Shown piece after piece: positions 1 to 64,000 of a stretch of DNA of 64,000 bases; position 1 is the stretch's first letter, and the number at the start of each line of letters is the position of its first letter. The translations under genes were made by a program, and so were the position numbers. The notes below the pieces were generated by a model that saw only the letters and a list, made by a program, of their open reading frames with translations, searched no databases and was not told the origin of the DNA. Source of the stretch: Paragordius varius (taxonomy: Eukaryota > Animalia > Nematomorpha). Location: the NCBI GenBank assembly GCA_964247055.1, contig OZ176053.1:4154001-4218000 (forward strand). Direction: 5' to 3'.

Positions 1-3000
1 TTTTGACAAACAGTTACATGCATATTTAAACTTTCCAACAAATTTTTGATAATATAGGTAACCAAATACTTTGTGTATACTTCTTTTTTGCTATCATTTA
101 CATCTCGATTCATGACACTGAGAATGAGAGAGTTTATAAATTGATTTTGACAAATACATACATCAGTTGGATTAGTGTCAACTATAGAAAACTGCTCAAA
201 GCTCTTAACATAAGTTGCGATGAGACTAACAACTATTTCACAATCAAGCAACTCCATAAGTTGACCAATAAAATGTCCAATGTTGTAATTCAAATCATAT
301 ATCAAGTTCCTCGCTACTGTATTTTTTGATTTCCCATTTTTATCATTTAGCGTGGTTGGTAAATTGGGTGTATTTGTCAATCGTTGATGCAATTCCGCGG
401 AAACCATGCCAATAAGGGAAGATAAATCATCCAAGAATGGTTGCGAATACGTACATTTGTTCGGACAGTTAGAAGTGTTTATGGTCATTAAAGTGCTGCT
501 AGTTTGCGACGAATTCGTATGTTGTGATTGTGATTTGTAATGTATCATACTCTGTATGATAAGGTTAAAAAAGATGTATGAATTGTTAAGCGAATTCTCT
601 TTAACATCTCCGCTTGAAACTACCCACTGCAAAGCAATTTCTTCATGCAAAATTCGTTGTTTTACGATAACAGCCGTTCCAAACGAAGGGTGAGATTGCT
701 TATTTATTAACTGATTAAAATCATGTTTGCTTAAATCATTTTTATCGAAATCTAATTTATATCCAATGTTTGTGGTAAATTCATTTTTGTTATTGGATAA
801 ATTATTGGTACTTGATAAAGTACGTTGATTATAAATATCTTCATAATCTAGCGAAATGTTTCCCGAAAATCCTTTCTTCATTTTTCGACCCAGTGTACCA
901 TAAGTCTTGGGTATTTCATTTACAGCAGGTTGGTCAAACATTTCGGCAGCTATCAAAGGATTGCTGTGTGAAACCATTTTTGAAAAAGTTTTTTCTGGCA
1001 CCCAACTGTTAATGTAGGCATTAAGACAAGCCTCATAAAAATGTTTATTGCTAGTAAAATCACAATTTATGGGTAAGTTTTTGCTGTTGTTAGCGTTCAT
1101 TTCGGTTGTAACACTGTGAATGGTTTTACCTCTACTACCATGATTATTCCGAAGAAACTCTACCATATAAGCTAAGGATTCAAAAGCAAGAGGGGCCCAA
1201 CTTATGAGATGGTCATCGTGACTCGGCTCACATACAACATATTGACACGCAATAAAATGAACGAATTCATCCAACAATGTAAATAATACGGGATATATAT
1301 GTTCAGCGGTATCCGTTGTTAAATTTTTTAATGCCATAAGTGATTCACGAACACATAAATCAATTTTAGAGGCTAAATCACGTCTTTGATCATGACCTAG
1401 GGGTGGACTCGTGAGATAGGGGTGATGATTACCCAAAATATATTTTTGCATGAAAGCTTGAAAACATGGATGTAAAGCATTAGCATTATTGTATTGGGTT
1501 GTAAGCATATGCCTCAAATATAACATTATATTGGTGCGAGATTCGGTAGTAAATAAGGTTGAATTAACCAAAAGTTCACAATCAAAAGCGGGTTTATGGG
1601 CATCTAACCATCGAATCGATGGTAAAGCTGTATGCGGATCAATGTTAGAATAATGGTTGGGTAGTTTATCCAGGGATATGGGGAGAGAATGTGGCCCAGT
1701 TCGGAACACAAATTGTTGGTAACTTAAAAGTGGTAACCAAGTGTACCCCAGGGATGTCAATGAATGGTTATCGGGCATGAGATATTGAAACTTTCCCTGT
1801 AACATATTCAGTTTAAAAGATAATAATATGAATTATATGTGTTACAAAAAAATTATAGATATTTGGGAAATATACCAATCATAAAACTATGTAAGACAGT
1901 AAATTTGATTTTGTTTAACAAAAATTATTATATTCATATAACATTAAAATGCGCATATTATTAACCTTCCGGTATAATGTTTCGTCATTAAGTTTACCAG
2001 TCTCAGCATTGTTCAATTTGATATGATAAAAGGTGAAGAAAATATGCAAATTTTCATCGGAAAAGAGATGATGTAATGGTATATCAAATTTGATTTCATC
2101 GTAAAACTCTGGTGTCCTAAAAATCATGTAAATATTAAGGTTTCATAATTGATAAAACAATATTTGTTATATAAATTTTACATGTGCATACATGAAATAT
2201 GTTTACCTATTATGGTATAAAACTGTGGTATATATTTCACGCAACCTTTCCCCATCCCTACCCACAATGCATGGAAGTACAGAGTGTATCCCTTCACCTT
2301 TCCGCAGTTCAATTTTGACCACAATGTTACGTGCAGATGACGCATTATTAGCAGAAGAGTTAGAGTTTAAAGGCATAGAGGCGTTAGTATTTCCTGTCAA
2401 TGTTTCATTCATAACGCGATGACAATTTGTGTCATTTAAAGTATTGTTAATCGTGGTTGTATTAGTTCCTCCAGATAAAACGTTCTGAGTTTGCTGTTGT
2501 TGCTGTAAATTTTTACCGTAATTGGCAAAATTAACTTTCTTCGGGTATAAATAAAGTGTCAACGAGGATGATGGTGATGAAATACAGTTTGGATGAAGTT
2601 TTTTAGGGGCTAATTCTTGAGGCAAATCAATCGATAACGGTTTAGTTACTCCATTATCAATATCATTATTAAAAGTTGATATATTAGCAGCATTTAGTGT
2701 TGTAGCGTATTTAGATGTCAAATCTAAACAAGCGCTAGTGGTTTGGGCTGAAATATCAATGGACATATTTATGGGGATACAATTTCGGGCAAATCCAGTC
2801 CCTTTTTTGATGGCCGATATAATGGACGCCGTGGTACCAATCGAATCTCCACCTACCTCATTAATTGGTGATTTAGTTTCCAAAATGTGTTTTATTAGAT
2901 CATCATCACTAATTTTTTCCGAATCCTAGATAAAAAATTATGTGGTATATACCATTTATATAATGGGTTTAGAAAAATTATGTAGGTATAAATATATTTT

Positions 3001-6000
3001 ATGCGCATGATTTTAGGATATCAACTATACATATATAAGTTTGTTCTATAATCAATAATGTCCTCAAAATTTTACTTATAACTAGCTCATTAATTTTTAT
3101 ACAATATAATCTAATATTTATTTCTAAATGGAATAGTTTCCATTGTATTCATGCAAAAAATATACCTGTCTAACCACTTTATCGACTGTAAACGTGAATG
3201 GCTTAAATTTAGGCCACGGGCTTACTGTAGGCTTTTGCAAAGTTGCCTTATTATTTTCCCTATCTGATTCCAAAAGCGTTTGACATAGTGCACAAGGCAT
3301 TTCAAAGCCTAGTTTATCATTGTTTTCAATCCTTCTTTTGGTAATTTTATTATTGTTGTATGGCATATCGTTAGATTGATTACTAGTGTTTGTGTTTGTT
3401 GTACAAATTGATACATTATCTTCCCAACTTTTGATATTAGTGGTTAGAGAAATACTTTGATGTGCAGATATAGATGGAGTTGAAGTATTTATAAAATCAT
3501 CTTCAAACGTGGGTATATAAGTCATACCAGTAGAGGAACATATACTACTATCGTAAGAATGAGTGGAATTCCTTGATAAACTAAAATACAATATATACAT
3601 AATGTTAGATTCCATTAAAAAAATGTGGATATCTTGAAAATAACTATAATTTAATATCTGTTAAATAAAAAATTATAAATATTGATTTATAATTAGCATA
3701 CTAATATGTGGACGGTAAGTATCATTATCAATGCAATTTTTCTTTATAGGCAAAATTTTTATGAATTAAGATTAAATTGGTTAACAGTTTTATTATTGCA
3801 CAATTACATCTTTACTGAAGATAGCTCAACACATAAAACCTAAAAGAGTTAAGCATAATAAAAAATTTGTATGAAAAAAATAATATTTAAAATACAAAGT
3901 ACTATTTGACATAAGCCGTATCGATTCAAATTTAACTTAATAAATTAATTATTATGGTAAAACTCTCATCATTTTATGTGATTAGAATAATAATACTAAA
4001 CAACAACCAAGAAAATATTATAATTGTAATTATATTTAGCATTGTCAAATTTACAGTAATATTAACCTTTTGGAACTTATCTGATGGCATTTCAATGTCC
4101 CAGTGTTGCGCAATTCAACGGTTTTTTCATCAGCATAAGCATTCTGGGGGGTGTTAGCACATGCAGAACTACTACTGTAGTAATTATTATTATCTTCCGA
4201 GATCATAGATTGAGTTTTGTCTCTAACTTGCAATCCATCATTTTCATTTAAATTATTATTGTTTGATGTTCCGTGCAATGAAGAATAATTTGCGGAATTT
4301 CGTAGTAATGGGACGCTATGAACTTTATCTAAATAAAAATATGAGCTTATGATGGTAGTCTTAGAAATATAATATAAATAACCCTTTTTGTGAATATTTT
4401 TTAATAGAGGTTATTTTTAATTACAATTAAAATTAAATTATTAAAACATTGGAATTTTTTAATTAAAATATTTAAAAAATTTACCTGTAAGCCAATTACT
4501 TCAGAAATATACCGTGAGAAATTGTAAAATACCATAAACAAAAACCACATAAATATAGCTGATTAAATATAAAAGCTTGGCCTTAGTAAAAATTAAAATA
4601 GATAGATATAGTTTTCCTCTTTAACCCGCTTGCAATTTGTCACGAAACAGTTTACGGTTTTATAACAGATTACAAGTTTTTAAACCCCCCTTAATAAGAA
4701 AAAAACAACAAGATTTTAGTTATGCATGCTTACATAGTAAAACACAGGCACCAATCGATCAAATTTCCCTATATAATTAAACATTTGAAGTAACCAACGT
4801 TATCTACTTTGAGTACAAAAACATTCCGACTATTAAACAACAATAGTGCATCATTGCAAAGGGCATCTCTTAAATCAGAAAAGGTTGACAAAGATCATAG
4901 ACACCATTGGCAATCCATATTAACACATGAGAAAAACGATTTTTGGGTGAAGAAAATCAAAAGTATTGACTTAACTTCAGCAGGAAAGTGATCAAATCAC
5001 AAAATTTGTACAAGCAAAAGATTGAAATCATATAGCGAATGTGGTAAACATGGTCAGGAAAATACAAAACTAAATGGTTATATGCACACATTGGCATTTG
5101 ACAAACTTTTATTTTTAAATGAAAGATTCTACAAGAGATTATTGCGCATTCCTTTGTAGAGCAAGGCTCAGATGAATGATATACAAAGTAATACACTCAA
5201 CTTTATAAACAAATACTAGCATTTAAATTTGAGATTAGATAAAGTCGTCGTTGAGACAAAAAACTTAAATTATTCAATGGATAATATTGTTATAATTCAG
5301 CTATAATTGAATGAATTCATTAAGTAAATTTTCGATTACAACAAGTAATCTTTGTTAAAGGGAAAAATAAAATTAAAATACCATAGTTTGAAAATTGGTA
5401 CTGTCCTTTATCAATATATAAGGCATCTAACTATTTTTTAAGAAACGTAAACATCGTATAAAATAGCTGTAATGTTAAATAGTAAAATTAGAAATCCACC
5501 GCTAAAATATAATTTCACTGTATTTTTTAGAAAATCGATCATATTTCGGTTGTGCCGCTGTGTTAAACAATAAATTTAACTTTTTTTAAAAATTCATACC
5601 TTTAACCTTAATTGAAAAAGTATGATTTTCATTCGATTTGAATTCCATTTCGTTACCACTGTTATTTGCTTTGATAATTTGATAAACATTAAGTGCTGTC
5701 CAGGCAAATGGCATACGATATGCAGAAGTAGCATAATTTAACAAGTTATTTCGTAATTTTTCCTTAATCTATATAAATAAATTGACATAATATAACTTTA
5801 TGATCTATATTTAATTTGGTGTAAGGATCGGATATTTCTGAAATTTCACCCTTTTGTAAAGCTTTTTCGAATCTAATTACAAGATAAATTGATTTGGTAG
5901 GAAAGGTTATGTTAAATTTGCAGTTATGTTTTGTATTAACACCATCTCTCAGATCAAAGTAATAGTTTTCAGATATCTGACATTATTTATAAAAAACATA

Positions 6001-6400
6001 CTTTTTGTTTATTACAAACATCATACAGTGATATAATTGCATAAAAGTTTTCAATATGCATATTAAAAAAGCTTCCACTAAAACCCAAATTTAAAACATA
6101 GGAAAAATGTCGATAATCATAATTTAAATCACATTGGTCCTATAGTTATAATTAAAAATACTTTTGTCATAATATTTTGCAATTTAATTGGATTTTTATG
6201 TTCGCCGTACTTTTCATCGTTACTACCTTTATAGGATAATAATATATTGTGATGTTGGTCAAAAACTCCTTCTAAAATTTGATCAGGGGCAATATCCAAC
6301 AGCATTTGTTTTACCGATGTGTGTAGGCAGCAAACACCAGCAGCTGATCGTTGTTACTTGCTTTCTTGCGGTTTTTCATATAATAATGAGAAATATGCAT
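1..6400 (-). CDS. DOCK7: Dedicator of cytokinesis, DOCK-C subfamily (DOCK6/7/8-like) Rho-GEF; multi-exon, 3'-partial, 5' end uncertain
   Basis: Inferred exons (minus): ~6400/6300..6162, 6139..6002, 5976..5797, 5768..5600, 4328..4067, 3580..3166, 2925..2207, 2116..1966, and 1796..<1 (open for ~598 codons to the window edge). Junction phases are compatible. Motifs match DOCK7-type proteins: ISLYDVCNKQK|ISENYYFDL, GEISEISDPY, YRMPFAWTA, DSEKISDDDLIK, the DHR-1/C2 motifs LYLYPKKVNFAN..SARNIVVKI..TVLYHNRTPEFYDEIK..HIFFTFYHI..LGYTWLPLL, and RILHEEIALQWVVSSG. The exact paralog (6, 7 or 8) cannot be resolved. Confidence 0.9.
4760..5200 (+). mobile_element. Possible degraded Ty1/copia reverse transcriptase fragment in a DOCK intron
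   Basis: Broken frames give GHLLNQKRLTKIIDTIG and ..FYKRLLRIPL, loosely like copia RT motifs (GITLSQ.KY.., KRILRYL). It has many stops and only weak similarity. Confidence 0.25.
5769..5796 (-). other. 28-nt GT-AG intron (DOCK gene)
   Basis: Sequence gttatattatgtcaatttatttatatag. Unspliced reading hits TAA; removing it joins SDPYTKLNIDHK to IKEKLRNN..YRMPFAWTA. Confidence 0.8.
5977..6001 (-). other. 25-nt GT-AG intron (DOCK gene)
   Basis: Sequence gtatgttttttataaataatgtcag, containing an in-frame TAA. Removing it restores the conserved LYDVCNKQK-ISENYYFDL. Confidence 0.85.
6140..6161 (-). other. 22-nt GT-AG intron (DOCK gene)
   Basis: Sequence gtatttttaattataactatag. Unspliced reading hits TGA; removing it joins ..IMTK to DQCDLNYDYRHFSYVLNL..IENFYAIISLYD in frame. 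A longer alternative acceptor at 6078 has an incompatible phase. Confidence 0.65.
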
Positions 6401-6403
6401 GCA

Positions 6404-7560
6404 TTGGGTGACCAGATTTTTTGAGGATAAAGCGGGATAAATCTGAGAAAGGGAGGGGGGCATGGGGGGCGAAAGTTTAACCAAAAGTTTTTATACAAAA
6501 AATTTATTGTAATATTTATTTTTTTTAAAACAAATATATTATAAATATAAAAAAATATTTTATTCCTTGGTCTCAGATTATTCGTACCTTATTCAATATC
6601 TTTAGATGGGCACGAACAAAGGCAAGCGATTGTATGCAATGTCATTTCACCACATTTTTCTGAAATAGAAAAACATTTGCAGAAAATAAATTTAATATCG
6701 CTATATTCTAATGCACACAATATTTTCCCACTCTCATTCTCTACCCAGTGATGACATAAATTTTACTTCAATAATGAATATTCTGGAAAAAATAATTAAA
6801 AAGACAAAATCATCGCAAAGTGCGCTGGTTGGAAATGCAAGGTGCGGCACAAAAAAATTTTAATAAAATAGCGAATAATCTTAATCAAAACATTATTGGC
6901 GGATACACAACGCTGTTTCACAGCAGCTGATTTGTTATCCCTGGATGTGGAAAATGTAGTTGTTAAAATGCTTGGATATTGTAGAACTCGTCGGTTAATT
7001 CTTTTGCCAGCTATTAAAAAAATTTAAAAATGTATGATCACCTAAAATCCTATTTTTTTATCACAGGACAAATCTAAAATTCCAAGTCAAGATAGGTTTG
7101 AAAATAACTTAATACCATTCTTTAATAACAAAATTTTAAATCATCCATAAAAACAAGGCTCAGGGAATAGGCAGGATATAAAAATGTTTTATACAAACTG
7201 AAAAGATTATTTGGAAGACGGTGCAATTTAATGACACTTTTTTCTGAATAACATTATTAAATAAATATATTGATAATGAAAAATTAAATTATGGACAATG
7301 AAAAAACTACAGAAGAATAGAAATGGTTTAAAATAATCATTTTTAAACAAACTATATTCCATACAATATTTAAAAATCGTAGAATTTTCATTATCTTTAC
7401 CTGGAACTACTGCCATTGAACGCGTTTTTCCGTAAATCAAGTGTGGACACGGAAAAATCAAATTTAAATGTTGAAACTTTAAAAGCCATTTTATGTGTTC
7501 AAATATAATTTGACAAATTATTATGAGGACTTATACAATATTTTAAGTAATTTTTTTTAT
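6404..7560 (+). mobile_element. hAT DNA transposon remnant, copy A (Tip100/Zaphod-like terminus)
   Basis: Terminus TTGGGTGACCAGAT at 6404. Internal decayed transposase includes ..LPGTTAIERVFS (hAT dimerisation-domain-like). Segments 6627-6720 and 7470-7540 are homologous to inverted segments at 8860-8960 and 7640-7740. Confidence 0.7.
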
Positions 7561-7599
7561 TTTACACAAAAACTTTATAAATATAAGAATATTTTATTC

Positions 7600-9739
7600 T
7601 TTGGTATATTTTTTATTTGAATGAATGCGTTTTAGCAGATTGTCATCATTTTTTAAATATTGTAGAAGTCTTCACAAAAATTTGTCAAATTATATTTGAC
7701 AAATAAAATGGCCAAAATTTTACCATAAAAATGTGACTTTTCCTATGTCCACACCTGATTTACTGTGAAAGAAAACGCGCTCATTAGCAGCGTTGGTTCC
7801 AGGTAAAGATAGTGCGAAAACCACAGTTTTTAACATATTAATATGGAACATAGTTTGTTTCAAAATGAGAAATATTTCTAACCATTTCTGTTCTACTGTA
7901 TTTTTTCGTGTTGTCCATAATTTAAGTTTTTCATTGTTAATATATTTTTTAAATAATGAAGATAATTGAAAGATTACTTTTTGGGAATTTTTGGGAGATG
8001 CAGATGTAATCAAATGATTTTTGAACATCGCACCAATTTAATTCTGGTTTTAATGTTATCCAATAAAAATGACCAAGTTCATTGAATTGCACCGTCCAGT
8101 CCCCCAAATCTTTACAGTTTGAATAAAACATTTGTTTTTCCAAAAAATTATTTTCTAACCCTTCTTGACATTGGAATTTTAGGTTACTAACTTCATTGGC
8201 TACTTCGATTGCCGAAATTTTGTCACCTTCTATCAATTTAATAACATTTTGAAAGAGAGAGGCTTGATTATGTAGGAACTAACCATATTTTTAAAGAATC
8301 ACTTTCAAAAAACTTTTCCAAAGTTGTAGGCCATTTGTCCTGTGATTAAAAAGAATTTTAATGGATCCTACATCTTTAAAATTCTTTCGATAGCTGGCAG
8401 AAGAGCTAACCAACGAGTTTTAAAATATCTAATTTTTGATATTAAACTTCTGCATTTTCACAGAATTCCTTAAGCGTTTCAACGCGTACCGTGTATATAG
8501 AAAAATAGGAATATATTTTAACAACTACATTTCCCACATCTAGGGGTAACAAAGCAGCAGCTGTTTGAATAGCGTTTTTATTATATGCGCTGCACACCAA
8601 ACGCCAATAATGTTTTGATTAAGATTATCTGCTAATTTAGGAAAAATAATCTTTTCCTCTCCTTGCTTTTTCACCGAAGTTCGTATTGGTGTTGTCAGCG
8701 CAATATGCGATAATTTTGTCTTTTATATTATTTTTTTTAGAATATTCATTAGTGAAGTAAAAATTATGCACCAGGTAGCGAAATAAAATCTAAAATTTTA
8801 ATGATTACTCCGGTTTCTGGATCAAAATATCTTATTAAAGCGGGAAATAATTTTGTTTCCTTGTGATTTTATGCATCAGAGTATAGCGATATGAAATTAA
8901 TTTTCAGCAAATCTTTTTGTATTTCAGAACATGTGGCAAAAGGACATTGCATACAATGAGATCTAAAGGAATGATTGCCATTAATGGCGTGAAAAAATAA
9001 AACGCCTTCGGCTGGTGCCAAATTCTTTTCTTCCTCTCCACAAGTGTTTTTCAATAAAGATCGCTCATTTTGTAAGATGATGCCGCCACATCTAAACATT
9101 TTTTATGTTTCTGTGTTTCCATATGCTTTAAAATATCATGCTTGCCGCCATGTGTTAGGGTGAATTCCCCCTCGCATAAAGAAGAATTAACAAATAATTG
9201 AATATTCGTTTTTTTGATAAAAGGAAATTGTTTCATTAATTCATCGTTGAATTTAAACCTCTTTTGGTACTCATATCTTGAAACTAATATTAGTATTACC
9301 TTAATTTTCTGGAGTAAACGTATAAGCTCCCGATTTGTGGTATTAATTTGTCTTTTTGATAATGTTGGCAGGTAATATAACTAAAATATTAGTATAAAAA
9401 TTTTATACCTTAATTTTCTGGAGTAAACGTATAAGCTACCGTTTTGTGGTATTAATTTGTCTTTTTATAATTGGCAGTAAGAGTAGGAAGCAAAGTCCAT
9501 AGTCATATGATATATTCGAAAAAATAAATTTTAATTGAAAAATAAAAAATTTTAATTTAAAATTGATATATATTTTAAAGATAACTAATAATGAAAAATT
9601 TAAACGGATAAAAAAATTTTTTATAAAAAATTTAAATGTATTTAAAAATTTTTTTTATATAATTGTGAAAAGCGAGAATTTCGAAAACGTAGCGGGACGC
9701 GGGACAAAGTGTGAAAAAGCGGGACGTCTAGTCACCCTA
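7600..9739 (-). mobile_element. hAT DNA transposon remnant, copy B (pseudogenised transposase)
   Basis: Terminus TAGGGTGACTAGACGTCCCGC at 9739 (minus) with subterminal GCGGGAC repeats. ORF fragments include a zinc-finger-like LCEGEFTLTHGGKHDILKHMETQKH (9051-9236), a core fragment (7949-8236) and C-terminal LPGTNAANERVFF (7720-8028). There are multiple stops and frameshifts. Confidence 0.8.
9285..9478. repeat. ~110-bp tandem duplication inside the hAT remnant
   Basis: TACCTTAATTTTCTGGAGTAAACGTATAAGCT.CCG.TTTGTGGTATTAATTTGTCTTTTT occurs twice, at ~9297 and ~9407. Confidence 0.85.
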
Positions 9740-10080
9740 ACCATTATATACGTTTATACGTGTTGTATTCGCCATTTAAATTAAAAAGATGGCCTGAAAT
9801 TCGAGATGAGAATTTTTTGAAATTTTGATGTTTTTTAAAAAATAGCGTAAAAGGCTAAAGAGATTTGATCCAAATATTAATATATTTTTAAAATATTTTC
9901 AAATGGCCATGGGGTATAAAATTAACCCCAAAAGGTCATGAAGTCTTAAAGGTTGGTTTGCTTTAAAATTTGGTAAATTTTTGTAAAATACAACATAAAT
10001 TTTAAGACGAACCAATATTTAATTCTGAGGTGATAGAGCATCATCGAATTATATAGGCAAAATCTTTTTACAATATCTAT

Positions 10081-10953
10081 CAGGGGTTTTTAAACTATGG
10101 GTCGCGACCCCATTTGGGGTCGCGAGTGATAAAAATACAATTTAACAAAAAATGTTTTTTAACTTGTAAAATTGTTATAAAAAAATAACAATTATCGTAT
10201 ATATATATATCATCTGGTTCCGAAAAACTGTTTATACCAGCATTTCTCTTCCGAACATAGGTATTTCACTGTTTTAATGAGGGAAGAAAAGATTGTCTTT
10301 GGAAACGTCTTTTGTGAAAAAACAATTATATTCTTCTAGTTTTAATTTGTCAGTGCCCTCTGTAACAAGATTTTAATTTTCTTTTTATTCGGTAATTAAT
10401 AATCAAATATAATCTGCAATATGTTATTTTTATATATTTATTGTATTTTAGGATAAAAATAATTTATTTAACTGGCTGGTGGTAGATCTAACAATATACG
10501 AGTATATTGTGGAAAAAATATTAAACTGACTAATTCGGAAAAAGATGCAGTTATTCACAATCATACAATGGCTAAATAATAAAAAATGTTTATATAGTTC
10601 TTTGAAATAACACTTAGAAATTTTGTTGATAATATTTATCAGGATTATTTCGGTTTTAAGAAATTGACAAAAACAAATCTACATTTTCTTTAAATTTCTA
10701 TAACATCTTCTGATTCATAGTAAATATATACAATATATTATAATCGGAATATTTGTGCAAATTTCAATTTATGATTTTTTATGTTTCAAAATGAATTCTA
10801 AATTTATATAGTTTCATATGCATATGTATATTGTTTCTTAATAAATATATCATCAAAAAATATTAATTTATCTTTCTTTTATATTTATTGGGGTCGCTAA
10901 GAAATTTGCGATCATAAATGGGGTCGCGACACACAAAAGTTTAAGAAGCCCTG
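10081..10953. mobile_element. Non-autonomous hAT (Charlie-like) element / MITE
   Basis: Imperfect TIRs CAGGGGTTTTTAAACT (10081) and AGTTTAAGAAGCCCTG (ending 10953), with subterminal GGGTCGCGA repeats at both ends. The right flank ATCTAGAT fits the Charlie NTCTAGAN target; the left TSD is degenerate. Confidence 0.8.
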
Positions 10954-11836
10954 ATCTAGATTGTTATCATGCTTCAATAAATATTTGCTAAAAATTAAAT
11001 TTTAAAACAAAGTATGCATTCTTTGAAAAATATTTTTTGTGATGCCACAAGGTTATCATGTATTAAAAATTCTTTGTTCGGCATTTTTGCGATTAGCCCA
11101 TTTTGTAGGAGCGAAAAACAAATTTCGGAGCCCATACCTAAAAATTAAAATATTGTTTTTCTTTTATAGGTAGTTTATAATATATTTTAAGGATATTTTT
11201 GGAAGCAGATAGTCACCAAAAAATATTACTTAACAAAATTAAGTAAATTTTATTTTCTGATTGGGGCAGTTACCATAGGGTAAATAAGTAAGGGCACAAT
11301 TAAAAGCATGATAATCCTGATATTTTCCTATCAGAATATGTATTGGACGCAGCGTTATACAAAAACTAACTAAATCAATGCTATTTGAGGGGATGGATGC
11401 CATCAGCGATATTAAGTGCTAATTATAGGTAAAAATTGATGTTGGTGATTTTATTTAAAAGGCAATTTTTTTATTTAACATAAATATATTTGAAAATTTT
11501 TTATCGATAGGAATTTAAAATCTAAAAGCTAAGTCCCAAAAAAAGTTGTATGCAAAAAAATACCAAGTGTCGGCGTTGCGATATTCTTTTTAATTAATTC
11601 TTAAAATACAAAATAGATAAAAAATATTATTATGGATAATATGATTTTAGTTGTGTGGTTATGTTACGACTTCAACAAAAATGTTTTTAAAAGCTAAGTA
11701 TAAGAATACTTTTTTAGATGAACTGTAAAATCAGCTTAGAATGTTTATACCATGACCAAAACAACTTTTTTAGTGTTTAAGCCTTTTATTATCATGTCCA
11801 TTATACTGAGAGTCTTGGATCAAATGATATTTAATA

Positions 11837-12098
11837 TAGTGGTTCGCAAAAGGGGGAAATTACCCCCAAGGGGGGGGGGGGGGCACAGAAAAATCTAGCG
11901 GGGAAGGGGCAAAAATTTTGAATTCAATTAAAATGTACAATAAAAGGTTATCAGGTGAAAGGATCTCATTGATTATGATTTTTATTATATTAAGAAAAAT
12001 TTGGCATTTTTCTTAGTTTTTTCAGAAGAAATGGTAGGGAGGTGCAACAATTTTTTTTTAATTTGGTGGGGCGTGAACAAAAAAGGTTGGAAACACTG
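11837..12098. mobile_element. Short hAT-type MITE
   Basis: Ends TAGTGGTTCGCAAA and GGTTGGAAACACTG, with near-identical 8-bp flanks ATTTAATA / ATACAATA and an internal G-run. Confidence 0.6.
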
Positions 12099-12818
12099 AT
12101 ACAATATATATACCTGTATTTTTTAACGCAACATTTTGGCGGAGAATGTAAGGCAGTTTAATTTAGTTAGAGCGATTCAATCAATAAACTGTCGGAAAAA
12201 ACAATTTTAACATATGGACTAGAAAAAATAAAACGTCATTAATTAATTATAGGATTTATTTAATATGATATGAATGAATATTAGAGCATTGCAAATATAA
12301 TACAGCAAATGCCGAATTCTACAATCGCAAGTAATATGTATTGCAATCACACAAGACTGTACTATATTGTTAGGTAAAAAAATTAAATTGCATTTGGATG
12401 GGCTAAAGCTAAAAAACAATGGTTTAATAGTATAAATATAATTGGAAAATATTAAAATTTATTTTAAAAAAAGTGTGAAAAATATTGCACCAAAAAAATA
12501 ATTATTAATTCGACATTCACTACATTAAAAAACAACTGAAGGATATTTAACCTTTTATCTTATTTTTTAAAGTATTTATACGCATTCATTTTCTGACATA
12601 TCAAAAATGATTATTTGTTTTGTTAATAATGATATTATGGGACTGAGAAAATACAGATTACACTAAATGCAAGAGTGTAAAAATATATTCTAGATAAAAT
12701 TTTAATAAATTGTGGTTGCGAAAGGGTCTACCATATGTTGGTTAAGATTTAAGTGTTATGTAATGAGAAGAAAAAATGGAACACATAAAAGAGTGTTTAA
12801 AGAAAGGCATAAAAAACC

Positions 12819-21774
<8,956 letters not shown>

Positions 21775-22426
21775 TTTTAACTGAATGATTTGAATTTAAT
21801 AATCCGACATAGGGCTCTGAATTGCGACGCCCTTGATCGTGAATAGATAGGGACAGGCTACCCATCGATATTAGCTCATCACGTGATGTAAAAGATAATG
21901 CATACCTAAAATCAGTATTGACATATGACTATATATAGATGTTATTTAGCCTTAACAATTCGGTTCATTTAGGGTTACTAAATACCACAGACTATATAAT
22001 GATATTTTCAAAAAACTACTAAATGAAACTGCGCCAATTTATACATTTATTTTAATGTAAATTATAAATTAAGCCGAAACATCTAAATCACATTTCGTTT
22101 TAAAAAAATGTTCCATAAATCCGACGCCATTTATATTTTATAAATTTTTGCAAATGTCGTATTTATTTAATTTTATTTATTAAATTTAGGCGAATTATTT
22201 ATTTAATTCATATCTAACATTGATAGAAGCTGAAAAAATTGTTTATATTTACGTTTTTAAATTTAGATGATGCACACATGACATGTTGACCGATATACCT
22301 TTCGGTTTTCACCTTAGAATAAGTAATATCAAGCATTATAAAAAAAATTTATGCTCTTTATTTATATAATATAAGTGCAAACTGGTGCTATGGTTTTAAT
22401 TTCCATATTTTTTGAAATATTTAATT

Positions 22427-23270
22427 TTTAACCGGCCTGAGATATCCAACTTGCTCAAAATCGAAGGACTGAATGTGTTGTATTTACGTGTTAATATTAA
22501 ATTAATTACCAGATATTTTGGCCCCTGACGCAGTACTAAATTTATTCTCTTTGATGACAAAAATTTAATTTTTCTAACGTTTCGCATTCTGAAAATTTTT
22601 TAATACGCTAAGACACGGAAAAAATAAAAATAGATTAAAAAAATCATTATGTGTGGTGTGGCGCAGAATTAAAAATTTGAATTTACATATATAAATAAAA
22701 CTCGAAATAAATTAATACACCTAATGAGAATATAAAACGTAAAATAATGTTAATTTCCTCGAAAAAGTATATGCTAAATAATAGTAAAAATGTTTTTTCT
22801 GGATGGATATTTTGCTTAAAATTTAATCAAAATTTTTAACCATAGTGGATATATTAAACATTTTTTCTACAGAATTCGATGATGCTATACATTTCTATCT
22901 TCTGAGAATTTTGATTAATATATTCGTTTGTTTTCATAATGATTAATATTAATTTTTTTCCAAAAATTGACCCAGAATCAAAAACGAGCCTTTAATTCTG
23001 AGGGGATAGAAATGTTCTGAATCATCAAATCATATAGAAAATATCTTAAAGCGTTTGAATACAGTATCCCTTATGCCTCAAAATAATATGAAATACATTT
23101 CAACAAAATTTTAAAATTTAATTTTTTAGCAAAATATCCATTTTTTCGGGAGAACATTTTTTGTTGTCAAAGCATAGATTTTAAATTTTTATTGCTTAAT
23201 CTCGGCATTTTACCGTTATCACTTCGATTCAAATTGGGGTATCTTAATACCCCAGACTAAATATGAGTCA
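22427..23270. repeat. Copy of a dispersed repeat family (possibly piggyBac/MITE-derived)
   Basis: Shares the TCTGAGG(T/G)GATAGA motif and downstream blocks with 9780-10080 plus 10954-11130 and, inverted, with 30830-31310. Its left end (TTAA-C.GGCCTG..GAAGGACT..GTGTTGTAT) recurs at ~23695. The superfamily is not established. Confidence 0.5.
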
Positions 23271-24878
23271 GGATTTATTAAAAACTACTGGATGAAACGG
23301 TACCAATCTAAATTTATGCTTCAATCCTAATAAAAGTTATATAATAATGCAATATGATAGTTTTGAATAAAAAGTTCCATGTCAAACTACTTCGACGCCA
23401 CTTATATTTTACAAAACTTTTGCTATCGTCTTTATTTAATTTTATGGGTAAAATTAAAGATAATATTTTATATAAATTACATCTAACATGGATAGAAAAA
23501 GAAACTCGGTTTATTTTGTATTGTTCGTTAATTTTACCATTGCACAAATGTCACGTTGACTAAATTTTTATCTTGTTTTAGCTTAAAATAAGTAAAAATA
23601 AAGTTTTTTATATATTTCGGTTTATTAATGTGGTAAAAATGCAAAATTTTGCCATGGTTTCGATTCCTTCCATATTTTTTAAAACATTTAATTTTTAACA
23701 GGCCTGGGGTAATTAACTACCCCAATTTGAATTGAAGGACTAAAATTTAAGTGTTGTATCCAAGTGTTAAAGAAGAGTAGCCCATTATTGAAGGGCAAAA
23801 AAAATTGGGACTTTCGGATCCCACTAATATTATTTAAAAATTTTCTTTTGCTTTTATATGTAATTTATGACATATTTTATTTTTTTTGGACTAAATTTAG
23901 CTTTTAACAACAATTATTTAACAAAATATGCGCAAAATCTGCCATTTTCTGACACGGAGCAGTAAGTGTAAATAACTTTTATGAATCACTCGTAAGGGAC
24001 AAACATACCATGATAACCCTGGTACTTTTCCTATCAGAATATATTATATGTTTTATGAGGATAGTTTTTATATACCCATGCAGCGATCTATAATGGATAA
24101 AAATAATTTACGGAAATAAAATTTTGTATATAAACTCCCGTTTGATAATTATGATTGAAGTAAATATCAACAAAACTTAAATTAGTTACTTAAATGAAAC
24201 AAAAATTAAACTTTAAAAAAATGATCAAATTTTTACTATTAATTTTGTGTTAATTTTAAATTTGAGGTTAATTACCTAAATAAAACAAAAATTGATTTAA
24301 ACTTGATCTAATTTTTCATAAATCAATAAAAATTTATAATTTTACATTTTGTGGCCTCTTTTACGTCAGCCCTAAATGTAAGGGCCGTTAGCCTAAATAT
24401 TTGGATGGAGTTGAGTCCATTGCGCGAATGACTGCATTCATAAGCGATTCGACCGGTCCAAAACCCAATTCTATAGATAGTTCGAGCAGAAAATAATAAA
24501 CCAATTAAAAATATACCGTACCGCAAAATAAAACTTTTTACAAATGGGGGTTATTTTAACAGGGGGTACTCTATAAAGCTCAACAATAATTTTTTACTTT
24601 ATAAAAGATACTTAATTAATATATTTATAAAAAAAATATTTTTTAAAATTCCAAGCAGTAACAAAAGCCAGGGCACTACAGGCGCAGTTTTTTCAATAAC
24701 CCAGTGCTGTACTGCAAAAAACAGCCTATCTGGTCACATTATACTAAATTATAAATTGAAAAAATGTGCAATCCTTCTATATCTAAATAAATGCCTAAAG
24801 GGATTCATCCAATTCTGCTTTAAAATGGTAAAACTCTCATTATCCTAGTTATGATATATATATATTTTATCATAACTA

Positions 24879-25021
24879 CAGTATGAGTAAGTATCAATTG
24901 CTAGTATTTCAATAATAATTACCAGAGAGCATATTCAGCAATAGGCAATATAAATGGCCTATAGTTTTTTATTATAAAAATTTTTGTTTGAAAAATTAGC
25001 AATCTATACTTACTCATACTA
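24879..25021. mobile_element. ~140-bp MITE with ~24-bp TIRs (Tc1/pogo-like TA|CAGT start)
   Basis: AGTATGAGTAAGTATCAATTGCTA at 24880 is inverted as TAGCAATCTATACTTACTCATACT ending at 25020. Confidence 0.65.
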
Positions 25022-25278
25022 AAATACGCATCATCACTATTTATAATTAAAATTATTTTAACATAATTTATTGACACATGATGTTAATAAAGTAAAGATA
25101 TTATGTGTGCAGAACTATCTACTTCAATTATATTAGTTGGAGAATTTCGATAATTATGTATTTATTAAAACCCTTTTAATCCAAAATGACATTTATATTT
25201 AAAATTATATGGATATTTATTGTTTTAAGTTGGCCGAATACTTAACGATTTCAAATTTTAATATCTTATCAATGATTC

Positions 25279-25451
25279 AAGGGGTGTCCAACATAAATAT
25301 CTTCGGGTTACTTTAATAATTTTTTTAGCCCATTTCGGATGATAAATCTTCTAAATAATATTCGTAAATATTTGATAGAAATCCAATTTTTTATTTTTTT
25401 TTAACATTTTTGCACTTTTGCGTACCGAACAAAGCGTGTTGGACATCCCTG
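25279..25451. mobile_element. ~170-bp hAT (Charlie-like) MITE
   Basis: Ends AAGGGGTGTCCAAC and GTTGGACATCCCTG. The same terminus family occurs at 33385-33398. Confidence 0.7.
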
Positions 25452-28369
25452 ATTTAGACTCCAACCATATATATGACTTTTAGGGTTTTTTTATAAAATA
25501 TATGCCTATAAACTTAAATTTTTTAGGTCTAAATATCTTTTGAAACTTTTCTCAAAATCGGTTTTAGTCATATATAAATATGTGATTGGGTAGTTTTGGA
25601 TTGGTTAAAAAATAATAATCGATATCATAAGCGGTTAAAATCTTTCATTACTGTTATTAAAATTAACTATGACAAACAAATAAAAAAATTATGAGATTTT
25701 AAATATATTGTTAGCAAATTAAATTTAAGTGTTTTTTTACCATTTTTTGTATTTATTTTGTATTTACAAGTATCTCTTTTAAATTGCTAGTTGTAAGAAA
25801 TCTTAGTGATGGTAAAACTAATCTCATTATAATCCTATATCATACATAAAAACCTTGCTTTTGAAATAAAAGTCATAAACAGCTTACGAATTCCAATTGT
25901 CTCAACTGATTTTTAAATTATACAATTTTATACATTGAAATACATTTTGGAGCGTAATCCTAAGGGCTTGCAGTGTTATTAAATTTCAATGCTATATTTA
26001 TTTTAATACATTGGATAAGTTAATTATGATGTAATATGAATACTGTTAAAAATTTCTTCAAAAATTCCATAAACAGCTGATTTAAACAAAAAATTGATGA
26101 TTTAAGGCATTTAAGGATAATTAAAGTTTTTATTTTTGCACTTGGCAGCGAAAAGTTTGGAATGAGATTTTTTTAGGATATAACATTAATATTCATTAGT
26201 ATATAATTTTTACAAATGACCAAAAAATATTTGGCGGCAAAACGATGAAATTAGTGTAATTTTTTTAAATTCAAGAAAACGTGGCAGATATAAAATGCGA
26301 CAACCAAAACCATTCTAACAATACAACAGTTATCCATCAACAATCTGGCGTAACTACACTTACTAAATAGCGACTAATTGACCCCCCGATCCTACCAATT
26401 AGCAATAAGTAGATAAGCCTTTTACTTTTGTATTTCCATATGTGATTGTTAAAACAACCTTAAAATAATATATTTATATTAATTATAACACATAAATGGC
26501 CGTTATAATAAGGGATGTGATTGTCTTTCGGTTATAAACCGCAATCGCCCTGATAAATAACCGGTCGAAAGCCAATATATATATGTATATATAAAAATTA
26601 ATCATTTGCATTCTTGCTTTATATCGATAATCTGTTGGAAATGTTATCATTTTTGACTGATCAAAAACTTAACCCTTAAGTATCGTGTTTAATGACATAA
26701 TTAAATAAAAAATATTATATTTAATTACAGATTTAAATAGGCCCCAAAAAGTAATTTATATAAAATTTTGGCGTATTAACTTGAGCTGTAAAATACTATT
26801 TCAAACTCAAAATCATAGTGTATTTTCCCCTAATAACAACACCAACATAATATGAACTGCAATAAAAATTTGGCAAGCGGTTGAAAATTATTTTTTTTAT
26901 AAAATTTAACCGCGCAAATATTAAAAGCCACAGTCAAGTTTCCAATGTAAATATATGTGTATATCTTTTGGGCTTAGGCCAAAATATTTTATATGTACTG
27001 GTAAAATGATTGAAAAATCTGCCAAATTTCGTTATGCAAACAAATAACTATAAATATAGTATAGGAAGAAGCCAAAATTTGCAACGGAGTAAAATTTAAT
27101 ACCGGTCACACCCGGTCAGTTATTTTTTAATCCGATGTAAGTATATAAACACCCTAATTTTTACCAAAAAATCAAAACTAATTTTGCCTATAATATTACT
27201 CATCTACGACATCGCTCCAAATATTAAATATGAAAATATTATCACTCATTTGCATTATTGGTGTCGCTATCATTTCAAGTATTATTTATCATTTTATCAT
27301 GCACCTTTAAAATATTGTTGCAAAACAAGAATTAATTCTAGAAACTATAATAATTTTATAGTCAAATTCCGTAGGGTTAAAATAAACTGGAAATATAAAT
27401 AATTTATATAAAAATTTACAATAAATTTAAAACTATTTATAAATATAATATGACTCTATTTAAAAAGATACACTTTAATGCATTTTCGTTTTGAAAATTG
27501 CAGTGTCTATACATCAAAATCAAAATTTAATAAATTATAAAAATTATCAGATATTGGAAATTTTTTCCAACTCGAGTGACGAGCTGTTTAGAGGTCTAAT
27601 AAAATCGATCGTATTCCTTTAACATTATACTTTGGAGTTGTAAAATAAATGCACTGTGAAATAAATTATTAATCAACGATGGTTTAGACCAGGGGATTGG
27701 CCATGATGCCTTCATTATTGCATCGGTGATAGTTGTTGTCACAATAAAAATATATGTTAGTATAAAAAAATTGTTTTAGAATTAATTTTTTAGGTTTTTG
27801 TTAAGCTACATTATATAATTACATTTATGGTATGAATTTAATGCGTACACGTTGGGTGGTTTCATTTTAAGTGGGTCAGGCCCGTTATTATTTATGAGTG
27901 GTCTAAAACCGATACCTTTTTTCCATATAACAGTTTTTCATTTTATTTTAATCATAGTTAATTGAACAATTCAATGGAGTTTAAATGTAAAAAAGTAATG
28001 ATCCTATAGTATAGTCATTTTTACATTAATCAAATTAATAATTTCATAGATGCATTCACTATTTATTTATTTAGTTAATTAAATCATTTTTTCAAAAAAA
28101 AACGATTTAATATTAGGTTTAATTAATATTTGGGACATTTGATAAATTTATAAAATAGTTTTGTATTTTTTTGGAAAACTAAATTAAATATGATCAATAA
28201 ATTTAGGAATAAAGACATGTATCCTATGATATTTCGTTTTGGTTAAAAAAATTTTTAGTCATTAATCCTAATTTTTTAGTTATGGGTAAAAAATTTTAAT
28301 CAATTAATCAAAAATTGCATTTACATAATATTCCAAATATTTATAATGATTTTAAATTTATTTTTTTAG

Positions 28370-29180
28370 CATTCAATGTGGTCATGGCTTGTAGATTGAA
28401 TAACGGTCCACAACTCCCAAGAGACAGAAGTGTTATTATAAAGACACTGGTCGGAAAAAATGATAGATTTTCAGATTGTGCTTCGAACACTATCTTTTTT
28501 GCGGTACCTCTTGGCAGTAATTGTAATTTTTTATCTCTCAATCATGTTTTAAGTTTTAGCTTTTTCTTAATTAAATAATTATAACTATTAATTTTTTTTT
28601 AGTTATTAGCCAAATAAGAAGAGCAGGCCGTACTGATAACATTCCCGATGAGTTGGGCTCAGGCTCGCCACTTCAAACGTCGAGAGGAATCAATTACAGA
28701 GTTCCAGCCGGATATAATGGCGATATATTTGTTTCTGTAAGTTTTTCTATAATAATTGTTGAAGTATATCATTTAAGTACACCTCAAATTCGCCCTTGAA
28801 CTTTCTAATTTACCCAAAAATAACTATATGTTTTTGGAATTAAATTATAGCTATATTTTTACAAATTGAATATAATATTTTCAAGGGGGGATTCGAAATG
28901 TTTGAGGAGGCGTAAATATATATATATATATGAAGGATTCGTAATATTGGTATGTTAATCGCTACATGGAACATATTTTTGTCGTGATTATATTATTACA
29001 TAATCTTAATTATTAAGTTTTTTTCATTAGGTTCAACATATTATGGAATGATTATTCCATATTGACTATTAAATTAAACACTTGTTAAAAAGTTGAATGA
29101 GCAATTTTAAATATTTATATGTATTTTTTATATTTTAGTATCGGGACAGTGGTAGATTTTATTCCATAGTTGTTTCTTAA
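28370..29180 (+). CDS. Small spliced gene of unknown function (5' exon not fixed)
   Basis: Phase-consistent exons 28370-28516, 28603-28736 (donor GTAAGT) and 29139-29180 (TAA) have raised GC. They translate as FNVVMACRLNNGPQLPRDRSVIIKTLVGKNDRFSDCASNTIFFAVPLGIISQIRRAGRTDNIPDELGSGSPLQTSRGINYRVPAGYNGDIFVSYRDSGRFYSIVVS*. Confidence 0.6.
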
Positions 29181-29501
29181 TTCATTGGACAAGGGTCTAT
29201 CAATCCTTGTTATGGAATCATCTCTCCAATATTATAACATTATATAATACGAATTGGTGAATATTAATATATTATTATAATCGTGTTATAATAAATTATG
29301 TTAGCTATTATTCTACTTATTTCTTATTATTAATCTTTGTGGAAAAAACACGACAATTTTCCTTTAAAAGTTCTTTTATCTAATATTCAATACAACTAAA
29401 ATTTTAAAATACTAAATGGAGAGCTTATTGTTCATTTCAGTTAAATTGGCTAAAAGTATGTTTTATTTTTATTAATATTAGCAGATATGTTTTCAATCTA
29501 A

Positions 29502-30518
29502 TCTATATATTTATAAAAATGGAAAATGCTGGCTTTGTGATCTGGTACAGGAAAACAGGTAGACCCATTCAAATCCAAACATCGAAAAAATATATTCATT
29601 AATAAATGCCCCGACAATAGCTTCGCCCTTTTTTGAAATAGGCCCCCCTGTTCGGGCCCACCCCGTGTAAAAAACGCGTTTTTTTTGAAAACACAAGTCC
29701 ACAAAAATCGTGTCTTTGAAATTTTCTGGAGAACGTGTTGGACCATTCAATTTCAAATATGATTTTTGTTTAGTTATTTTCGATTACGCCGAACATAGTC
29801 GTCTCACTTTTTTGATTTAGGCCCTCTTTTTACCCGCTCCCCCTGTAAAATGCCATTTTTTTAAAAAAAACAAAGTCCACAGAAATAATTTTTTGAATCT
29901 ATTTTTCGACCAAGGTATGAGACCGTAAAAATTTAATAAAAATACCACGGATTACCTGTTAAAAGGCAAAAATTTTAGTCAAGCATTTCTTTGATGATAG
30001 CTGCTGAGTAAGGAGCTACCCGCGAAAAACTGACCCGTCATATCTAAATCGCGTGCTTCTGGGGCTAAATTTAAAAAAACCTATCAGGCCATATGAGTTC
30101 AATAGCTGCTTAAAGAATTACCCGTAAAAAGTCAAAAATTTTAGTCGAGCGGATTTTTTGAATTAGCCGTTAAATAGGCCCTTTAGGCCCTAAAAATGCG
30201 CTATCATTGAACTATTATTTAGTTTTGAAGTCATTCTTCCATAAACTATTAGGAATGAACGATGATTCCACTTAAAAGGCAAAATTTTTTATCTAACTAC
30301 ATTTTTATATTGACCTCTGGGCAGGGGCTGCTCGCCTACAACTGCGCCATCATATCGATACAGCATGCCTTTAAAGCCAAATTTCAAAAAACTTATGAGA
30401 CTATGTGAATCATTTTAAAACTTCGTGCCGCATATCAAAATTCCTTATAAAATCATCCCCCCCCCCAGAAGTCCGAAGCACTTCCTCGGGCTGCGTAGCA
30501 GCACGAGATTTACGCTAG
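29502..30518 (+). mobile_element. Non-autonomous Helitron (~1.0 kb)
   Basis: 5' end A|TCTATATATTTATAAAAATG. The 3' end has a GC-rich hairpin CTCGGGCTGC-GTA-GCAGCACGAG (30485-30507) followed 7 nt later by CTAG|T (30515-30519). There is no TSD and there are internal diverged repeats. Confidence 0.75.
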
Positions 30519-31319
30519 TAGTAAATAAAATTATTGCTTGATATGTTGCAAAATGAGGTTACTGTATTTACTCCAAAGTTTAAATTATATGAAACTAATC
30601 AAAATGAAAATTCTCATACAACCAATAGACATGTATATTTTAAACCTATTTCGCTAATTACAAACTGTTATTGTTTACCATATATAAAAATAGCAATCAT
30701 GCGGTCAAAAAATATAGACTATAGTAAAATTTATTTAAGACGTTTTAGTATTACGCATCTAAAACTCGTGATTTATATATATATAGTGATAGGAAAATGT
30801 ATTAGGAATATCATGGTGCTATTGATGTTGATATGAGTTATTTAAGAATATTTACTTTTTCTGGTAACTGCTCTCTTTTATAAAATGGCGAAATCCGCGC
30901 ACATTTTGTTAAATAAATTTTTTTTGAAGAAAGCTAAATGCTTCATTCCAAAAAATATCACTAAAATATATCCTAAACTACATATGAGCAAAACACAATT
31001 TCTATAATATCTTAATTTTAAGTTCCGAAAGTCTCAAATCTTTTTGCCCGCCTAAATTGGGCCAGGTTTCTTTAAATAAACGTAAAAATGCCGAAATTGC
31101 GCATTATATATGCTACATTTTTGACATATAAAAAGGTGTCCGAAACGGAAATTCTAAAAAAACTTATTTTCTGGCAAAGCATTGTTGAGTATTTCATACT
31201 ATTTTGAGGCAGATGGAAACGTTAAAACGCTTCAATATATTATAAAAACCCTTTTGAATAATTCTATGATGATGAACATTTCTATCACCTCAGATTTCGA
31301 ATACAACATTAGTTAGTCT

Positions 31320-32557
31320 CAGTGACATAACGAGAGGGGGTGTTTTTAATTAAATCTTCTAATAGCTCTATCAAATCATCTATCTACTACCCCAAAAGAC
31401 ATTGAGAGCTTAAACTCTAGCAGTCCATTGGGTTTAATACTAACGCATAACAGTTTTTTTAGTTTTTTAAAAGGTGCTAATTGAACGTTAAAAATAAATT
31501 TATATAATTTTTGCTGAATTATTGCATATATAATAATACAATCACACTTCAGCGTAAACAATATTCAATAATGAAACGTTTATTTGCAAAATTTGATGAT
31601 CATAATTTACAATTTTAGTTAAAACTTATTGATAAAAATATTCGATATAAGTCCCATCTTATATTCAATAAAACCTGCTTGGAAAACAATTTGAGTCCCA
31701 AATCTTTGATTCCGAAATTCTCCATTAATAACAATAATACCAACAAAATGAAGGAAAATATATGTAAAAAATTAATAAAAGAAAGAATTAAGAACTGCTA
31801 CAGAAATATTGAATATTGTAAGAAAAAATTGGAGAGCTTGGAAAAATGGTTAGATAATTTACCTCTATACCCCTTATAATAATAACTTAAATACACTTGA
31901 AACCCGTTATTGATCCAATAAATAGATATGAGAAAATTACAAATATACCACTAGTAATTCCAAGCGCTATACCTATAGAGTTTAATGATGTCGCAGGATT
32001 TCTAAATAAATGCAATCTCTTTGAAACAAAAAATCATCGTTCAATGCCCCAATCTTGGTTTTTTCCACGTGTCGGTAAAAACGTAGGATTTGAAGTTGAG
32101 AGGTCTTGGCTTTTATATTCACCAAAGAACAGATTTGCGTATGGTTTTTGATTCCTACTTTTTGATCGACCTAATTCCATTACGCATGGTTTTAATAAAT
32201 GGAGGAAAAAAAGATGAATTAATCCATCATGAAAATAGCCTCAATCATCGGAAAGCATTTACTACTTGGAAAGAGGCAGAAAGAAGATTAATACAGAAAT
32301 TTATTCTGCTTTAGAATAAACAATCAGAAAAAAATCGCTGGGGAAATATTTTCCATCCAATATTGGCCAGCATGAAATTTCTAATCACCTAAAATCTCCC
32401 TTTTCGAGGACATGTTAAAATAATGTACTTATCTATGGTGTTTAAGTTGCGTTTGTATTTTTTTACTAAATTTTTGTTGGCTTTCAAAAAGAGGAGGGGG
32501 GAGGGGCGCTATAAGAGTTTTATGCTCCGGGCGCCGCTAATGCTCGGTACGCCACTG
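31320..32557 (+). mobile_element. hAT element with ZMYM1/TTF-zinc-finger-type transposase 5' remnant
   Basis: Right terminus reads CAGTGGCGTACCGAGC on the minus strand (ending 32557); a degenerate left terminus CAGTGACATAACGAG lies at 31320. Frameshifted ORFs include RSMPQSWF..ERSWLLYSPKNRFAYGF and LIHHENSLNHRKAFTTW (TTF-type zinc finger). Confidence 0.7.
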
Positions 32558-33398
32558 GTATTGGCATGTCTTTTTAAATTATATTCGCGAAACCCGTTTG
32601 TCATAAATTTGCAAATAAGGCACTCCGCTTTGTTGAAAATTTGAGTTAACCCATATTTTAATTCCCAGTCGGGATTGTATTTAATAGTTACTTTTTTAGA
32701 TTTATGCATATTGAAAGCTAAATAAATTATGTGAAATACCTATTTTTTTGCAAGTAATTTAATGTTTCAATGGACCCAAATTATAATTCCCAGTATTGGT
32801 ATGAAAGCTAAATAAATTATTTTAACCTATTTTTTGCAAGTAATTTAATTTTTCAATGGACCTTAATTGTAATTCCCAGTATTGGTATGAAAGCTAATTA
32901 AAATATTTCACCTATTTTTTGCAAGTATTTTAATGTTTCAATGGACCCATATTATAAGTCCGAGTATTGGTATGAAAGCTAAATAAATTATTTTAAATGC
33001 TTATTTTTTGCAAGTATTCAATTTCAATGGACCCAAATTATAATTCCCAGTATTGGTTAAGCTAAACAAATTATTTTAAATACCTATTTTTTGCAAGTAA
33101 TTTAATGTTTTAATTTAATGTGAAAGGATCATCTTGAAGTTGGAAACAACATGCAGGAAAAAATATGTTTTATAAATGATTAAATGAATGCGATGTTAGA
33201 TATTTATAATAAAGAATTAATTAAAAGTTTCTAAAAGTAATTTTAATGTCAAAATAAAAATGCATAATTTACATATAAAATTTTTTTAAAAAAATTAGAA
33301 ATTATTTTTTTTTTTCAAAAAATTTTTTTTCAAAATAAAGAGCCACTCAAAATCAATGAGCCACTAGTGACTCGCGAATACCCTGTTGGACACCCCTG
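32558..33398 (-). mobile_element. Truncated Charlie/GTF2IRD2-type hAT element
   Basis: Terminus CAGGGGTGTCCAAC at 33398 (minus). The ORF fragment KYNPDWELKYGLTQIFNKAECLICK..REYNLKRH (32509-32709) is the typical N-terminal zinc finger, cut off at the neighbouring element's terminus. Confidence 0.7.
32709..33115. repeat. Tandem repeat, ~85-89-bp unit, about 5 copies
   Basis: Unit TGAAAGCTAAATAAATTAT..CCTATTTTTTGCAAGTAATTTAATGTTTCAATGGACCCAAATTATAATTCCCAGTATTGGTA starts at ~32712, 32801, 32889, 32974 and 33058. Confidence 0.9.
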
Positions 33399-33410
33399 CT
33401 CTATACCAAC

Positions 33411-33692
33411 CAGTGTTCAAAACAAATGGCTTCACGGGCCACATTTTGAAATCGAAAATTCCTACGGAAGCCGCATTCGCAAAATATATGGGAATTAACA
33501 AAGATTTATTTCATACTAAAGACTGTAAAAATTACTATTTATTTTAACAATTTTTGTTAGTTTTCTTTGCCTTAATTCGGAAAGAATACAGAAAATTGGT
33601 TAAAAAAATGAATTTTACTCAGATTTTGTAAAATATTTAAAATTTCTCGTGGGCGGCAAAATATTTTGGAGGGCCGCGTGTTGAACAACTCT
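33411..33692. mobile_element. Short hAT-type MITE
   Basis: Ends CAGTGTTCAAAAC and GTGTTGAACAACTC, with subterminal CGGGCCAC / GGGCCGC motifs typical of hAT MITEs. Confidence 0.55.
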
Positions 33693-34739
33693 TTTCCAGA
33701 CTATAAGTTTTGGATGCTTTTATATATTATAATTAAAACATCAGGACACGAAATTTAATGTAAATGAATATGAAAATTAATTATCCCAATTACCACTTCA
33801 TAACATTTTGGTAGTCTTGTATTACCAGAGTTTTAAAAAATAAAAAGATATTAAAATACTGGGCCAAACTTAAAAATATGCATTTAACCGAATAATTCGA
33901 AAATTAAAAATGTAAAATCAAAAATCAACACCAGTTTTGGAGCTACTCCAATTGTCTATGGATGTCAAAAAAAAACTATAAAAATATAAACTTTTTTTCT
34001 TATACAAGATAACAAAGTTTGACAATTAAATTTTAACCGAAATCCATTTCAAAACAGAAGTTTATTATTTATTGAAGCCTGGGATAAAAAACTATCGCCG
34101 TTAAAAAAAGGTAACGAAATACAAACGAGTTAAAGGGAGGCTTAACTATATAATATTTTGCATTATTTTAATTTAATCTCTTTCATTAAATTTTATTGCA
34201 GAAAAATATTTAAATAACCCGCTTCACAGACGTTTTGATAAAGTCACAATGATGGACAGGATAAGGCTAGTTTTTTATTTGACAAACTTCTTTTATTTTC
34301 GTACTAATGGCTAGGTAAGGGTAAATATTTAACAAAATCACTCAAAGTTAACTCTCACTATGAGCATTCCATGATGCCATATAACTCAGTAAAGGTTATG
34401 TTTAAAGTAGTCAGCTAATGTAGCACATGTTGGATGTATTATATGTTAGCAATAAAAACTAAACTGATCAATAATATTCCATTGTTTAATGGTAAATTGT
34501 TTGATCAAAATATTTATTATATTGGCTTAACGTTTATTAATATTGTTCAATATCCATTTCGATAACCGATTAAATTTTAAAATTATGGTGTGTTTATTTT
34601 TTTTGATGGTCGTGGCAAATAATTTAGGATAATTTTCATCTATGGATGTAAGTTCTGTTGATTGCGTTTCGGATTGCGATATTTTGGGCATCGTAGCATT
34701 TTTTATTAATATTTTATTGTAAGTTTTTGACACTGTTCT

Positions 34740-37262
34740 TTATATGCCTTTTGTGTTTTGACTTAAGTTTTGTTGTTGTAAATATAAAACCTTAGTCATC
34801 TCATTTAAGAATTGCGATAGTCCCCTGATAGAATCTATGTTAAATTGAATGTTCAATAAAATACTGGGTACTTTTCCATTTTTATCGTTTTTCGTGAAAA
34901 TTTGATCATTTTTCATATTATTGATCGGAATAGTTAGGTTTTTTTGTATGGAGGATTCATTGTTTTTTGTTTTTGTGTTTTCGACGTTTTTGGTGTTGTT
35001 TGTATTTGTAAAATCTGTTTCTTAATTGGTGATATAAATAATCAATAATCACAAATTATAAAAAAATTTTATACAGTAAAATATAAATTGAAGGAGAAAT
35101 ATTTTTTTAAAGGACAACTTATTTTGAAAATCATCAATTTTTTGGAAACTCAGCATTTTGGAATGCAAATTAGGGAAAAGATTAACTTATAATACATCTA
35201 ATTCTATAATTAAAGTTGTAATTTAATAGTTAATGTAGGAAAAATCAAGGTTTGAAAAGAAGTGGATGTTTTTTTATAAAAAAATAAACGTTTTGCCTGT
35301 ATAATATCAATTTTTACTGTATATCACATGGAACAACTCTTTAAAAAACTGCGTTTACAAACCATTGATGTTAATTATATTGCACTCCGAAATATCTAAT
35401 TTGTTATTAAAATACATTGTGTAGTGTGGGTTTTTGATAATTTAACTATCAATTTTCACAATTTTTTAGGTATTATAATCATTTAAAATCACAAATTTGG
35501 AACATATTTTTTTTTGATTTTTTTAGTACAGAATCCCAAATGCTTTAGACCAAAATATTTTGAGAATAATTCAAAATGATAGCAAAACAATCATATAAAA
35601 TTACATTTATAAGCTACAAAATAAGAAATCAGCTTTAAGAATTTGAAAAAAAAGCGATTATTAAATTAGAAAATTTAGGCAAAAAAATAAATTGTATTTT
35701 AAAGTAATTCCTAACACTGAACAATTTTAATTTTTTCTACATATGCCGAAGTTATCATAATTTTAGATTAGTAAATCTTTTAATATTTCATTTCCAGATA
35801 GTATCATTTCAAACTATTTGTCTTAATGGTACCTTATAAAGGCTTAGAGTAAGGGTTTACTTGGTTGATTAGAAACTATGTAAATATATGGCAATCATGA
35901 AAAATAAACACCAATTAAATTGATTTTAGTGGGGTAAATTAAGTTTTGTAAACTATTTTGACACATTTTACAATTAAATGTTTTATCATAAGTAATATTT
36001 TCGATATATTTTATATTTATATTAAATATTTTAACTGGACAATTAGCAGTCATTTATAACGTATGCTTCAAATCCTACACAGATCTATCCATTTTTAAAA
36101 GGGAAGAAGAGCATTATACATTTAAAATTATAGGTTATTGTCGGTCTTTGATTTTTTTACTTTAGTAAAAAAGCATATATTCATTTAGTTTAATAAATTA
36201 TTTTAAAAAAAATTTACTTATTTCAATCAAATTTTGAGCACTCGGGCCAAGCTTTTTGGTAAACAAGAGGAAGCTTTTATTATCATACCAGTTTCTTATA
36301 TGATAATGTACATCATTCAGGAGTGGTTGATATTGCTTCATTGCTTCGTAATCATCTCCGCTATATTTACCACTAATGTTCGGATAATATGGGATGTTAT
36401 TATTAGATCGTGATTTATTTAGAACCGATGATGGAGGGAATATTAGATCCCAAAATGAAGAAGATAGCGTAGTTTGTAAAGGGCTTGGTTGTTTTTGCAA
36501 CACTAGTAAATGATTTAATCTTTCTTTCTCTGGATCTGCCGCATATGGGGGCAGGGACCATGTTTTATCTCCCATCCAATTTTGGATGTAATTTTTATTA
36601 GAGATATTATCGTTATTTTTGAAATTATTAAAATTATTGAAATTCGGCGATGAAAACGCCTGACTAAGGTTACTGGAATTTATTTTTTGATTAATAATGA
36701 TTTTTGCTCCTTTCCAATCCTGTATTTTGGATTCGTTATTCATTTTATCTCCTAAAGTTTGCTTAAATTGCCCATCTTTGGCTATGTGTTGAAAAAAATG
36801 GTCTAGTCCACCCGCTACGAAATTTTTGGTTAAATTAGAATTGATATATGTGCTGTTGGTAAGAGTTGATTGTATTTGTTTTGACTGGTTAAAATTACCA
36901 ATATTCTTATTCACCAAACCTTTTTGCCGTAAAGAATTGTTTTGAAATGTTTCATTGAAAAAAAGTTTGGAATTTGCATCATATAAATTTTCGTGTTTAA
37001 CGTTTATATCCCGTAAAAATGTTTCAATCTGTTCTCTGTTCATATATTTGCCAGGATACTTCTCATAGTTTATATTGGGCACAATCGTATTTGTTTTTGT
37101 TAAAACCAAATTATTCCGTTTAATTCTTCTGTTCTCAAAATTAGAATGCTTTACATCAAAGTTTAATGTTTCCCGAAATATGGCAGCATAAAAAAACCAA
37201 CTAATGAATATGTTAACCTTGAGTTTAAAGGTTTGATAATTAGGCAGATAAAATAATGACAT
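34740..37262 (-). CDS. Hypothetical Asn/Lys-rich, probably secreted protein
   Basis: A 354-codon ORF starts at ATG 37262 with a hydrophobic N-terminal stretch (VNIFISWFFYAAIF) and a basic site RRIKR. A phase-1 donor at 36217 fits an acceptor at 35015/35021, giving a second exon that ends in TAA 34742-34740. The same frame then stays open to 34527. No recognised domain. Confidence 0.55.
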
Positions 37263-39633
37263 AAGTTATCATTTAAAATTATCAATTCAAATAAAGATGT
37301 ATTATTATGTGATTGTTGGCCACATTTTTAATTGATAACACAATGCACAAAATCGGGGGATATTAAATATATTCTAATAAAACAATGTTTTTAAATAGAA
37401 AATTTCATCAGAATACTCATGATTTTGGTTTTTGGGGTGACAGGTCATTAAAAAAGTTATTTTTGTGGTAATTGGTTCATCTAGAAACGCAAAACCAGCT
37501 CATATTATATCAAATAAAAATTTTGGATAAAGACTTTAATGTATAATTTCTTAATTATATATGATAGAATGTATTTAAAAATTAATGTTATTATTTGTCT
37601 AACTCGAAAGTCTTAAACCATTGGATACATCCTTTAAAATGGGTTAATTTTCTCAAAACATTCAATGTGCCTAGATTAGGCGATGAGAATTATTAATACA
37701 TTTTATATGTCATCATAATATTTTCGGGAAATGCATACTCTGCTTAAAATTTAAAACTTAAACACGATGAAGCGCATTTTAGATTTTAAAGTAAGATGGA
37801 AATAAAACTTTAAATATTATAACACCTTTTTTTGATTTTACTCAAGATGCAGATCATTTAAAAATTTTTATTTAAAACTTCCTTGACTGAAATTTAAAAG
37901 AAAAATCTGAAAGGAGAGAAATGTTGACCATCATCCAATTATGTGGAAAAAGTGTTTTTTACCTTAAAACTTTACACCATTTCCACCATGCTTCCATTTA
38001 TTATGCAGCATGAGCTACAAAAGGTTAAAAATCAAATTTAATAACAAAATATGATCTTTTAAAAATATATTTTGATATTTTAATAACTAACATATTATAA
38101 GTTTTATCGCGATATCTCAGCATGTCTGCGTATAATAAAAGTAGCCCATTTTCGGAGGGGCCCAAAAATTTATTTCCGCTGATATCTAATAATTACACTT
38201 TATATATTTGTTTGGATTTTATCTACTCTATACTCTATATATTAACAAATATTGTGGTTTGAAGTCTTTATCCCATACCAAAAAATTATTTGATATAATT
38301 AAAGTTAGTTTTACAAACACAACATAATGCTGTTTCAATATTTACATTCAAATATTGCTGATTTCCATGATAATAACTCATTTACAGTAAAAATTGAAAT
38401 TATACGGACAAAACGTAAAAATATAAAGACAAATATTTTTTTGTAAATACAACCATACTTTTTAGATTTTGATTTTTTTAAATATGACTGATTGTTTAAA
38501 AGTCCAAAGTATAAATGGAGAAGTATATTGGCAACACAATTAATTACTCTCACACATGACACGTGGTAAACACTGTCCCCTTTAAATTTCGTTTCATAAA
38601 GCCACCTATTGCTTGATAGGAAGTACTATAACTTCTAATTGCAAAGGTAGGCTAAGAGAAATAATCTCCATAATATGTTAAATATTTAATGATTGTTTAA
38701 AAATATAATAATAGGATAAAGTAAGGTTGAAAAAAGTATGGCTGTCTTTTGAAAAAAAGTTTTGTCTTTATTTTTTTACGTTTTGTCTATATAATTTCAA
38801 TTTTTACTGAATCTATTTTAACCATTTATAAGCCAAAATATGGTTTTTATGACCAGGTCAACTTAGCCATTTAAGCCCAAACACATGGTCATAAAAGATC
38901 CAATTCTACAGTCTTAAATAAGAAAAAACACTTTGGCATTATGTAAGCCAAACAGCGGTTTTTTAAAAAACCGATTGCAGACTCTTAGGTTCATGAATAA
39001 GCATTACAAAACTTATTAAAAGTAGAATCAATATAGCGCTGATGCGGTATGCCTATTATAAGCTTATTAGACCACGCATGGTAAATATTACCGTTTCAAC
39101 TTTATTTATATGCATAAAAATTTAAGCTCTTGCAAAGATGTTTTAAATGGCAGAAACATAATATGTGATAAAAAATTTATTTGTTTAATTGATGATCATA
39201 TGAATACACATGGCAACGGTTATATTGTTATTCTACTGAACAGTTTTATTTATAAATAACTTAATACAATAATTGCATATTCAATAAATAAATGTAGTAT
39301 ATGATAAATTTTTGGACAATATGCACATATAGCTGTTGGTTTGGAATATCATATAAATAGTTAACTATAGTTTATTGCTTAATTGATCAGTAAAATAAAT
39401 GCTGGGAACGAAACGTTCCTGGCAGCACAATGGCATATTCTATAGGGATGATTTTTAACTACACATAAAAATAAATTTTTTCAAATGCATATGAACTAGA
39501 TGGTTATGATTTGAGTTATTCTCCAAACTAATAGCATCGGAGAATCTTGTTTATCTATCCTTTCTCCCTTTTCATACTTTTTGTAGTCTCCTCACAGCTT
39601 ACTTTTAAATTATAAAACCTATTTTATGAAATA

Positions 39634-42600
39634 CTAGTTGGTGCCAAGCCAACTATAAATTACAAATTTTATGAAATATATTGCAATGCAAAGTGTATAA
39701 ATGTGAGATATTTGGCTGTTTTTGGTCGGGCAAGAAGCAGATGAAAAGGTAGCAATATGTCGCAATTTCGAAGATTTTCCAATTTCGTTTGAAAGCCAAT
39801 CATCAAAATTCTCCAACATATTCTTATAATTATTGCCATGTTTGTTCCCGCTTTTATCGGTATTCAAGTGTTCTTGCTTATGCCTGTATTCAATCAAATC
39901 TTGCATATTTTCCTGTTCATATGGATTATAATCATTTTTATTTGTATCTTTGTGAGTATAGTTCAACAATAGAGTTTTATGTTTAACCACGTGGTTAGGT
40001 ACCAGCGATTTTTGCGAAATATAGGATGATATATTATAAAGTGAGCCATTAGTTTTTGTTAAATGATGATAACTATGATTTTTATCAATATTATCTATGT
40101 GATGATGCAACAACCAATATTTATTGTAATAATGGTTATGAGAGGTAGTTTTTACAACTGGGATACGATTTGTGCTAAGTGTCAAATTTTTTATGTACAT
40201 TGATGTATTTAGGTGTGCATTTATTCTATTTTGATCCACCACGGTTTCTGAAAACAGAGTTGTGGAGAGATGCGCCGTAATGTTATCTGGGTACAAGCGA
40301 TAGACATTGGACCAGCTATTAATTGAGTATGAATTATTTCCTGGTATGGATATTGGATGTATATGTTTCATTGTGTCTATAGGTAATATTGGTCTTTTAA
40401 TAGATTGGCATGTAGAGGATGAGGGTAGATTTGGCGGTAGAGTTTGATAGATCATTGGGTAACTATACTGCTTTTCAATTTCAGCCTGTATTATAAAAAG
40501 AAAATTTTAAATATTGTTACAAAATACAGTACCGATTTTATTGTTAGCTAATTCACATAATTTTTGGCCAATTGGCCATACAGTAGCGTATGATAAAAAC
40601 AACAATTGGATGTGAAACAACTTTTATCTCATAGACGAAATTTATTTTATATCATACGCTATTGTATCGCCCATTGGCCAACAATAAAGTGGGTACTGTA
40701 TATTATGGCTAGTAAAAAAATGGAAGAAACTCTTCTAAAATAAATTTAAAACATTGTTATTATAGAGTTTTAGCAAAATTTATTTTTCCTACCGATATGG
40801 GAGAACGCATTATATTGCTACACAGATTGACATAATCTCCACGGGAATAAACAGCATTTAAGTCGGTTAACTTTGAATCTGTCCAATTGAGATTCGTAAG
40901 GTAATTATAAAAGGTTGTGCCATTATCATTCACTTGGATGTCGTAAATTCTGTAGAGAAAAAATAATAAATACAATATAAAAGTTAATAAATTTGCATGT
41001 AACTCAAATTCGACCTATTTAATGTTACATGGGAAAACATCAACAAATATAGCAAAAAATGCGTACGATTTATCGAATTCGTGCATTGGTAGTACTTTGA
41101 GATTCATGGCATCCTTGTCATTATTAAATTTAGTTGTGAATTTATTGTTGGATGTTTTTAAATCAAGTGTTTCAAGTGTGGTTGGCTGATTTCGCAAAAA
41201 TATGTCATAAATTTGGCTGGGAACCGGTTGACTCCGGCAACTGGTAAGCTTAGGGACTTTTGGGTAATAAAACACAAACTGGAGACATGGCCTTTGGCTC
41301 CAGAATATGCCTGACGTTTTGAATCGCGCATTTTCAGTCATCTCCATCAAATCTTCAATGTGTGTTAGATGGGCAAGGGTTTTATTACGATGAGAACTAA
41401 CATTTTTGCGATCAGCAAAAACATTATTTTCCGCATGCAAAAACTTATGTTTGAAATTTATGGGAGATTTAAATGTTTTATCACTTTTTTCGTTGGCATT
41501 CATTAAGGAACTAAGGCTTAGTTTGTGATCTATATGGTCGTATATTTCATCTGTATCATGTTTGTCCAGGAATGACGGATTTTCATAATGGCAACGTGTG
41601 ATTAAATGATCACCCTAGTTTTATAGTAAAATAATGAATCATATATTTTGTCAAAATTTTTATGAAAACCAAAAATTTGTAAATTACTGGTAATATAATT
41701 TTTTGGTTATTCCCATCATAATATTGGATATCTTGAAATTTTTCATCAAAATTATCATCCTTTGCTATGTAATCTATTTCTCGGCCATTTCGAATTTGAA
41801 CCGAAGCAATACGCTTAAAGTTGCCATGAGTATAAAATTGAGACGCATACACCGAAATGCCTTGTGAGGGGAAATCCTAAATTACAATGTATTTTATTAT
41901 GAAAGTCATGATGGCGACAATTTGGAATCTAATATTTTATTTGTATATTTGGAGATTTTTCCGGGTTGGGATTTAAACTTATCTTATTTTAATACATGAT
42001 TATATTTGTGTTATATAATAATTGTATATTTTCTAAATTAAAGGTTCTGCTAAATATTTAGGGTAAAAGGAGCCTTTCTATCCCTTAATTAATGAATCTT
42101 TTAATTTATTAACATTGTTTTCAGTTATACCTATTAATTATATTAAACAGTATTTTATTGATTAACTATATTCCCAATATACTTTAGCTGTACAAAGACC
42201 ATGACAATGTCCTTCAATTGTAAGCTTAGGAACGTTTGGTGGGAAAAAATACCATTGAGTTGGTTCAGGACCGATGGAGAGAACTCCGGAATCATACGTC
42301 CTAAGATCCGAAGTATAAGTGAATTGGAAACCAAAGTGATATGTTTGCAGAGTTTGTTTTACAATGTCTAAAAAAACATAAATAAATTATATATTGGCGA
42401 TAAACGAAAATAAGGCTTTATGTGTTTTCTATCAATAATTCTCATTTTTTTAGTTTGCTTATAATAAATAAGTTTTAAAGTAATTCTAAAGTTGTGTATA
42501 ATTAATATGTTTACTTTTGGTTTTATGTTGCGTTTTTTCCTCCTTATTCATCCATTGAACATTTGATTTATCTAGCAACATTTCCAACATAACATACTTG

Positions 42601-44627
42601 GGATCAGAATCCGTACCCAAGGAAAAGCCGGCTTCAGAGGGCCAATGAAAATCCTATGGAAAAAATATTTTATAGTATTTAGGCACACGTCGATAATAGG
42701 AAATAATAACCAATATATCCTTATTTTTTAATCAAACTTAAATAATCTTAAGTTAAATATAGAGAATTCGTTCTTTAGTTACGAGTAGGGTTGTGCTGAC
42801 TAAGTCGTGAACCAGTCAATTGACCGGGTCATGACCAGGTCAGTGACCATTTATTTTTTGACCATGGTCAATTAAAAAAACAGCTGTTTTTTGAAAAATT
42901 GGTGGTAAATTTTTTTTGGAGGAGTGATAGTAAAATTTTATTGTTTTTTAATATATTTTTTATTATAAATTAAATGTATATATTTATTTAACAATATGAA
43001 ATTGTTAAACGTGCAACCTTTAACATTAGCATTTAAGCATATCCAGTTATTTCGAAAAACATTACAATCAAGCACTTTGCAAAATATGCAATTATTCCAT
43101 ATATGTGAACCAATAAAATGAACAAACATTAATAATTGGATATTTCAATGATGAAAGAAAGTGTATAATAAGCTAGGTAAAATTTTATTTGAAATATCCA
43201 GTATTCTATGTATTTTAAGATTTAGAAGGCCACAAACATATGGCAAAATTTATTTGAAAAAAAATTGATTAAATTGGATTGAAAATATTTGTAATAATAA
43301 ATATCAAGAAAATGTATAATACAAACTTTTAAGAAAAGACATAATTAGTGAAACGCAAGTGTCGTTCATACATTATTTTCGTCTAATATAGCATGATATT
43401 TATTTAAGTAAAAAGTGGTCATGACCATGGTCTGACTGGGTCTGACCGGACTTTTTTGAAAAAGCAGTCAAATGCACAACCCTAGTTACGAGTTTATTAT
43501 TATAACTTTTTTGATCATTAAAGTCAATCTAATTCGAAACCTCATCTCCTCCTACGGTGTAACCAGTGATAATATCATTGCAAAAGTACATATCGGGTGG
43601 GAAAGTGCCTTGATAACATGGAAAAATTGAATCCAAATATTCTGTTGGATATTCTGTTCGAGGTGAGCAGGCATATAACACGGCATGTTTAATTATACCC
43701 GAATCTAAAAACGTGGCTTTTTCGTTCGATGACATGATGGATTTTGCTGCATCATTGTACATTTCAATTGAACGCTAGAAAAAAATTATTTTTTTATTAT
43801 ATAAAGTTTAAATCTACAAAATGAAGGTTTTTGCTACTCAAGTTAATGTATATGTATTATGCGAAAATTAAAATATGTAATTATTTATTTATAAATTTTT
43901 TACAAAAAATATTAATATGTTTAAGGCAATACATCATGAAAATCGATAAAAAGAAAAAAAAGGTTAACAACATTTTTATAAGGGCGCCGATTTGAATCGG
44001 CCTAATGACCACCTAGATATCTCCATTAGCACGCAATTATCTATGTACAATTTTTCCAGGAAACAAAGGCAATAATTTTTTAACACATTTGTAAGCAGTT
44101 GGTCCAATTTATCATTCCTTACGGATATTGAAATTAAAGAGTAAAATGTGCTAATTTTCATTTGAGAGTTTTTTTGTAGCAAATAGATTAATATGTTAAT
44201 GATTTAAATGTTATTGAAAAAAATATAATATTATAAGTATATATTCTGTCTCCAATTAATTATTTATGATTTTTAGCAATTTTTAATTCTTGGTGTAATC
44301 AGCCGTAACCTTCACTCATATTTAGCTATGATATTAGGTTTTATTAGGTATATATAATCCTTAATTTGTTTAATATTGGGTATCAAAAATTTGGAAAATG
44401 TTTAAAAAATATTTTTCCCAGATAAAATATAGAATGGTTTATAAATAAAATTGACACCTTAGTAATATGACGTTTTGAGTTATGACCGGATTGAGCGGTC
44501 GAATTAGTTTTGAAATCCGGAAGAGCAAATAATTGACATATGTAGGGCATATTTTTTACCAAAGAAAACTTTATTCCTTCAAAATACATGTTTTCGATTT
44601 CAATCTATTTATAAATGATAAAATTAG

Positions 44628-44673
<46 letters not shown>

Positions 44674-46656
44674 TAAATTTTAGAAAAGCTTTAATTAAAA
44701 TTGTTTAAAATATACGTACTTTCATATCGAGTGAAAAAGTTTCATCACCCTGCCGTGTTATTTTATGATTCTCATAACTGTTTTTGTTAATAGTTAGGGA
44801 GCCATCATTTGAATACAATTGATTATTTTCAACAACTATGGATTTTTGAATCCGATTCTCTGATATTTCTTTGGTGTCAAAAAGCGTACCATTCCAAAGT
44901 GTTTCACCGCTAAAATCTTTTACCTGGTTATTTTCACTTTTTTCTTTAGTTTCTCGTCTTTTATTAATTAATTGTGTTGGTTTTTGTTGTGGCCTGTCTA
45001 TTTTCCGCTGAGTTTTGTGTTGATTTAACAAATATATGGGTTTAGAACGGATTAATATGGTATTTATGTCATCACTTTTAGTATTGTTAGCATTATTCTC
45101 GGCTTTATGAGAAACGATATGTAAGCTATTTAATTCGATGACATCATTGATCTGCGTTGTATCGAGAAAGCCCCAATGAAGGTACATACTATTACCCTAT
45201 GGTAAAAATACACAATTGATAAATTTGACTTAATATTAGCATATTATATTATGAATATTCCAACTATCGTAATTGCCATTATTTTGGTGGCTTACGTTTT
45301 TTAAACCGTGTTTTCTATTATATACCTTAAAAACACTATTTAGTTTAAAAAGCTTTAAAATCTACTTTCAAGTGTAATCGATCCCTTATTTTGGCAAATA
45401 ACTGTTTCTTACCTATGTTTTTCACAAAATAAAGCCATAAAAATATCTTGAAATCCTGTATTATTATGGATATTATTTCCAGTCCAGCGTACACCACTTT
45501 TTAACCACAAAACAACAAAAATCTCATTAATATTCATTAGGATTGGTGATATGTGAAAAAAGGAAAAGGCATTTTAACATAAGGAACCAACTTAACTAGA
45601 ATATATTTTCACATGTATGATTAAAACAGTGCGTTGCGTTTTCTAACACACGTAATTGAATGATCAGAGAATCTGTGGTTATTAAACCATCAACCTTAGC
45701 TAACTTAAAATAAAAATTAGTAATAATAATTTTTATTGCTCTGTATTTTTATGGTATAAGTATCATGACCAGAAAAATTAATTCTTCCCTCTTTTCCTTT
45801 CCCATATACCTGTCTATATATCCTAATCAAAATTTATTATGCAATATTTTCCATTTACCAAAAAAATCAATCCATCAATCAATCAATATATACTACAAAA
45901 AATTAATATATTTTAAAAATAATTTTTCAAAAAATTTGTCAAAAAACATATTTCGTATAAAGGTGAGAGAAGTCTTACAAACTTTCTCACATAAATTATT
46001 ATCATTATCATTATTAAAATTCAATTATAAAATAATATTTAATTTTGTATTAACAATAATTCAAATACTTAAAATATAATTATTATTTGGTTTAAGCAAA
46101 TACAAAGCACACAATTTTTAGCAACAACAATTAAAGGATAATCATAAATATTAATATTATTAGATAATAATTAAATTGAATAGAGTAAATATATTGGTAA
46201 AAGAGATCTTTTAAGTATAATCAAGTATATTTTTTCATATTTATACCAATTAAAAATCCTTTTAACTAATAATATGGCTCTATAATTTTCAAAATATAAT
46301 TATTTAATAATTTGTTTTATGAATTTTGTAACACCTCATTATCAGTATTCTTATATCAATAAAACTTTTTTTATAAGGTGAAAAAAATATTATTACAGGT
46401 AAATATCATACTATAATAAAATAAAAAACGATAAATTGTTTTAGCAAGTCAAATTTATGAAAAAATCTTACTCAGTATTTTTCGACTAATTTTTTATTAA
46501 TTTTTTTTATTATAAATTTAAAAAACCCAAAATAATAATAAAACATTTTTTAATTTGCTTATAGTATTCCGGTACTAAAAAATTATACAATCAATTTATT
46601 AGTCAATAAGAGATTGAAAATTAATGGACTTTATAAGAAAAAATAACTTTAAAAAG

Positions 46657-46689
<33 letters not shown>

Positions 46690-49357
46690 TGTACCACACA
46701 CTTTTAAATTTTTACTTAATGAATCATACAAACTCGAAATATGTGTGTGTAATTACAAAAGTATTAACATGACATGTGTCACCATTAGATAATGCTAATA
46801 TACATTTCCTACTTGTTTTTTTTGGTGCTTATATCATAAGAAAAAACCGCAAAATTATTCAACAATATAATTAATTTAAAGTAAGTACCATGTCGGAATA
46901 AATTATTTTTTACAAGATTTCCTGTTTATTTTTAAACCATTACAAAACACACTGACCAATACACCTCTTAACCTCTTATAGTATATATATTTGATTTTAA
47001 TCTACTTATTGTGAATAAACTTTTTAGTTCTGTCCATAAAAAACTTTTTGTCATACGACAAATAGATGTTAAGGAGGTCGGCCGCCAAAAATTAGCATTT
47101 AAATGCGAAAAAAATGATCCATATTTTGTTTGTTAGATAAAAAAAAGTTTTTTTGCGACATGTTGAATAAATATATATATGAACGTTTTGAAAAGAATGC
47201 GGTCATTTTAACTTTATTTTATTTTAAATAAATGATTCTTAGAAAATTAGAGTAGTAAGTTTACCGGAAAAACGGTTTGAGGCGAAACGTACCAATTATT
47301 AACGAATAAACAAACAAGTGTAGAAAGTAAACTTTATAATTTGTGTCCTACATTTATTTGAAGAAAAAAATTGTAATTTTTCAATTTAATGTAAAAAAAT
47401 TTAGTATGATACGTCTTCGTGGTACTTTCAAGATGTTACGTGGACAAAAACGGAAATTCTTTAATGTAAATATATCTATATATATGTAGCAAAATTGTAT
47501 ATAGGAAAAAATTTGACTAAAAAAAGGAAAAGGTGAAAAGGCAAAAATACCATTACAATGGTATAGTATCATTTAAACATCTCTTATAATTGGTGTATAT
47601 TATTTTCAGGTATATAAAATTCAATTTCAAATGCATATACATATAACTACAAAAATCCGTTATCAAACATATTATGTAACAAAGGGACAACCAATTTTAT
47701 AATTTTATACGTGTAAGACTTAATTAGACCCTTCGCATTTCCGGACACGATATGTTATGATGTTTAGATATTGTATTTGTTCTATTTTCACAAAATAATT
47801 ATCCCAAAATGTTATATATATACATATATATACTAATAGAATATGGCCTAAAGAAATTTATACTACTACATAGGGGCTCATAATTTTTTTCCAAAAAAAT
47901 GTTAATTCTTACGGTAATGGTAAAATCCAAAGGGTCACACGTCTCTAACCGTCTAGTAAAAACGATATCTGTAAAATTTTGATTTTGACGTCCTGAAATT
48001 ATTTGATAGTTTTGGGCCTTATCAACTTTCCAACCAACAACGGTGTTTTTCAGTGATCCATCCTAAAAAAATGGATAATATAATTAAAACATATTAAAGT
48101 ATTTATATTGGCGAGTTAAAATTAAGATGTACCCTAAATTTAATATATTATATCTGTCATATTATGATTAGCCTTCAATATTTATTCTAGCTTTTCATTA
48201 AAATTTAACATATATTGCTAAAACAATCAAATCTTGATTTTTGTTCAGCAATATGCTGACATAAAAATGACCTGATTAAAAGGTCACATTTTACAAAACG
48301 CTATTGATTGCAAAATTAAAAATCATTCATTCTATTGTAAATATATATATATATATATATATATATACACTTGAATTAGTATTAGTAAGTAAAACAATAT
48401 TTGCAGATATCTGCTGCCTGCTTCATATACACACGTGGCCCTAATTATATAATAAAAAATATTAATCAAAGTTCACAATCCCGTTATCTAATCTAAGTCA
48501 TCTTCTGTGAGCCACACTCATTTTTTATTATATCATCAATTTTTTAGTGTGTTAATTAATATATATATAAATATTACAAAATGATTCCACATAAACTTTT
48601 TTCGATATAAAATTAAAGATGATTACATATGTTATCTAATCTTGCCTTACCTTACTTCAACATCCAAAATCACTTTGAAGTCTTTACCAAATCAATGAAC
48701 TTAGATATATACCTTAAATGCAATTTTATTTTATTTTGATAAGTGGCATAAATAAATATTTGTTTGAACTTTCTCTATTGTTAAATAAAGTCAAAAACTC
48801 GACCTACCCATATTTTAATCAAATATTTTTTTCCAATTTACAATATTGCAATAGAACAAATGTCTATCTGCTCTTATTATAATATAATATAAAATATACG
48901 TATGTGTCCTACATTCCATCATTCAAGCTTATTTATATAAAAAAATATTGAAAACAAAATATTTAAACCACAATTACAATTATATACATATTTCAAAAAT
49001 ATGACAATGTTTGACACCTGTCCCCTCATTCCCTCCCTATTGTTCCAGATATTAACTATTTTGATTCATTGAAATTTATGAATTCGAAATAAATTAATTA
49101 AAAAATAAAATATTTATATTATAAATATGTATAATTTAATATAACAATTGATGTTTGGCAATGAAATAAATATACCATACTTAATTTGAAAAAATTATCT
49201 ATATTGAAAAATTTAAAAATATTGAATGAAAAAAAAAATTAAAAAATATTTAAATTATAATTCCATTTAATCTTATAAGCTCATATGCTTTTTTATTTCA
49301 AATGTAAATCTTTATCAGGTTTTAAAACGGTATAAAGTTTTTTTCAATTCAACAAGT

Positions 49358-49413
<56 letters not shown>

Positions 49414-51996
49414 AGCACTTTTAGTTTATCACACACACATACACAGTTTCAAAAATTAAAACTTGAAAGATATTATAAAATTATTGAATAGGATAGGATT
49501 GAATCATTGACACCGAAACTCTAAAATACGATTTTTTTGCAAACATACATTGTTGTATCATGTATGATAACAATGCATAATCCACTTTAAATTGCACTAC
49601 TTTTCTATTTTCATTATATACCTGTTGTAAAAAATATATTTGATGATACAGTTTTTTTATTTCAAGATAAATTCCTAAAATTTATAAATGGTCGTTAAAC
49701 ATAAAATATTTGTTTTGAAAAAATAAACTTTTTTTAGTTGATATAATAATTGTTTCAAATATTATAAATGCATATAAATCAGTTCAAGATTGTTGGAAAC
49801 TACTAGTATTTCTTTTACGGGATTAAAAATGTAGACAGTTAAGTCTACATTTTTGAGAAAAAAAACCCAATATTGGTAGGTTTAACTTACATAAATACGT
49901 GATTCGAAAAAATTAAACAAATTAAAATTAATTAATAAATGAAGAAAACTATATATCATCAACATCATACAACAAAATACATCATCTTACATGTTTGAAA
50001 CAATGTAACTAACAGCTAATATTCCTAAACATCAAAACATTTTTATAAGATTGGCGCCTTACTAATACACCATAATTTAATAAAAATACATAATTTATCA
50101 TTAAACTCCCCCCCCCCCCCCCAATATCTTACATAAATCAGAAAAGATAACTGTATAGTATATAGACATTTTTATGCTAATTCAGTTGCATCAAAAATAT
50201 TGGATTAGAGTGCTTTAGCCTATTTCGACATTGCAAGTTAAAAATCATATATTATAAAAAAATCTAAATTAAAATATATATCTTTATTAATTATTTTGAC
50301 CAAAATAAATGTACAATTTATAGGTTAATTAAATTATGAAATGGCAAAAGGTGAAAATGGGGGATTAGATAGAGTTGAGTTAAATATAACGGTAAATTTA
50401 TTACATTTACATAAAATATTTAATGAAATTGATAACAGTAGAAAAAATGACCAATATCGTCAACCGGAAAATTAACTCCGTCTAATTAATTTTTCTTATT
50501 TAAAAATTTATTTTTTATAGAATGAAACATTTATAAATCATAAAATCTAAGCTATATTTTGATAATATGTAATAAAATTTTTATTCCCATTAATGTAATT
50601 AATTATCAATATAATTACGATAAATAAATTATTATGAGTGTGTGTTTTCCATTTCAAAATTTTACAGTTTTACCATTGGCGACACGGTGTTTTATTGATT
50701 TAAGCTATTGTAAAATAAATTTTTTAATAAAATAGCTGATAAATTTCAACATTAAGGCACTGACTGATAAAAATTAAATTCCAAAGAATTGTTAAAATTT
50801 ATTTTTATTATACAAGTATATCAAGAAAAAATATTATTTATATGGAAGATATCGTAATAATACTTTCTTCTATTATGCAAGTGTCAAAAGCGGCATGTTA
50901 CAAAAGATGATATATATAAATAATAACACATATAATTTATTGTTGGTATAATTTATAAAACAAATAATTTTTATTTTTGTAAAGGACCTCTCTCTCTCTC
51001 TGTAAAACAAAATAAAATAAAAAAACTTTGTGTTTTATAAAATAACGTTTATTATACCAGTATAATATTTTTATATATCATTGTATGTCGTAACTTTTTG
51101 TTTGCATGTTTTAATGACCTTTTGAAAATTGCATTTTTTTTTAAACTATTGTAACATTACCAGAATAATTCTTGAATAAACTAATGTTTAGCCAATAAAC
51201 ATATTTGCAAAATTACAAATCGAATTACCAAATTTTAGGTTAACTTATAACTTTACATGTTAAGAGTAATAATTCTATATGTTCGTGCTGCCTATGTGAA
51301 TTTTAGCAAATCACTGTGAGATTTTTACACAGTATCGATTGACCAGTTTAAAAAATAAGTCACATGCTTTATAAAAAAATTACATAACAAAACAATAACC
51401 ATAGTATTTTTTACTGATATAAACAGTAAATTTTCTCTTTATATTAGTTTTTGATCGAATTTAACATTTTACAATAAGGACTATTTTATCTGTAATAAAA
51501 AAATTATTTATATTAGAGAACGTTATATTAACTGGGATACAAAAAAATTTATTAAAAAAATATTATATTTTACCTTTAAATAAGTTTGTCTGTCACTTTC
51601 ATTTATCCATGTGTATAAAAGATCTACATTTTTTAGTGTAGATTTGCCAGAAAATCCAAATGCAATAAGTCCTTTAGTTTTAACACGTAGTCGGACAGTA
51701 ATGTCTGAAAGATTAATATTCCATTGGATAAGATAATCGCAACATTTAATAGTTTTTAGATTAGAAATATTATTATCATCAATATCAGCATATTCTAAAC
51801 ACTTTTCAAATGGAAAATCTTCGAGTGAATTTTGGTTTTTTTCCTTGGCGAAATTGTTGCTAAATAAGGAATGACTATTGGCCTGAGTAATCAACAACAA
51901 AGTATTGGATAAAATTTGGATCATTATTAAATAAAAGGTGACGTTTCTTCTGAAACCCATTAAGCGCCGATTCCAGAATGCTTTATAAAATTTCAT
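39634..51996 (-). CDS. MOXD1: DBH-like monooxygenase (MOXD1-like): signal/anchor, DOMON, Cu type II monooxygenase N and C domains, hydrophobic C-tail; ~1,170 aa, copper ligands degenerate
   Basis: Exons (minus): 51996-51574, 48062-47913, 45196-44720, 44604-44458, 43774-43541, 42653-42515, 42367-42183, 41876-41688, 41614-41067, 40949-40793, 40485-39634. All are GT-AG and phase-consistent. Motifs: GLIAFGFS, FTRRLETCDPLD (DOMON), YICQLF, YACS..PCY..FC..GYTVGG, AGFSLGTDSDPKYVMLE, LRTYDSGVL, EGHC..LC, GISVYASQ, DDNFDEKFQ, ILPGDHLITRCHY, CLQFVFYYPK. Confidence 0.9.
40564..40681. mobile_element. ~115-bp MITE with ~30-bp TIRs in the last intron of the MOXD1-like gene
   Basis: GGCCAATTGGCCATACAGTAGCGTATGATA is inverted as TATCATACGCTATTGTATCGCCCATTGGCC. 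Confidence 0.7.
42786..43484. mobile_element. hAT non-autonomous element with perfect 8-bp TSD
   Basis: TIRs TAGGGTTGTGC / GCACAACCCTA with identical flanks GTTACGAG (42778-42785 and 43485-43492) and subterminal TGACC/GGTCA repeats. The internal part recurs at ~59020-59420. Confidence 0.92.
44632..44669. repeat. (TA)n microsatellite
   Basis: Long TA run in a MOXD1-like intron. Similar runs occur at ~46659, ~48342 and ~49339. Confidence 0.9.
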
Positions 51997-54900
51997 TTGT
52001 TAAAAATTTTGTGGATAGTTATAAATAATTTTCTGTGGTGGTTTAACAATTAATTTGGGTTCGTGATGTAATGATGTAAAAAATTTGCATATTATTAGTT
52101 AGGATAGGCGTGCACGATATCTACAAAAAGTAGTTGTGTTATAAAAAAAATTTAAATTTTGTTGTTGTGTTTTTCAATAAAGTTAAAAAGTTGTATCAAA
52201 AAAAATAAAAATCATAATCTTTTTTTAATTACTTTTTATTTTTTGTTATAGCCAATTGGGTGGTATAGTTTGGTAATTTATTTTTTATGGCACAAACGAT
52301 TCTAGACAAAAGCTTACATAACTTTAGAATGTATAGTTTTTTATTGTACGATAGATGAAGTGGTGTAAAGATAGGAATCAAAAAATGAAAGATTTTCATA
52401 GAATAAAATTAAAAAGGATTGGTATTTTCATAAATTTTGGTGTTTTCTTTCAGCAACATAACAAACAATAGGATAAAAAGAGGTATTTCCTGTTTTCTCT
52501 GAATAAGTTTTTAAAAATTTGGACGGCGAAAAAAAATCAAACTTTTTATAATAGCGAAAAAAAGCCCCAAATTGTCAAATCTGGGTTAACTTACCTTTAA
52601 ACACTTGTACGAATATAATGAACGGATATTTTCGGATTAGAAGAATAAAATTGAATAAGAATTTTAAAGTAAAAAATTTTGTGTATGAAAGTTATGAAAT
52701 AGGTATAAAGTCATACATTTAACATTTTTTTCAAATGTGCAATTAAAAATACAAATAAATTTCTTGAAGTGTGTTTATGTAATGTGATAAAAACACTAGC
52801 CAATCTATGATGTGGTCATTTTAGATTTTAAAACAAATATTTGGGTTCAAAATAAAAAAATAAAAAATAAAGATTATATTTTTCATCATTCAAGTGATTT
52901 ATGGTACGAATAACTTTAAAATAAAAATATTGAAAATTAATAATTCTGTTTTGTGGAGGTACATCTCTCGGTATATTTATACATATATATAATTTTAAAT
53001 AAACGATTTTAAATTACAAATACCTTTGTATTTTATATTATTATAATTATATCATTTAACCATCCTCTTGTGTTTTTTATACTACTGATAATATTAAATA
53101 CGTTTTATGTAATATTGTTTTTTTTTCAAAATCCTAATTGCAATCCGTTAAATACCTGGTAGCACTCTATAATAATAATAAAAAATATTTTTGTTTATGA
53201 ATAACTTTAAAATCTGTGCCCTAAACTTTGTCAAATAAAAAAAGGTTTGCAATATAGCACAAATTATATATTATTTACAGGTATTTTCACCTTCGTGCCC
53301 GTTTATAAAATAAAATATATTATGATTATACAAATGACCCTTAAAAAATTTCAATATTTTTTTGTCAGAAACCATAAAGCGTGTATATCCAATCATTTAT
53401 AATTAAACAATTGCATTTTTCTAAAGGATGGTAATTTTGTAATAATTTTTAAATATAATTACAAGGTAAATATTTGATTAATCTGTATTAATATATATCC
53501 TTTTTCCCAACACCTCTACACAAATTTTACGATTGAATGAATATATAAAAAATTATTCCATTTAAAATCATTATAAAAAGATGATAATGAACGCAAAAAT
53601 GGTTATTATTAATCATAATGATAACATACTCAATCAAATTTTTCAATCATATTATATCTTGAACGGATATTTAAAAGGAAGAAAGATGAAGGGATGGGTG
53701 TGTGAACGATATAATGATGAGTTATTAATGTAAAAATAGATAAATGAAAATGCCCTTTATCAACAAGTATAACTCAAACCTCAATTATTTAATAATAGAT
53801 CGCCTACAAATTATAATTAAATAAAATTGAAATATATATAAATAGTTCATTGATTTTGATCGGTGCTATAAAATTAATTCACAATTCATATATAATTATA
53901 GGGATTACTTATATAAGCCAAATAAAATTCACAAATGTCCCACCATTAAAGGGTTATATTTTCCGAAAGCCATTCACCTCATTCAGAGATGCTAAATAAA
54001 GAAATATTTGTATAAAATAAAGTTGCACAAATATAATTATAGATAAAATTCTGTTTTGGGTGTCATTTCTACCCACCTATCGGCTTACCAAGGAGGAGAT
54101 AAATTTAGGTCATAAAAGCGCATTAAATGCGCCTAGCAGCTGATTATTAGTTTTTCTATAATATAAACCAAATATTGAAATTCGGTATTAAGGAGTGATA
54201 CCACTTAAGCTGCTTTAACGTCGCTTGTTATAAAAATAACTACTTTTCTGAATTCACCTAATATGTTTCGTTTTACAACGGATACAAATTGAACCAAAAA
54301 AGTATAACATTTTTCTTTAATACATCCAAGGTATGTGATAGATTTCATATTTTAAAGCAATTATTAAATTTAGCCATATGTAAGCTCGACTTGGGGGTGG
54401 AAATATATGATTAATCAATATAAATTAGAACCATTTATCTAAACACGTAGGGCTAATTAAATAAATAATTTTTTAAACATTGATATTTGATGGAAATTTT
54501 GTAAAGTTTAAGCAACAAAATTTTTTAGTGATTCTTTAAAAATAAGTTAAATTATATTTTGCTTGGTTTGCGCTATGCAAAGGTATAAAACAAACGGTTT
54601 CAACCTTAAATGTCATTACAAATAAGTTAAATCTTATCTAAAATATATTTTTTGTGTTTGGTCTAATCATCAGAAATAGAGTTAATTATATTTTACATCA
54701 TTATTCGGTAATAGGGTCGATAACATATTTATAGCAAATTAAGCTGAAATTATTCACCTTTATATATATTAATTAAATTTTATAATTCAATTTCGTTCTA
54801 ATTTTTTTGAAAGAATATATATACACTCGTTTAAATCGGTGATGGTTGGTAAATGGTGGATATATATAATTGTGCATAGATTTCAAAATCAATATTGACA

Positions 54901-55779
54901 CTAAACCCTGAAATATTTTATTGTGAATATTGCGTAATTTTTTTATTAATTAATTATTTAATTTTCAAAAAATATTGTATGAATTAATTACATAATTGTA
55001 ATTTAATACTAATGAGAATTTTACATTATTTATAAGTTGACTATGCAGCATTTACAAAATATATATATGTCCTTTTAAAGTTAGGTACTTGGTAAAAACT
55101 CTCATATGAACTGAACTTAGAAAACTTAAATAAATAAATGTTTTTGTTATAAAAAACCCAAAATGATATAATTATAAGATTGGAATGTCTGCTTTTATTA
55201 GTAATTATAATAATTGTTTTTCATCCGATAATATGTGTACTATAACAGGTGAATTAGAATTTAGATTATTTGTTCTTTGAAAGTAATTAAGTGTATTATT
55301 AGTAACGTACAGGTAATTACGTTTGTGGATTTTTCGGTAAGTATCCTTCAAAAAATATTTTTTGTGTAAAAAAGGTTGTTTAATAACTTCAAATTTAACA
55401 GATTTAGTTTTAAATTAAAAATGTCTACATCATTGAGCTAGGAAAAGGTATATTAGATTGAGTTTTTGTTATCTAACTTATATTTTTAGCGGGTTATGGG
55501 TATTCGGATATAAGTTTCATGTTTTTATCTCAGCCTATGCCAGGTATAATCAGCGCATTTATAAGGAACATTTATTGAATATTGATAAAACATTATTTAC
55601 ATGACCCTTAAAAAATATTCATACTTATATTGGCATTTTTAATGTTAAATTACACCGAAATTATTGAATGTAATAGTAATTTAATCCTTATTGTCAGATG
55701 TTAAATGATTAATTAATAAAATATAATACTAAGGTCTTTATTTTATCATTTAGTAATCAAATCGAATTTTGTGACTGAA

Positions 55780-56680
55780 AAAGAATCTTTGCGGCACGCA
55801 TTGCCATTAGAAGATCTGTTAAAAGTTTTTAGTTGGCAAAAACATATGCTCTATCGATTGACACATGTGAAACAGTTTCGAAAAAGATAAAATTTAATGT
55901 GAAGGAGTGTGGGTAATCTGTTAGACCATACAAATGCTAAGACGCTAAAGTGCAAGAGTAATGAGATGACCCACTTAAATTAGCATAAGCATTAAAATAA
56001 TTAGATGTCTACAGCAATAATAATTCGGCAAATAAGTCCACATAATGAACGTCAAATTTAAAGCAGCAACTTGTGAAATCATGCTTCAACGTCACAAAAC
56101 AAATTATTTTTGCATCGAATTGCGACGGGTGATAAGAAATGGCTTTATTATGTAATCCAAAGCAAAAAAATGGTGGCTCTCAACCTTGCCAGTCCATTAA
56201 CACCGCCAAATCGCCTCGTCAAGAGGACCGTGCTCTATGTCTGGTGGAGCTAGAGCGAAATTTTGATTTTGAACTTTTAAAACCCCGTGAAACCGTTAAT
56301 ACACAGTGCTCTCACCAAAAAATAATCAATTTAAACCATGAATTAATCAAAAAAAGACAGGAATTGGCCAGATGACAAATTAAGTATTTTACTATATGAC
56401 AATGCTTCGTTTCACATGAAACCAGAGAAAAACACTATCGCTTCGATGGGAATTTTTCGGCTCCCCTAAACTATTGTGACCGCGCCATCGGACTAATACT
56501 TCGCATCAATGGGGCAAACTATCTGAGAGCAAACTTCAATAATTTCGAAAACATTGGAAAATGGCTTGACGAATGGTTTTGCGCAAAAAATAATGTTTTT
56601 TTGGAATGGCATTTATATACCACCTGAGAGATAAGCGAAATGTGTAGAAGCCGTACAATTTTTGTATGAAAAAAAATAAT
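55780..56680 (+). pseudogene. Decayed mariner (Mos1/SETMAR-type, DD34D) transposase
   Basis: Frameshifted motifs FLHRIATGDKKWLYY (56105-56152), NPKQK..AK..LC..FELLKPRETVN..LIKKRQEL, LLYDNA (~56390), APSD, and KWLDEWFCAK..FWNGI..KCVE. TIRs were not resolved. Confidence 0.85.
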
Positions 56681-57429
56681 TTCCTTTTTCTTTTGTTTTT
56701 TAGCAAAAAACCGGTTTAAAAAAACGCCAATATTGATAATCACCTTTAGCGTAATGATGGTTCTTTTGATTTTTGTCATTCATATATAATATCTATCACT
56801 TCCCATCGCTTTTGCGATAAGGTGCCTGAAAATGATAATTTGGATAATTTCCTGCACAGTTTCTAGTATTATGCGATATTATTTTTTTTCGATTTGCTTT
56901 TTAAACATGTAATTTGTTTTATTATAAACAACAACAAACCTTGCCATACTTATATTGTTTTATAAAATTATTTTTATAATTAAAATTTTTAACCCAATAT
57001 CTCATATAAAAAAAATTCCGAAAAAGCAGTTAACACTTAAAGCGTAATGGTAAGTTATTCATCTTAAGTTACAAATTAGAAAATGATGGCAAGAAAACTG
57101 GCAAATTAGACCAACATCTGTGATTTGGTTGCTAAAATTGGGGATGGTCGAACATTTATCAAAATCGATGTTGACAATACTTAATAAATGCCGATAGATG
57201 CGCTACAAACAAACTATATTGTTATAAGATTGGAACACCAGTTAAAGGATTTATAACAACTAATGATATTTTGTAATGGGATATGTGTTATTTATTCAAA
57301 ATGGAAAAATATATGATAAAAGATTATAGTGCTCGTATATATACTAGTATCTAAAATGTATGTAAATTCATAGTGAGGTTGAAATATTCAATTGATAGAT
57401 GTAAAGTGCCTTTACGAATATTCTATAAA

Positions 57430-58800
57430 TAAAGTGCATGTTTGGAGATTCCAAATAGTAAGATCACTTCCCGCTTCTAACGAAGGTCGATTTTATGGTT
57501 TCTCGCAGGGTAACGTCTTTCCTCCGCTATGGGTATGGTATAGGTGGAGCCGGCTCTGGTTGGCTGGGATCTAGATTACCAATCATTCTGTTACTATTGT
57601 TTGGGCTCAAGGTTATCCCGATATTCAACGGTTCCCTTATTGATGTTGATGGTTCAGTTTTCAGCGGTTAAGACATCATCCCTGGGAGTTACGTCATCAT
57701 CACAGATGTTGCTTGATGTTGGTTGCTGTTGTGTCTGGTGTATGAATTAATCGGCTATCACGGGTTTCACTCGGTCTTTGTCCCAAACCTTGTATGAAAA
57801 TAGCCCTGTACGATTAATGATCTTCGATGCACACCTGGACTTAGTTAATTTTTGATCATTACCGGGTCATTAATAACAAACGGACGAGGGGGGTGGCGCA
57901 TTTAATACTCGCACTACTAATTAACCAGGTTAGGGGGGTGTTTGTTTGAACATTAATTGAGCCGGGGTTTCTTTAGTTGTCGAGGGTGGATAGTTTCTAT
58001 AAGCTCATAGACTAGTATTAAAAGCTTCTTGAGTGGATATAGCGCTATTTTTAATCTCTTGTATTTATTTTTTTTCGATAATAACCTTTCTACCACCCCA
58101 TTGCTTTTAGGATGGTAGGGGTAACTTAAATATGTTTTCACCCCTAAAAGGTACGTAAAATGCTCATCGCAACTATCTTTCTTCTAAAATCAAATCTTGC
58201 ATAAGTTACTTCTAGTTTGTGGAATACATTCGCTGCGTGATTTTTTTAAAATAAACCGTGCCCATTTGGAGGAGCTATAAATTATTAACATTCAATAGTA
58301 ACCGTATACCGGTCGGGCTATATCAGTATGCAACATTGTCATCCCACTGATAAGATAAATTCTGGGGTACATTCGCCATACTACGTTGGCAAGATTCGCA
58401 CTGACTACTGACTTTTACCACTTTCTAATTCTCAATAACACGTGAATACAGCCATCGTTTTCATGGTCTCCACGCTGTTATAACCGCTGTGTAGGTATCG
58501 CATCCCACCTTTTAAAGTCATTTAAACTTAAAAAGTCAGATATGCCGAATACTCTATACGGTTTATAAACTTTTTTAGTTCTGGATTACTCCAGTCATGG
58601 TTGTTTAACGCTTTGATTACTTTTGTATTGGATCTAACGCGTTTCTTTTGTAATATCCTCTCTGCTTAACCGCACGTTGTGACAATTTAAAATCTCAGGT
58701 ATCGGGTAATCTCCGTCATAGGCATCGATCCGTCAATTCTAGAAAAATAATCGGCTATATGGCTCCCTTTTGGTGATTTATCTCGAAATCGTATTCATTT
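57430..58800 (-). mobile_element. Degraded Ty3/Gypsy LTR retrotransposon pol (integrase) remnant
   Basis: Motifs YLHSGY..MK.MA..CESCQ (H2C2 zinc region), YPYHPKSNGVVER (integrase core, 57953-58141) and C-terminal RRYPARN. There are many stops and no LTR pair was found. Confidence 0.75.
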
Positions 58801-59019
58801 ATCTTATTTATCTATTTTAACACTTTTGGAATATGTATTTCTTAGGTTTTGATCTTTATTAATTAATTTTATAATGGTAAATGGTTAATATAACAATTTT
58901 TCTACCATACAAAACTATGAAACTTTCTTAGCAAACAATATTGCTTTCAGTTCTTTTTTGAGAGTGGACTAATTCCGTTCGGCGTTGCTACATTTTTGAG
59001 AGGCATATGCCATCGCATC

Positions 59020-59420
59020 GTTATAACATTAGCATTTAAGCATATCCAGATACTTCGAAAAACAAAACAATCAAGGACTTTGCAAAACATGCAATTATTC
59101 CATAACCATAAAATGAGAAAACATCTTATATTTGGATATTAATTCATTGATGAAAGAAAGTGTAAAATAAACTAGGTATTTAATTTGAAATATCCAGTAT
59201 TAAAAGCTATGTATTTGAAGATTCAGAAGGCCACAAACATGTGGCAAAATTTGAAAACGAAATTCTTGGTTTGATTAAAAATATTTGTAAATAATAAATA
59301 TCAAAAAAATATATAATAAAATTTTAAGAAAAAACATGATATTATTAGTTAAACGCTAGTGTCGTACGAACATTATTTTCACAATCCAATATCGCATGGT
59401 ATTTACTTAAGTAAAAAGTA
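59020..59420. repeat. Second, terminus-less copy of the 42786-43484 hAT element interior
   Basis: TAACATTAGCATTTAAGCATATCCAG..GATGAAAGAAAGTGTA..AGAAGGCCACAAACAT aligns with 43021-43410. Confidence 0.85.
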
Positions 59421-60139
59421 GCGATACAACAACTCCTACGTGATGCTTTCGTAATAGGACTTTGACAACCGCAAGAATTGCAAATCCACTCCAGGTATCC
59501 AGACGCTTTGTTAAACCGGAACCTTGGTCCATTAGAAATTGTAGATCTCGAATTGGCACACGAATTTGCTAGAGCCGAGCTACAGAATAACAATGCAACT
59601 ACATTAATAATAGTAAGACTATCTACCGACAAACAATGTCGAAAACTGCGACAACATACGGCACTGTGGCAAACAACCACCCAACATATGTCCGGCGTGA
59701 AGGCGGACGTGAGACAAAGGTGGTAAATATAAATATGCCAATTGTTTGTCATGGTATAGACAGAAAATAAGACTTAAACAACGTTTTCAGGGGAAAAATT
59801 TGGAGAAATGATGTTTTTGTTTTTATATATTAAACAAAGGCATAAATCCACGAAAATTAAATCTCAGAATTATGGACAAGATATTAACATAACTAATATG
59901 TTAAGTTTAATATTACATAAAATTAATGAATACAACTGGTTGTAATATCGTTGCATATGGTTTGCAAATTAACACCGCTGATAAGATCATACTCATTAGA
60001 ACGTAAAGCTATTGATAGGAAATGACTGACAAGCGAACTAGTATTTTAAAAAAAAACTATTAGGACCAGGTTTTACACAGTTGCGTCTCATATAAATGGT
60101 GTAATTTATATTGGACTGAATGTAATAAAGGAATGCCAG

Positions 60140-60570
60140 TATAGTTGATTATACTTTTTTGCTGACTTCATGGACAAAGTTTTTGTAGGCTGATCTGTTT
60201 GATGATAGATTGATCAGGTTAGAGTGTAGGCATCATCTATTAATTGTTAAGTTCATCCTTTTCACGGTCTATCTTTTGTTTTCTTACCCTCTAAGAGGCC
60301 CAACATGATTATTTTTCCACGTTATTTACCAAATGACGTGGCCAAAGTAGCCTAGTCTACGTTTTAATAATTCAAGCAGTGTAGTCTCAGGGTTTGTTTT
60401 GTGAATCCATTCATTAAAAAGTTTGCCCGTCCATTTTTTGAGTAGGATGTGCCAGCAGGCTTGCTCAAAACCTTGATTTTTAAATCAATCTTTTCGCTAA
60501 CCCAGCTTTCACAGTTATAAGTTATAATTGGTAATTTTATGGCGTTTTTGGTAGTTTTAGTTATCATTCG
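60140..60570 (-). mobile_element. RTE-clade non-LTR retrotransposon 3' fragment
   Basis: LPIITYNCESW..KID and RLGYFGHV match the C-terminal RTE RT motifs (P..TYGCESW, RLRYFGH). Confidence 0.75.
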
Positions 60571-60599
60571 ACAAGACCATACCCCCCTGATAGAATATT

Positions 60600-60830
60600 T
60601 TACTCTTCTATAACTATTCTTAGTTTCTCGGGAGTTGTATAATTTTAAATACTAACAAAGCGCAGACTAGGCTCTTTGGCCAAGTCATTCGGACTAATGA
60701 TTAAAAAAATAGTCATGTTGAATAACGGGCACGAGAAAAAGATAAACATAACATTATACCAACCTTCCATTCTGGAACCTGATCAATCCATACTTAGGCA
60801 TATAGATTGATCAGGTAATTAAGATAGTGA
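60600..60830 (+). mobile_element. Second RTE 3' fragment, opposite orientation
   Basis: CGCAGACTAGGCTCTTTGGCCAAGTCATT (60661) is the inverted homologue of 60332-60361 and translates as RRLGSLAKSF, a decayed RLGYFGH region. A CCTGATCAATC motif is also shared. Confidence 0.6.
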
Positions 60831-61459
60831 AAATTTACTATGGGCAAGAAATAGCGTCGCTTAAACTACTTAATTTTAATAAATTAATATTTTATGTATA
60901 TAGCATATATTATTATTTTTAACGAAAAAATTTATTTTAATTCTGGTAAGTTTTACAATAGTTGATACACACAACCATCAGTTCTAAAATAAGAGGAAAT
61001 GTTCTTATTATTTGGTTTATGCAAATCACACAACATCTGAGAATAATTGTAATACCGCTTGAAAATAATATTAGATGGGATGCGGATTTGCCTGTTACAA
61101 AATATTCATTTATGAATCCAAAAATTAGTTCAAATTGAATGACTCTTTTTGTGATTTTTTTGGTATGTTAATTATAGGAAAAATTAATTATGTTATATGT
61201 ATTTATCTTATAAATAAATCATTTATTTGAAATGAGCAATATAGATATGGAAGACTTGTTATTGCGTAATCATTCAATGAAACATATCCCTAAACAATAA
61301 ATATATTTAATAAGTTTAATAAATGTCAGTCTTTAACCATTGGTTATAATGATTTTCAAAAAAAGAAATAATTGTTACAAAAGATTGATTAATTTGTGGT
61401 TAATTAAAAATGTATCTTCCATTTACTAATAACAATCTATCGATTAAAAACCTCTTTAA

Positions 61460-63348
61460 TTATATATATGGTTGCCATCCGGCAAAAAGTTTGCTCAAAT
61501 TTTTAGGATCCATGGCTTCTCGTATCAAATGATTCACCTAAAAGCAAGAAAAATAATGGATAAAACATATTTATAAAAATAAAATAGGGACAAAATATGC
61601 ATTTATGTTTTAATAACAACTTACATGCCCTTCCACGCTCATATAATGCCCATCTTCTAAACCTTGGAGTTTTTGTTTGACACGCAGGATAACTCTTTCA
61701 GCCAATTTATTTGTATCGTTAGGGTTATTGGATGATTTCACTTTTGATTCCATATTTTGAGTTTTTTGATTACTGTTGAATTGGGAAACGTCAATTTTTT
61801 GACGTTTATTTTTATCGACTCTTTTGTTTGTAGAAAGTCCAACGCCATTAACAATGTTGTTATTATTTTCGATTAAATCATCATTATTAGGTCTTTGCTT
61901 TTTCATAATTTGATGTGGTGATAAAGTCCATATATACAATGGATCATATAAAAATATTTCAAGAATTGTCAAAAGCGATTCATAATTATCACGAAGTAAT
62001 TGGAGAGATTTTTCGCATGTTCTAAACGGTTATTTGAACAAAGTCAAATTAACTTAAATTATGGTTGATGATATACAAAACCATTAATTTAGTTTTTTTA
62101 TCCCTAATTTATTTTGATAATAATTCAATTTGTAAAAAATACCGGACCTGACAAACAAATATAAAGACATATATTGGTAGTGTGCGGAAAAATATTAAAA
62201 AACAACTCTTAGGCCAAAAATAATTAAAAGTCTCATAAATTTTAACATATATAGATATAATTTAATAATAAAAAACGCGCATCTAAATCAAATTACGTGG
62301 AAAATAATTTATTCTATAAAATTTAAAAATAGCATTTACAAAAATATTTCTAATTAGGCTATTTACAATTCATAAAAATCAATCGTTTCTAAGCATAGTT
62401 ATACATAGAACAAATACATTTTTCAAAAAAAGAATAAAATTATTTTAGAGGTTTGCCCCTACAATTAAATCCAATATACTGAAAATTACTTTCTAAATTT
62501 CCCTTCTATACCAAAAATACCCATTCCATTGACCACATCTCTAGTTAAGCGGAATGGAACGGTTTCAGGGGTCGGCAATAACTTACCTTGTTCAAACGCC
62601 ACACCTAGATCGATATGAATGATTTTTCCCGTATTTTTTTGGATCAAAATGTTTTGCACATGTCTATCGCCCAAACCAAGGATATATCCAGCTGTAAGAT
62701 ATAAATAGGTATTCATCAAAAATATTTGTTTTTTTCCTCTAATTTTAAGGAACGAAATTAACATTACAGACAAAAATAACCAAGCATTTACTAATTCACA
62801 AATCAAATTTATTGGAATTGTCAAAGAGAAAAAAAAATCCTCTCCCTTTGAAGGGCATGTTGGCATAAAATGCATGTTCAGGAGTAGAAAAACATTGTAT
62901 AAAAACTATATATTTAATTCGGTAAATATTGCAATTAATTGCAAAAAAATTAACAAAGAAATCAAACGATTGACTGGTAAATTTCGGAATTGTAAATTGC
63001 AAAATAGTAACCATAATTTTGCAATTAATTATAAATCATAATCGTTATTTATTCTACAAAATATAATTAATATCTACCAAGATACAAAACATAAATCGCA
63101 CAATATTGGGTAAGAATTAATTTTTTACTCAATAGTTATAAAATAATTTCAACGTAGGATCTAAATTCTTAAAAAAGCAGTGTTATTAAATAAATACCCA
63201 TTGATGTCATAGCCACGCTTGCTGTGTATGCACTTCTTTTCATAACCCATTCTTGAGGATTAACAAAGTTTTCAAAGAAAAAACTATGCATAACAGGTTT
63301 AAAATGACGGCAAATATCCTGGTAGGCACTTAATTTGTCGGACGTTGT
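61460..63348 (-). CDS. ATM: Serine/threonine kinase ATM, PI3K-like kinase C-lobe and FATC domain; 5'-partial
   Basis: Exons (minus): 63348-63198, 62691-62490, 62021-61625, 61537-61460 (TAA). Motifs [80 protein letters not shown] and [30 protein letters not shown] are ATM-specific rather than ATR-like. Upstream exons lie outside the window. Confidence 0.96.
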
Positions 63349-64000
63349 CTATTATTGATAATAGAAATTTTTGAAATAATTGAACCATAAAAACTGGGTT
63401 TTTAAGTTATTTCATCTTCTTCCCTTATTACAATAAATACTGTCATATTATTGGCTATAAAGATCTTTCAATTGAATTTTCATTTACCAAAAAACGATAA
63501 TTATAATTAAAAATTGGGTTATTCACTGTAAAAACAAATAACTTATTTAAAAAACGGAATGCATTTAAACTATCCTCTTTGAAAAAAATGATTTTAAGGG
63601 GGCAAGGGGTTGTTATTATATAAATATTAAATTATAAATACAATTACAACTTATAAGCTGATCTTTTGTCTCATCTAATATTTTTTAGTTTTATTCATTT
63701 TTAATATTTTAAAATTAATTTAATTTGAAAGAAATTCTACATTTAAGTTAAATTACGCTAAAACGTACATAATCAAATTTTTAAAATGTAGCCTACATGT
63801 CCAAAATACGTTACACACGTAGGCAATACTGTATACCTAATGAGATATTACATAACTAGGTATATAAAACAAATCAAAGCAATATCATATAATTTAAACA
63901 ATAGAGTCGGATAGGAAGCTAAGCAATGGACAGAAGAAGAAAGTCCACCAAAATTAGGGCATTTTAACTTTTTAATTTATATTTCATACATAACGAAAAA

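Follow-up and report, generated by a model that had tools for sequence, protein, structure and literature searches.

A putative pseudo-monooxygenase of the DBH/MOXD family in the nematomorph Paragordius varius

A gene resembling the DBH and MOXD copper monooxygenases lies on the minus strand at 39634-51996 of the window analysed here, a 64,000 nt stretch of the Paragordius varius (Nematomorpha) assembly GCA_964247055.1 (contig OZ176053.1, 4,154,001-4,218,000, forward strand). The predicted gene model has 11 exons, 10 introns that are all GT-AG and an open frame of 3501 nt encoding 1166 amino acids, which bears out the intact 11-exon frame of the original prediction; the interval given there, 41285-43690, spans the ligand positions only. 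The host genome is very AT-rich, and exon GC at this gene is 0.34 versus 0.23 in the introns. The model encodes, in order, a signal/anchor, a DOMON domain, the N-terminal and then the C-terminal Cu2_monooxygen domain and a GPI-like hydrophobic tail. Hydropathy analysis detected only two hydrophobic segments in the protein, one per terminus, in agreement with the N-terminal signal/anchor and C-terminal tail that had been predicted.

Exon 1 (51574-51996; gene model, Pfam and hydropathy) contains the start codon, the signal/anchor (residues 18-36, 51945-51889) and the first half of the DOMON domain, and the second half is supplied by exon 2 (47913-48062), which ends in RRLETCDPLD and was placed by tblastn to TBH-type and MOXD-type proteins and by its GT-AG borders. 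Exon 3 (44720-45196; gene model and alignment) forms the linker from DOMON to the core and includes an N/K/E/Q-rich insert of ~110 residues; its 159 codons are free of stops, with a probability of 2e-6 at the stop-codon frequency of the introns. The CuH domain begins in exon 4 (44458-44604; gene model and family alignment), where MPYIC aligns with TTYWC, and continues through the HH-motif exon 5 (43541-43774; Pfam PF01082 and family alignment) and exon 6 (42515-42653; PF01082 and alignments), which holds the LEVHY region. The junction of exons 6 and 7 was checked and is in phase 1. Exon 7 (42183-42367; tblastn E 1e-6) opens the CuM domain with RTYDSGVLSIG ... GHCHGLC, exon 8 (41688-41876; Pfam PF03712 and alignment to human DBH, 4ZEL) carries the HxH motif, and exon 9 (41067-41614; gene model and alignment) completes the domain with a 79-residue His-rich insert (41569-41333), RPC in place of EMC (41293-41285) and a retained YYPK motif; for this exon, we infer from the sequence where the 3' donor lies and that the insert is coding. 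Exon 10 (40793-40949; gene model and alignment) encodes a conserved C-terminal block, NLNW ... NLC, and exon 11 (39634-40485; gene model and hydropathy) a 283-residue N/H/K-rich extension, a small-residue stretch, the hydrophobic tail (residues 1142-1160, 39711-39655) and the stop codon, its freedom from earlier stops having a probability of 8e-11 at the intron stop-codon frequency. Low-complexity inserts amount to ~470 residues of the protein in total.

The CuH, CuM and DOMON domains that mark homology to DBH, TBH and MOXD are all present. Exons 5 and 6 match PF01082 (Cu2_monooxygen) at positions 44-98 (20.5 bits) and 98-126 (23.4 bits) respectively, each alone being below the cut-off of 30, while exon 8 matches PF03712 (Cu2_monoox_C) at 36 bits against a cut-off of 23. 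The DOMON domain was correctly predicted to be kept: exon 1 matches PF03351 with an E-value of 9e-7 (29.5 bits, slightly below the curated cut-off of 32.7), and 10 of the 11 near-invariant columns of the DOMON region in the family alignment are retained. Exon 8 aligns with human DBH (4ZEL) over 50 residues (E 2e-5, 27 bits), and PDB phmmer searches with exon 5 alone and exon 6 alone gave no usable match. BLASTP of the spliced model returned a TBH-type protein as the best match (2e-29, 30% identity) and a MOXD-type protein at 3e-26.

Enzymes of the DBH/TBH/MOXD/PHM family bind CuH through three His, the HH pair and the H of LEVHY, and CuM through the two His of HxH and the Met of EMC. The protein was aligned with 240 relatives (241 sequences in all), comprising 120 MOXD1/2 proteins and the 120 top-scoring true TBH/DBH proteins, the best of 1300 matches. 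When the family profile was aligned to 4ZEL, the HH, LEVHY, HTH and EMC columns fell on His262/263, His333, His412/414 and Met487, the published copper ligands of DBH (PMC4846438). In the relatives these six columns hold H in 239/240, 240/240, 240/240, 238/238 and 238/238 sequences and M in 238/240, whereas in the nematomorph protein they are occupied by K, H, Q, Y, H and P. The position of His262 is taken by K428 (43690-43688) and that of His263 by a retained H429 (43687-43685); His412 is replaced by Y600 (41834-41832) and His414 is kept as H602 (41828-41826), a result also obtained by direct alignment of exon 8 to 4ZEL; and Met487 is replaced by P757 (41290-41288). K, Y and P had been predicted at exactly these three positions. 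At His333 the prediction was right that His is missing and gave correct coordinates for L503 (42578-42576), which an ungapped placement also yields, but the large alignment gives Q510 (42557-42555). It favours a seven-residue insert, MLLDKSN, in exon 6 and pairs VQWMNKE with VHYNNPE, so that Q510 rather than L503 would be the homologue of the LEVHY His. One of three His is thus kept at the CuH site and one of three ligands at the CuM site, and the Glu and Tyr adjoining the ligands are also lost. The alignment with DBH, TBH, MOXD1 and MOXD2 that had been proposed as a check therefore leaves four of the six ligands absent, with no His or Met substitute at the ligand columns, and the predicted sequence has too few ligands to form either canonical site, CuH (His3) or CuM (His2Met).

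Across the same alignment as a whole the family pattern is largely preserved. Near-invariant columns are kept in 35 of 46 cases, including 7/7 Cys columns (C183, C435, C464, C578, C656, C758 and C774), as expected from the structural Cys noted originally. Losses are concentrated at the ligands, affecting 4/6 ligand columns versus 7/40 of the other near-invariant columns (Fisher p=0.023). Metal-binding residues are missing while fold residues persist, the pattern by which a pseudoenzyme is recognised.

In the phylogenetic tree the protein falls within the MOXD grade, no starred clade contains it, and the TBH/DBH clade excludes it with 100/100 support, although its long terminal branch (4.1 versus a family median of 0.64, ~6-fold) makes the placement unsafe. 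Five of eight columns that discriminate MOXD from TBH match MOXD, none match TBH and three match neither. A position as sister to the TBH/DBH clade was not rejected by the AU test (p=0.32). The MOXD1-like label used originally is plausible, but the protein may belong either to the MOXD grade or beside TBH/DBH. Sensitive tblastn found no second copy, tandem paralogue or intact TBH/DBH within the 64-kb window. When exon 8 was searched against the full library with HMMER, 10 weak matches came back, seven being ordinary DBH-family proteins or fragments and three spurious bacterial repeat proteins, with neither an orthologue nor the window's own protein among them; a word-index search with the exon 9 open frame gave no match. 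The sequence shows no arthropod affinity and its best identity is 29%, to a coral MOXD1, so horizontal acquisition from an insect host was dismissed. Genome-wide sequence saturation was likewise rejected as the cause of divergence on one control, an ATM kinase exon 20 kb away whose alignment with human ATM reaches 107 bits over 69 residues; set against the 27 bits of exon 8, this indicates that the divergence is gene-specific.

Among known systems, MOXD1 and MOXD2 share with this protein the DOMON, CuH and CuM arrangement, the N-terminal signal/anchor and the C-terminal hydrophobic tail. All five informative discriminating columns agree with MOXD, and a SLGT..DP.YVM.E block resembles vertebrate MOXD1. 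The protein is, however, about twice as long, with an identity of no more than 29%, and has lost four ligands, whereas the 120/120 MOXD1/2 proteins examined keep all six bar three odd models that each differ at a single site. TBH and DBH have the same fold, domain order and ASQ-x-x-TH-type motif, but their ligands are invariant in all 120 sequences examined. A review of copper in C. elegans gives tbh-1 as the counterpart by orthology of three human genes, DBH, MOXD1 and MOXD2P (PMC11083455). PHM has the two-domain copper catalytic core, and the family profile matches PHM structures, but it is without a DOMON domain, is much more distant and keeps its ligands. A parallel in kind is provided by pseudoenzymes such as the copper-less viral pseudo-SOD, in which, as here, catalytic or metal residues have given way to others but the fold and the open frame persist. 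The literature searched contained no account of a DBH/MOXD-family protein deficient in ligands. The earlier claim that the locus is the best candidate for an undescribed system is overstated, since the enzyme family is already known and the protein is a degenerate member of it.

An early unitary pseudogene, that is a former TBH or MOXD gene that came under relaxed constraint and lost its function without yet gaining stops or splice defects, is an unlikely explanation but one to be taken seriously. The lineage is known for heavy gene loss, and the missing ligands, the lost Glu and Tyr beside them, the long branch and the low-complexity inserts all fit such a history; the length of the branch and the size of the inserts indicate that constraint on the protein is at least partly relaxed. 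Sequencing runs that contain the locus all behave as DNA (DNA contig runs), with introns covered and no spliced joints. No words of the locus occur in five small runs from this species that were tentatively taken for RNA, which would also fit. Furthermore, comparison with a related sample shows 11 differences in 190 positions of the exon 9 insert, an intron-like rate, and the insert has five non-synonymous to two synonymous changes among the variants considered, which were the 40 best supported of those derived from contigs, with 334 more beyond them. Against decay, stops make up 7.9% of intron codons, at which frequency a run of 1166 codons without one has a probability of 2e-42, so that the open frame and its ten canonical introns would be very unlikely without selection. 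The same 40 variants include 18 non-synonymous and 16 synonymous exon changes, giving a pN/pS of 0.28 (p=4e-4), or 0.35 (p=0.002) once the observed mutation spectrum is taken into account, and on this subset the coding sequence appears to be under purifying selection within the species. Six of the non-synonymous changes form one cluster in the C-terminal tail, outside which exon 11 has seven synonymous versus two non-synonymous changes. The retention of every conserved Cys also argues against a pseudogene, and the replacement of Met by Pro takes three nucleotide substitutions that run counter to the AT bias; this suggests that ligand loss is old and that the frame stayed open afterwards. The gene thus does not resemble a decaying pseudogene, and the length of its open frame, its canonical splice sites and a pN/pS of ~0.3 favour the maintenance that had been proposed.

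A rebuilt metal site, in which the His/Met-rich insert, H429 with H602 or a C-terminal His cluster would serve as ligands for other copper or metal chemistry, is quite improbable. One His of each copper site is indeed retained; insert residues 664-742 (...HLTHIEDLMEM...), which lie shortly before the lost Met, are 10% His, with an M-x-M ~20 residues before the conserved Cys, and His accounts for 7% of the C-terminal extension, where one 30-residue window contains 8 of them. However, none of the 240 aligned relatives uses ligands at other positions, the insert evolves fast and its residues are polymorphic (M686I, A729V and others), and His-rich low-complexity tracts may reflect composition alone.

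It is very improbable that the true mRNA uses other exons or tiny introns that restore the ligands for, although all junctions are predicted, the exon 9 donor and insert are inferred and exon 6 contains a 21-nt GT...AG segment (VQWMNKE), K428, Y600 and P757 lie in well-aligned blocks beside conserved residues (C of LYAC, ASQ..TH and C..YYP), no AG separates the Pro and Cys codons of RPC, sensitive tblastn finds one copy per motif exon, and removal of the 21-nt segment still yields no His. On the tblastn result we discarded the possibility that the window contains alternative or mutually exclusive exons bearing intact motifs, and on the removal of the 21-nt segment that of a tiny intron restoring the LEVHY His.

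The best explanation, with a probability of about 0.6, is a selectively maintained pseudo-monooxygenase that is catalytically dead and acts by binding. The gene would be single-copy and its 1166-residue product a type II or GPI-like protein of the secretory pathway. Both copper centres have degenerated, CuH to K-H ... Q or L and CuM to Y-x-H ... P. Coupled two-copper hydroxylation is the established chemistry of PHM and DBH, and with neither His3 nor His2Met it is not expected to proceed. The protein is therefore most likely non-catalytic. The fold would have been kept by selection, to judge from the conserved Cys, the DOMON signature, the near-invariant columns retained and the low non-synonymous polymorphism, and a maintained fold without its copper sites makes a non-catalytic role the likeliest. 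Such a product would be folded, probably glycosylated and displayed in the lumen or at the cell surface, where it would bind via DOMON and/or the former substrate cleft. The original reading of a maintained but catalytically dead protein holds to the extent that the copper sites are predicted not to form, the fold is kept, and the frame and pN/pS argue for maintenance. The idea of a paralog with an active TBH/DBH partner is conjectural, and the ligand-binding, receptor-like and regulatory roles first put forward are speculative. A more specific proposal is a long shot, namely that a surface-anchored, dead amine-hydroxylase fold might act at the host interface as a sink or sensor of tyramine, dopamine, octopamine, ascorbate or copper, or that the insert might rebuild a new metal site in a DBH fold.

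An intact, apparently constrained family member with four of six ligands replaced would offer a natural test of what the DOMON and two-domain fold does without copper chemistry. Such a member bears on MOXD1, for which, to our knowledge, there is no known substrate so far. Furthermore, if this gene were the only DBH-like gene in the genome, octopamine and noradrenaline would not be made by the standard route.

Four of the six copper ligands of the DBH/TBH/MOXD enzymes are substituted in a DBH/MOXD-like gene that otherwise appears to be maintained. With a GC content of 0.22-0.35 the window is strongly AT-rich, and stop-free segments of its minus strand between 39.6 and 52.0 kb match the Pfam domains DOMON (PF03351, exon 1), Cu2_monooxygen (PF01082, exons 5 and 6) and Cu2_monoox_C (PF03712, exon 8, whose 36 bits exceed the cut-off of 23). 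A library search supplied TBH-type and MOXD-type proteins to guide tblastn, the junctions were read directly, and the gene was modelled as 11 minus-strand exons: 51996-51574, 48062-47913, 45196-44720, 44604-44458, 43774-43541, 42653-42515, 42367-42183, 41876-41688, 41614-41067, 40949-40793 and 40485-39634. All 10 introns are GT-AG, phases are consistent and 1166 codons are open, bearing out the 11-exon reading frame of the original prediction; its codon coordinates were also exact, although its range of 41285-43690 covers the four substituted codons only and not the whole gene.

In human DBH the ligands are His262, His263 and His333 for the CuH site and His412, His414 and Met487 for CuM (PMC4846438), and the family motifs HH, LEVHY, HTH and EMC map exactly onto them when the family profile is aligned to the sequence of structure 4ZEL. 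The ligand columns were scored in an alignment of the model with 120 TBH/DBH and 120 MOXD1/2 proteins, where they hold His in 239/240, 240/240, 240/240, 238/238 and 238/238 relatives and Met in 238/240. Their counterparts in the window protein are K428, H429, Q510, Y600, H602 and P757, so the predicted loss of four ligands stands and one His remains per site. Direct alignment of exon 8 with DBH also places Y600 on His412 and H602 on His414. For the LEVHY His, the small alignment (LEMLL against LEVHY) gives L503, as originally proposed, whereas in the large alignment, which has an insert of 7 residues, VQWMNKE is set against VHYNNPE and the residue is Q510 (42557-42555); the position lacks His under both. 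Among the 240 relatives there are three exceptions, each at a single site: an isoform model, a model with odd local alignment and a short model. The isoform model, swordfish MOXD2 P0209, has Arg at the first His of HH, the sole non-His there, perhaps through a further and independent loss of a ligand in MOXD2, perhaps through an error in the model. No description of a ligand-deficient DBH/MOXD-family protein, or of this gene in hairworms, was found in the literature searched.

Stops make up 7.9% of codons in the introns, at which frequency 1166 codons would stay open by chance with a probability of 2e-42, and each of three lineage-specific long exons with a probability of 2e-6 to 8e-11. Exons have a GC content of 0.34 against 0.23 for introns. 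The window protein keeps 35 of the 46 columns in which both subfamilies are near-invariant, including 7/7 cysteines and 10/11 DOMON-region positions, in agreement with the structural retention first proposed. The 11 lost columns include the four ligands and the neighbouring E756R and Y511W. Ligand columns are lost preferentially (4/6 against 7/40 other near-invariant columns, Fisher p=0.023), the pattern expected if catalysis, not folding, was freed from constraint.

Variants were contig-derived from DNA of four public runs, i.e. at most three samples from two studies. Exon differences among the 40 best-supported (334 more lie beyond these) comprise 18 non-synonymous and 16 synonymous changes, which puts pN/pS at 0.28 (binomial p=4e-4) or, under the mutation spectrum of the same data, at 0.35 (p=0.002). 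Seven variants fall within 30 bases (39689-39718) on an alternative haplotype, six of them non-synonymous, in the spacer and the first part of the C-terminal hydrophobic tail, where a GPI-type signal would be expected to tolerate sequence change; elsewhere in exon 11 the variants listed are 7 synonymous and 2 non-synonymous. Set beside these figures, a dead gene whose breakage is still invisible is unlikely. No spliced joints were seen in the runs covering the locus, where introns and exons are covered alike, and sampled words of the locus were absent (0) from five small same-species runs guessed to be RNA, which speaks, though weakly, against high expression in the samples concerned.

The 79-residue His-rich insert of exon 9 (residues 664-742, 41569-41333) differs from a related sample at 11/190 bases, against 0/166 for exon 8, and its listed variants are 5 non-synonymous and 2 synonymous. 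Its frame is open with an exon-like GC of 0.33, and it may evolve almost neutrally or even belong to an intron; its status leaves P757 unaffected, since the Pro and Cys codons have no acceptor between them. A word search found no relatives of the exon-9 frame. The insert is 10% His, with HLTH...MEM shortly before the position of the lost Met ligand, and the C-terminal extension (39637-40485) is 7% His, with eight His in the 30 residues 995-1024 (40152-40063). These His-rich tracts could be mere composition or a metal-binding tract, and a metal site rebuilt from the His/Met-rich insert or the tail cluster is distinctly improbable. That the gene model is itself an artefact is very unlikely.

An ATM-type PI3K-like kinase exon 20 kb off (62489-62875, minus strand) served as a control. 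It resembles human ATM very closely, at 107 bits over 69 residues, so the genome is not uniformly saturated, whereas the best DBH-like exon matches human DBH at 27 bits over 50 residues; by this comparison the divergence is gene-specific. A HMMER search of exon 8 against 1.8 billion representatives returned nothing nearer than ordinary DBH-family fragments.

In a tree of 41 rows and 580 columns (IQ-TREE, LG+C20 PMSF), the window protein lies outside the TBH/DBH clade (support 100/100), within a poorly resolved MOXD grade, and its terminal branch measures 4.1 where the median is 0.64. Constraining it to group with TBH/DBH costs just 1.2 log-likelihood units (AU p=0.32), so that such a grouping is not rejected. 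Top identity is 29%, to a coral MOXD1, and of eight subfamily-separating columns five match MOXD, none TBH and three neither. The terminal hydrophobic tail is MOXD1-like too. The protein is therefore best described as DBH/MOXD-like and probably of MOXD type, rather than as an established TBH orthologue. Horizontal transfer from a host was also considered; the protein shows no arthropod affinity, and nothing therefore points to such an event.

Elsewhere on the minus strand, an open frame at 2206-2883 has a DOCK-C2 domain match, and two long frames of 400 and 354 residues (14170-15369 and 36201-37262) have no Pfam match; chance would seldom leave frames of their length open in DNA so AT-rich. 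In each of the four runs, the summed contig depth over the intron 5 region at 42620-43620 reaches up to ~1000x that of the flanks, and joints and loose ends are numerous there. The region is a dispersed, non-tandem repeat of very high copy number that showed no long terminal inverted repeat. The palindrome CAGCTG occurs seven times in the window against 2.4 expected, with one copy in intron 5 (42881) and none in the 3.5-kb coding sequence of the DBH/MOXD-like gene.

Hydrophobic segments lie at residues 18-36 and 1142-1160, matching the predicted N-terminal signal or anchor and C-terminal tail, with small residues and a variable spacer ahead of the second segment in a GPI-signal-like layout. 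The protein also carries 20 N-x-S/T sequons. Read jointly with the intact DOMON signature and cysteines, these features suggest, at a probability of about 0.6 for the reading as a whole, a protein that would enter the secretory pathway, fold like DBH or MOXD1 and be held at a membrane on its lumenal or outer side; unable to bind the two coppers canonically, it would not hydroxylate and, whatever its role, would act by binding.
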